48,605 nucleotides of DNA from Elainellaceae cyanobacterium (GCA_051117555.1 JBNPEG010000079.1:1-48605), one strand, 5' to 3'. Numbered from the stretch's first letter, positions 1-48,605 are shown. Numbers and translations: made by a program. The notes: generated by a model from the sequence alone, not told the origin.

Positions 1-76
1 ATTTTGAGAGGATTCATATCTCAACTTCTTCAAACGAGATATCCTTTTTTCTCCATTCAACATCGCCAAATTAAAA

Positions 77-161
77 TATAGCGATCTTAAATCGCTCGTA
101 AATTGTGGGTGGTGGGGCGGGCCTGCCCCCCACCACTCACAACCCATCTGGGATTGGTATA
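77..161 (+). mobile_element. TATAGC...GCTATA-type miniature element (family A) with internal GC hairpin
   Basis: Imperfect terminal IRs tatagcgatcttaaat / atctgggattggtata; hairpin gtgggtggtggggc..gccccccaccactcac; near-identical copies at 8786-8877 and, inverted, at 38779-39016. Confidence 0.75.
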
Positions 162-164
162 TTT

Positions 165-303
165 GGGCGCATGTCACTTTTGTAGCCCTCACCCTAAATC
201 CCTCTCCCAAAGCGGGAGAGGGACTTCAATCCGGCTCCCCTTCTCCCTGCTTGGGAGAAGGGGTTGGGGGATGAGGGCAAATTTGCAAAGGTGACATGTT
301 CCC
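165..303. mobile_element. 139-bp MITE with 18-bp imperfect TIRs and 8-bp target-site duplication
   Basis: TIRs gggcgcatgtcacttttg / caaaggtgacatgttccc; direct repeat gtatattt at 157-164 and 304-311; internal CCCTCACCCTAAATCCCTCTCCC-type cyanobacterial hairpin repeat. Confidence 0.8.
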
Positions 304-563
304 GTATATTTTCTCTAAAATCACTCGACTAAGTTGTCAATAAATGAGAGTTTTGTTTTACTACATGTAGTGATTGCACAATCATTATTTCGCACAGAGA
401 TTACAGTTATTTTAGTTTTTTAAGTTCAATCTCCGTGTATCGTTGCACGTCAGATTGCATCTTTAATTAAAAACAGTTTGACTATCTCTTTTGACTATTT
501 GTATAAATTGGGAATGCGATCGCCCGCTTCGTGCTCCGTCTTAGCCATCATTCCAACAGAGCC

Positions 564-2402
564 ATGACTGAGGAAAATAAGCCAAATAACCATTCAGATT
601 TTTCCCAATTCGCAGATTTTGCCAGTTTGGGATTGCCCTTCAATTTGGGAGACCCGAATCCTGATAATGAAAGTACCTTTGGTGAATCATCTGCTTCATC
701 ACCCAGATTAGACGATTGGCAAACCGTCGACTTTCCACAGGCAATCAGCATAGATGCGATCCATCGACAGTCTCTATATACTCAAGAAATTATGCAGTCT
801 AATCCCCCCGACGGTCATCCAAATTCACCCAATGAGGATATGAGTCAACTCAACAATGCTGAGTTGGTTCAGCTCATTCAGGAGTTGAATCAGTGCAACC
901 ACGCCCTGATGGAACGGATTACCCGCCTTGAACATGAGCTTGAGCAAGGTCAACAAGCGTTGCAATCTGAAGTGGTGCGATCGCAAGAGGCTGAATCAAC
1001 TCGCTTGGCATCTTCAGGCAGCTCTGCGGCGCAGGGGCAAGTCGACTATTTATTAAATCAGCTAGAGTATGCCCAGCAAACCCATCAGCGCCAAGAAATT
1101 TTGATTGAAACCTTGAACCATCAGCTTCAAGCCAGTCAAGAGAGGGTGGTTCAGATTGAGCAAGACTATGCACGGCTCCAAAAGAGCCATGCTGAGCAAT
1201 CTCGTGAACTAAAGCAGTCTGAGCATCTATGCCGAGATTTGCAGATGCGCCTTCAACGTCAGCAACGCTATACGATGCAGTTCAAGGTGGCGTTAGAAAA
1301 ATGTCTCGAAGTTCCACCGCCTAGCTATGAATCAAGCCAAGGTCAGGTACAAGAGCAGAGTCACGTTGATCCAATATTATCCAATCTACAGGGCACAGTA
1401 CTTACTCAACCCTTCTTGCCCAAAGTTCATCACATCAAGCCTTGGTCGACCCAGTCCGATTCTAGAGCAGCAGCAGATGAGCCCCAATCAATTTCGTCAG
1501 AGCAAAATCCAGACCTAACTGCTCCCGTCGAGATTGGCGATGCCTCTACACGTGAGGCGACCCATTCATCTCCCCTCTCATTCACAGCCGCCCCTCGTCT
1601 CTCCCAAGCCCAAGCACGATTTCAAGCAACGCTGTCGGAGTTGGCGCGCGCGTCAGTCGACCCCCCAAATGAGGCGATCGCTCCTTCATCGGCTATTCCA
1701 TCTGAGCCTTCAACTCCATCCTCTCCTCCAACGCATTCTCCAATGCAGTCTGTCGGGTCGCCTCCTCATCAGCCTCCTATATCAGAATCTCCTGACAGCT
1801 CACATATCGCTGACTCGGCGACTGCATCCGAGACGGTCGGTTTAACTACTGATTTAGAAACCGCGATGCATGCGCTCCAAAAATCGGACATCGTCGACTC
1901 ATCGTCATCGACAGATGATGATGCCCTATGGCGCGATCTAGCTAAGTTGGTTGATGCATCGGCAGACGACGTTCTCAAAGCTCAATCGGCTCAAGATTTT
2001 GAGACGTTTTCTGGCACAGACGTACCTCCCTCCATTTTCTCTAAACCGGGGCATCCCCTGTCGAGGTCTTCACAATCTGAGGATCAATCTGCGGGTTCTC
2101 CATCGCCGCAAGAAAGTCAATCCCCCCCATTGAGTTCGAGTCGGTCTATCGATTTGCCTGATCCAAATCACTCAAAGTCAGTTCCGTTAACTGGTTCGCC
2201 ATCCATTCCCGCTCACGATAGTTCTTCGTCTGAGACTTCCGCTCCAGATACTCAACAGCAGAAAAACTCAAATTCATCAGAGCAGGCTGCCCCTGCGCTT
2301 AATCGCGTAACGTGTCCGTCTCCATTAGTGTATCCAGCTCGCCCGCTTAAAAAACGTGCCTCATTAGCAGCGGTGGATTTGCCGACCTTTCCTCGCAAGT
2401 AG
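564..2402 (+). CDS. Hypothetical cyanobacterial coiled-coil protein with long S/P-rich disordered region
   Basis: 623-aa ORF (ATG at 564 preferred); Q/E/L heptad-rich N-terminal half; C-terminal PSPLVYP..KKRASLAAVDLPTFPR motif. Confidence 0.8.
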   Translation: MTEENKPNNHSDFSQFADFASLGLPFNLGDPNPDNESTFGESSASSPRLDDWQTVDFPQAISIDAIHRQSLYTQEIMQSNPPDGHPNSPNEDMSQLNNAELVQLIQELNQCNHALMERITRLEHELEQGQQALQSEVVRSQEAESTRLASSGSSAAQGQVDYLLNQLEYAQQTHQRQEILIETLNHQLQASQERVVQIEQDYARLQKSHAEQSRELKQSEHLCRDLQMRLQRQQRYTMQFKVALEKCLEVPPPSYESSQGQVQEQSHVDPILSNLQGTVLTQPFLPKVHHIKPWSTQSDSRAAADEPQSISSEQNPDLTAPVEIGDASTREATHSSPLSFTAAPRLSQAQARFQATLSELARASVDPPNEAIAPSSAIPSEPSTPSSPPTHSPMQSVGSPPHQPPISESPDSSHIADSATASETVGLTTDLETAMHALQKSDIVDSSSSTDDDALWRDLAKLVDASADDVLKAQSAQDFETFSGTDVPPSIFSKPGHPLSRSSQSEDQSAGSPSPQESQSPPLSSSRSIDLPDPNHSKSVPLTGSPSIPAHDSSSSETSAPDTQQQKNSNSSEQAAPALNRVTCPSPLVYPARPLKKRASLAAVDLPTFPRK

Positions 2403-2496
2403 TTCAACAATTAGCTAGCTCTTGAAATGAATTACAAGGGGCGAATGGTCTGAAACTAGCCTATAAGCTAAAACTACCGTCAACGCATGATCCCGT

Positions 2497-3480
2497 ATGC
2501 GAGCAGTTGTCCTTAACGAATATGGCGGGCCAGAGGTCCTCAAGGTTTGCGAGATTCCTGAGTTAGAAGCGGGGCCGGGAGAGGTGCGTGTTCGAGTGAT
2601 GGCATCAGCGCTCAATCGGGCTGATATCCTTCAACGTCGAGGAATGTACCCATCGCCTCAGCCATCAGCCTATGAAATTCCTGGGCTGGAATTTTCAGGC
2701 ACCATTGACTCTGTGGGAACAGGGGTCACGGGTTGGCAACGTGGCGATCGCGTCTTTGGGTTGTTGAGCGGAGGTGGCTACGCCGAACAAGTGATTGTGC
2801 CGGAGCGAATGCTGATGACGATCCCTGAGAATCTCAGCGTCGAAGTAGCGGCAGCTATTCCTGAGGTGTTTTTCACCGCCTATGATGCTCTTTGCAAAGC
2901 CAATATTCAGGCAGGCGAACGGGTTTTGATCCATGCTGGCGCTAGTGGTGTGGGCATTGCAGCAACCCAACTCGCTAAGCTGATGGGAGCTCACAATGTA
3001 TTGGTGACCAGTCGAACTGCCTGGAAGCTTGAAAAATGTCTGGAATTGGGAGCCGACTCTGTTATTAATACGTCTGACGAAGAGTTTGACCAGGCTGTGC
3101 TAGCCATAACAGGCGATCGCGGAGCTGATGTCATTCTAGATTTTGTAGGCGCTAATTACCTGAGTCAAAACTTGAACGCTGCGGCGCTTGAAGGGCGGAT
3201 CATTCAAATTGCCACACTCAGCGGCTCGATAGCCGAAATAAATCTCAGAACGCTGATGGGTAAACGTCTTCGACTTGAAGGAACAACCCTCCGCAGCCGC
3301 CCAATCGAACAAAAAATAGTGCTGACTCAGCAGTTTATCAATCAGCTCTTACCTTTGTTTGGCAGCGGACGTCTCATTCCCATTATCGATTGCAGCTTTA
3401 GCCTGAATGATATTGCTGATGCACATCGATATATGGAAGCCAATCGTAACATCGGCAAGATTCTGATCACCCTTCAATAG
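2497..3480 (+). CDS. NAD(P)H-quinone oxidoreductase (PIG3/zeta-crystallin MDR family)
   Basis: ALNRADILQRRG.YP, PGLEFSG, HAGASGVG, GTTLRSRP, EANRNIGKI motifs. Confidence 0.92.
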   Translation: MRAVVLNEYGGPEVLKVCEIPELEAGPGEVRVRVMASALNRADILQRRGMYPSPQPSAYEIPGLEFSGTIDSVGTGVTGWQRGDRVFGLLSGGGYAEQVIVPERMLMTIPENLSVEVAAAIPEVFFTAYDALCKANIQAGERVLIHAGASGVGIAATQLAKLMGAHNVLVTSRTAWKLEKCLELGADSVINTSDEEFDQAVLAITGDRGADVILDFVGANYLSQNLNAAALEGRIIQIATLSGSIAEINLRTLMGKRLRLEGTTLRSRPIEQKIVLTQQFINQLLPLFGSGRLIPIIDCSFSLNDIADAHRYMEANRNIGKILITLQ

Positions 3481-3526
3481 TGTGAGTTTTACCCACCGCT
3501 GCCCGCCAGAGTGGATGGATGTGATT

Positions 3527-3733
3527 CTATACGCTCGGTTCGCGGAAGTTGCACCGCTTGAGACACCGCTCTAGATGCTCGACTTGCTGTTGTCGTCTAA
3601 ATTGAGGCAAAAGCGGCAGATATTTAAGAGTCCATGCTTTGAGATAAGTCCGTAAGGAATTCATAAGACATATTTGCACGTATAAGGATATCGATAGGCC
3701 GAGTAATAAAAGTGCTACAGCGCCAGACAGCAA
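3527..3733 (-). CDS. Possible small membrane-anchored hypothetical protein
   Basis: 68-aa ORF in an intergenic gap with hydrophobic N-terminus; TTG start, no clear RBS. Confidence 0.3.
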   Translation of the reverse strand: MLSGAVALLLLGLSISLYVQICLMNSLRTYLKAWTLKYLPLLPQFRRQQQVEHLERCLKRCNFREPSV

Positions 3734-4106
3734 GATTTGACCTCAGACGCGTCCATGCTGGCAAACGTTCTGAGGCATTGTCGACACACTTTAGAGTACC
3801 CTCACCAACTCGACTTTCAACGATGCTGAGCGTAAATTTTGGATGAAATTAGCGCGATCGCCCCGATTGGATACCCCGATAGTAGGAGGATGATATCCCC
3901 CGATCAGAGGAACTCGACTAGACGACTGGAGTCCCTCTTTTTGGTGAAGTTGCAGCCTGTAAATCTACCTAAGGTAAAAGGAGTCATCAGCCAATTCAGG
4001 AGGTGACCTATCGCCTCCAGTGATTAGCAGATTAAACCTATAGATTGGGAAATATATAACAAGATTGTGGATCTAATGTTGGCTCTGAGTTGTAGAGGAA
4101 ACCACT

Positions 4107-4292
4107 ATGAAACGTGCCCTTACTAAATCAGAAATAGGAGAGCTGGTTCTCCGACTCGTATTAGCGGGATATTATCCAGGCCAGCACTTTATCTTGACTG
4201 AAGATGGTCAAGTTTTGGCGAGCCCAGAAGCACGCTCTTTTCTAAAGCACACTCCTGTGTGGGCTTCATCTGAGCGACTGCTTAGCCGCTAA
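4107..4292 (+). CDS. Small hypothetical protein (61 aa)
   Basis: ATG preceded by AGAGGA RBS; fills intergenic gap; protein-like composition. Confidence 0.6.
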   Translation: MKRALTKSEIGELVLRLVLAGYYPGQHFILTEDGQVLASPEARSFLKHTPVWASSERLLSR

Positions 4293-4380
4293 TCGAATCG
4301 TGTAATCAAAATGGATGATTTTTGTTGGATCGAGTGAGTATCCTGGCTGGCAAGCGATCGCCTGTAGGTCTGAGTCGGGC

Positions 4381-5895
4381 TTACTTTGAATCAATTAGCC
4401 AGTAGGTAAGCATTTCGCCTCGTCCCTTGATGGGGATCGATCCCCGTGGCTCTAAATTGAAGTTAGCCTTGAGGCATTCATAGGTACTGGGTGTGACCTG
4501 AACACGTCCGGGTTCGCCCGTTGACTCCATGCGATTTGCGATATTGACGGTGTCGCCCCATAGGTCATAGCTAAATTTTTTAATGCCAATCACTCCCGCG
4601 ACGACAGACCCTGTATTGATGCCGATGCGAAGCTGAAAGGGTTGGTTATCGCTGCGGACAAATCGAGTAATTTCCCTCTGCATATCTAGCGCCATTTGCG
4701 CGGCTGCCGTTGCGTGATCCCGCCGAGGAATGGGCAAGCCAGATGCTGCCATATACGCGTCTCCAATGGTTTTAATCTTTTCAAGACCGTATCGTTCGGC
4801 GAGGTGATCGAAGGTCGAAAAAATGTCGTTTAGCAAGTTGACCAACTCCTTGGGGGGAATCTGCCTAGACGCTGCGGTGAAGTTCACTAGATCAGCAAAT
4901 AGAACGGTTATGTTATCAAAGCTATCGGCGATGGTGTTTGGGTGAGATTTTAGCCGCTGGGCAATCTGGTAGGGCAAGATGTTGATGAGCAGGCGTTCAG
5001 ATTGACGACGGTGATAGCGCAGTTCGGTTTCCATTTGATGGCGATCGCTGATGTCTTGTACCGTTCCCTCATAATGCAAAATTTGTCCGTCGCCATCATA
5101 AACAACCCAAATATTCTCGCTAATCCAAATCGTCGTACCGTTTTTTCGATAGACGTGCGATTCGGCTTCAGAAATCCGTCCGTATACGCGTAGATAAGCA
5201 TTCAATTCATCTCGGCGTTTGGGTTGCACATAGAGCTGTTGATCAATATTGGTAATGTGGTTGATTAACTCTTCCGGAGAGTCGTACCCGTAAATCTGAG
5301 AGAGCGCTGGATTCACGCTGAGAAATCGACCCTCTGGCGATGATTGAAAAATGCCTTCATTGGCATTTTCAAAAATGCTGCGATATTTCATCTCAGCCTG
5401 TCGTAGGGCAAGTTCGGCATGTTGACGTTCGTAGATTTCTTGCTGGAGCAGCACATTTTGATGCCTGAGCTGCTGCTGCTGCCGATAAAGCATCAGTTGG
5501 CTCCGCGCTCGTGCCAAGACTTCTTCTGCGTGAAACGGTTTAGTAATGTAGTCTGCTCCGCCTACTGAAAATGCTTTGGTCTTGTCGAGAGCATCATCTG
5601 ACTGCCCTAGAAAAATGACCGGAACATCTTTTGTCTCTGCGCTGGACTTAAACTGACAACACAAATCGTAGCCCGCGATGGTTGAAAGCTGAACATCCAA
5701 CATAATCAAGTCAGGTTTGGATATCAGCACATCATCCAATGCCGTTGTGTCAGTAGCGGCTCGTTTAACGAGATAACCTGCTGAAGCCAGCAACTCACAC
5801 AGCTTACAATCTTGACTGGAGCGATCGCCAATCACAAGAACATTGGCGCAGATCTGAGATATGAAATGATCCTCCACACTCTCTTCCAGATTCAT
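4381..5895 (-). CDS. Class III adenylate cyclase with REC and PAS domains
   Basis: N-terminal receiver (PDLIMLDV, ADYITKPF), PAS (IFENANEGIF, VNPAL), cyclase VLFADLVNFT, KIKTIGDAYM, YDLWGDTVN; K and D residues indicate ATP specificity. Confidence 0.92.
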   Translation of the reverse strand: MNLEESVEDHFISQICANVLVIGDRSSQDCKLCELLASAGYLVKRAATDTTALDDVLISKPDLIMLDVQLSTIAGYDLCCQFKSSAETKDVPVIFLGQSDDALDKTKAFSVGGADYITKPFHAEEVLARARSQLMLYRQQQQLRHQNVLLQQEIYERQHAELALRQAEMKYRSIFENANEGIFQSSPEGRFLSVNPALSQIYGYDSPEELINHITNIDQQLYVQPKRRDELNAYLRVYGRISEAESHVYRKNGTTIWISENIWVVYDGDGQILHYEGTVQDISDRHQMETELRYHRRQSERLLINILPYQIAQRLKSHPNTIADSFDNITVLFADLVNFTAASRQIPPKELVNLLNDIFSTFDHLAERYGLEKIKTIGDAYMAASGLPIPRRDHATAAAQMALDMQREITRFVRSDNQPFQLRIGINTGSVVAGVIGIKKFSYDLWGDTVNIANRMESTGEPGRVQVTPSTYECLKANFNLEPRGSIPIKGRGEMLTYWLIDSK

Positions 5896-6171
5896 GAATA
5901 TTCATCGCGGAGTGGATTTTGGAATTATGGTCTCAGACTTCCCAAAATCTGGGAAAGTTCAACTTATTTACAGGTTAGTTCTTATTCTTTAGGCTGTGCT
6001 AAATTGTGTGACACATTCGGTGCGCCTCAAATTTCGTCTGTTTGGCAACTGAATACCGCCTCAAGACAGACAGGCGTTCTCTATGGACGGATTTATAATC
6101 ACTTCGTTTGTTTGAATAAGGGCTCAACTCGGGTCTGCCGTAGATTAACTTGTCGGATTGTAAAGGTATAA

Positions 6172-8715
6172 GTGACTGTGATTGCAACAACGCGTTCCCA
6201 GATTTTTCTTGTAGAGGATGAAACTCAAGCGCTGCTAGATTGGGCAGCGCAGGTGCAACAGTCGGACGAAACGATATTTCACAAAGCACAAACCTTAGCG
6301 ACTCGTCTAGGCGCTCATTATCGATCTGATGGGCTAACTCAAATCGGGTTTTGGGCGCCAGAATTGGGCGCTGATATGATTCAACCTAAAAATATTTATT
6401 TAGAGATTCTCACGCCTAAAAGTCAGATTGATTCCCGCTTACCTCTCCAGACCGCCCGATTTCGAAAAGACTATGTCCAGCTTGAAAAGCAAGGTGAATA
6501 CTTTTGGGGCGTGATTGCCGGGATGCGTCCTGGGACTCGCGATCAGCTAGGCTCTTTCTATTGGTTGCAGTATTTAGACATGAATACCAATGAGGTGCGA
6601 ATCATTGGGGACTGTCTTGCATATTCTCTGCCTTACGGAGTGTATGCGCCTGCTGAACTCTATGACATGGATGGTCTGCAACATCGTCGGGGCGATCGCC
6701 ACTATTTTGGGCAAGGCGAAGCCAACGAAGCTGGTGTCATTCAAGTACATCCGCCTCGCAACATTCTCCAACTGCATATCAATACTGCCTCTCCAGATGG
6801 AACATTGGCAGGGCTCACTCGAATATATCAGCGAATTTCTGACAAGCTAGCCGCTCAGGAGTCATTAACACCCGCAGAAGAAAGTTTCATTGGATATGAC
6901 GCAGTGCAGCTTTTACCAATCGAACCCATAGTCGAATATCGAGCTGACCACGATATTGGGCAAGGTTTTTTTAATATCAGCGATAACGACTTAAATAGCA
7001 TGGACCCTGATACGGAAGGCGTCGACCACGAAGAGGGCGATATTCGAGTCACACTGAAAAAGCCGAATACCCAAAACTGGGGCTACGACATCGTTATTTT
7101 TAGTTCATCTGCAACCAATCCAGCAGTTTTAGAGACTCTTCGCCCGGATGAGTTAATCGAATTCATTTCAACGCTCCATAGCATCTCAACAGGCCCAATT
7201 CAGGTCATCTATGACATTGTTTACGGGCATGCCGATAACCAAGCGATTGATTTGTTGAACGGACGTTTCCTGAAAGGTCCCAATATGTATGGGCAAGATG
7301 TTAATCATCAAAATCCGACGGTGCGCGCCATTTTGCTTGAAATGCAACGACGCAAAAGCAATACAGGAATCGATGGGATTCGCGTAGATGGAGCACAAGA
7401 CTTCAAGTTCTTCAACCCGTTCTCAGGTCGTGTGGAATACGACGACCAATACTTAAGTGAGATGGCAGAAGTCATTCAAGAAATTGGAGAACACAAGCGT
7501 CGGCTGTTTTCAATCTTCGAAGATGGTCGTCCTTGGCCCGCTGAAGGTTGGGAAGAAATTTCGACCTATCGCGATATCATCGCTTTCAAGCCCGACTGTT
7601 TCCAATGGGGGCCGCTGATTTTTGCTCACAATACGCCGAGCATTAAAAAATTCTGGGACAAAAAATGGAAGCGGGTTTGTGAGGTCATGCAGATCGGTGA
7701 AAACTGGATTACGGGTTGCGGCAACCATGACACCCTGAGACGCGGAACCCAAGTCGATACATCGCTCCCTATTAACTGGAACCTAGGTGAAACGCTGCCT
7801 GGTGTGTTGCATAACGCCTATGACAATCCAGCGATTATGCTCTGGGTCTATGGATTTAGTCCTGGACTGCCGATGGACTTTATCAATTGCACTATGCGAG
7901 CTCCGTGGGGATTTTTAAGAAATACCGACGATCGATATGGGGTTAAAGTTGTTGCCGAGGAAGCAGGTGGTTTCTTGGATTGGCAAATCACTCCGGATAT
8001 CTACAAAATGGCAGACGTGTTTCCACGCCTAAAAGCGATTGGATTTACCAAATTGGGTGAACTCCGCCAGTTCATGGAAGGTCTTTATGATGCAATCGAG
8101 GAAACAAATTATGACCTAGAAGAAGTTGCCCGAATTTGCCAGAGGAACTTGGGATCGGATGTCGAGACAGAATCGGTGAAAGAGGAAGCTAAGCAGCGTC
8201 GCTCAGCCGCAAAGCTCCAAAAGCTTAATGTGCCAGATAAGTCTCAAGTCTTAACTGAATTAGACGTCGGCAAATTAAAGGAAATTGCCCACAACTTTAT
8301 GGAAGATGCCCATGACATTGCCAATGTTTGGAGACATGAAACCAAGCTGAATCCTGAACAAACGGCTTATAATCTTCGGCTTCGCCGCTTTCGTCAGGTC
8401 AACGCTTGGTTAATGGCAAATTTGTCGGGACTCGATCGCTTTAATCGGGTAAGCGACGACGATACAACTATTTTTTATGGACTCCGCAGCGAGCCTGGCG
8501 AGGACGGCGATCGCCCGTTAAAGCACATCGCAATGGTTGCCAATATGGGAGGAGAACCGATGAATGTCACATTGGGCGACTGGCTGCAAATCGATTGGAG
8601 TGAGTGGTCAGTGGCGATCGCCTCACCAGGATTAGACATTGGCAGTACCCCAGAGGATTGGCGTGCGTTTGAGCTCAAGGATAGTCAAGCAGTATTATTC
8701 GAGAAAGTTGAGTAG
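6172..8715 (+). CDS. gghA: Glucosylglycerol hydrolase (Slr1670-like, GH13-like fold)
   Basis: 847 aa; NWGYD, GPNMYGQD, DGIRVDGAQDF, FEDGRPWP, GCGNHDT motifs recognised as the cyanobacterial GghA family. Confidence 0.85.
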   Translation: MTVIATTRSQIFLVEDETQALLDWAAQVQQSDETIFHKAQTLATRLGAHYRSDGLTQIGFWAPELGADMIQPKNIYLEILTPKSQIDSRLPLQTARFRKDYVQLEKQGEYFWGVIAGMRPGTRDQLGSFYWLQYLDMNTNEVRIIGDCLAYSLPYGVYAPAELYDMDGLQHRRGDRHYFGQGEANEAGVIQVHPPRNILQLHINTASPDGTLAGLTRIYQRISDKLAAQESLTPAEESFIGYDAVQLLPIEPIVEYRADHDIGQGFFNISDNDLNSMDPDTEGVDHEEGDIRVTLKKPNTQNWGYDIVIFSSSATNPAVLETLRPDELIEFISTLHSISTGPIQVIYDIVYGHADNQAIDLLNGRFLKGPNMYGQDVNHQNPTVRAILLEMQRRKSNTGIDGIRVDGAQDFKFFNPFSGRVEYDDQYLSEMAEVIQEIGEHKRRLFSIFEDGRPWPAEGWEEISTYRDIIAFKPDCFQWGPLIFAHNTPSIKKFWDKKWKRVCEVMQIGENWITGCGNHDTLRRGTQVDTSLPINWNLGETLPGVLHNAYDNPAIMLWVYGFSPGLPMDFINCTMRAPWGFLRNTDDRYGVKVVAEEAGGFLDWQITPDIYKMADVFPRLKAIGFTKLGELRQFMEGLYDAIEETNYDLEEVARICQRNLGSDVETESVKEEAKQRRSAAKLQKLNVPDKSQVLTELDVGKLKEIAHNFMEDAHDIANVWRHETKLNPEQTAYNLRLRRFRQVNAWLMANLSGLDRFNRVSDDDTTIFYGLRSEPGEDGDRPLKHIAMVANMGGEPMNVTLGDWLQIDWSEWSVAIASPGLDIGSTPEDWRAFELKDSQAVLFEKVE

Positions 8716-8723
8716 TCTATACA

Positions 8724-8761
8724 CTGGTTGCGATCGGAGAACCTGGTTGCGATCGGAGAAC
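8724..8761. repeat. 19-bp tandem duplication
   Basis: ctggttgcgatcggagaac x2 just after the gghA stop. Confidence 0.9.
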
Positions 8762-8785
8762 CATGATTGACGTTATTCTGCCTAC

Positions 8786-8877
8786 TATGGCGATCCTAAA
8801 TCGCTTGTAAATTGTGTGTGAGCGGTGGGGCGATCGCCGACCGCCCCACCGCTCACACCCCATCTAGGATTGCTATA
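8786..8877 (+). mobile_element. Family A miniature element copy
   Basis: tatggcgatcctaaatcgcttgtaaattgtgtgtgagcggtggggcg...cgccccaccgctcacac..atctaggattgctata; homologous to 77-161. Confidence 0.8.
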
Positions 8878-9065
8878 GCAAACAATAGTAGGTGATTCAG
8901 GGAGCATTTCTGTCTGACACTCGTGACGAATTCAGTCATTGGATAGACAATTGATTCACCAACACTACTTGTATTTTTTTAATTGATTCTTCAATGATGG
9001 ACATTCTGACGACTAAGATAGATAGTTAACTTAACCTCTGGTTCACATTGACTGGTCTGTAATAC

Positions 9066-9851
9066 ATGACTTCCGATTCATCTGCGCCAGCAGCCGTTTC
9101 CGCGATTCCTCAATCTACGTTAGACGCAATCTCTAATCCCCAAGTTCGCTTTAAGAGTGAAGGGGGACGGCTATTGTTGCTTCTGCCTCCTGAAATCGAA
9201 ACGAATAATCCATCTGCTTGGGCAGATTTGTGGCAACAGCTTAAACATCGCCTCGATGCTGGAGAGCGATTTTGGCAAGATGAGACTCCTGTTCATCTGA
9301 TTGCGCGCGATCGCCTCCTCGACGTTCGCCAGCTTCAGGCGATCGCAGATGTTTTATCAGACGCGCAGCTCCAGCTTAAGCGAGTGTATACCAGCCGTCG
9401 CCAGACCGCCGTTGCTGCAGCGACCGTAGGTTATTCGGTTGAACAGCATTCTCCTGTGGCTCATCTCAACCAGCCGACGGGTGAAACAGGGCAGCCTTTA
9501 GCCGAGCCGCTCTATATCCAAACCACCGTTCGGTCAGGCATAGAGATTCGCCATCCTGGGCATGTGATTGTTTTAGGCGATGTCAATCCGGGTGGAATGG
9601 TCATCGCGGATGGAGATGTGCTCGTTTGGGGAACATTGCGCGGGCTTGCCCAGGCAGGTGCGATGGGCAATACTCGTTGCGTCATCATGGCACTCCGGAT
9701 GGAGCCCACCCAAATTCGAATCGCCAACTTAGTCGCACGCCCCCCCGAAACCCCACCTTCGCAATACCATCCTGAAATTGCCTACGTGACTCCGAATGGA
9801 ATTCGTATCGCACGGGCCACTGAATTTTCTAAAATGCGGCTACTATCGTGA
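9066..9851 (+). CDS. minC: Septum site-determining protein MinC
   Basis: TVRSG.EIRHPGHV..LGDVNPGG..IADGD..VWG.LRG.A.AG motif; upstream of minD. Confidence 0.95.
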   Translation: MTSDSSAPAAVSAIPQSTLDAISNPQVRFKSEGGRLLLLLPPEIETNNPSAWADLWQQLKHRLDAGERFWQDETPVHLIARDRLLDVRQLQAIADVLSDAQLQLKRVYTSRRQTAVAAATVGYSVEQHSPVAHLNQPTGETGQPLAEPLYIQTTVRSGIEIRHPGHVIVLGDVNPGGMVIADGDVLVWGTLRGLAQAGAMGNTRCVIMALRMEPTQIRIANLVARPPETPPSQYHPEIAYVTPNGIRIARATEFSKMRLLS

Positions 9852-9942
9852 CAAAAATTTGCTGTAAAGTTGGGGTGCAAGACAACGGATCGGGGTTTAT
9901 TCATTGGTTGTCAACGACTACGAACTATAATTTCTGAGACTC

Positions 9943-10749
9943 ATGAGTCGCGTCATTGTTATCACATCGGGTAAAGGTGGGGTGGGTAAAACTACCTGTA
10001 CTGCTAATTTAGGTATGGCGATCGCCCAACATAATCGTTCTGTAGCGGTCGTTGATGCAGATTTTGGTCTAAGAAACTTAGACCTACTGTTAGGGTTAGA
10101 AAACCGAATTGTTTATACAGCAATCGAAGTCATTGCTGGAGAATGTCGTCTCGATCAAGCCCTCGTCAAAGATAAACGACAGCCTAATCTAGCCCTTCTG
10201 CCCGCTGCGCAAAATCGCACCAAAGAAGCCGTAACCCCAGAGCAGATGAAAGAACTGATAGGTGCGCTGTCGGAAAACTATGACTACGTTTTGATTGATA
10301 GCCCCGCTGGAATTGAAATGGGTTTCAAAAACGCTACCGCAGGAGCCCAAGAAGCGCTCATTGTGACCACACCTGAGATTTCAGCAGTACGGGATGCAGA
10401 CCGGGTCATTGGTCTGCTTGAGGCAAATGACGTAAAAAAAATAAAGCTCATCGTCAATCGCCTGAAGCCTGAAATGGTGCAGGAAGATATGATGATGTCG
10501 GTTCAGGATGTGCAAGAAATCCTTGCCATTCCACTGGTTGGGGTGATTCCTGATGATGAACGTGTAATCGTGTCCACAAATCGGGGTGAGCCACTCGTGT
10601 TAGCGAAAGGAATTTCGCTGGCAGGCATTGCATTTAATAATATTGCGCGTCGTTTAGAGGGTGAAAACGTTCCCCTCCTCGACCTAATGGCTGCCCATGA
10701 CGACTTATTCTCCCGGATTCGCCGCATGTTTCGCAATAGCTCTCGTTAG
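9943..10749 (+). CDS. minD: Septum site-determining ATPase MinD
   Basis: SGKGGVGKTT deviant Walker A, DADFGLRNLD, IDSPAGIE, C-terminal amphipathic helix. Confidence 0.98.
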   Translation: MSRVIVITSGKGGVGKTTCTANLGMAIAQHNRSVAVVDADFGLRNLDLLLGLENRIVYTAIEVIAGECRLDQALVKDKRQPNLALLPAAQNRTKEAVTPEQMKELIGALSENYDYVLIDSPAGIEMGFKNATAGAQEALIVTTPEISAVRDADRVIGLLEANDVKKIKLIVNRLKPEMVQEDMMMSVQDVQEILAIPLVGVIPDDERVIVSTNRGEPLVLAKGISLAGIAFNNIARRLEGENVPLLDLMAAHDDLFSRIRRMFRNSSR

Positions 10750-10845
10750 TTCTTAATTCTGTTCATTGTGTCTCGATAGTCGCTCATGGCTGATTCAAGT
10801 GTTGAATCGTGATATTTCTCTTAGCTCAATTCCGTAATAAGCTTC

Positions 10846-11124
10846 ATGATAATCGAACTCCTTGACCGACTCTTTCATCGCAATCCTGACAGCAGCAGCC
10901 GTGAGGATGTCAAGCGTCGCTTGCAGATTGTGTTAGCTCATGATCGGGCCGACTTACCCCCTGCCACGCTTGAGAAAATGCGGAAAGAGATTTTAGAGGT
11001 CGTTTCTCGATATGTTGAAATCGACCCAGATGAATCCGAATTTTCGCTTGAGAATGACCAACGGGTGACTGCTCTGATTGCAAACTTACCGATTCGTCGA
11101 GTGAAAGCCGAGTCTCAGAGCTAA
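10846..11124 (+). CDS. minE: Cell division topological specificity factor MinE
   Basis: [23 protein letters not shown]; follows minD. Confidence 0.97.
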
Positions 11125-11187
11125 TCATTTTGAAGCGGGCGATCGCGATCGCTTAGAGTTCTTATTGCTATCAATGTCTCGATTGTA

Positions 11188-11439
11188 ATGGAGCACATCG
11201 CCTGGTTGATAATAGTTTGGATTGGTGGAACTGCGACTATTTTAGGAAGTTTGATGACGCTCGGAAGCTTAATACTTTGGCTTGCCCCATCCTCAAAGCA
11301 AGCTCGGAACGGCGACTCGTCTATATTTCCTCAATTATGGTGCAGCCGACTCAAATTGCTCGGCGTGTCTCTCGCACTGACCGCATTGGGACTGGGATTA
11401 TTGATTGCGATTCCCCTTAACGCTTGGACTTTTATCTAG
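11188..11439 (+). CDS. Small two-TM hypothetical membrane protein
   Basis: 83-aa ORF with two hydrophobic segments. Confidence 0.55.
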   Translation: MEHIAWLIIVWIGGTATILGSLMTLGSLILWLAPSSKQARNGDSSIFPQLWCSRLKLLGVSLALTALGLGLLIAIPLNAWTFI

Positions 11440-11459
11440 CCATAGAGATTGCGAGAGGG

Positions 11460-11545
11460 TATAGCGTATGCGCTTGAGTTGAGCAAAGTGGTGTAGAGCG
11501 CGGCGCGGCACCATTTCTGTCCATAACGCAATTACAAATTGCTAT
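11460..11545 (-). mobile_element. Degenerate family B miniature element (inverted)
   Basis: tatagcgtatgcgcttgagtt...aacgcaattacaaattgctat is the reverse complement of the 14271-14365 family. Confidence 0.65.
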
Positions 11546-11594
11546 GCGTGAAATCTGCACTGCATTGCTTTAAGTGTGAATTTCTCCTGACAAT

Positions 11595-11668
11595 GCTCAA
11601 TGGTTGGGGGCTCAATGGTTTGGGCTCAATGGTTGGGGGCTCAATGGTTGGGGGCTCAATGATTGGGG
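11595..11668. repeat. Tandem repeat of about 15-16 bp (gctcaatggttgggg), about 5 units
   Basis: Directly visible; the last unit overlaps the stop codon of the 11656-12048 gene. Confidence 0.9.
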
Positions 11669-12048
11669 TAATGACGCGACTCGTTTAATTCGGTATGTAA
11701 GAAGGAGGGTAACTCTCGTTTTCGTAATCGTTTCACCGTGATGCTTGGGTTACACAACCTCACCCAAACACTACACATAGAGTCAGAAGAAGTTACGATC
11801 ACGGTGTCTTGCTGTGCTAGCTTGCATGCATAGTGATAGAGGCGCGCTCGAATCGGGATCGGAACCGTATGCAGCCGATAAAACAATTCATTTCGGTAAT
11901 ACATCCCATCTTGAATTGTGTGCTCGAACCAAAACTTAAAGGGAAAAATACTGTCTTCGTCGATTACGGGGGGTAACACAATAACGCCTATCACTCGTGT
12001 GTAATTAGCTGACAGAGTCCTGGAATTAGCCAGTTTTAACACATCCAT
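11656..12048 (-). CDS. Conserved cyanobacterial hypothetical protein
   Basis: 130-aa ORF with FPFKFWF...GMYYRNELF..L and CSVWV.L motifs. Confidence 0.7.
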   Translation of the reverse strand: MDVLKLANSRTLSANYTRVIGVIVLPPVIDEDSIFPFKFWFEHTIQDGMYYRNELFYRLHTVPIPIRARLYHYACKLAQQDTVIVTSSDSMCSVWVRLCNPSITVKRLRKRELPSFLHTELNESRHYPNH

Positions 12049-12092
12049 AGGTGTGTGCGCCTAAGCAAATTCTCTAAATGTTGATCGCGCTG

Positions 12093-12806
12093 CTATACCC
12101 AATCACATCGATCGCCCTGCCTTAATGGATGATGCTGCCACAGTTGGTCAATCGTGACAAACTGATATCCGCGATTCAATAATGTGGGAATAATCTGACG
12201 AACCGTCGCCGCCGCATCGGCTCCGCCGTGGTATCCGTCATGCAAAACAATTAGCGAACCATTTCGGGTCTGTTGCTCAATGCGCCGTGTGGCGATCGCA
12301 ATACCGGGTCTAACCCAATCTTCTGGGACAACACTCCACATCACAGATCGATATCCCCACTGGTGAAGCTGCGTGAGTATCGTGGGCGTAAACAGTCCAT
12401 TGGGGGGACGAACGTCGCGCACCTTAGCCTGAACATACTCAGGCGTGAGTTGACATGCGTTGGCGATCGCCGTTTGCGTCATGGTCAAACTTTGCTTTAG
12501 CTCATCCGAAGATAACCTTGGAAATGAGCGATGGTGATAGCCATGTAACCCAATCCAATGACCTCTCCGATAAATGTCTTGAGCAATGTGGGGCGATCGC
12601 TCGACGCAGCGTCCCAACAAAAAGAAACTTGCTTTAATCTGATACTGATCGAGACTATCTAAAACCTGAGGTGTGTAGTCTGAATGAGGTCCATCATCAA
12701 AGGTTAATGCGATTCTGGGGAGTGCATTACTTCCTGACCAAAGGCAATCAGGAAACATAGGGCTCAAGACTCGATATAGCCACGGATAAAGACTAGCAAA
12801 TTGCAT
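12093..12806 (-). CDS. Polysaccharide deacetylase (CE4/NodB)
   Basis: ALTFDDGP, HGYHH, RPPNG, LHDG motifs. Confidence 0.93.
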   Translation of the reverse strand: MQFASLYPWLYRVLSPMFPDCLWSGSNALPRIALTFDDGPHSDYTPQVLDSLDQYQIKASFFLLGRCVERSPHIAQDIYRRGHWIGLHGYHHRSFPRLSSDELKQSLTMTQTAIANACQLTPEYVQAKVRDVRPPNGLFTPTILTQLHQWGYRSVMWSVVPEDWVRPGIAIATRRIEQQTRNGSLIVLHDGYHGGADAAATVRQIIPTLLNRGYQFVTIDQLWQHHPLRQGDRCDWV

Positions 12807-13286
12807 ACCGCTATAATTAATTGCTCAAACTCTTTGATATCCTAAAAAAATTAAATCTTTGAAAAATCGCAGTGTCGCTTCTTGGCAAAAAATTGGGCTC
12901 TCGTGAGATGAACTTGCAAAGCCTCCTCGATGCTCCGCATCCCTGCTATTGAAGAATTTCTGCTTTCATCATCAACTCAATCCTAAAGACTAAAGATTAG
13001 CCGGTTGACCGATAAAACTCTGATACTGGCTGTTCAAACTACGCCCATCACCGATAGGATATTTAGAAATATTAACCGAGCGGAGGTTGAGAAGTTAGGA
13101 TGGAGTTAAATGCTCGGAATAACTCAATCAATATTTCATATGGTGTAGCAGACGTTTAAAGTTTGCGATGGAGCAGCGATTCTAGGGCTGAATGCCCTAG
13201 GATTCAACGGATAGAATCGCTATACTCCAGTAAGGCGCATTAAATAAAGGTTATTCTGTTTTTTAGAATTGCTTAGGGCTGGATTC

Positions 13287-13928
13287 ATGACCTCATTTGC
13301 CACATCGACTGTTAGAGCGGATTTGAGTGAACTTCGTCGTCTAAAGACCCTCTTGCCTCCTGAATTAAAGAGCTGGGTCACGATTGAGGGCGCAACATCA
13401 ATCGATCCGCCTTTGGTTACCTGCGAAGAGATTGGAAAGGATCAGGTAGAGATTCAGATTGACTTGGTGAAATGGGAGCAACTGGCGCTTGATCAGCGAA
13501 ATCTTCTGTTCTGGCATGAAGTTGCTCGAATTCAAAATGACACGATTCCGCGAGATGGCTGGGAAATGGCGGCGTTGGCAATTGGTTTGGGAGGAGCCGT
13601 CGGTGAGCTATGGGTACAAGACGGGCTTTTACTCTTGTTGGCGCTATCCCTTTGTGCTGTATCGGGATATCGACTCTATAAACGAAATAATGGTGCTAAG
13701 ACTTTGACTGATTCGGTCGATGCGGATGAGCGAGCGATCGCTCTCGCAACTCGGTTTGGATACAGTTTGCCCAATGCGTATAAGAGCTTGGGGAGTGCGT
13801 TGAAAGTGCTGATCGAGCAGACTCCTAAAAAGCGACTACGTAAGCGCTATGAGGCTCGTTTGCAAGCTCTTAAGAAGAGTGCATCTCGCGCAAAGGCGAA
13901 GGCCAAGTCAGGTCGAGGGGATGGATAG
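13287..13928 (+). CDS. DUF3318 family membrane protein
   Basis: ELRRLKTLLPPEL, QRNLLFWHEVARIQ, EMAALAIGLGGAVGELWVQDG; ATG at 13287. Confidence 0.85.
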   Translation: MTSFATSTVRADLSELRRLKTLLPPELKSWVTIEGATSIDPPLVTCEEIGKDQVEIQIDLVKWEQLALDQRNLLFWHEVARIQNDTIPRDGWEMAALAIGLGGAVGELWVQDGLLLLLALSLCAVSGYRLYKRNNGAKTLTDSVDADERAIALATRFGYSLPNAYKSLGSALKVLIEQTPKKRLRKRYEARLQALKKSASRAKAKAKSGRGDG

Positions 13929-13972
13929 AATCAACATCCATGTGATTTTAAGCAACAAGCCAATTGTGGTGA

Positions 13973-14057
13973 TATAGCCCTATGGGCTTAGGTTTGTGTG
14001 GTGAGCTCCCGCGGCGCGGGGGCTCACCACACGTTTGACGTCCTAACGCGAGAGCTA
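13973..14057 (+). mobile_element. Family C TATAGC-type miniature element
   Basis: tatagccctatgggcttaggtttgtgtg then hairpin gtgtggtgagctcccgc..gcgggggctcaccacac; truncated copy at 29607-29634. Confidence 0.6.
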
Positions 14058-14100
14058 ATTCGACGCATACTGTGATGAATGAAAGGCTTTAAAGTCATTT

Positions 14101-14182
14101 TGTGATCTAGATCAATAACACTAATGATTTTTATCACAAATTAATGGGATCTGAGTCATACCTTAAGTCGAGAAAGATCACA
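14101..14182. promoter_or_regulatory. Four CRP-type TGTGA-N6-TCACA boxes at 22-bp period
   Basis: TGTGAtctagaTCAAT (14101), AATGAtttttaTCACA (14123), TGGGAtctgagTCATA (14145), GTCGAgaaagaTCACA (14167). Confidence 0.6.
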
Positions 14183-14270
14183 TGAAAACTACGAAGTGAA
14201 TCACTGAGTGATGCGGCTGAACATTGAATACTTGTTTTCATTAGCAATCACGCATCGTGATTCATTCATC

Positions 14271-14365
14271 TATAGCAATTTGCAATTGCGTCAAGTACAG
14301 AAACGGTGGTGTGGGGCGCGCCGCGCCCCACACCACCGTACCTAACCCAAGCGCATACCGCTATA
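14271..14365 (+). mobile_element. Family B miniature element
   Basis: tatagcaatttgcaattgcg...cgcataccgctata; perfect hairpin acggtggtgtggggcgcg.cgcgccccacaccaccgt; second copy at 15145-15239. Confidence 0.8.
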
Positions 14366-14600
14366 GGTTTCAATCAGTTCTCAGTTAATCCTTAACTGAG
14401 TTGTTCGATATTAACGTCTTTGATTGTGGCGATGAGTTCAGCTCTGAAGCTAATTCTAATAGCTGCATAAATGTCACCTATTCAGGTGAGTCTGCTGAAT
14501 GAAGCGCATCTAGACGGATATGTTCTAATCTCGTTCTAGTTTTGAATCATTAAGTCTGTTCTCTGATATTTGTTTACCAGCCCTTCGGGAGAATTCAACA

Positions 14601-15143
14601 ATGTCCAATACTACTCAATCGGCTACCGTGAGACGCGTTCTTCAACATAGTCTACAGCGATCGCTTACGGGATCTTGGTTAGTATTGGGTTTGATCATAA
14701 TGGGAGTATGGTCTGGGGCTGCTTATAGCGTTGACGTTTCTGCATCTCCACTGCACAAGCAAGCAGTTGATTCTACCTCTGAGGCGATAGACGGTGTTTA
14801 TTTATATGGGCAATCGTCGGAGCCCTCTCAGGTTGGAGTTGCCTACGCCGTATTTGAGATTAATAACAGTGAAGCAGTGGGTGCTTTTTATATGCCCCAC
14901 TCATCGTTCGATTGTTTCCGAGGTGAACTAAGTGCTAGTCAGCTTCGGTTGAGGGTTAGAGATAGCTATGATCAGGCCATTCATCCCTATGCAATAATGC
15001 TGCAAGATAACGTCGGCGTCGCCAGCGTTGAAGGAACGGCGCCTCCGCCGATTGAGCTGGTTGGTTATCATCAGATTCAAGAGCTAAGTGATACTGATCA
15101 TCAAATCTTGGCGACCTGTAAGGCAAATTCTCAAAGTTTTTGA
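14601..15143 (+). CDS. Conserved cyanobacterial secreted or periplasmic hypothetical protein
   Basis: RBS GGAGA; hydrophobic N-terminal segment; DGVYLYGQS..P.Q, VGAFYMPHSSFDCF, D..IL..C motifs. Confidence 0.8.
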   Translation: MSNTTQSATVRRVLQHSLQRSLTGSWLVLGLIIMGVWSGAAYSVDVSASPLHKQAVDSTSEAIDGVYLYGQSSEPSQVGVAYAVFEINNSEAVGAFYMPHSSFDCFRGELSASQLRLRVRDSYDQAIHPYAIMLQDNVGVASVEGTAPPPIELVGYHQIQELSDTDHQILATCKANSQSF

Positions 15144-15144
15144 T

Positions 15145-15239
15145 TATAGCAATGTGCAATTGCGTCAAGCACAGAAACGGTGGTGTGGGGCGCGCCGTGT
15201 CCTACACCACCGGACTTAATCCAAGCGCATACCGCTATA
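15145..15239 (+). mobile_element. Family B miniature element copy
   Basis: Near-identical to 14271-14365; its terminal CTA is the stop codon of the NlpC/P60 gene. Confidence 0.8.
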
Positions 15240-15984
15240 ATTTGTTTGAATATTGGCACGGTTGAGGGTGATAGCTTTTCAAAATTCGCCCTCCCCTGCG
15301 GAATTGCCGATAATATGCTGCGCTTACGGTGTCAGCATGCTCGGATAGGATATCAATAGCGATGCCATTGCGTCCTTGATCGCGGCCCGAGCTGTGGATG
15401 TATCGTTGTTCGCCTAAATGGATGCCTACATGGGTTGTTCGTTGCGGAGTCCCAAAGAAGACTAAATCTCCAGGTTGCAGGTCGTGTTGAGATATGGGTG
15501 AGGTGAACGCTTCTTGCTGATAAGAGTCTCGCGGAAGCCAAACTCCTGCGGAGGCAAAGGCTGTTTGCACTAACCCAGAACAATCGTAATTTGGACCCAC
15601 TGTTCCTCCCCAAAGATAACGGTTAGGATGTTTCATGGCAGCCATGGCATAGGCGATCGCACCCAGCAGGCGATCGCGAAGTTGGGATTCGCTCAGCGTT
15701 ACTGCTCGGTAGGGCAATTCACTCACCTCAATCAGGTCAACGCATTCGAGCGGCATCCAAGCGGGATAACCGTCTTCGCATAGACTAATCAAGATCGCGC
15801 GATCGCCAATTGTTCCACCAATGGTTAGGGGGAGTGATAAGATACGCAATTGACGCCCCGCAACTGCTTGGGTAGCAAGTCTCTCTAATTCAGGAGAGTC
15901 AAATAAGTCAATAGTTCCGTAGCACTGATATTCGGTGGTCGGATCAATTGATAACGACGCGTGTAATTCTGAAATTGAAACCAT
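15235..15984 (-). CDS. NlpC/P60 (C40) peptidoglycan endopeptidase
   Basis: YLWGG...YDCSGL, LPRDSYQQ, PGDLVFF, THVG, IHSS; ATG at 15984 avoids overlap with the + strand gene. Confidence 0.92.
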   Translation of the reverse strand: MVSISELHASLSIDPTTEYQCYGTIDLFDSPELERLATQAVAGRQLRILSLPLTIGGTIGDRAILISLCEDGYPAWMPLECVDLIEVSELPYRAVTLSESQLRDRLLGAIAYAMAAMKHPNRYLWGGTVGPNYDCSGLVQTAFASAGVWLPRDSYQQEAFTSPISQHDLQPGDLVFFGTPQRTTHVGIHLGEQRYIHSSGRDQGRNGIAIDILSEHADTVSAAYYRQFRRGGRILKSYHPQPCQYSNKL

Positions 15985-16920
15985 ATGCCATTTTTCCAGC
16001 ACGATGAACATCTGAATCGTCTGGGCAATCAAATTTTAGACGCAACATGGAGTGAGTTTCCTGGCTTAGCCCGAAATCAGATTGCTTTGACATGGATCGT
16101 CTATGATCAGCCGGTTATCGTCAATACGGGCGGCGCACTCAGCCCAGACGAGTTTTGGAGACAGACTGTTCGCGGATTTTCATATCGAGGATTAGAGCGC
16201 ATTTATCCGGCCAGTGTTGTCAAACTATTTTATTTGGTAGCAGTCTATGAATGGCTCGACACGGGAATGATTCCCACCTCTGCTGAGCTTGAACGCGCAG
16301 TTCGGGACATGATTGCAGACTCTAGCAACGATGCTACGAGCCTGGTCGTGGATATCTTAACGGGCACAACGAGTGGTCCAGATCTGCCGCCCGGTCCGTT
16401 TGAGACATGGCAGCATCAGCGTAATCTTGTCAATCGATATTATCAATCCTTAGATTGGCCTGAGCTAGAAACAGTCAATATCAACCAAAAGACCTGGTGT
16501 GAGGGTGCGTATGGTCGAGAACGGACATTCTTAGGGGATGTGATGGAAAATCGAAATATGCTGACTACCGACGCGACTGCACGGCTAATGCACAGTATCG
16601 TTGGGGGAGTTGCTGTGTCTGCCGAGCGATCGCAAGCCATGATGAATTTAATGCGGCGTAGCCTCAATCCGTCGGCACTGGCACTCGATCCTGAGAATCA
16701 GATTGTTGGATTTTTGGGAGCAGCTTTGCCTCAAGCCGCAAACATATGGTCAAAAGCAGGGCTGACTAGCAAAGTTCGACATGATGCCGCTTATGTGGAG
16801 TTAGAAAATCAGCAGCCCTATTTGTTAGTCGTGTTTACAGAAGGCAAAGAGCATAGCCAAAACGAAGCTATTCTCCCTTTCGTTTCGTCCCAGATTGCAG
16901 AAGCAACGAGCAATCTATAG
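15985..16920 (+). CDS. Serine hydrolase, class A beta-lactamase-like / low-MW PBP
   Basis: SxxK (ASVVKL), SxN (SSNDA), KAG motifs. Confidence 0.9.
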   Translation: MPFFQHDEHLNRLGNQILDATWSEFPGLARNQIALTWIVYDQPVIVNTGGALSPDEFWRQTVRGFSYRGLERIYPASVVKLFYLVAVYEWLDTGMIPTSAELERAVRDMIADSSNDATSLVVDILTGTTSGPDLPPGPFETWQHQRNLVNRYYQSLDWPELETVNINQKTWCEGAYGRERTFLGDVMENRNMLTTDATARLMHSIVGGVAVSAERSQAMMNLMRRSLNPSALALDPENQIVGFLGAALPQAANIWSKAGLTSKVRHDAAYVELENQQPYLLVVFTEGKEHSQNEAILPFVSSQIAEATSNL

Positions 16921-16942
16921 CTACAAGATAAGGGATTAGCGT

Positions 16943-17599
16943 TTAAATAATGTCAGGAATGTCAGGCGATCGCACCGTTCGTTGATATCGAGACCGACAT
17001 GGGCTTCCCCAACACACGTATCGAGAAGGCATGGAGCCAAATACGCTGCTGCGAGCACCAATCACCGCATTCGACCCAATGTAAACGCCCGCTCCGATGA
17101 AACAGTCCGTTGCTATCCACACGCCATTTCCAATTTTGATCGGAGCGACTTTGAGGTTAAATGCCGCATCGTGAATATCGTGACTTCCGGTGCAAAGGTA
17201 GCACTTCTGCGAAATCACAGAATGCTGCCCGATCTGAATCTGGTCAAGACTATAGAACACAACATCATCCCCAATCCAGCTATGATCGCCGATTTTAATC
17301 TTCCAAGGAAACGTGAAGCGAGCAGTGGGGCGAATGATTACGTGATCACCGATCTGGGCACCAAATAACCTCAGCAGAGCAATTCGCAGCCCATTAGAGG
17401 GGTGAGGAGTGAGGGGAAAGGCGATCGCCTGCACAAGCCACCACAGTAAAACAATCCACCCTGAACGCCCCCGATCAAACCAGGATTGGTCATAGCGACT
17501 CAAATCTATTAGAGACGCCGCATCGATATCGGGTAATTCTACAGATGCCTTTGACGATGCGACCTGATCAGCGGTCTTAGATGGCTCTACATGAGACAT
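16943..17599 (-). CDS. hpsU: WcaF-like acetyltransferase (hormogonium polysaccharide HpsU type)
   Basis: DLSRYDQSWFDRGR.GW..LLWWLVQAIAFPLTPH N-terminus; hexapeptide repeats; CTGSHD. Confidence 0.8.
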   Translation of the reverse strand: MSHVEPSKTADQVASSKASVELPDIDAASLIDLSRYDQSWFDRGRSGWIVLLWWLVQAIAFPLTPHPSNGLRIALLRLFGAQIGDHVIIRPTARFTFPWKIKIGDHSWIGDDVVFYSLDQIQIGQHSVISQKCYLCTGSHDIHDAAFNLKVAPIKIGNGVWIATDCFIGAGVYIGSNAVIGARSSVFGSMPSRYVCWGSPCRSRYQRTVRSPDIPDII

Positions 17600-17640
17600 G
17601 GCGTAGTCTAAACTCTATGCTGATATGCAAACTGGGGTGA

Positions 17641-17787
17641 TATCAATTTTTGATTTTTGATTTTTGATTGGTCGGCGAAAGCTGAGTGGCTTTCAGAGTT
17701 TGCATCTATCCCTCTAATTTGCAGAATTGCTCTGAAACTAGATCTTCATCCTCAGGGGTGACACCGCGGCGTCCTGGATGATTGGTA
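17641..17787. mobile_element. TAYCAATT...ATTGGTA-type miniature element containing TTTTTGA heptamers
   Basis: Ends tatcaatt / gattggta; reverse complement aligns in patches (agatgcaaa.tctg, caatc.aaaatc, aaaattg.tat) with 37353-37583. Confidence 0.5.
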
Positions 17788-17799
17788 TATGGCAATTGG

Positions 17800-18759
17800 C
17801 TATGTCTGAGCATCCGTTTGAGGGACGGTGTCAGGAGGTTGTATATCAGATAGGGGAGTGGAGTCAGAGCGAGTATTCAATTGCCCACCAAACTGCCGCA
17901 ATTCGTAAAGTTTGACTCCAATTTGATATTCATATTGGCTGAGCAGCCGTGCATAGATATACCCTGCTCGACCATCTAAGAAACCAAGGCGAATCCCATA
18001 CGACAAGATAAACCGCAGCAAAGGCTTGAATGGCAAGCGTACCCAAAGTTTCTTGAGAAACCGTTTCCGCTGGACTGAATCTCCGAATAAATTGGCTCCA
18101 ATCGTGCCGTCATCGCCCATCCCCGTGAGCAAATTGTGATAGACTCTGGCTTCCCAATTTGAGTAGCGATTATGTCGTTCAATCCAATGAAAAAGGTCAC
18201 GAAAATCTTCGTGGAGCATGTCATTTTTGAGATACCCGACCTGTCCTTTCAAAACGACATGTTCATGCACCTCATTGTCGCCCGTATTGGGAATTTCTTC
18301 AGTGCTGAGGTTTTCGTAGCGTCCCTTAGCGTGGCGAAATAATCTTAGGTTCCAGTCAGGATATTTGCCGCCATACCGAATCCATTTGCCCAAGAAAAAC
18401 ACGCGCCGGTTGAGATAGTAGCCGTTATAGTCGGGGTTCTGAATGGCTGTTGCGATTTCATCCCAGAGTTCGGGGGGAATGCGCTCATCGCAATCGACAA
18501 TCAGCACCCATTCATTCCGAAGCGGCAGATGCTCTAGCGACCAGTTTTTCTTCTTAGGCCAGCGACCGTTGAAGTGAAACTGGACGACCTGCGCTCCATA
18601 ATGCACAGCAATTTCGCCTGAGCGATCGCTGCTTTGAGAGTCTACGACAAAAATTTCGTCTGCTCTCGACACACTTTCTAAACAGGCAGGTAGATTCTGT
18701 TCTTCGTTTTTTGCAGGAATCAGGACTGAGACTGGGATTTTGGACGATGCAGAATTCAT
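17800..18759 (-). CDS. Glycosyltransferase family 2
   Basis: SVLIPAKNEE, VVDSQSSD, IVDCDE, EVHEH; ATG at 18759 preferred. Confidence 0.93.
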   Translation of the reverse strand: MNSASSKIPVSVLIPAKNEEQNLPACLESVSRADEIFVVDSQSSDRSGEIAVHYGAQVVQFHFNGRWPKKKNWSLEHLPLRNEWVLIVDCDERIPPELWDEIATAIQNPDYNGYYLNRRVFFLGKWIRYGGKYPDWNLRLFRHAKGRYENLSTEEIPNTGDNEVHEHVVLKGQVGYLKNDMLHEDFRDLFHWIERHNRYSNWEARVYHNLLTGMGDDGTIGANLFGDSVQRKRFLKKLWVRLPFKPLLRFILSYGIRLGFLDGRAGYIYARLLSQYEYQIGVKLYELRQFGGQLNTRSDSTPLSDIQPPDTVPQTDAQT

Positions 18760-18793
18760 ATCAGTTGGGTAGAACGAGGACAAGACGAACAAG

Positions 18794-19747
18794 TTAAGAG
18801 TGTTGTAATGATGTTGGAGACGCCACGTCTGGGCGAATCATGCCCCGCAATGCAGCTCTTAAATAGCCGATTTGACCATAAGCATAGACGAAGTTGTCAA
18901 AGCGTTGAGCCGGATCTCGAATACATTTAACCGAGTGATATAGCCCGCGAAGTAACCGCTCTCCACCCCGAACAATCTGTCTCGACCCTGCTTGTCCGGC
19001 GAGCTGTTCTCGATAACATTCGCTGATGCCCTGCCACCAGCTTCGATTGAGAAACCACGACCGCTGCAAACGCTCAGGTGCAACATGGTGAGCAACGTGA
19101 GCGTCAGGAAGATAGGCGACTTGCCAACCCATCCCGAGTGCAAGTTCTGTCATCCGCAATTCTTCATTTGAGAGGAGATTTTTGCCAACGCGTCCTAGGT
19201 TGACATCAAACCCACCGACCTCATCTAGAAATACTTTACGAATCGAATAGTTAAGCCCCCGAGGCGTCATGCCCGGACGATCGATATAAACCACCGATTC
19301 TCCTAGGTCATACAGTCCTAAATTGCCTGCCAACCCAGATGACAGCCATGGGGGAGGTGTGATCTCAGGCGACCAAATTAGCGTGACCCGTCCTCCTGCG
19401 ATCGCCAACTGGTCGTGAGTTTGATAGGCAGCATATAGAGACTGTAGCCAACCGGGACTGGCGATCGCATCGTCATCGAGATATGCCAAAATTTCTCCTC
19501 GGGCATCCCGCGCACCTGTATTGCGAGCCACCGAAAGCCCCGTCACAGGTTCGTAGATGTAGCGAAGACGAGGGTGGGGCAGACGAGACTCAACAACATT
19601 ACGAGTGCGATCGGTCGATGCGTTGTCTACCACAATTATCTCAAACTCATTCTCAAACTCTTGGTCGAGCAGACTATCAATTGCTTTGCCAAGGTAAGTA
19701 TCACGATTATGAGTGCAAATAATGGCAGACATGAGAGGACTTGGCAT
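18794..19747 (-). CDS. Glycosyltransferase family 2
   Basis: IICTHNR, VVDNASTD, GLSVARNTG, YLDDDA, LLSNEE. Confidence 0.93.
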   Translation of the reverse strand: MPSPLMSAIICTHNRDTYLGKAIDSLLDQEFENEFEIIVVDNASTDRTRNVVESRLPHPRLRYIYEPVTGLSVARNTGARDARGEILAYLDDDAIASPGWLQSLYAAYQTHDQLAIAGGRVTLIWSPEITPPPWLSSGLAGNLGLYDLGESVVYIDRPGMTPRGLNYSIRKVFLDEVGGFDVNLGRVGKNLLSNEELRMTELALGMGWQVAYLPDAHVAHHVAPERLQRSWFLNRSWWQGISECYREQLAGQAGSRQIVRGGERLLRGLYHSVKCIRDPAQRFDNFVYAYGQIGYLRAALRGMIRPDVASPTSLQHS

Positions 19748-20050
19748 AAATGTTGCCTCACTATATAAAACGCCCCAGCGTTAATCCTATTACTCCTTAT
19801 TTATTTAGCCCACAAACTTTAAAGGGACTACATCCGTTTCGACAAGATTTTACAATAGCCGTTAAATGTCACTGTATTTATACCTAATAAGAGGATTGAG
19901 CCCCCCACTTTAACGTCAACAGGAGAGGATGTAGCCCTTCCTTTCCTCGAGCAGATAACCTGATTGGAGTAGTCTTGTAATGTCCTATCGCTGGACGAAA
20001 CATCTTACAATTCTCAAAGATGCATTGAAATTGGACCTAATTTTAATTTT

Positions 20051-20266
20051 ATGGCTGTCAAAAAAGGCGATATTGTTCGAGTTGTCCGTGAAAAGCTAGA
20101 AAATAGTTTAGAAGCTCAAGCTAGCGATTCTCGATTTCCTCCCTATATCTTCGAATCGAAGGGTGAGATTTTAGATACCCGGGAAGATTATATGTTGGTC
20201 AAGTTTGGGTTGGTTCCGACCCCTGCGATTTGGCTAAGGGCTGATCAATTAGAGAAGTATGAGTAG
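20051..20266 (+). CDS. ndhO: NDH-1 subunit O
   Basis: [34 protein letters not shown]. Confidence 0.95.
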
Positions 20267-20301
20267 AGCTAGGCTCCATCTCCAACTGCCAAACGTGTCT
20301 T

Positions 20302-21264
20302 ATGACTGCTTTCCAACATCCATTTTCTCGCCATTCTCCAAAAGTATCCGTTATTGGTGCTGGACAGGTTGGCAGCACGTTAGCTCAACGAATTGCCGAG
20401 AAAAATTTAGCAGACGTCGTTCTTTTAGATGTCGTCATCGGTCGTCCTCAAGGGGTCGCCCTTGATCTGATGGAGGCGCGTGGGATTGAGGGTCACGATC
20501 GCCACATCATCGGCACAGGTGATTATGCAGATACCGCCCACTCAAATGTTGTGGTTGTCACCGCTGGGTTGGCGCGTAAGCCAGGCATGAGCCGGGATGA
20601 TTTGCTCCAGACCAATGCCCAGATTGTTGCTGAGACGACTCAAAAGGCGATCGCCCGATCGCCTAACGCTATTTTCATCATCGTGACGAATCCCCTCGAC
20701 GTCATGACCTATGTTTCTTGGAAAGTCAGCGGTCTACCAACTCAGCAAATCATGGGCATGGCAGGTATTCTCGATTCCTCCCGGTTTCAGACATTCATCG
20801 CGATGGAACTGGGGGTGTCTGGTGCTGATGTGAATGCCATGGTGTTGGGAAGCCACGGAGATTTGATGGTTCCCCTGCCTCGATACTCGACGGTGAGTGG
20901 CATTCCCATTACCGATTTAATGGATGCTGCGACTATTGAACGATTGGTTGAACGTACCCGGCACGGTGGCGCAGAAATTGTTGAATTGATGAAGACGGGA
21001 GGAGCTTATTATGCACCCGCCTCGTCAATTTGTCAGATGGTCGAGGCGATTCTGCTAGATCAATCGAGGCTGTTGCCGATTGCGTCATATTTACAAGGAG
21101 AATATGGGCTAAACGACCTGTTTATTGGCGTGCCCGCTCGCTTAGGATGGACAGGGATTGAAGACATCCTAGAATTGAATTTGACTGACGTTGAGCGTGC
21201 GAGTCTTCACCAGTCTGCTCAAGTGGTTCGAGACGGTATTCAGAGAGCGATGGAATTGCTCTAA
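20302..21264 (+). CDS. mdh: Malate dehydrogenase (LDH-like)
   Basis: VIGAGQVG, TAGLARKPGMSRDDL, VTNPLD, LDSSR, GSHGD. Confidence 0.95.
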   Translation: MTAFQHPFSRHSPKVSVIGAGQVGSTLAQRIAEKNLADVVLLDVVIGRPQGVALDLMEARGIEGHDRHIIGTGDYADTAHSNVVVVTAGLARKPGMSRDDLLQTNAQIVAETTQKAIARSPNAIFIIVTNPLDVMTYVSWKVSGLPTQQIMGMAGILDSSRFQTFIAMELGVSGADVNAMVLGSHGDLMVPLPRYSTVSGIPITDLMDAATIERLVERTRHGGAEIVELMKTGGAYYAPASSICQMVEAILLDQSRLLPIASYLQGEYGLNDLFIGVPARLGWTGIEDILELNLTDVERASLHQSAQVVRDGIQRAMELL

Positions 21265-21290
21265 ATCTCTGGTTTTTGACTGCTCTCAGC

Positions 21291-22871
21291 CTAAGACTGA
21301 GTCGCATGCAGTGCAGGAATCAGAAACTGGACGAGTGTATGCGCGTCAACCCCTAATTCGGTGCGGTGTTGTGCAGCGAGTAGTCCTGCCTGAGCATGCC
21401 ACCACGTTGCAGATTGCACCATTGACTCGGTGGGGATGTCGTGCGAGGTTGCTTGAGCCAGAAGCCCGCCCAGTAAGCCGGTCAGGACATCTCCACTGCC
21501 GCCACGCGCTAGTGCGGGTGTGCTGTCGGGATTAAACCAAACAGTACCTTGGTCATTGGCGATCGCCACTTTTGCGCCTTTCAGTAGCACGATTGCCTTG
21601 CTTTGTTGAGCTGCTGAGCGAACCGAATCGGTGCGATCGCTTGTATTCTCAGCGATCTTAGGAAACAGGCGCTTGAACTCGCCCGGATGAGGGGTCAAAA
21701 CGGTTGGAGCTGTGCGGGTTGATAAGGTAGACACCGTATCGAGCTGAGACAGAATATTAAGACCATCTGCATCTAACACGAGGGGGCGATCGCTCTCCAA
21801 AACGTGTTTAACGACAGAGATAGCCGTGGGAGTTAGCCCTGGCCCACAGGCGATCGCGCTATAAGATTCTAGATTGACATCATCAGGGAATTGATCAATG
21901 GCTCCATTGTCGCGTTCGGGGCAGCCAATGACTAGAGCATCCGGGACTTGAGCCACCACGATGGGTTTCAAATAGTCAGGAACTGCAATTGATAACATGC
22001 CAACCCCGCTCGCTCGCGCAGCCAGCGACGTCAAAATTGATGCCCCCATATATTGACGCGAACCGCACACAATCAGCAAATGTCCCTGTCTATATTTGTG
22101 AGTTGCTGGATGCCGATGCAGAGGGAGCGTGGCGATCGCGCGATCGGGAGTAATGCGCTGCAACGATGGTGAATCACCTAGCACCGCTTGAATATCGTGA
22201 ATCGGAATACCGTAATCAACCAGCTCCGACGTGCCGATGTAGGCTAGCGAATGGTCTTGCAAGAAGGCGAGTTTCCAGAGCCCTAAGCACAATGTTTGGT
22301 TGGCTCGAATCGCCGCCCCCAATACCTCACCAGTATCGGTGTGCAAACCGGAAGGTATATCAATGCTGACAACTGGAATTGACCATTGATTGATGTGGGC
22401 GATCGCATCTGCTGCTGCACCTTCGATGTTGCGAGTCAAGCCAAAACCAAATAATCCATCAATGAGCACGTCACACGATTGAAGCGATTCGACCGAATCC
22501 GCCCAAGGAATACCCATCGATGTTGCATATTGGGCATGATGTCCGGTGAGTTCTTTCTGCTTTGAAAAGGGACGATAAATCGTAACGTGATACCCGTTGA
22601 GATGGAGTTCACGACCGACAACAAGCGCATCGCCACCGTTATGTCCGGGGCCGATGAGGATACCAACCCGAGCAAATCGTGAAACTGGATAGTTCTCCCG
22701 AATTCGTTGCACGAGCAACCCTGCGACCTTCTCCATCAGTGCCGCAACGGGCATGCCCGCATCAAAAATTCGAGACTCGATATCGCCCATCTGGCTTGCA
22801 GTAACCACGATGCGCTGAACGTAGTTTTGCCGGGCATAGTTTTGCCGGGCATGGAGACTCAGACCGTTCAT
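21291..22871 (-). CDS. nnr: Bifunctional NAD(P)H-hydrate epimerase/dehydratase
   Basis: ALME, GPGHNGGD, DGLFGFG, SIDIPSG, HKY..G, LDADGL, TPHPGEF, GGSGDVL; start codon uncertain. Confidence 0.93.
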   Translation of the reverse strand: MNGLSLHARQNYARQNYVQRIVVTASQMGDIESRIFDAGMPVAALMEKVAGLLVQRIRENYPVSRFARVGILIGPGHNGGDALVVGRELHLNGYHVTIYRPFSKQKELTGHHAQYATSMGIPWADSVESLQSCDVLIDGLFGFGLTRNIEGAAADAIAHINQWSIPVVSIDIPSGLHTDTGEVLGAAIRANQTLCLGLWKLAFLQDHSLAYIGTSELVDYGIPIHDIQAVLGDSPSLQRITPDRAIATLPLHRHPATHKYRQGHLLIVCGSRQYMGASILTSLAARASGVGMLSIAVPDYLKPIVVAQVPDALVIGCPERDNGAIDQFPDDVNLESYSAIACGPGLTPTAISVVKHVLESDRPLVLDADGLNILSQLDTVSTLSTRTAPTVLTPHPGEFKRLFPKIAENTSDRTDSVRSAAQQSKAIVLLKGAKVAIANDQGTVWFNPDSTPALARGGSGDVLTGLLGGLLAQATSHDIPTESMVQSATWWHAQAGLLAAQHRTELGVDAHTLVQFLIPALHATQS

Positions 22872-22929
22872 AAGACAGGTAAACGAAGGGTTACACGTTT
22901 AACCTTAGCGTCTGTGCTGATCTCTACAA

Positions 22930-23802
22930 CTATCGTTCGTAGTAGACCCGGGAGTTCATTCCAAAATCTCTTAAAAATCGATTCCAACGAGACGCGGCAC
23001 TGCGATCGACAAACGGCCCAACCAACACATGCGGACCCCGTGGCCGCTCCCGTTCCAGCACGGCGTTTTGCTGAGCGCCCAATAAAATCACTTGTTCTCG
23101 AAGCTGGGTTAAATCATCGCGATCGCCCGGGATAACGAGATAATAGGCATTGTCTGGAATTTCAGCCGCATTTTGAATACCGGGTCCTTGTGAGGCTGCG
23201 CTGGAATAGGGATCGTTTAAACTTGGAATTTGCTCAAACTCTAATTCTCTAGCCTGGGTCGCCACAGGTGCCAGGTCAGCAGGCGGCAGTCTTGGCATGG
23301 TTGAAAAGTCACTACTAGAGGGAGAGGGAGCCGCATCGGCTGGCGCAAACGCAACGCTTGAAACGGGTTCAACTTCTGCGCCAATGCCCTGATTAAATAG
23401 TTCTGTGGCTTTTTGCTCGGCATCGGGTGCTTGCTCAAATAGCCCGACAAGGATTACCCGACGCCCATTATATTCCTGTAACAGCGCGTTGGGTTCAACT
23501 TGCCTGACCTGTTCAAGCAAGAGGGGACTATCTCCGTTGACATAGACGAGATAGAGCTGATCGGGTATTCCAGCATCATTAACCTGTAACGGTTCGGTTT
23601 GAGGTGATGACCCCAGATCATCCCCGAACGAGGGCGGAGGCGGTAATCCATCGACTAAATCTTGAGCGAGGAGTGGTCGACGAGTGGATTCGGCGGACGC
23701 AGTTGAAATCGCCATTGGGGAGACTATCATTGCGATCGCCAGTGACGATAGAGAGCCTAGATACGCCAACGCATTTAAACGAAAATAACGGTAAGCCATC
23801 AT
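22930..23802 (-). CDS. Secreted hypothetical protein with SPOR-like modules
   Basis: Signal-peptide-like N-terminus; YLVYV...QVRQVEPNA..VG.F and RGPHVLVGPF...A.RW...LR..G.NSRVYY. Confidence 0.75.
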   Translation of the reverse strand: MMAYRYFRLNALAYLGSLSSLAIAMIVSPMAISTASAESTRRPLLAQDLVDGLPPPPSFGDDLGSSPQTEPLQVNDAGIPDQLYLVYVNGDSPLLLEQVRQVEPNALLQEYNGRRVILVGLFEQAPDAEQKATELFNQGIGAEVEPVSSVAFAPADAAPSPSSSDFSTMPRLPPADLAPVATQARELEFEQIPSLNDPYSSAASQGPGIQNAAEIPDNAYYLVIPGDRDDLTQLREQVILLGAQQNAVLERERPRGPHVLVGPFVDRSAASRWNRFLRDFGMNSRVYYER

Positions 23803-23865
23803 AGTGATAGGGTGCTGAACACGTTAGACCGAAAAGACATGAGAGCAGACGCGCAAACGTTCCTT

Positions 23866-23900
23866 ATTAAGGCGTTCATTATCAAGCGTTCCTTATCAAA
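23866..23900. repeat. Short imperfect tandem repeat (cgttccttatcaa-like)
   Basis: cgttccttattaag-gcgttcattatcaa-gcgttccttatcaa; three units starting near 23858, in the divergent promoter region. Confidence 0.6.
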
Positions 23901-24167
23901 GGATAAACGCTACACATAGCGGAGAAGACTGTCTTAAACCACTACATTAACAGGCTCGTTCCAGAAATTCCAGAAAACGGAGGAAGCCTTGAACCCAAAG
24001 ATCTGCATCAGCGGGACGCACTGCTGTATTTGCCCGTAGATGTTACCCTAGAAAAGCTATCTAGTAAATCTCCTGCGTGTTTTGTTACGGCTCTTTACGC
24101 AGTCAGAGTGCCTAGAGTGGCGTTATTCGCTCGTATTTCAAGTCTCTAGAACTCACGTCTCCAGATC

Positions 24168-25253
24168 ATGCACCATAAGGTTGTCGTTGGGCTTTCCGGT
24201 GGAGTTGATAGCTCAGTTGCCGCAGCAAGCCTTCACCATCAAGGATATGACGTTGTCGGGTTAACCCTTTGGCTCATGAAAGGCAAAGGGCAATGTTGTT
24301 CTGAAGGCATGGTAGATGCAGCCGCAATCTGTGAACAGCTTGATATTCCCCATCACATTGTTGATAGTCGAGAGCTGTTTCAGACTCAGATTGTCGATTA
24401 TTTGGTCGGCGGGTATGGCGCTGGGATCACGCCATTGCCATGTTCACAATGCAATAAGGCGGTGAAGTTTGGCCCAATGCTGCGCTATGCCTTTGATGAG
24501 CTGGGTGTTCAGACGATTGCGACAGGCCATTATGCTCGTGTGAGCTATGATGCAGAGCGCGATCGCTATCAGCTTCGTCGAGCTGTTGATGGGCGCAAGG
24601 ATCAGTCGTATTTTCTTTATGACTTAGACCAAGATGTGTTAGCTCATGTGCTGTTTCCGCTAGGAGAGCAGACCAAAGCGGAAACCCGCCACCTGGCCGC
24701 TCAATTTGGGTTGTTGACTGCTGAGAAACCCGAAAGCCAGGATTTGTGCTTGATTGAATCCCATGGCTCGATGCGAGAGTTTCTAGATCAATACTTAGCA
24801 CCTAAACAAGGAGATATTGTCGATGTGTCGGGTCAAGTTCTGGGTCAACACAACGGCATTCATCACTACACGATTGGACAGCGAAAAGGGCTGGGCATTG
24901 CTGCTCCTAATCCCCTCTATGTAATTGCTATTGATGCGGGTCGTAACCGAGTCGTCGTGGGCGATCGCACGAGCGCAAATCATCCAGAATGCACGGTGCA
25001 ACGGGTGAATTGGGTTTCAATGTCTGAGCCGGACGCTCCGATTCGAGCCCATGTACAAATTCGATATCGATCACCCGCTGTTCCTGCAACCGTTATTCCA
25101 ATCAAAGCGTCAGGAGATGCCGCGCGTGTTCGGGTGATTTTTGATGATCCTCAATTTAGCGTGACTCCAGGGCAAGCAGCTGTTTGGTATCAAGATGATC
25201 TTCTCCTAGGAGGTGGGATCATTGAAACTCTAGACACTGTGAACCAGTCGTAA
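24168..25253 (+). CDS. mnmA: tRNA 2-thiouridine(34) synthase
   Basis: [49 protein letters not shown]. Confidence 0.97.
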
Positions 25254-25381
25254 AAAAATAGTAAATACTGCTTGACAACTTTCGCTCTTGTCCATAGGCG
25301 TTTTAGGATAAGAGCGCATGTCACTAAGTATGAACACTTGGCTTGCTTTGCTATAGATGCTCACGTTTAGGAGAGAAACCC

Positions 25382-26560
25382 TTGAGTCATTATTCAGATT
25401 TAATTCCCCCCCATGGTGGGCAGCTTATCAATCGGATTGCTACACCCGAGCAGTGCCAGGAACTCTTGTCAATGGCAACCGATCTCCCTCGTCTACAGAT
25501 GGATAAGCGAACCACATCTGATTTGGTCATGATCGCAATTGGTGGGTTTAGCCCCTTGACGGGGTTCATGGAAGAGTCGGATTATGAATCTGTTGTCACA
25601 ACAATGACCTTGGCAAACGGGTTGCCGTGGTCAATTCCAATTACGCTGTCTGTCACTGAGGAAGAGGCAGAAGGGCTGAAAGAGGGCGATCGCATTCGTC
25701 TGGATGATCCTAACGGTGAATTTGTGGGAGTTTTAGAACTCACTCAAAAATACCAATACGATAAAGTAAAGGAAGCAACCCACGTCTATCGCACCGACGA
25801 AGCCAAGCACCCTGGCGTAAAAGTAATTTTTGACCAAGGCGCTGTCAATCTTGCCGGTCCGGTTTGGTTATTGGAACGTCACGCCCATCCTCAGTTTCCG
25901 GCTTATCAGATTGATCCGGCTGAATCTCGTGAGATGTTTCGGCAGAAAGGGTGGAAAACGGTCGTAGGATTTCAGACCCGTAACCCAATCCATCGCGCCC
26001 ATGAATATATTCAGAAATGTGCGTTGGAAACAGTTGATGGTTTATTTCTTCATCCGCTTGTGGGAGCCACAAAAAGTGACGACATTCCCGCAGATGTGCG
26101 TATGCGTTGTTATGAGATTATGTTAGATAAGTATTTCCCGAAAGACCGGGTTATTCTAGCTATTAACCCAGCCGCAATGCGTTACGCTGGTCCGCGAGAG
26201 GCGATTTTTCATGCACTAGTCCGTAAGAATTATGGCTGCACCCACTTTATTGTGGGACGCGATCACGCTGGCGTAGGGGATTACTATGGTACGTATGATG
26301 CTCAGCATATCTTTGATGAATTTGATCCTGATGCGCTTGGGATCATGCCGATGAGATTTGAGCATGCGTTTTATTGCACTCGTACTCAGTCAATGGCGAC
26401 CACCAAGACGAGTCCGAGCGCGCCTGAGGAAAGAATTCATCTGTCTGGTACGAAGGTGCGGGAAATGTTGCGGCGAGGAGAACTTCCTCCTCAACAGTTC
26501 TCTCGTCCTGAAGTGGCGGCAGAGCTCGCAAGAGCAATGAAGGTCACGGTGGAGGCATAA
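25382..26560 (+). CDS. sat: Sulfate adenylyltransferase
   Basis: [47 protein letters not shown] start after GGAG RBS. Confidence 0.97.
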
Positions 26561-26567
26561 CGATTCG

Positions 26568-29018
26568 GTGGGATTGAAGCGACGAGCCTTTTTGCAGCAG
26601 ACGGCTCTAGCGCTGACTGCGTTAGGAGTCAGTGAGGCATCTTTGTCTTTATTTGCTAGTCGATATCAGCAGGCTCTCGCTCAACCCACTCGCCGGAAGC
26701 TTGCGTTGTTGGTTGGGATCAATCAGTATCCAGAAGAGGTCTGTGATTTTGTCCCAAACCGGGGATCGGCTTTGAACGGGTGTATCACCGATATTGAGCT
26801 TCAAAAAGAGTTATTGATTCATCGGTTTGGGTTTCAGCCTGATGATGTTTTAGTACTAACTGACCAGCAAGCCACTCGACAGGCCATTGAAACGGCATTT
26901 ATGTCTCATTTGGTCGAGCAGGCTCGGTCTGGAGATGTTGTCGTATTTCACTTTAGCGGGCTGGGTAGCCGCGTGAAAATCAGCTCACCGACGGAGTCGG
27001 TGCATAACACGTTGGTTCCTGTTGATGGCGTGCTTCCGACCGAAGATGATCCGCTCATTCATGACATCTTCGAAGAAACTCTGGCGTTACTTCTGCGATC
27101 GCTTAAGACCAGCTTAGTCACGACGATTCTTGACATCAGCTATGTTGAACCCCAGCAAACTCTACTGGGTAATCTCCGGGTGCGATCGCGTCCTAATGCT
27201 CCGAGTGGTCAACAAGCAATCCAACCCGAACAAGCATTCCAAGATCAGTTGCTGAATCGCGTTAATGCGTCTCGTGGACAACTCAACGCCCAACTACAGT
27301 CGGGTCAGTTGCCGGGGCTATTGATGACGGCAACTGGGCCGAGACAGATCGCAGCGGAAGCTCAATGGAATGGGTTTAGTGCAGGGCTGTTTACCTATGC
27401 TCTGACTCAGCAGCTCTGGTGGTCGACTCCGGCGACGTCGTTGCGCTTTAGCCTTAATCAGGCAGGCGGCATGGTAGAACAATTGGTCGGGAATGAACAG
27501 CAACCTCGATTGGAGGGGTTAAAGGCAGATGATCCGTCTCTCCCTCCCTATTTTTTAGACCCCAACACATCTATGGGAGCGGATGGCGTCGTTCGATCAG
27601 TAGAATCTGATGGTAAAACCTTCCAGCTTTGGTTGGGCGGTCTTCCAGCGTCTGTGATTGAAAACTATGGGAATAATTCTGTTCTATCGCTCCATAAAGT
27701 AGGTCTAATTAAAATCAAGCCAAACGCAGAATCGTCTCCAGAATCGTCTTCAACGACGGAATCCGCAGATGAGGATGAGTCGCCGTCAAGTGCTGCGATC
27801 GCCGATGATGCTGAATCAGCCAATGGGCCAGACGGGCGATCGCTACAGATTCGGTCACGAGAAGGGCTGCTGATTAAAGCTCGTTTATGCTGCGGTGACA
27901 CGACAGATTCATCAAAATCTGTTGAAGCGGGGCTGCTCGTTCGAGAATCAATGAGAGTCTTGCCGCGTAATATCAGCTTGATTGTGGCACTAGATTCTAG
28001 CCTAGAGCGAATTGAACGGGTTGATGCGACAAGTGCTCTGTCAGCCATTCCCCGGGTATCGTCTGTTGTGGCAGGTGAACAACCCGCTGACTGTCTGTTT
28101 GGAAAGATTCAAGCCATTACTCCCACGTTAGCCGCATCGTTTCCGGATGACGTGCTGCCGCGCAATTTATTGTCTCAGACTATGAAGACCCAAAGTTCAT
28201 CTCAGAATGATGGACAATATGGGCTGTTCTACTTAAGTCGAGCTGCCATTCCCAACACATTAGTCGAATCAGAAGAAGCCGTTAAAACCGCTATCAATCG
28301 GTTAACGCCTCAGTTGCGAACTCTTCTGGCCCGCAAGTTACTTCGGCTGACGACCAATGAAGGGTCATCTCGACTAGGAGTTCGAGCGACTCTAGAAATG
28401 GTGTCGCCTCAGGAACGAATCATTATGCAGCGGGAGACGATTCGAGCCCCGTGGAAGCCACCTGAAAGTCGGCTCGCATCTCTGTTTATCGGTGAAGGAG
28501 CTGTCCCCACACTGCCCGTTAATAGCCGGATTCAGTATCGACTTCAAAACTACAGCGATCGCCCCATCTATTGCACGTTTATTGGGCTTGATAGCAACGG
28601 CAATGCGATTGCAGTCTATCCAGCCCTGGGAAATAGCGGAGGCGGATCTGATACGTCAGCGAACCTGGGAGACAGCGTGATTGAACCTGGAGAAATCTTG
28701 CTGGTTCCGCAAGCATCTGCTGCCTCTGAGTGGGTCGTTAACGGTTCAAAGGGATTGGCCGAAACATTTATTTTGTTCAGCCGTTCTCCTCTTTCCCTGA
28801 CGGCGACTGCCCTAGCCGACGAAATCCGACCTGTCGGCAACGTACGCCGTCCTAGTATTCTTGCTAATCCGTTGAAGATTGTGCAAACGATTTTGCAAGA
28901 TTTGCACCGAGCCAGCATCCGCAATCGACCCCAGCTTGAGATTCCTGCCGATTCCTACGCGTTAGATGTGAATACGTGGGCAAGCATGAACTTTGTCTAT
29001 CGAGTGATGGACTCGTAG
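26568..29018 (+). CDS. Caspase-fold (C14) protein with Tat-like signal, substituted catalytic dyad and C-terminal DUF4384-like domain
   Basis: KRRAFL Tat-like motif; KLALLVGINQY, LNGCITD, ATRQAI; FHFSGLG and ILDISY in place of SGHG and DxC. Confidence 0.85.
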   Translation: MGLKRRAFLQQTALALTALGVSEASLSLFASRYQQALAQPTRRKLALLVGINQYPEEVCDFVPNRGSALNGCITDIELQKELLIHRFGFQPDDVLVLTDQQATRQAIETAFMSHLVEQARSGDVVVFHFSGLGSRVKISSPTESVHNTLVPVDGVLPTEDDPLIHDIFEETLALLLRSLKTSLVTTILDISYVEPQQTLLGNLRVRSRPNAPSGQQAIQPEQAFQDQLLNRVNASRGQLNAQLQSGQLPGLLMTATGPRQIAAEAQWNGFSAGLFTYALTQQLWWSTPATSLRFSLNQAGGMVEQLVGNEQQPRLEGLKADDPSLPPYFLDPNTSMGADGVVRSVESDGKTFQLWLGGLPASVIENYGNNSVLSLHKVGLIKIKPNAESSPESSSTTESADEDESPSSAAIADDAESANGPDGRSLQIRSREGLLIKARLCCGDTTDSSKSVEAGLLVRESMRVLPRNISLIVALDSSLERIERVDATSALSAIPRVSSVVAGEQPADCLFGKIQAITPTLAASFPDDVLPRNLLSQTMKTQSSSQNDGQYGLFYLSRAAIPNTLVESEEAVKTAINRLTPQLRTLLARKLLRLTTNEGSSRLGVRATLEMVSPQERIIMQRETIRAPWKPPESRLASLFIGEGAVPTLPVNSRIQYRLQNYSDRPIYCTFIGLDSNGNAIAVYPALGNSGGGSDTSANLGDSVIEPGEILLVPQASAASEWVVNGSKGLAETFILFSRSPLSLTATALADEIRPVGNVRRPSILANPLKIVQTILQDLHRASIRNRPQLEIPADSYALDVNTWASMNFVYRVMDS

Positions 29019-29047
29019 GGTTATGGACTCGTAGGCAAGACAACGCT

Positions 29048-29539
29048 CTACGCCTGGAATAGGCGTTTCCAATTTTCGACGAGTTGATGGACCTCAGTGC
29101 TGCCTTCCTCGGGGAACACGGCTAAGAATTCTTTATCGGTCGATGGGGTATAGGGGCCTTCTTTCATCTCAAGCATCACAGTGTCTGGTGCCAGAGTGAC
29201 TAGCGTGTGATACGTGCCTTCTGCAAGCTCAATTCCTCGAACCGACCCTTGAGCGCTCAATCGTTCGGCGTACTCGACACGCCCAGATTCATCAAAAATC
29301 AGAATACCAATTTCGCCCTGAAGCACCAGGAAAAACTCAAATCCATTCATATCAGCAGAACGGATATGTCGGTGAGGCCGCACGTAGCTGCCAGGTTGAA
29401 GCACATTAATAAACCGTTGCACCCGTTCCGATAACTCATGGAAATTATAGTTTTTTCTGAGACGCGGGCTCAGCCTAGATTGATGAGCAACGTCGTCTAG
29501 TAAATCTTGGGTCAAGAGCGTGATGAACGGAGGAATCAT
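29048..29539 (-). CDS. WbuC family cupin metalloprotein
   Basis: SPRLRKNYNFH, QRFINVLQPGSYVRPHRH, E.KEGPY. Confidence 0.88.
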   Translation of the reverse strand: MIPPFITLLTQDLLDDVAHQSRLSPRLRKNYNFHELSERVQRFINVLQPGSYVRPHRHIRSADMNGFEFFLVLQGEIGILIFDESGRVEYAERLSAQGSVRGIELAEGTYHTLVTLAPDTVMLEMKEGPYTPSTDKEFLAVFPEEGSTEVHQLVENWKRLFQA

Positions 29540-29978
29540 AAAAATCTCCAAACAGGAAATATAGCAAAGGCAAAAGGCTGAACGCTAAAAGCCAAAAGCC
29601 GAAAGTTATAGCCCTACGGGCTTAGGTTTGTGTGCCAATTACCAACGTGGTATCGACGATTACACAATTTTTTAGAAATACAAAAACATAGAAATTTAAT
29701 TAATTTTTAATATTTTTAGTAGTTCAAAATACGTCTGCTTTTCCAAGTGTTTTAGCACATAAATCACAGTCACGTCTAACACGTATAGAGCGGTCAATGC
29801 TACTGTATGGCTTGGTTTGAATAGTCTAAGGAAAATATAAATTGAGTCGAGTCATTCATTTCTTTCATCAACCTATGCACACGTGGCGATCGCTAGCAAT
29901 GATGAAATCGGCTTAATTTATGCGCGGGGATCAACTTAAACGTTTGATTTCGACATGCGAATTTTTGCAAGAATGACG

Positions 29979-30009
29979 TTGCCAGTTTTTCTCTAACACT
30001 GTCATAATG
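29979..30009 (+). promoter_or_regulatory. Putative sigma70-type promoter of the Zn-ribbon gene
   Basis: TTGCCA-N18-CATAAT in an AT-rich intergenic region. Confidence 0.4.
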
Positions 30010-30192
30010 ATCAAGCATGCAACAAAATGTTGATGATTATTGCTGAACATTACCTTTTTATTTAGCTTCATTAATCAACGCACATTTTGTAGATATTGAT
30101 GTGTTTCCTGAGGTGCACATTAATTGCACCTTATATTTTTGAAATTTCTTTTCTGTTGTTTTGCCAAATATGTTGGCATTAGAGGTTTAAGA

Positions 30193-30387
30193 ATGAAACT
30201 TGTAGAAAATTCGACATCTATCGCGGTTAGATGCCCTAATTGCGGGAGTTTTGCTGAGCGCCGTTATATTGCCGACCGTCACCTAACTCAGACTCAATGC
30301 CCAGCATGTGACTATCTGATGGTGACCTGTTCTAAAACAGGTTCGGTTGTGGAAGCATATGCTCCCGGAATTCCTGTGTATCAATAG
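30193..30387 (+). CDS. Small cyanobacterial Zn-ribbon protein (family often labelled PriA-like)
   Basis: CPNCG...AER...TQCPACDYLM..C..TG.VVEAYAPG; AGAGG RBS before ATG 30193. Confidence 0.85.
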   Translation: MKLVENSTSIAVRCPNCGSFAERRYIADRHLTQTQCPACDYLMVTCSKTGSVVEAYAPGIPVYQ

Positions 30388-30440
30388 ATGAATGAGATGT
30401 ATGTCATAGCTTCTCGTTAAATGACAATACTTTTTGTAAG

Positions 30441-30487
30441 CGGCAGTTGAAACTGCTGTTACAAAAGCAAAACCCGCCTCCGCGGGG
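30441..30487. repeat. REP-like module homologous to the interior of the 40235-40389 MITE
   Basis: ggcagttgaaactgctgttacaaaagcaaaacccgcctccgcggg resembles the reverse complement of 40321-40361. Confidence 0.6.
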
Positions 30488-30546
30488 TGGAGGCAATTAG
30501 CATACGAGCACTGCACTCCCAGGGCACTTCGCTGTAGCGTTTATAC

Positions 30547-31701
30547 CTACGCGTTAGAGGCGCGTAGCTGACCACACGCTGCGTCTGCCGCCAAGCCTCG
30601 CGTTTGACGCACGCTCACCGCGATTTTATGGGCTTCGAGGCGATCGACAAATGCCTGAATCCGTTGGGGATTAGGTCTTTGAAAATCCACTTCCTGAATT
30701 GGATTGTATGGAATCAAATTGACATGGCTTTGAAAGCCACGCAGATGGTGTGCAAGTTCGTCTGCGTGTTCAGGACAATCGTTGAGTCCCGCCAAGAGAA
30801 TATATTCAAACGTCACTCGCCGCCCGGTTAGCTGCACGTATTCTCGACATTCTGCGAGCAGATCATCTAGAGGATAATGATGAGCGCTCGGAATGAGCTG
30901 CTCTCGCAGTTGCTGATTGGATGCGTGCAGACTCACGGCTAGAGTGGCTTGAAGCTGATGCTGAGCTAAGCGACGAATGCGCCCCGGAATGCCCACGGTC
31001 GATACTGTCAAGGAGCGCTGACCGATGCCGACATCTTCATTGAGCGATCGCACGGCAGCAATGACGTGATCGACATTCAGTAACGGTTCTCCCATGCCCA
31101 TAAACACAACATTGCTGACTCGCCGCTGAAAATCTTCCTGAACCGTCAACACCTGATCAACAATTTCATGGCGCTGCAAGTTGCGAGTAAAGCCACCTTT
31201 GCCGGTCGCACAAAAGTCGCACGCCATCGGACAGCCCACCTGTGACGAGACGCAAACCGTCAACCGTTTTGAGGTCGGAATCCCAACTGTTTCGATGATT
31301 TGCCTATCCTCTAAGCGCAGCAGATATTTGACGGTTTTATCAGGGGCGACCGAGCGATAGTGAAGCTGCGATCGCCCAATGGGAATATCTGCAATGTCTG
31401 CTCGCCACTGCTTGGGCAACACGGTCACATCGTCGAGCGATCGCACGCTCTGCTGATAAATCCACTGGTGAATCTGCTTCCCTCGATACGCAGGTTGCCC
31501 TTGCGCCGTCACCCATTCAGTCAACTCGGCTTGGGATGCACCTAGAAGAGGCTTGTCTAGAGGATCCGATTGAGGTGGGGAGTTCTCTTGGGATTCATCC
31601 CACGGGGTGATCGATGCTGGTTTGATATCAGTTTGGGAATTAGAGAGTGGTGACTGAGCAGTGGATGACATGGGGACAATGTGGGATGATTTAGCGTGCA
31701 T
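30547..31701 (-). CDS. rlmN: 23S rRNA/tRNA adenine C2-methyltransferase
   Basis: [18 protein letters not shown] radical-SAM motif, FMGMGEP, AACGQL; start may be 31671. Confidence 0.97.
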
Positions 31702-31787
31702 AGACTTCTATCTTAGAAGGTCACGGCGTGATCATTCAGGAGTACCAGTCGTCTCTGATATCGGCTATCAAACGAGCAAAATTTCCA

Positions 31788-31841
31788 AAGAAAAACCCCG
31801 AAGGGTGTCCTCCGGGGTGTGAATCAGGGTGCATCTACCAT
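31788..31841 (-). ncRNA. NsiR1-like small RNA (about 52 nt)
   Basis: Minus strand ATGGTAGATGCACCCTGATTCAC followed by hairpin ACCCCGGAGG-acac-CCTTCGGGGT and U-tract; 5' segment matches my recollection of the Nostoc NsiR1 5' end. Confidence 0.65.
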
Positions 31842-31848
31842 TCCTTAC

Positions 31849-31874
31849 TACTGAGTCGAGATAGTCAGTCAGGA
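31849..31874 (-). promoter_or_regulatory. DIF1-like promoter of the NsiR1-like RNA
   Basis: TCCTGA (one mismatch to TCCGGA) at about -35, 17-nt spacer, then GTA at about -10. Confidence 0.5.
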
Positions 31875-31968
31875 TGCGATCGCGGAGTTTACAGGTTCTT
31901 TATGAGTTTTCGCGGTAAGCTTAAATTTCTGATTAAGCTCTTTTTCTGCCTGGAACTCGAACTGCCCG

Positions 31969-32775
31969 ATGATTGTATCTGCACCCGATTCTCAACGCTC
32001 TGATCGCCCGTCTTTGTTTCCAGCAGTGTATATGGTGGGAGCCGGGCCAGGTGATCCTGAATTGCTCACTGTAAAAGCCCAGCGGCTGATTTCACAGGCA
32101 GACGTGATTCTCGTTGCCGACTCGCTGGTGCCGGCTGAAATACTGGCGTTGGTGCGTCCCGATGCCGACATTATTCGCACTGCCAATAAGACCTTAGAAG
32201 ATATCCTGCCTGTCATGATTGATCGAGTGCGATCGCACCAATCAGTTGTGCGTTTGCATTCAGGTGATCCAAGTCTATATAGTGCTATCCACGAACAGAT
32301 GCAGGCATTAGCTGCCGCAGACATTCCGTTTGAGGTCATTCCAGGAATTAGTGCCTTCCAGGCTGCCGCCGCTAAGCTAGGGGTTGAGCTTACCATTCCC
32401 GAATTGGTGCAAACCATTATTTTGACGCGCATTAGCGGGCGGACTCGAGTTCCAGAGACGGAAGAACTGTCATCATTAGCGGCGCACAAAGCCAGCCTCT
32501 GCCTCTATCTCAGCGCTCGCCATATCGAAGAGGCTCAAGATAACCTGCTGCTGCATTATCCAGCGGATACACCTGTTGCGATTTGCTATCGCGTGGGTTG
32601 GCCAGATGAAAAAATTGTGGTGGTGCCCCTTGATCAAATGGCCGCCACCACTCACCAGGAAAACCTGATTCGCACGACGCTGTATTTAATTAGCCCAGCG
32701 CTGAGCGCAGAAACGGGGCGATCGCGCCTTTATAATCCGGAGCATTCTCATCTGTTTCGTCCTAAGGGAGCTTAA
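31969..32775 (+). CDS. cobM: Precorrin-4 C11-methyltransferase
   Basis: VGAGPGDPELLT, RLHSGDPSLY, PGISAFQ, TIPELVQTIILTR, SRLY. Confidence 0.95.
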   Translation: MIVSAPDSQRSDRPSLFPAVYMVGAGPGDPELLTVKAQRLISQADVILVADSLVPAEILALVRPDADIIRTANKTLEDILPVMIDRVRSHQSVVRLHSGDPSLYSAIHEQMQALAAADIPFEVIPGISAFQAAAAKLGVELTIPELVQTIILTRISGRTRVPETEELSSLAAHKASLCLYLSARHIEEAQDNLLLHYPADTPVAICYRVGWPDEKIVVVPLDQMAATTHQENLIRTTLYLISPALSAETGRSRLYNPEHSHLFRPKGA

Positions 32776-32943
32776 CCCAAGGCAACGGGCTAGCGTGAGG
32801 ATACAGGTTTCTGCCTAATTCCAAAGCGAGCAGAATTTTCCCTCAAAACAAGAATTCCTCAGGCGTCAACCTATATGCTGGCGAACCCTGAACCCAGAGC
32901 GATGCTAGCCTAAAAGCTAAATTTTGAAACTACTAAGCAGCCT

Positions 32944-32980
32944 CAAACAAATAGGGACATGGCGATCGCCATGTCCCTAT
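32944..32980 (-). terminator. Intrinsic terminator of class II fba
   Basis: Perfect 30-bp palindrome atagggacatg-GCGATCGC-catgtccctat followed by TTGTTT on the minus strand. Confidence 0.75.
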
Positions 32981-33024
32981 CAACTATCAAACCAACTTAA
33001 ATTACGCGATTATTGCATTGCCAA

Positions 33025-34104
33025 TTACACAGCAACTGCTTTTTTTGTCTTCGCGTCAAGCTCACCCTTGGCATACTTCATTGCATAGACATCCAGAGTT
33101 GCTTGCTTGATCTTGCTTGCATGCCCTGCTGTACCGAAAGCATCATACCGCTTAGCACAGACCTGCTTCATGTATTCGATCGACGGCTTTAAGAAATGCC
33201 GAGGATCAAAATTGGATGGATCTTTTGCTGCTGCTTCACGGAATGCCGCTGTAATTGCAAGACGGTTGTCAGTGTCGATATTGACCTTACGCACACCGCT
33301 CTTGATGCCCTTCTGAATCTCTTCGATGGGTACGCCGTAGGTTTCCGGAATCTGACCGCCATACTGGTTGATCATGTCCAACCATTCTTGAGGGACAGAC
33401 GACGACCCATGCATAACGATGTGGGTATTGGGCAGGCGAGAATGAATCTCTTCAATGCGGCTGATGGCGAGAATTTCGCCTGTGGGCTTACGGGTAAATT
33501 TATAAGCACCGTGGCTAGTGCCGATCGCCACTGCGAGAGCATCGACCTGAGTGCGCTCAACAAACTCAACCGCTTCGTCAGGGTCGGTCAGGAGTTGTTC
33601 GCGGGTGAGGGTTCCCTCAGCACCATGACCATCTTCCTTGTCGCCCTTCATGGTTTCGAGAGAGCCCAGACAGCCGAGTTCTCCCTCAACGCTAACGCCG
33701 ATCGAGTGAGCCACTTCCACAACCTTGCGAGTCACTTCGACGTTGTACTCAAAGCTTGCAGGTGTCTTGGCATCTTCTTCCAAAGAGCCATCCATCATGA
33801 CGCTGGTAAACCCATTGCGGATTGCAGAATAGCAGGTCGCTGGACCATTGCCGTGATCTTGGTGCATGGCAATAGGAATATGGGGATACGTTTCAACCGC
33901 AGCCAACACTAAGTGACGCAGGAAATTTTCACCCGCATATTTACGCGCACCGCGAGATGCTTGCAAGATGACAGGGCTATCGGTTTCAACAGCAGCCTGC
34001 ATAATCGCCAGGATCTGCTCCATATTATTTACGTTGTAAGCAGGGATGCCGTAGCCATTCTCAGCGGCGTGATCAAGCAGCAACCGCATTGGTACGAGCG
34101 CCAT
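33025..34104 (-). CDS. fbaA: Fructose-bisphosphate aldolase class II (Calvin cycle type)
   Basis: [39 protein letters not shown]. Confidence 0.97.
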
Positions 34105-34344
34105 AGGTTTCCTCCTAATAGTTAGTCGGTTAACGAGTCGTTCTGTAACGAGAATCTAAGGACAATCTTAAGATAATCTACAGTCTACAAGGAATTGCGC
34201 ATGCAGGCTAGGTGAGTAGAAATACTTAACCAGTCTTAACTGGCGATCGCCCCCTGCGTCAAGTCTCTGAATGTTAGATTGGGTGCCCAATTAAACGCTA
34301 GTTCGATGCTTTAAGAGTGCGTAAGATATCTACAAATCGACATC

Positions 34345-34368
34345 ATATTGCGGATAATATTGCGGATA
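34345..34368. repeat. 12-bp direct repeat in the divergent fba promoter region
   Basis: atattgcggata x2. Confidence 0.85.
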
Positions 34369-34620
34369 AAAAACTGAAACAGCCTTAGCAAATGTCCGAA
34401 ATTTGGAGCACTTGTCTGTCAAAAATCGTTGATCTTTGGATAGAGATTGGCTGAGAACTTTTCTTGAACCTAAGACAGATTTAGTCGACTATTTACATCA
34501 CTCAATAATTGAGAATTGTTTTTATTTAACCAAAATGTTTTAGAGCAAAATTTATCTGTCAAAAGGAGTATGCCTTTGGCGTGATAATTCGTTCTTAGGA
34601 CGGAAGTTAGAGCGAAACAT

Positions 34621-34657
34621 TTGACAAGATATTTGCATTATTGAGAATAGTGTTGCA
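34621..34657 (+). promoter_or_regulatory. Putative class I fba promoter overlapped by a Fur-like box
   Basis: TTGACA at 34621, weak -10 GAGAAT inside tattgagaatagtgttgca; second ATTGAGAAT at 34508 within the CTCAAT-A-ATTGAG palindrome. Confidence 0.45.
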
Positions 34658-34717
34658 GGTGCGATCGCTCTCTACCGTCTGAGGGAGGTCGCGATGCAGA
34701 GCGTTAGGAGGTATCGC

Positions 34718-35758
34718 ATGAGTGACTATGCAAAAGAGCTTCGAGCCACTGCCAGAGCAATGGTGACCGAAGGAAAGGGCATTCTGGCAATGGACGAAAG
34801 TAATGGCACCTGCAATAAGCGGCTTGCCAAGGTAGGAGTCGATCAGACGGAGGAGATGCGGCGAGCCTATCGAGAGCTTATTCTTGCAACTCCCAAGTTG
34901 GGTGATTTTATCAGCGGCGCGATCTTATACGATGAGACGATTCGTCAGTCTGCCCAAGACGGCACTCCCTTCACTAAAGTTATGTCTGATAAAGGGATGA
35001 TTATCGGCATCAAGGTCGACACGGGGGCTAAAGATTTGGCGGGTCATCCAAATGAGAAAGTGACGGAAGGATTAGACGGACTGCGCGATCGCATTGCTGA
35101 GTATTATCAAATGGGCGCTCGGTTCGCGAAGTGGCGGGCTGTGATCACAATCGGGGATGGCATTCCGACCGATGCCTGCATTGAAGGCAATGCCCATGCG
35201 CTGGCTCGGTACGCAGCCTTGTGTCAAGAGGGTGGACTCGTTCCCATCGTAGAACCCGAAGTCTTGATCAATGGCGATCATACTATCGAACAGTGTGATG
35301 CAGTGACCCGCAAAACGCTGCGTGCGGTATTCGATCAGCTGCGCACTCAAGATGTTGCCTTCGACCAGATGATCCTAAAGCCCAGCATGGTCATTTCGGG
35401 TAAGGAATGCCCTCAGCAAGCTAGCGTTGATCAGGTCGCTGAATACACTATTAAGTGTTTGCTAGACAATGTACCGGCTTCAGTGCCTGGAATTGCATTC
35501 TTGTCGGGTGGGCAGAGCAATGAGAAGGCGACGCAGCATCTCAACGCAATGAATCAAACCTACGGCGAGATTTGCCCGTGGCGTGTCACATTCTCCTACG
35601 CTCGTGCCATTCAAGGTCCTGCACTTGACAACTGGGGCGGAAAAGCTGAAAACGTCGAGAAGTGTCAGCAGTTGTTGCTTCATCGAGCAAAGCTCAACGG
35701 CGCAGCAGGAGTCGGGCAATATACGCCTGAGATGGAAAAAGAGCTTGCCAGCGTTTGA
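34718..35758 (+). CDS. Fructose-bisphosphate aldolase class I (Schiff-base, metal-independent)
   Basis: GILAMDES, GIKVD, KWRAV, VPIVEPEV, ILKPSMV, FLSGGQS, FSYARA; AGGAGG RBS before ATG 34718. Confidence 0.95.
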   Translation: MSDYAKELRATARAMVTEGKGILAMDESNGTCNKRLAKVGVDQTEEMRRAYRELILATPKLGDFISGAILYDETIRQSAQDGTPFTKVMSDKGMIIGIKVDTGAKDLAGHPNEKVTEGLDGLRDRIAEYYQMGARFAKWRAVITIGDGIPTDACIEGNAHALARYAALCQEGGLVPIVEPEVLINGDHTIEQCDAVTRKTLRAVFDQLRTQDVAFDQMILKPSMVISGKECPQQASVDQVAEYTIKCLLDNVPASVPGIAFLSGGQSNEKATQHLNAMNQTYGEICPWRVTFSYARAIQGPALDNWGGKAENVEKCQQLLLHRAKLNGAAGVGQYTPEMEKELASV

Positions 35759-35792
35759 TTTTTGGTTGATTATCATCGGTTAACGAGGTATC

Positions 35793-35828
35793 GGAGGGCG
35801 CGGTTTTCGTGCCCTTTTCTTATTTTTT
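35793..35828 (+). terminator. Intrinsic terminator after class I fba
   Basis: gagggcgcg-gtttt-cgtgccctt then T-rich tract. Confidence 0.7.
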
Positions 35829-35847
35829 ATGCGTCTTTACTTATGCG

Positions 35848-37329
35848 TTAGTGTTTTCCTATAATCTGCAACGTCTGCAAGGTCGGATCAGCGCAGCCTG
35901 TAATCAAGCCACCCGCATCGAGGACGTGCTGAAGAGACTGAATCGCTTCTTCAGAAATCAGTTCACCTGGAAACAAAATAGGAATTCCAGGAGGGTAGGG
36001 ACACACAAGCTCTGCACTGATTTGATTGGCAGCCTGGGCGATCGCCACAGATTGGGTATCGGCAAAAAAAGCATCCCGTGGAGAAAGCGATCGCTGATTG
36101 CTAACCGCTGACCGCTGATCGCTAAAAGCTGAAAGCTGGCTGCCGAACACCGACCGACCGCTTCTTTTCCGACACGCTAATCCTCGAAACGCCTCAACCA
36201 GTTGCTGAATATCGTGCTGGGTATTCCCGAGTGAAATGATGAATGTCAGAGTTCGGAGAGTCGGGAGTTCGGCAGTGACGGCTAAATGATGATGAAGCAT
36301 GTCGTCCGCTTCGAATCCGGTCAGCCCCAGCCCAGTCACATCGACGGTGAGGCGAGTGGGATCAAGAGCTGCAAATGGACTTGAATGGTCTAAGTCCAGC
36401 ACGCGCAGGTCTGGACGCTGATGAAGTGGAGAGCGGGCTTGCTGAGCTAAATCTAGCGTATGAGCCATCAGCGCGGCTCCCTGGAGCGCCATTTGAGAAC
36501 GAGCGGCATCGAGTGATGCTAATAGCAGATAGCTCGGACTGGTAGACTGCACGAGTCGCAGAGCGTTGCTGAGGCGATGGACTGAGACGCGATCGCCCTT
36601 GACATGCAGCATGGATGCTTGAGTCATCGCCGCAAGGGTCTTGTGCGTTGATTGCACCGTTAAATCGGCTCCGGCTTGCAGGGCGGGCGTGGGCAAATCA
36701 GGATGGAACGCGAAGTGGGCACCGTGGGCTTCATCGACGAGTAATGGAATGTCATAGTCATGCGTAATCTGGGCGATCGCCTCTAGGTTGCCGCAGGTTC
36801 CGTAGTAGGTGGGATAGACGACCATCACAGCTTTGGCGTCAGGATGCTGAGCGAGGGCGCGGGCGATCGCCTCTGGAGTCACGCTGTGGGCAATGTCCCA
36901 GTCGGGGTCATACTGCGGCTGCACGAAAATGGGAACTGCCCCCGAGAGAATCAATCCTGAAATCACAGACTGATGGGCATTGCGCGGCACGATGATAGAA
37001 TCGCCTGGATTGCAGGTCGCTAACAGAGCCGCCTCGATACCGCAGGTCGAACCGTTCGCTAAAAACCAGGTGCGATCGCTCCCAAATGCGTCAGCCGCTA
37101 GCTCTTGAGCCTGCTGAATCACCCCGTCTGGAGCAAACAAGGTATCTAATTCAGGCAGTTCGGGCAAATCTGCGCGAAAGACGGAAATCCCGAGTAGCTC
37201 TGCCAAGGGCGTGGGAATACCCTGCCCGCGCTTGTGACCGGGTGCATAAAAGGGCGCGTGCGATCGCGCAGCACTCATTCGCAGCGCATCAAGCAGCGGC
37301 ATGTCAGCGTGAGAAAGGGAATGAGACAT
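35848..37329 (-). CDS. Orn/Lys/Arg decarboxylase (PLP, class I/II fold)
   Basis: PGHKRG, NGSTCGI, RNAHQS, DEAHG, QSTHK, STSPSY, YPPGIP. Confidence 0.92.
   Translation of the reverse strand: MSHSLSHADMPLLDALRMSAARSHAPFYAPGHKRGQGIPTPLAELLGISVFRADLPELPELDTLFAPDGVIQQAQELAADAFGSDRTWFLANGSTCGIEAALLATCNPGDSIIVPRNAHQSVISGLILSGAVPIFVQPQYDPDWDIAHSVTPEAIARALAQHPDAKAVMVVYPTYYGTCGNLEAIAQITHDYDIPLLVDEAHGAHFAFHPDLPTPALQAGADLTVQSTHKTLAAMTQASMLHVKGDRVSVHRLSNALRLVQSTSPSYLLLASLDAARSQMALQGAALMAHTLDLAQQARSPLHQRPDLRVLDLDHSSPFAALDPTRLTVDVTGLGLTGFEADDMLHHHLAVTAELPTLRTLTFIISLGNTQHDIQQLVEAFRGLACRKRSGRSVFGSQLSAFSDQRSAVSNQRSLSPRDAFFADTQSVAIAQAANQISAELVCPYPPGIPILFPGELISEEAIQSLQHVLDAGGLITGCADPTLQTLQIIGKH
36090..36162. 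repeat. STRR-like heptamer run inside the decarboxylase CDS
   Basis: gctgatt gctaacc gctgacc gctgatc gctaaaa gctgaaa gctggct; reading frame preserved. Confidence 0.8.
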
Positions 37330-37352
37330 GAGTGAGGCCACCACTGATTTAG

Positions 37353-37583
37353 TACCAAGAACCGTCGAGGATGTTGTGCAACATCAGGATGCAATTCCCG
37401 TATATAGCGCATCCTACACAGGACGATACCCATTCGTGCATCTCGTACCATTTCTCTAAATGAGTGCTACAGATGCAAAGTCTGGAATCGTCTCAACATC
37501 GATATTTGTCCAATCCAAAATCTCTAGTGGAGCAAAGCGAAGCCATGCCCTCAGGGCTATAAATCCAAAATCTAAAATTGGTA
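37353..37583. mobile_element. TACCAA...ATTGGTA element with probable nested inserts
   Basis: Patchy homology to 17641-17787; extra tatagc...gctaca segment (37403-37471) and gcgaagccatgccctcagggcta segment. Confidence 0.45.
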
Positions 37584-37614
37584 TTAGACAGCCCCTTCGA
37601 CGGAATATAGCAAA

Positions 37615-38451
37615 CTATCGAGTCGCGCCTTCTTCGGCTAACACTGCGCCGCCTCGCCGAATCACTAGTGCTCGGCTGTTGCCGTTCGTCTGCACTTCGT
37701 AAATTAGATCGCCGCTGCTGGCGACATATCGCGTTCCAGATGACGCACTCGACTGCTGAACGGGTTGAGCATTGACGACCAACTGATTGGCTCGATTGTT
37801 GTACACGTTCATTTGCAGTTGTCCATTTCTACGAAAGACACGAACGGCATAGGTGCGAGTCGCAAAGTCAACCACTGTCTGATTGGGAGCGGGGGTTTGC
37901 CCCTGATTTTCAACGCTGGCGTTGGCAACCAATCCATTGAGATATTCGACGCGAATGATGGTACGGTTTTGAGGATTTTGATATCGCTTCACCACATATT
38001 GGCCATCGGCTTGAGAGCTGCCGATTTGAGAATAGCTATTTTGTCGCAGAACGCTCTCAGCCTGGGGGAGTCGGTCGCCCCGAATTTGACTAATAATTTG
38101 AAACGCAGTGTTGGGATTTGACGGGTTTGATGAGTCTGGATTAACCGGGCAGTTTTGAAAGCAAATGAGGTCGCCGCGTACCCAGCCCGTTTGCCCAGTG
38201 CTAAACAGCCGGACTTGATACCAGCGAAATCCGTCACCCGCTTCAACGCTGTCCAGTGTTTCGACGCGATCGCCCACTCGCGCTTCGCCGACCCGGTTGG
38301 CATTAGTGGTGGGATATTGACGAACATTGACAATCACGTCAGGACTGCTGCCTGTAATAAAGCCGACGTCGGCGCGGGCGGGTAAATCGAACACCAGCGT
38401 CGTTATTAACGCCGTGGCGATCGCCGTAGTGAGGAAAAGTTTGGTTTTCAT
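37615..38451 (-). CDS. Secreted SH3b-domain protein
   Basis: Signal peptide ending PARA; VNVRQYP...VGDRV...WYQV....GWVRGD; C-terminal FAT..YAVRVFR....MNVY domain. Confidence 0.85.
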   Translation of the reverse strand: MKTKLFLTTAIATALITTLVFDLPARADVGFITGSSPDVIVNVRQYPTTNANRVGEARVGDRVETLDSVEAGDGFRWYQVRLFSTGQTGWVRGDLICFQNCPVNPDSSNPSNPNTAFQIISQIRGDRLPQAESVLRQNSYSQIGSSQADGQYVVKRYQNPQNRTIIRVEYLNGLVANASVENQGQTPAPNQTVVDFATRTYAVRVFRRNGQLQMNVYNNRANQLVVNAQPVQQSSASSGTRYVASSGDLIYEVQTNGNSRALVIRRGGAVLAEEGATR

Positions 38452-38589
38452 AGGTGAATCAAGGTCGATGAGGGGGGATTTTTCAAGAATACTCGCCTCA
38501 GATGATTTCACCAGGTTTATTTATAAAAGTGAAACAGCCGAATCGAGCGTCGCCACTGCTCAATTCGGCTGATGAGATAGTGATTCTGA

Positions 38590-38664
38590 GTCACTGCAAG
38601 CGATCGCGGCGCGTCTTAGTGCAAGAGGGACGTTCGAGATTGTTTCACTGCGTTCGCAATGACA
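38590..38664. repeat. Degenerate GTCATTGCGA...TCGCAATGAC palindromic repeat
   Basis: gtcactgcaagcg ... gagattgtttcactgcgttcgcaatgac. Confidence 0.5.
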
Positions 38665-38680
38665 TTCAAATGTCCTCTCC

Positions 38681-38767
38681 TGTTAACGGTGAAGTGCAGC
38701 GGTAGCAGGCAACCTCTAGCACTCGACCGACCCACTAAGGCCCATCCTTTGCAGCGAGGTGTTAGCC
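38681..38767. other. attC-like imperfect palindrome
   Basis: tgttAAC-ggtgaa-gTGCAgcgg ... ccttTGCAg-cgaggt-GTTagcc; 87 bp with R and L box geometry. Confidence 0.45.
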
Positions 38768-38778
38768 TGCTCTAGACT

Positions 38779-39016
38779 TATAGCAATCCCAAATGGATGG
38801 GTTGTGAGCGGTGGGGCGGGCGCCGCCCGGTATGCGTTTAGCGCATGTGTGAGATCCCCCGCTGACGCTGCCCCCTTAAAAAGGGATCTATTTACAGGGT
38901 GTTGAAGTCCCCCTTTTCAAGGGGATTTAGGGGGATCTCTAGGGCGTTACGCTAAATACATACGCCGCCCGCCCCACCGCTCACACATAATTCACAAGCG
39001 ATTTAGGATCGCTATA
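38779..39016 (-). mobile_element. Family A element (inverted) interrupted by a nested MITE
   Basis: tatagcaatcccaaat...atttaggatcgctata; hairpin arms gtgagcggtggggcggg / cccgccccaccgctcac split by the insert. Confidence 0.8.
38830..38963. mobile_element. 134-bp MITE with 16-bp imperfect TIRs and 8-bp TSD
   Basis: TIRs gtatgcgtttagcgca / tacgctaaatacatac; gccgcccg duplicated at 38822-38829 and 38964-38971; internal CCCCCTTAAAAAGGG..GGGGATTTAGGGGGATC repeat. Confidence 0.82.
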
Positions 39017-39042
39017 GATCTATACAAGTGCACGTCCTTATC

Positions 39043-39273
39043 ATGAGTTATCGCGACATCATTACGATTGAGCCTGATAAACGTGGTGGCAAGCCCTGCA
39101 TCCGCCGGATGCGGATTACGGTCTACGATGTCTTGGGCTGGTTAGCGGTTGGCATGTCTATCGCTGAGATCATTGACGACTTTCCAGAACTGACGGAAAC
39201 CGATATTAGGGCATGTTTGGAGTTCGCTGCTGATCGCGAGCATCGGTTAGTTGCCTCGGTGAGTGCTGCTTGA
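39043..39273 (+). CDS. DUF433 family antitoxin
   Basis: ITIEPDKRGGKPCIRRMRITVYDVL..LA.GMS..EI..DFPEL...DI.ACL.FAA. Confidence 0.93.
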   Translation: MSYRDIITIEPDKRGGKPCIRRMRITVYDVLGWLAVGMSIAEIIDDFPELTETDIRACLEFAADREHRLVASVSAA

Positions 39274-39332
39274 AACTTCTGTTTGACCAAAATCTGAGTC
39301 GGAGGCTAGTCAATCGTCTTGAGCTTCACTAG
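39270..39332 (+). pseudogene. Truncated DUF5615 PIN-like toxin, N-terminal 20 aa
   Basis: TTG overlapping the antitoxin stop; MKLLFDQNLSRRLVNRLELH then stop. Confidence 0.8.
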
Positions 39333-39435
39333 GTCTCCAGAAACAATTAAAGGGTACTGCCAAGAAAAGCAGTACTCAAATCGAACTTAGCAGTAGTAGC
39401 TCTCAGCAGTGTTAGGTGGCGACAACTTCTATTGC

Positions 39436-39576
39436 CTATCTCAAAGGGAGAAATCTTACTTGTCCTTCCCATTCTCCCTCAAGACTGCACTCCGCAATCA
39501 AGGTAATTTCCTCTATCGCTAAACCTACTGGGACACGACGATTCACTTCAAACAATCCGGGCATAGATGATCCTGT
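39436..39576 (-). pseudogene. C-terminal fragment of a second DUF5615-like PIN toxin
   Basis: Hand translation: GSSMPGLFEVNRRVPVGLAIEEITLIAECSLEGEWEGQVRFLPLR then stop; N-terminal part missing. Confidence 0.7.
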
Positions 39577-39786
39577 TAGGGGCGATCGCACGGACAAGAA
39601 CCTAGAGGGCGATCGCGCCGATAAGACTCAGAAGGCGATCGCCATTCCTGACGGCGGCATCACGATTCAGCGCGACCAAGGAGACATCTTGCGATATCTC
39701 CAGCGCGATCGCTTGGTGGAATAGACTCGGCACGCAGCTCCCAGAGATGTTTCGCCACCCTTGGGAGCTGATACGGCTATCATGCG

Positions 39787-40007
39787 TTAGTTCGAGCCTC
39801 ATTTCCTTTAGTTTGAGCCTCGTTTCCTTTAGTTTGAGCCTCGTTTCCTTTAGTTTGAGCCTCGTTTTCTTTAGTTTGAGCCTCGTTTCCTTTAGTTTGA
39901 GCCTCGTTTCCTTTAGTTTGAGACTCATTTCCTTTAGTTTGAGCCTCGTTTCCTTTAGTTTGAGCCTCGTTTCCTTTAGTTTGAGACTCATTTTCTTTAG
40001 TTTGAGC
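39787..40007. repeat. 21-bp tandem array (tttcctttagtttgagcctcg), 10 full units plus degenerate flanks to about 40130
   Basis: Directly visible; minus strand reads LKLKETR heptads. Confidence 0.97.
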
Positions 40008-40234
40008 AATCGTTCCTTTCGTTCGCTGCGCTGATTCATCCAAACGCTGAGGCAAACTTTTCCTCTGAACTTAATTTTCTTCAGTTTGTTAAGGTGTTCC
40101 TTCAGTTTTTCGAGTCATTGCTTCGGTTTTGGAGGGCGATCGCACTCATAAGACACAGGGGGCGATCGCAGCTAGACCGCCCAGTTCTGTAACTGCAAAT
40201 CATATGGGAGAACTATCCTGCTTTAAGCGAGAAC

Positions 40235-40389
40235 CTAATTGACTGACAAAACTCTGAATGCTGGCGGCTAAAGCCGCGCCTACATTTACAACGTCGGCCT
40301 TCGCCGACTACAGAAACCCTCGCAGGTGGGTTTTGCTTGTGTAGCAGCGGTTTTAACCGCCACACACTAAAGATTTGTCAGTCAACCAG
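40235..40389. mobile_element. 155-bp MITE with 16-bp TIRs and 9-bp TSD
   Basis: ctaattgactgacaaa / tttgtcagtcaaccag; agcgagaac at 40226-40234 and 40390-40398. Confidence 0.85.
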
Positions 40390-40406
40390 AGCGAGAACAT
40401 TGAGCC

Positions 40407-42197
40407 TCATTTGGCGAGAATGCAGGTGGCGTCGATGACTACTAGACGATTTTCGGTGAGCACAGAACAAGGCTTGATTAGCTTTTTAAGCATCGGCACC
40501 TCGCCCGCCTGCAATTGGGCGAGCGTCTCTGTCAAATCGGTTTGATATTGCCGAATCCAAATGTCGGTGACGTATTCGGCGCTAAAGGCGTCGCGATCGA
40601 CCAGCCAAAAATCCACAGTATAAGCGCGAATAAAGGCTTGCAATTCCTCTAAATTAGGAGTGTATTGGGCGCGAATCATCTCCAACGCCCGGTCTTCGAA
40701 CTCGTTGTAGTACCCCAAGTGATAGGGAATGCCAAATTCTCGACCGATGAGAATTGATTTTTGCGAAAACACAGGTAGGTTGTTGACTTCCTCGTCAACG
40801 GAGGCAATGAGCGTATCCGGTGGCTGCTGCTGGAAGAATTCATAAATCTGGGGGGTGTTTCCCGTTTTATATTTCGTGAGCGGGAAGTTTTCTACAAATG
40901 CTGGATATATAAACAGCAGCAGCGCCATGAATAGGGTGGTGCCCCACGCCAAGACAGGACGCCGGAGACGGGGCAATTGATTGGGGGCAGGCGATCGCCA
41001 ACTAGCGCGCATCACGGCATCAAACACCGCCGTCATAAACATCGCAGCGGCGATCGCGGTGATGATTCTCAGGCTGTGGTCGGTGTAGCGAGCGGGCAAA
41101 TGGAGCCGAAACAACAGCAGGTGCGCCAGCCCAAACAACACGGTCGCCGTGATCCAAAGCCGAATCAGCAGCCACCCGTTTGAGGTGATCTGGCGCAGAA
41201 TTGGAAACCACGCCGGACGCACAAACAACAGGGGCAGAAAGAGGCTGAGCGCAAGCGTTGCCGGACGCACCAGCCCCACGTGCAAATATCCGCTGCGATC
41301 GCCCACGCCATAAAACCACCAGAGATTCTCATTGAAAAAGAAATTGCGCCCCTTGGGCCAAAACTCCGGCATGGCGCGCGCCTGCTCTGCCGTCACCACG
41401 GGGCCAAAGTCGGAGGTATTAAACGCATAAACCAGCAGCATGCTGAAAATAACACCTAGATGAATCGCCACAAACGAATAGTCACGACGCACCGACGAGA
41501 ACCGCAAGCGCCCGTTTTCCCAGCGCACTAGGCATAGCAGCAGCACTCCGGCAGAGACGAGCAGATATTGAGGATAGAAGCTTCCCAATAGGGCGATCGC
41601 CCCCAGACTGAGAATCAGCCATCGTCGCCAGGAGTGAGTCGAGTGGGAGTTGGATGAATGACGTTGAGATTGATATCGGCACACACACCCCAAAAACGCC
41701 AGAAAAAACGGATACACAAACGACCTCGGACTTGCTGACACCAGGTCATCTTTCATCCACAGGGTTTGGTTGAGCAGTAGAGACGCCACGAAGCCCGTGA
41801 AGGGCAACGGAAGTATTTGCAGCGTCAGCGCAAAGCAAAACGCCGTCGTGGTCAGACTCAACCCAAGGGGCAACAGTTTATTCAACAAAAAGGGATGAAT
41901 GCCAACGGCTGCCGCTCCTCGATAGAGCGTCACATAGCCCAGTGGACTCACCGACTGAAAATAGTCAGCAATCAAATCATCGGGAAACAGCGACGGATCA
42001 AAAAAACGCTGCATCCAAAACACATATTGCCGCGCATCGTCTTGCACAATGTAGTCGCCCGAAAAGGCGATCGCCAATGCCAGACCGCTGTATAGAGCAG
42101 CAAACGCCAGACTCAAGCTAAACCAAAAGATGACACGCGGATCAGCCGGGTTTCGAGTCGACGCTGTAATAAATTTGTGCAATCGAGCTAGCACCAT
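40407..42197 (-). CDS. Polytopic membrane protein, GT-C-like, probable C-terminal DUF6798-like domain
   Basis: More than 10 hydrophobic segments; QDDARQ acidic motif in first external loop; LHLPARY; soluble C-terminal domain. Confidence 0.7.
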   Translation of the reverse strand: MVLARLHKFITASTRNPADPRVIFWFSLSLAFAALYSGLALAIAFSGDYIVQDDARQYVFWMQRFFDPSLFPDDLIADYFQSVSPLGYVTLYRGAAAVGIHPFLLNKLLPLGLSLTTTAFCFALTLQILPLPFTGFVASLLLNQTLWMKDDLVSASPRSFVYPFFLAFLGCVCRYQSQRHSSNSHSTHSWRRWLILSLGAIALLGSFYPQYLLVSAGVLLLCLVRWENGRLRFSSVRRDYSFVAIHLGVIFSMLLVYAFNTSDFGPVVTAEQARAMPEFWPKGRNFFFNENLWWFYGVGDRSGYLHVGLVRPATLALSLFLPLLFVRPAWFPILRQITSNGWLLIRLWITATVLFGLAHLLLFRLHLPARYTDHSLRIITAIAAAMFMTAVFDAVMRASWRSPAPNQLPRLRRPVLAWGTTLFMALLLFIYPAFVENFPLTKYKTGNTPQIYEFFQQQPPDTLIASVDEEVNNLPVFSQKSILIGREFGIPYHLGYYNEFEDRALEMIRAQYTPNLEELQAFIRAYTVDFWLVDRDAFSAEYVTDIWIRQYQTDLTETLAQLQAGEVPMLKKLIKPCSVLTENRLVVIDATCILAK

Positions 42198-42245
42198 AAT
42201 GTCTCAAATCGTAATGCTCCGCATTGCCAGGGCAAACGCACTCTC

Positions 42246-42270
42246 ATCCAAAATCCAAAATCCAAAATCC
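42246..42270. repeat. STRR heptamer (atccaaa x3)
   Basis: atccaaaatccaaaatccaaaatcc. Confidence 0.8.
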
Positions 42271-42274
42271 CCCC

Positions 42275-43864
42275 TCATCCCGATCCAGACTGCCTAACCG
42301 CCTCCCACAGCCAGACCTCACCCTCGTGCTCAATAGGCTCGATGTTAAAATCTTGTCGGCGTTCCAGGCGTCGCTTCAGACGATCCGACGGCAGGTAGAG
42401 GTAAACCGTTTCAAACTCGTCAGGCACTGTGATCATGCCCGGTCGTTCGCCAAGCTGAAGCGCAACGCTGGGCTTCAACGAATGGCTCAAGGACAGAATT
42501 CGCCCCGGCGGTAAGATATCGCTCACGAGTAGCGGCTGGTTGGCTTGGTTGACCACCTCTGCGACGTCAGGGTTGCGTCGGCTTTTGGAATGGCTTTTGT
42601 GCCACCAGACCGGAATTTGAGAACTCACCGCGCAGGAAACAATGCCAAACACGGCAAGGGCGATCGCCACGGAGCGCCATCGTTTGCGTGCCCGAAACTT
42701 GGCGCGAATGTTATACGGTTTGGCTGTAACTTTGGCGGTGAGCAGGTAGGCGATCGCAATCTCGATGCCAAGGTAGCAGGGAATCGCATAGCGAGTAATG
42801 CTAGAGCGTCGCCCCCCCAAGATCACATCTGGCCCCAGCAGGGCAAGCCCGGTGACGCCGATGAGAGTGATAACAAAGACCCAGGCGCGGATGGGTGCTT
42901 TCCGGCAGAGATAAATCAACGAGGCGATCGCCAATCCCGCCAAAAAGTAATGAATGGGATTAATTGCACTCGGCCCTTGATTGAGGTCAAAGAAGACGCG
43001 GCTCAAGTTCAAGAGCCAGAATAATGGCATTGATCCAGAGCGATCGGCATTCACCGAGGCCGTATTGCCAACGAATTGATCGAATCGAAGCACCACCACC
43101 ACCAGCCACGGGGCAAACAGCACAACACTCAACGCTGATGCCAGCCCATAGCCAACCAGTCGTTTGCTGAGCCGAAACTTCTCAAGCACGAGGACATAAA
43201 TGCCGTGACTGATGGAGACAAAGCCTGAAAACGGGTGCACATACAGCCCCAACGCCGCAGTCACTCCGTAGGTGATCCAATGCAGGGGCTTCTCGCGGCG
43301 CATTGCCCACAGCAGCGTTGCGCTCGACAGCAAAATGGTCACCGTCCACAGCGCATATTCTCGTGCTTCTTGGGCATATAGCACGTGAAACGGCGAAATT
43401 GCCACGAGTGCGGCAGTCATCCATCCCACAGATGGAGACGCAAACAGCTCGACACACAGCCAATAGGCGAGCGGAATGGCCAGCAAACTCACCAGTACAG
43501 ACAACAATCGAATGCTTGTTGCCGAACTTCCAAATAGCTGCATCCAGAATCGAGCCAGCAAATAGTAAAGCGGGGAGTGCTCAGGGTGCTCTGCTAGCGC
43601 CCGCATGGTGTCATTCAGCGTCTCTTGAGTAGGAGCCTGGTAGGTCGAGAGTAACGCCTCCACGCTCATGACCCGCCCGTCAAATATATCCGTCACGAGT
43701 TCGTCTTGGACGTGCCCCGAAACCCGCAGTGAGGTCATCGTTTCGTCATACCAATACACCTTCCGGTCGATGTTGTAAAACCGGAAGAAAATTCCTAACA
43801 CAATCAGGATTAAGACGAAGTTGCGTAACCACATAGGATGGGCCGATTGCGATTTAGGCAGCAT
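42275..43864 (-). CDS. Glycosyltransferase family 39 / PMT-like (GT-C)
   Basis: YWYDE, EHPEHSPLYY, RLLS, SPFHVLYAQEAREYAL, TRY.IP motifs; polytopic. Confidence 0.88.
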   Translation of the reverse strand: MLPKSQSAHPMWLRNFVLILIVLGIFFRFYNIDRKVYWYDETMTSLRVSGHVQDELVTDIFDGRVMSVEALLSTYQAPTQETLNDTMRALAEHPEHSPLYYLLARFWMQLFGSSATSIRLLSVLVSLLAIPLAYWLCVELFASPSVGWMTAALVAISPFHVLYAQEAREYALWTVTILLSSATLLWAMRREKPLHWITYGVTAALGLYVHPFSGFVSISHGIYVLVLEKFRLSKRLVGYGLASALSVVLFAPWLVVVVLRFDQFVGNTASVNADRSGSMPLFWLLNLSRVFFDLNQGPSAINPIHYFLAGLAIASLIYLCRKAPIRAWVFVITLIGVTGLALLGPDVILGGRRSSITRYAIPCYLGIEIAIAYLLTAKVTAKPYNIRAKFRARKRWRSVAIALAVFGIVSCAVSSQIPVWWHKSHSKSRRNPDVAEVVNQANQPLLVSDILPPGRILSLSHSLKPSVALQLGERPGMITVPDEFETVYLYLPSDRLKRRLERRQDFNIEPIEHEGEVWLWEAVRQSGSG

Positions 43865-44193
43865 TGGTTGATGCCAGACGAGACAAAAATTGAGCGAATT
43901 CGCGTCTTAAATAATGATTCAACAGTAGAGGCAACCAGCGGAACACTGCACCCGTCTTCCCGATCGAGGCGACCGGATGTGTGCCTGTACCGTTTTCTGA
44001 CCAAACGCCACCTAGAAGAGTACAGGAACACCTAGGTCAAAGGAAATCTGAATTTTAACTGTATCAGGTAATCCAGTCTGAGAAAATCTATTGTGATTTG
44101 CACGTGTGCTGGACTCATCGCGCAACATTGTGTTGGCATTTATTCGGTAGGATCGGGATTGCTCAGTGCGGTGAGGAGTCTCCTGTGGGAGTT

Positions 44194-45765
44194 ATGGATC
44201 TTCGTAAGCAGCTTCGATCTGTTCCAGTTGCGAAGCCATTGGTGGCGATCGCCCAGTTTTTGGCCGTCGGCGTTCTCTTCGGGTTGGCCTATGTCCAAGA
44301 TCCGATTTATCACTCGCCCGAAAATCAAAACACCAAATATTTGCAGGGCTTAGCCCATGCCGGACACGGGTTTCTCAGCAATGATTGGACGGCTAACACC
44401 CTCGATCCGCTGCCCGCGTTCACGGCACTCGTGCAGGTTACCTACCAATTCATTCATCCCGAGTATGCGTTTTATGGGTATTACTTTCTCATCTTTGCCG
44501 TCTATGCCTACAGCCTGCTTGGGATTGTGTCCTACGTATTTAAATTCAATCAATCACGGGCAAAATGCCTGGTATTCCTAGCGCTGCTGATTCTTACGCA
44601 CTCGGTTGAAATCGAAATTTTTGATGTCAATACCGATTGGGTGCTTCAGGCCGGTGTCGCGCAGCAGTATATTTTAGGGCCAGTGTTTCAGCCATGCAAT
44701 TTTGGGGCATTCATTCTGCTGTCGATTTGGGTGTTTTTGCAGCGCCGGCCATTTCTCGCGGTTGTGTTGCTCGCGCTAGCTGGAACGCTGCATCCTGCCT
44801 ATTTCCCCAGTGTAGGAGCGCTGACGCTGGCGTACATGGCGGTTATTCTTAAGGACGACAGAAACTGGAAAAAAGCGCTGGCGGTTGGCATCGTTTCGGG
44901 GCTGCTGATTTTGCCCGTGTTCAGCTACATGTACTTCGCCTTTGCCGACACCAATCCCGAACTCGCCCAACGCGCAACCGACATCATCGTGAATGAACGA
45001 ATTCCCCACCACTCGATTCCGGCGGTGTGGCTGGATGGTGAAGGAGCCTATTTTCAGACAATCTGGGTGGCGATCGCCATTGGCCTAGTGCGCCACACCC
45101 CATTGGCGACCATTCTGCTCATCCCCTATGCGATCGCCGTTTCTCTGACTGGGGTGCAGATGCTGACCGACAGCGATACGCTCGCCTTCATTGCGCCGTG
45201 GAGAATTTCGGTATTCCTAGTCCCTGTTGCAACGGGCATTATTCTGGGTCAATTTGTCTCTTGGCTGTTTCGCAAATTTCACCGAACAGCGCTACAGCAT
45301 CAGAGTTTCATCGCCCGCGCCAGTATCGCGGTAATTCTCACACTGTCGATCATTGGTGGCTATCACCAGGTGCAGGTGTTGCAAGCCGAGGATGAGACGT
45401 TCCCAATGATGAAATTTGTGCGCGCCCATCTTCAAGCAGAGCAAACGTATCTGATTCCGCCAGATTCTAAGGAACTGCGCAAGTTTCGGCTGTATACGGG
45501 CGCTCCCATTTTGGTGAACCGCAAAACTCATCCCTATCAGGATATCGAAGTGATTGAGTGGAATAATCGCCTAGAGCTGGGCAAGGACTTTTACACGGTC
45601 AAGCGCCGCCGAAGCTGCCGAATGCTGCGCAACGAATTCTCAGACTATGGCATTACCCATGTGGTGTTGCCCAAGGAAAATTTTAAATCGCGGTGTCGCA
45701 GACTGGTGGAACTCTATCAAGATGAGGAATACGGGGTGTATTCTGCGGAGAAACTCATCGATTGA
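44194..45765 (+). CDS. DUF6798-like polytopic membrane protein (GT-C-like)
   Basis: NQNTKYLQGLA..G.GFL..DW...T.DP, GVAQQY.LG..FQP, RIPHH, PWR.SV, FRL.TG.PI.V..K.HPY; ATG at 44194. Confidence 0.75.
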   Translation: MDLRKQLRSVPVAKPLVAIAQFLAVGVLFGLAYVQDPIYHSPENQNTKYLQGLAHAGHGFLSNDWTANTLDPLPAFTALVQVTYQFIHPEYAFYGYYFLIFAVYAYSLLGIVSYVFKFNQSRAKCLVFLALLILTHSVEIEIFDVNTDWVLQAGVAQQYILGPVFQPCNFGAFILLSIWVFLQRRPFLAVVLLALAGTLHPAYFPSVGALTLAYMAVILKDDRNWKKALAVGIVSGLLILPVFSYMYFAFADTNPELAQRATDIIVNERIPHHSIPAVWLDGEGAYFQTIWVAIAIGLVRHTPLATILLIPYAIAVSLTGVQMLTDSDTLAFIAPWRISVFLVPVATGIILGQFVSWLFRKFHRTALQHQSFIARASIAVILTLSIIGGYHQVQVLQAEDETFPMMKFVRAHLQAEQTYLIPPDSKELRKFRLYTGAPILVNRKTHPYQDIEVIEWNNRLELGKDFYTVKRRRSCRMLRNEFSDYGITHVVLPKENFKSRCRRLVELYQDEEYGVYSAEKLID

Positions 45766-45860
45766 TTTACAAAACTCTGAATGCTGACGGCTAGAAGACG
45801 CGCCTATATGAATGACGCTCCTATATGAATAATGATCCGAGAAGATTGTCAGTCAATCAG
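45758..45860. mobile_element. Degenerate, internally deleted copy of the 40235-40389 MITE
   Basis: attgatttacaaaactctgaatgctgacggcta ... gattgtcagtcaatcag; imperfect flanking repeat gagaaactca / gcgaaactaa; contains the upstream gene's TGA. Confidence 0.7.
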
Positions 45861-45997
45861 GCGAAACTAAGAATTTGAAACCTGCCTCCGGAGGTTTTGT
45901 TCATGTAACCTGCATTCGCATCGCGTTCCAAAGGAAAGCGTCTCTGTTAAGAGAATTTTAGTCACCAAGGCGACACAGATCTGATCCCGGTAGCTAG

Positions 45998-46270
45998 TTT
46001 GCATTGAGTCGAACTCGATTTGAACAGTGCTGAATCGAGTTTGATCGGTTCATTCATAATAAATGCTTTAGCAAATATTTATTCAACTTAAGCGTTTATT
46101 ATGAATGGACGAGTCGAAAAGCTTTCAAGGACCTGAAATATAAGTTTTGCTAAAGCATACATTGATTTTGTATAAGCTGTATTTGATTTGATCCGCGCTG
46201 AATTAAGTTTGATTCATATCAAATCAAGTTTGATTCATATCAAATCGAGTTTGATACCAAATCCGATTAT
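45998..46270. repeat. Degenerate 21-bp heptad-type repeat region interrupted by a 20-bp-arm inverted repeat
   Basis: aagtttgattcatatcaaatc x2 plus degenerate units; IR ttcattcataataaatgctt (46049) / aagcgtttattatgaatgga (46090). Confidence 0.65.
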
Positions 46271-46377
46271 ATTGACCGTGATAAGTAGGTGGGCGGAATC
46301 AAATGTAGTGTTTTGACACGCCTAAACAGTATCTACTTTAATCCACTACTTATCTACCGATGGTGAATTGCCGTTGG

Positions 46378-46434
46378 GTAGGGACAGACAGCCGTTTGCC
46401 CTTACAGAGTCCCTTACAGAGTCCCTTACAGAAT
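46378..46434. repeat. GTAG-REP-like hairpin followed by a 12-bp tandem triplication
   Basis: gtagggacagacagccgtttgcccttac then cccttacagagt x3. Confidence 0.7.
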
Positions 46435-48308
46435 CATTGCTGCTGATAATCGTCTAGCAATGTTGGCAGATGGTCGTACCCGTCAACCCCGATGACTCGA
46501 ATAATGTGCGATCGCCCTTCCTTAAGTAACGTTTGAAACTCATCATCTCCGAGTCGACCTCGCAGAATGACCAGCAAACCGGCAGGCTGCCGCCAACTGC
46601 TAGCCCCGATTTGGTTGAGCAGATACATGCCTAGACTCGCGGTATAGACCGTTTGCTGGGCATTTTCAAGCCGGTGATGGGCTTCTGCCAGGTTGGCAAG
46701 ATTGATGCCCTGTAAATACAGATCGCCTGAAAATTGAGCCGCTTGAATGCCGCCTTCGAGATAGGAAATTGCTTTTTCGGGCTGGTTGAGTGCGAGCTCT
46801 GCCATTCCGAGGCTGCTGAGGCAGAGGGCTTGGCTTTGGCGATCGCCCAGTCGTTCTGCGAGCTGCAAGCCCTGCTCGAGCCGCTCGATTGCCATCTCAT
46901 AGATATCCGGGTCGATGCGTTCGAGCTGCTGATGTTGAACGACTTCACTGTAGCCGAGATTAGCCAGGGCATTGGCTTCTCCTTTGCGATCGCCCACCTG
47001 CCGACTGAGAATAATTGCCTCTTGGCTATAGCGATTCGCATCGGCATAGGCCTGTTGACCGATGGCGGAGCGGCTGAGGTGGTTGAGATTAGCGATTTCA
47101 CAGGGGCGATCGCCTGCCTCTCTAGCAATTCTTAGCGCCTGATCGTGAAATGCGTTAGCCCGATCGGTTTGCCCAAGGGCTTGAGCTGAATAGCCCAGCA
47201 GCGTTAAGATTCGAGCTTTTTCTTGGGTGCCCTCTGCTTGCTGGAGCGGTTCGTCAAGATAGCTCAGCGCATTGCGAATGTAGCCGCCCGAAAATGAGGC
47301 GAAAATTCCGCCATAGAGCGGAAAATAGTCCCGCTGAGCAAACAGCCGCAAAATCTGGAGTGTAATTTGAAAACATCCTTGAGTAAACAGGTCGCGCCGA
47401 GCGGGGCTAATGCTGAGCTGGCTAAACCCGGTTGCCAATTGTGACCAAATCACCGAAAACGCTAGATAGCTGGAAATCGAGAGCTTTGCGCCCACTTTCG
47501 AGTCATAGACTTGCCGATCAAACCAGTTGATTAGCCCCTGTTGCAAATATCGGAGAGTAATCAAGAGTTCAATCCAGTCGGATATATCTAGCGTGGTTTG
47601 CTGGGATGCCCACTCGGTGACGGATTGTTCGAGAGAGAGGGTTTGAAACAGAGTTTTGGGGATGGGGCGGGGCATTAGACTGGCCCAAAGTGACCAGGGG
47701 CCCCGTTGCCCCGGAACTCCTTCAAATCCAATTTGGCTGCGGCTTTGATCATAAATCCAGCTCACGATGTTGCCATCGAGCCGCTGACACGACTCTAATC
47801 CGTGGGCAATGCCTTGAGTGATGTGCTGAAGCTCGGCAGTAGAGTCGACTGCGGTGGCCGGATGATTTTTTAGAATTTTGGCGATCGCCTTAATCTGCTC
47901 TAGATTAAGAGGCTGGGTTCGATTGGGATCAGAGAGCTTGATAAATTCATTGAGGCGATCGCCCGGTTCGGTTTCTACCAAATGTTGAACGGCTGTTTGC
48001 AGCACCTCATCGGCTTGCCGTTCGTTTTGCCACCGTTCCCATGCGCTTTGGATCGTGCGCAGAGCGCGGAGGCTGCGTTCTGCTTTGGCTTGCTTCAATT
48101 CGCCAGATTGGGTGGTTGCCTGATGCTGTGCTCCCGCGAGGCGATCGCCCAATGACCGCTCGAAGATTTCGCCCGTCCCTGACTCAATCCCGTCTACTAG
48201 GAGTTGATAGACCTGCTCCTTAGAGCGAATCTTGCCTTTGAGCGTCATTTGGACGATGTCATCAACCAGTTCAAGATAGCGATCGCGTAACGGTGGAGAA
48301 TCTGACAT
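46434..48308 (-). CDS. Conserved cyanobacterial tetratricopeptide repeat protein
   Basis: 624 aa; C-terminal TPRs (GDRPCEIANLNHL, GDRKGEANALANLG, GDRQSQALCL); N-terminal LKGKIRSKEQVY motif. Confidence 0.88.
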   Translation of the reverse strand: MSDSPPLRDRYLELVDDIVQMTLKGKIRSKEQVYQLLVDGIESGTGEIFERSLGDRLAGAQHQATTQSGELKQAKAERSLRALRTIQSAWERWQNERQADEVLQTAVQHLVETEPGDRLNEFIKLSDPNRTQPLNLEQIKAIAKILKNHPATAVDSTAELQHITQGIAHGLESCQRLDGNIVSWIYDQSRSQIGFEGVPGQRGPWSLWASLMPRPIPKTLFQTLSLEQSVTEWASQQTTLDISDWIELLITLRYLQQGLINWFDRQVYDSKVGAKLSISSYLAFSVIWSQLATGFSQLSISPARRDLFTQGCFQITLQILRLFAQRDYFPLYGGIFASFSGGYIRNALSYLDEPLQQAEGTQEKARILTLLGYSAQALGQTDRANAFHDQALRIAREAGDRPCEIANLNHLSRSAIGQQAYADANRYSQEAIILSRQVGDRKGEANALANLGYSEVVQHQQLERIDPDIYEMAIERLEQGLQLAERLGDRQSQALCLSSLGMAELALNQPEKAISYLEGGIQAAQFSGDLYLQGINLANLAEAHHRLENAQQTVYTASLGMYLLNQIGASSWRQPAGLLVILRGRLGDDEFQTLLKEGRSHIIRVIGVDGYDHLPTLLDDYQQQ

Positions 48309-48429
48309 GAGTCAACCTGATTTTGAACAGTAATTTTGGCAGTGGGATAGGGGAAACGGCCCTCTACCCGGACAAATCGGGGCATTCAAACAGGATTCGG
48401 TATTGCTCACAAGCGAGCCCCTTGATTAG

Positions 48430-48468
48430 CAATTTCGAGCGGCAATTTCGGGCGACAATTTCGGGCGG
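48430..48468. repeat. 13-bp tandem repeat x3
   Basis: caatttcgagcgg caatttcgggcga caatttcgggcgg. Confidence 0.85.
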
Positions 48469-48605
48469 AGCAAATTTTTTAAACCCCAGCTACTTGGGGT
48501 ATTACTTAACTGAATTAGACACCGAATTAAGATTTTTTTACAGTTTCTTCCAGAGTAGTCGGTTTTCTCGACAGCGATTCGATACAATCACAACAACAAA
48601 TCATT

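What the first reader, a model, noticed from the sequence alone, without database searches (positions are those of the whole stretch)
31788..31874. NsiR1-like sRNA with a DIF1-like promoter in an apparently non-heterocystous cyanobacterium
Seen: the rlmN-cobM gap holds a compact minus-strand unit, TCCTGA-N17-GTA, then ATGGTAGATGCACCCTGATTCAC, a 10-bp GC hairpin and a U-tract. Known: NsiR1 is a roughly 60-nt HetR-dependent sRNA of heterocyst formers, transcribed from DIF1 (TCCGGA near -35) promoters and mostly arrayed near hetF. From memory its 5' end is TGGTAGATGCACCCTGA. Inference: this is a single-copy homolog in a different gene context, keeping seed and promoter but with a different terminator. 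If the host lacks heterocysts, it points to a HetR/DIF1-sRNA circuit older than heterocysts.
Basis: partly seen in the sequence, partly recalled or inferred. Interest (0 to 1): 0.82.

Follow-up and report, generated by a model that had tools for sequence, protein, structure and literature searches.

The report
NsiR1 sRNA gene, non-heterocystous cyanobacterium
This is a genuine gene for NsiR1, a small regulatory RNA known from heterocyst-forming cyanobacteria, found here as one of six copies in a filamentous nitrogen-fixer that most likely makes no heterocysts, which shows that the RNA follows the developmental regulator HetR rather than heterocysts.

Summary
Window 31840..31787 (minus strand) matches Rfam NsiR1 at 51.9 bits against a gathering score of 39. 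It has a 10-bp terminator and a TCCTGA box 16-17 nt upstream of a GTA-type -10.

It is not single-copy. The genome has 6 matches over the cut-off in five unrelated housekeeping contexts, each with its own TCCGGA or TCCTGA box, plus a seventh seed-sharing sibling.

The host belongs to Elainellaceae, outside Nostocales. It has hetR, hetF, two patX-like genes and nifH, but no HetP-family gene and no HepA equivalog.

In 151 cyanobacterial genomes, NsiR1 over the cut-off occurs in 42 of 43 hetR-positive genomes and 0 of 108 hetR-negative ones. In 69 loci named for non-Nostocales cyanobacteria, 89 of 89 complete copies have a box within one mismatch of TCCGGA at a fixed offset.

DIF1 is now known as the -35 element of sigma-HetZ (PMC13342950). 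I could not locate hetZ in the host.

Novelty is modest. A 2016 supplementary table already lists 11 non-heterocystous homologs, a 2021 paper mentions one in Limnospira, and this scan found the same on another genome (e1-5235552). Targets remain unknown.

The parts
31869..31874 (-). DIF1-type -35 box TCCTGA (one change from TCCGGA, at the position called G-32)
   Evidence: Sequence. Invariant in all 4 orthologous spacers of the host's family. The same box type sits upstream of all 6 host copies: 3 TCCGGA and 3 TCCTGA. 89 of 89 complete copies in named non-Nostocales loci are within 1 mismatch of TCCGGA at offsets -36 to -34. A passage of PMC13342950 says G-32 can be replaced.
31845..31853 (-). 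-10 region CAGTAGTAA (core GTA), 16-17 nt after the box
   Evidence: Sequence. CAGTA is invariant in the 4 orthologs while the spacer before it varies. An aGaAnA/GTA-type -10 region is shared by heterocystous and other taxa. There is no sigma-70 consensus promoter in the spacer.
31787..31840 (-). NsiR1-family sRNA gene. The TSS is predicted at 31838-31840, by analogy with the Nostoc transcript that starts at the second G of UGGUAG.
   Evidence: Rfam RF02399: 51.9 bits, gathering score 39, model positions 1-60. Nostoc sequence in Table S3 of PMC4734099. Nearly invariant in the 4 orthologs.
31795..31818 (-). Terminator hairpin (10 pairs, loop of 4), followed by the U-tract 31787-31794
   Evidence: In G141 the two arm changes keep pairing (C-G to U-G, G-U to G-C), and the loop differs in G157.
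31887..31938 (.). Nearly invariant 52-nt block between the cobM start and the sRNA promoter. It contains an inverted repeat AGCTTAA-N8-TTAAGCT. Its role is unknown (cobM promoter or leader, or an upstream site).
   Evidence: Alignment A1. No Rfam match.
30547..31701 (-). rlmN, 86 nt downstream of the terminator on the same strand (context, not part of the unit)
   Evidence: TIGR00048, 447 bits. The terminator-to-rlmN stretch is poorly conserved and carries insertions in G156.
31969..32775 (+). cobM (precorrin-4 C11-methyltransferase), divergent neighbour (context)
   Evidence: TIGR01465, 336 bits.

Best explanation
Window 31874..31787 (minus strand) is a complete, independent gene for an NsiR1-family small RNA of about 52 nt. 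It is one of six such genes scattered over the genome of an Elainellaceae cyanobacterium. That host fixes nitrogen, carries hetR, hetF and patX-like genes, and most likely forms no heterocysts.

Shown here:
- Family membership by the covariance model.
- The promoter-plus-terminator anatomy.
- Multi-copy dispersal.
- Conservation of this copy at the same locus across the host's family.
- Strict co-occurrence of NsiR1 with hetR across cyanobacteria.
- The same promoter architecture upstream of the host's hetR and both patX-like genes.

Inferred:
- The gene is transcribed by RNA polymerase carrying the HetZ sigma factor. That factor is published to read TCCGGA (DIF1) as its -35 element and is itself switched on by HetR.
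- The RNA would therefore rise when the HetR/HetZ/PatX circuit fires, probably on nitrogen step-down.
- It then acts in trans through its invariant, largely single-stranded 5' part (UGGUAGAUGCACCCUGAU) on mRNAs that are still unknown.
- Those targets cannot be the two known Nostoc targets in their known form. No HetP-family gene was detected in the host, and hetF is neither adjacent nor complementary.
For: Identity:
- Rfam NsiR1 at 51.9 bits against a gathering score of 39.
- Terminator.
- Six copies over the cut-off in G000, each with TCCGGA or TCCTGA at the same offset and its own hairpin sequence. They sit between unrelated housekeeping genes.

Constraint:
- The rlmN-cobM copy is found in 3 of 3 other genomes of family f1.
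- The box, -10 core, seed and stem arms are conserved. The spacer, the loop and the downstream stretch vary.

Promoter:
- In 69 loci named for non-Nostocales cyanobacteria, 75 of 89 complete copies have exact TCC[GT]GA at -36 to -34, and 89 of 89 are within one mismatch of TCCGGA. Chance is about 1.4% each.
- Two seed hits in MAGs named as non-cyanobacteria have neither box nor terminator.
- DIF1 is the -35 element of sigma-HetZ, the -35/-10 spacing is 16-17 bp, and G-32 is replaceable (passages of PMC13342950). hetR activates hetZ, which acts on DIF1 promoters (passages of the Du et al. 2020 preprint).

Circuit:
- NsiR1 is over the cut-off in 42 of 43 hetR-positive and 0 of 108 hetR-negative genomes of one 151-genome sample. 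By coded family that is 11 of 12 hetR-positive families and 0 of 18 hetR-negative families.
- In the host, TCCGGA-N17-GTAAAA and TCCTGA-N18-GTATTC precede the two patX-like ORFs, and TCCGGA-N17-GTAAAT precedes hetR.
- The architecture TCC[GT]GAT-N16-17-GTA[AGT] occurs 44 times, against 13 in a reversed-genome control.

Host:
- hetR; nifH at 461.7 bits against a cut-off of 394; HetF homolog.
- No HetP family in the host, against 34 of 151 genomes positive in the control run.
- Best HepA match 542 bits, below the 725-bit cut-off.
- Family placement.
Against: - There is no expression data. No TSS, transcript or HetR dependence was seen.
- hetZ could not be located in the host by any route I had: palindrome-guided ORFs, DUF4335 neighbours, DIF1-boxed ORFs and a PDB look-up. 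The sigma-HetZ step therefore rests on literature and on the promoter sequence.
- The box here is TCCTGA, not the consensus.
- A crude duplex scan of 4841 ORF starts found nothing above the reversed or shuffled seed controls. hetF ranked 1348, hetR 1285 and nifH 1161.
- 'Non-heterocystous' is inferred from taxonomy and gene content, not seen. HepA and HetP are imperfect markers, since both occur in some hetR-negative genomes.
- Genomes in the co-occurrence table are related, so the effective sample is about 30 families, not 151 genomes.
Confidence: 0.72

Rival explanations
1. The unit is an rlmN leader. The hairpin would be an attenuator controlling read-through into rlmN, and the resemblance to NsiR1 would be incidental.
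For: The terminator ends 86 nt upstream of the rlmN start on the same strand. One other copy (C189) also has a same-strand gene, hisF, 79 nt downstream.
Against: The same promoter-seed-terminator unit occurs 6 times in unrelated contexts in this genome and in 42 of 151 genomes. The stretch between the terminator and rlmN is the least conserved part of the spacer and takes insertions of about 49 nt in G156. The seed, not the leader, is what is conserved.
Confidence: 0.05
2. It is a real NsiR1-family sRNA, but in this lineage it is not wired to HetR/HetZ. The TCCTGA box would be read by another sigma factor or be a relic, and the RNA would be constitutive or respond to another signal.
For: hetZ was not located in the host. 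The box deviates from TCCGGA. The only expression note outside heterocyst formers, in Limnospira, reports changes under gamma irradiation, not a HetR test (passages of PMC8400943). A seed-sharing sibling sRNA exists in 3 hetR-negative genomes.
Against: DIF1-type NsiR1 is over the cut-off in 0 of 108 hetR-negative genomes. The box is invariant across the family while the neighbouring spacer drifts. The same architecture precedes hetR and both patX-like genes in the host. G-32 is reported as replaceable.
Confidence: 0.15
3. The copies are a dispersed repeat, a mobile promoter-terminator cassette with no regulatory role of its own.
For: The unit is multi-copy, short (about 95 nt) and dispersed, with one tandem pair on C117. 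The genome is rich in other short dispersed repeats.
Against: Copies share only the promoter boxes and the seed. Hairpin sequences all differ while staying paired: 85 distinct 3' parts among 89 copies in other taxa. That pattern indicates selection on function, not recent transposition. This copy is held at the same locus across two genera. NsiR1 has demonstrated targets in Nostoc (abstract and passages of PMC9045159).
Confidence: 0.06

Closest known systems
NsiR1 of Nostoc/Anabaena sp. PCC 7120 (Rfam RF02399; Ionescu et al. 2010, as cited in PMC9045159 and PMC6596454)
   Same: It has the same 5' sequence, about the same length, a Rho-independent terminator and several sibling copies. Each copy has its own promoter with a DIF1 box at the same offset.
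   Different: Nostoc has 12 tandem copies upstream of hetF, one of them antisense to the hetF 5' UTR. Here six copies are dispersed among housekeeping genes and hetF lies elsewhere. The known trans target family (hetP-like alr3234) was not detected in the host. The box variant TCCTGA is used in 3 of 6 copies. The host is outside Nostocales.
RNA162, the NsiR1-like 57-nt sRNA of Limnospira indica PCC 8005 (PMC8400943, passages read)
   Same: It is an NsiR1-family RNA in a filamentous, hetR-bearing cyanobacterium without heterocysts, and there it is reported as expressed.
   Different: That paper gives it only a passing mention, with no promoter analysis, copy number or distribution. Limnospira does not fix N2, whereas this host has nifH.
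DIF1 (sigma-HetZ) promoters of hetR, patS, patX, patU, sigC and hep genes (PMC13342950; Du et al. 2020 preprint), and the predicted DIF1 promoter of patX-hetR in Leptolyngbya sp. BL0902 (PMC11298460)
   Same: It has TCCGGA-type -35 boxes 16-17 nt from the -10. In the host the same architecture precedes hetR and both patX-like genes.
   Different: Those promoters drive protein genes. The passages I read in these three papers do not mention NsiR1 in non-heterocystous strains.
Earlier finding e1-5235552 of this scan (tandem NsiR1 genes in another non-heterocystous genome)
   Same: Same family, same promoter type and the same conclusion that the RNA follows the HetR/HetZ circuit.
   Different: It concerns another genome, with two tandem copies. 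It reports co-occurrence with HetZ, which I could not test. I tested hetR instead.

Membership tests
NsiR1 (Rfam RF02399) | Covariance-model score at or above the curated gathering score | tested here: met
   51.9 bits against 39, model positions 1-60 of 60.
NsiR1 (Rfam RF02399) | Conserved 5' sequence UGGUAGAUGCACCCUGAU followed by a Rho-independent terminator, about 55-60 nt in all | tested here: met
   18 of 18 consensus positions are identical. 10-bp hairpin plus U-tract.
NsiR1 (as described in Nostoc) | Own promoter with a DIF1 motif (TCCGGA) centred near -35 | tested here: met
   TCCTGA at 31874-31869, one mismatch at the tolerated G-32 position. The offset is the same as in 45 other copies of non-Nostocales or unnamed loci.
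NsiR1 (as described in Nostoc) | Tandem array upstream of hetF, one copy antisense to the hetF 5' UTR | tested here: not met
   The copies are dispersed over 5 loci and only C117 has two in tandem. hetF is on C139, which holds no copy.
NsiR1 (as described in Nostoc) | HetR-dependent, heterocyst-specific, nitrogen-stress-induced expression | not testable with these tools
   No expression data could be obtained for this host, so nothing bears on this feature.
NsiR1 (as described in Nostoc) | [quoted passage not shown] | tested here: not met
   HetP family NF037966: 0 matches in the host, against 34 of 151 genomes in the control run. The hetF start region ranks 1348 of 4841 in the duplex scan. 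The scan is crude, so hetF pairing is not excluded.
sigma-HetZ (DIF1) regulon | -35 TCCGGA-type element 16-17 bp from the -10, and no sigma-70 consensus | tested here: met
sigma-HetZ (DIF1) regulon | hetZ (with patU) present in the same genome, under HetR | tested here: inconclusive
   hetR is present. hetZ was not located because I had no family accession or query sequence. The literature calls hetZ, patU and hetR core genes of filamentous cyanobacteria.

The most novel reading that the evidence does not exclude
The NsiR1 seed is older than heterocysts and probably older than its link to HetR. It would be an ancestral small RNA that was rewired twice by promoter change.

- A seed-sharing sibling sRNA (AAGUAGAUGCACCCUGAUG plus a GGAGAG..CUCUCC terminator) sits just downstream of gatB from Elainellaceae to Nostocaceae.
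- In hetR-positive genomes it is preceded by a HetR-recognition-like palindrome over the -35 region.
- In three hetR-negative genomes the sRNA is kept and the palindrome is absent.
- The multi-copy DIF1 (sigma-HetZ) form, the classical NsiR1, would be a later amplification of the same seed.

One seed would then be delivered by two tiers of the HetR-to-HetZ cascade, and its conserved target would be a gene common to filamentous cyanobacteria rather than a heterocyst gene.
Probability: 0.4. Interest if true: 0.72.

Novelty: new member of a known kind. Interest (0 to 1): 0.48.

Why it matters
What hetR, hetZ and patX do in the many filamentous cyanobacteria that never make heterocysts is an open question. 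PMC11298460 calls it a mystery.

NsiR1 genes are short and multi-copy, and their promoter is sharply defined. In my 151-genome sample they occurred only in hetR-positive genomes. That makes them a ready-made reporter and read-out for this circuit in non-heterocystous species.

They also show that 'heterocyst-specific' describes where NsiR1 is expressed in Nostoc, not what the RNA is for. Its invariant seed must have a target shared by filamentous cyanobacteria in general.

For annotation, the practical point is that NsiR1 hits outside Nostocales are real and should be expected wherever hetR is present.

Tried and rejected
1. Expression: the look-up of sequencing runs on window 31000-33000 with kind rna listed no RNA holder.

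2. hetZ in the host was not found by any route.
- ORFs downstream of relaxed HetR-box palindromes: 196 sites and 65 ORFs, of which 12 were scanned.
- The one unannotated 424-aa candidate had no Pfam, NCBIfam or PDB match and starts with a signal peptide.
- DUF4335 (PF14233), which I recalled as patU-like, hits two large ORFs in the host and in G147 and also rings in Synechococcus elongatus. It has no HetZ-sized neighbour.
- Palindromes in G147 led to hetP and to the sibling sRNA array, not to hetZ.
- Two guessed accessions turned out to be HisXaaSer_A2 and EPS_HpsO.
- ORFs behind DIF1-type boxes were recA, a WecA/MraY-like transferase, an M23 peptidase and unknowns.
- A paper search for 'HetZ' plus 'Pfam' returned only authors named Hetz.

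3. Target prediction with RNAduplex on 4841 ORF starts gave no signal above the reversed or shuffled seed. The top hit is the antisense of the sRNA's own C1 gene copy.

4. HepA (NF045513) and the HetP family (NF037966) both proved imperfect as heterocyst markers. HepA is over its cut-off in the hetR-negative genomes G011 and G074. HetP occurs in f3, f8, f10, f11, f13 and f17.

5. The sibling sRNA is not in Table S3 of PMC4734099. A search for 'NsiR2' gave nothing relevant.

6. Covariation statistics and an own covariance model were not run. The family is already curated, and the copies found by exact seed would bias any such count.

Full report
**1. The observation**

Read on the minus strand, window 31874..31787 holds the following:
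- TCCTGA at 31874-31869.
- A 16-17 nt spacer.
- CAGTAGTAA at 31853-31845.
- UGGUAGAUGCACCCUGAUUCAC from 31840.
- A 10-bp hairpin at 31818-31795.
- A U-tract down to 31787.

The Rfam NsiR1 model (RF02399) matches 31840-31787 end to end at 51.9 bits, against a gathering score of 39. The E-value is 1.9e-7 for the whole 48.6-kb window. It is the only Rfam match in the spacer even at E <= 1.

The simple scans find this terminator (1 found, shuffle mean 0.4). They find no sigma-70-type promoter in 31600-32100. The fold energy on its own is unremarkable, with z -1.56.

The neighbours are rlmN (30547-31701, minus strand) and cobM (31969-32775, plus strand).

**2. It is not single-copy**

The host genome is G000: 6.06 Mb, 256 contigs, 100% complete by marker genes. 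It has six NsiR1 matches over the cut-off:
- C48.
- C1.
- C111 (this one).
- C117, two copies about 213 bp apart.
- C189.

A seventh match on C201 scores 31.4 bits.

Five of the six copies share the exact 17-nt seed, and one has two changes. Every copy has its own G+C-rich hairpin sequence. Every copy has TCCGGA (3 copies) or TCCTGA (3 copies) at the same distance upstream, followed by an AGTA-type -10.

Their neighbours are unrelated housekeeping genes:
- An ABC exporter and a Get3-like ATPase.
- ABC permeases.
- rlmN and cobM.
- yebC and a UbiH-like hydroxylase.
- A peptidoglycan-binding protein and hisF.

**3. The host**

*Family placement.* The flanks of two host copies are 92.6% (284 nt) and 83.9% (317 nt) identical to loci of a genome whose record title carries the family name Elainellaceae. 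That genome has its hetR at the same contig coordinates and E-value as G141, which the tool calls the same genus as the host. NCBI taxonomy puts Elainellaceae in the order Elainellales, outside Nostocales.

A table in PMC7674949 places the GTDB genus O-77 in this family. It cites a paper whose title calls Thermoleptolyngbya sp. O-77 a non-heterocystous cyanobacterium with nitrogenase activity (passages only).

*Gene content.*
- hetR is present.
- nifH scores 461.7 bits against a cut-off of 394.
- PatD is present.
- A HetF homolog lies on C139, with 55% identity over the first 457 residues of the Nostocaceae-type HetF.
- There are two PatX-like small ORFs ending in HRGSGR.
- There is no HetP-family match. 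The same search finds the family in 34 of 151 genomes.
- The best HepA match scores 542 bits, against a cut-off of 725.

That heterocysts are confined to Nostocales is established knowledge. The host's lack of them is therefore an inference, not something seen.

**4. Distribution**

I sorted the loci by record title:
- 20 are named for heterocystous genera.
- 69 are named for non-Nostocales cyanobacterial taxa. Examples are Leptolyngbyaceae, Elainellaceae, Oculatellaceae, Microcoleus, Symploca, Coleofasciculaceae, Spirulina, Geitlerinema, Phormidesmis, Crinalium, Chamaesiphon and Pseudanabaenaceae.
- 33 are unnamed or uncertain. I placed Plectonema cf. radiosum here.
- 2 are named as non-cyanobacterial MAGs.

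| Group | Complete copies | Exact TCC[GT]GA at -36 to -34 | Within 1 mismatch of TCCGGA |
|---|---|---|---|
| 69 named non-Nostocales loci | 89 | 75 | 89 |
| Heterocystous-named loci | 73 | 51 | 72 |
| Unnamed or uncertain loci | 46 | 43 | 46 |

- 59 of the 89 pass my strict hairpin-plus-U test.
- 85 of the 89 have distinct 3' parts.
- The two hits in MAGs named as non-cyanobacteria have neither box nor terminator, so they act as negative controls.
- Outside Nostocales the genes are mostly single per locus (56 of 69 loci). In the heterocystous-named loci there are 1 to 8 per locus.
- TCCTGA is commoner outside Nostocales: 20 of 74 boxes tallied, against 2 of 51.

**5. Link to hetR**

I searched one evenly drawn sample of 151 Cyanobacteriota genomes, requested at 90% completeness or more, with RF02399 and with the HetR family PF03574.
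- hetR is in 43 genomes.
- NsiR1 is over its cut-off in 42 genomes, and all 42 are hetR-positive.
- The one hetR-positive genome without it is G117, where the best E-value is 1.5e-4.
- None of the 108 hetR-negative genomes has a match over the cut-off. Seven have weak matches at E between 1.5e-4 and 8.9e-4.

By coded family, 11 of 12 hetR-positive families have it and 0 of 18 hetR-negative families do. The genomes are related, so the family count is the fairer one.

Family f7 (22 genomes) carries the long tandem arrays. In G147 it also has hetF next to the array. The other ten positive families include the host's.

Eleven of the 42 NsiR1-positive genomes lack the HetP family. NsiR1 therefore does not depend on that target.

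**6. Constraint on this copy**

The rlmN-cobM copy is found at the same locus in all 3 other genomes of the host's family:
- G156: 82% identity over the whole 461-nt query.
- G141: 86% over nt 1-348.
- G157, a different genus: 82% over the promoter and the sRNA.

In the alignment:
- The box, the CAGTA core, the first 25 nt of the RNA, the stem arms and the U-tract are invariant or change compatibly.
- The -35/-10 spacer, the loop and the stretch from the terminator to rlmN vary.
- That last stretch takes insertions in G156.

This is the signature of a promoter plus a short RNA gene, not of an rlmN leader.

**7. Mechanism**

In the literature the DIF1 motif is now the -35 element (T-35 C-34 C-33 G-32 G-31 A-30) read by the sigma factor HetZ. 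The -35/-10 spacing is 16-17 bp, and T-35, G-32 and A-30 are replaceable (passages of PMC13342950). The TCCTGA variant here changes exactly G-32.

HetR activates hetZ, and HetZ drives DIF1 promoters, including those of hetR, patS and patX (passages of the Du et al. 2020 preprint).

In the host the same architecture stands upstream of both patX-like ORFs and of hetR:
- TCCGGA-N17-GTAAAA and TCCTGA-N18-GTATTC before the patX-like ORFs, each about 60 nt before the start codon.
- TCCGGA-N17-GTAAAT before hetR, at -245.

The pattern TCC[GT]GAT-N16-17-GTA[AGT] occurs 44 times in the genome, against 13 in a reversed-genome control.

I therefore read the element as a sigma-HetZ-dependent sRNA gene of the HetR/HetZ/PatX circuit. 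The sigma-HetZ step is inferred, because I could not find hetZ in the host (see Tried and rejected).

In Nostoc PCC 7120 the mapped transcript starts GUAGAUG, and the reads are 1 (WT 0 h), 30 (WT 8 h) and blank for the hetR mutant (Table S3 of PMC4734099). By analogy the TSS here would be near 31838.

**8. Targets**

The two known targets in Nostoc are hetF and alr3234 (abstract and passages of PMC9045159). One array copy is antisense to the hetF 5' UTR, and alr3234 is a hetP-like gene.
- In the host no HetP family gene was detected.
- hetF is on a contig without any NsiR1 copy.
- A crude duplex scan of 4841 ORF start regions shows nothing above controls: best real -26.6 kcal/mol, shuffled -27.2, reversed -31.5 and -24.8. 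hetF ranks 1348.

The target of the invariant seed in such organisms is open.

**9. Comparison with what is in print**

Reviews and the primary papers describe NsiR1 as an RNA of heterocyst formers. However:
- Table S3 of PMC4734099 gives NsiR1 38 homologs in 89 genomes, 27 of them heterocystous. That leaves 11 in non-heterocystous strains.
- By my reading of the tab positions these are Trichodesmium IMS101, Arthrospira PCC 8005, Oscillatoria PCC 7112, 6506 and 6304, Microcoleus FGP-2, Spirulina PCC 9445, Crinalium PCC 9333, Geitlerinema PCC 7105, and Leptolyngbya PCC 6406 and 7375.
- The passages of the main text that I read do not comment on this.
- PMC8400943 mentions a 57-nt NsiR1-like RNA in Limnospira.
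- PMC11298460 predicts a DIF1 promoter at patX-hetR in a non-heterocystous Leptolyngbya, but the word sRNA does not occur in it.

My searches were 'NsiR1' plus 'non-heterocystous' (4 papers), 'NsiR1' (41 papers) and 'DIF1' plus 'patX' plus 'HetR' (9 papers). In the passages I read from those hits, I found no statement that DIF1-driven NsiR1 genes accompany hetR throughout non-heterocystous cyanobacteria. Subscription papers (Ionescu 2010; Brenes-Alvarez 2019, 2020; Elhai and Khudyakov 2018) were not available to me and may say more.

An earlier agent of this scan reached the same conclusion on another genome (e1-5235552).

**10. Side finding: a sibling sRNA**

The seventh host match (C201:97358-97408) belongs to a sibling family.
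- Its sequence is AAGUAGAUGCACCCUGAUG followed by a GGGAGAG..CUCUCC terminator.
- It lies in the gatB-ffh spacer.
- It is preceded by the palindrome GGGGGTGTCACCCCTC and, 13 nt further on, a cATAAT -10.
- A second palindrome-promoter-terminator unit with a different 5' part lies 244 nt upstream.

In the Nostocaceae-type genome G147 at least 8 tandem copies of the same sRNA lie just downstream of gatB. Each follows a GAGGGG-N5-CCC(C/T)TC-like palindrome and a TATACT -10.

The 19-mer, within one mismatch, occurs in 43 of 151 genomes, and the reversed control pattern occurs in none. Some of the one-mismatch hits are ordinary NsiR1 array members.

I inspected one sibling locus per genome in 24 genomes:
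- Among 21 hetR-positive genomes the palindrome is recognisable in 19 and degenerate in 2 (G095, G059).
- In all 3 hetR-negative genomes (G011, G133, G137) the sRNA is kept and the palindrome is absent.
- gatB is the upstream neighbour in 8 of the 14 three-kb loci fetched.

The palindrome matches the HetR recognition motif as I recall it; no call gave me that motif. A perfect copy lies about 1.1 kb upstream of a HetP-family gene in G147, which fits the recalled motif. I found no name for this sibling in the texts searched.

**11. Verdict**

- The feature is real, and its identification as NsiR1 with a DIF1-type promoter is correct.
- The host is very probably non-heterocystous.
- 'Single-copy' is wrong.
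- The evolutionary reading, that the circuit is older than heterocysts, is supported by the hetR co-occurrence. It is partly anticipated by published supplementary data and by work on hetR, patX and hetZ.
- It is a new member of a known kind, of moderate interest.
- The sibling sRNA with the HetR-box-like promoter is the more novel lead.

Noticed in passing
G000:C201:97000-97410 (locus L007 1217-1551), outside the window; also L156 7753-8890 in G147 and loci L172-L185, L194-L204: A sibling of NsiR1. This sRNA of about 50 nt shares the seed (AAGUAGAUGCACCCUGAUG) and has a GGAGAG..CUCUCC terminator. It lies just downstream of gatB from Elainellaceae to Nostocaceae-type genomes. A HetR-recognition-like palindrome over the -35 region precedes it in 19 of 21 hetR-positive genomes inspected and in 0 of 3 hetR-negative genomes that keep the sRNA.
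   Followed up: yes
L007 1217-1310 (G000:C201 about 97074-97170): A second palindrome / cATAAT / terminator unit lies 244 nt upstream of the sibling sRNA. Its 5' part is unrelated, so it looks like another small RNA with the same promoter type.
   Followed up: no
window 31887-31938: A 52-nt block between the cobM start and the NsiR1 promoter is nearly invariant even in a different genus of the family. It contains the inverted repeat AGCTTAA-N8-TTAAGCT and has no Rfam match. It could be a cobM promoter or leader, or a protein-binding site.
   Followed up: partly
G000:C201:134856-135059 (-) and G000:C252:2763-2930 (-); hetR upstream G000:C248:67323-67349: There are two PatX-like small ORFs (hydrophobic N-terminus, C-terminal HRGSGR), neither next to hetR. 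Each has a DIF1-type box about 60 nt before the start codon. hetR has the same architecture at -245.
   Followed up: partly
window 13993-14055, and more than 35 other places in G000 (matches to L028 1-76): A dispersed repeat of about 76 bp is present in many contigs at 81-92% identity.
   Followed up: no
G000:C54:43305-43321 (L137 about 2506-2522): This is the only perfect GAGGGG-N5-CCCCTC palindrome in the host. It lies between an unannotated ORF of 122 aa (probably about 97 aa) and two TPR-protein genes, and may be a direct HetR target.
   Followed up: partly
G000:C1:11613-11665 (-) and the ORF C1:11735-12379 (+): The C1 NsiR1 copy lies on the opposite strand 70-122 nt upstream of an ABC permease ORF. 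If that mRNA has a long 5' UTR, the sRNA would be cis-antisense to it, as NsiR1.1 is to hetF in Nostoc.
   Followed up: no
Genomes G011 (f5) and G074 (f13) in the 151-genome sample: The NCBIfam equivalog for the heterocyst protein HepA is over its cut-off in two hetR-negative genomes, with four copies in G011. The HetP family also occurs in several hetR-negative families. Neither is a clean heterocyst marker.
   Followed up: no
L156 11001-11193 (G147): A weak sub-threshold match to HEARO RNA (36.4 bits against a gathering score of 83) lies beside gatB.
   Followed up: no
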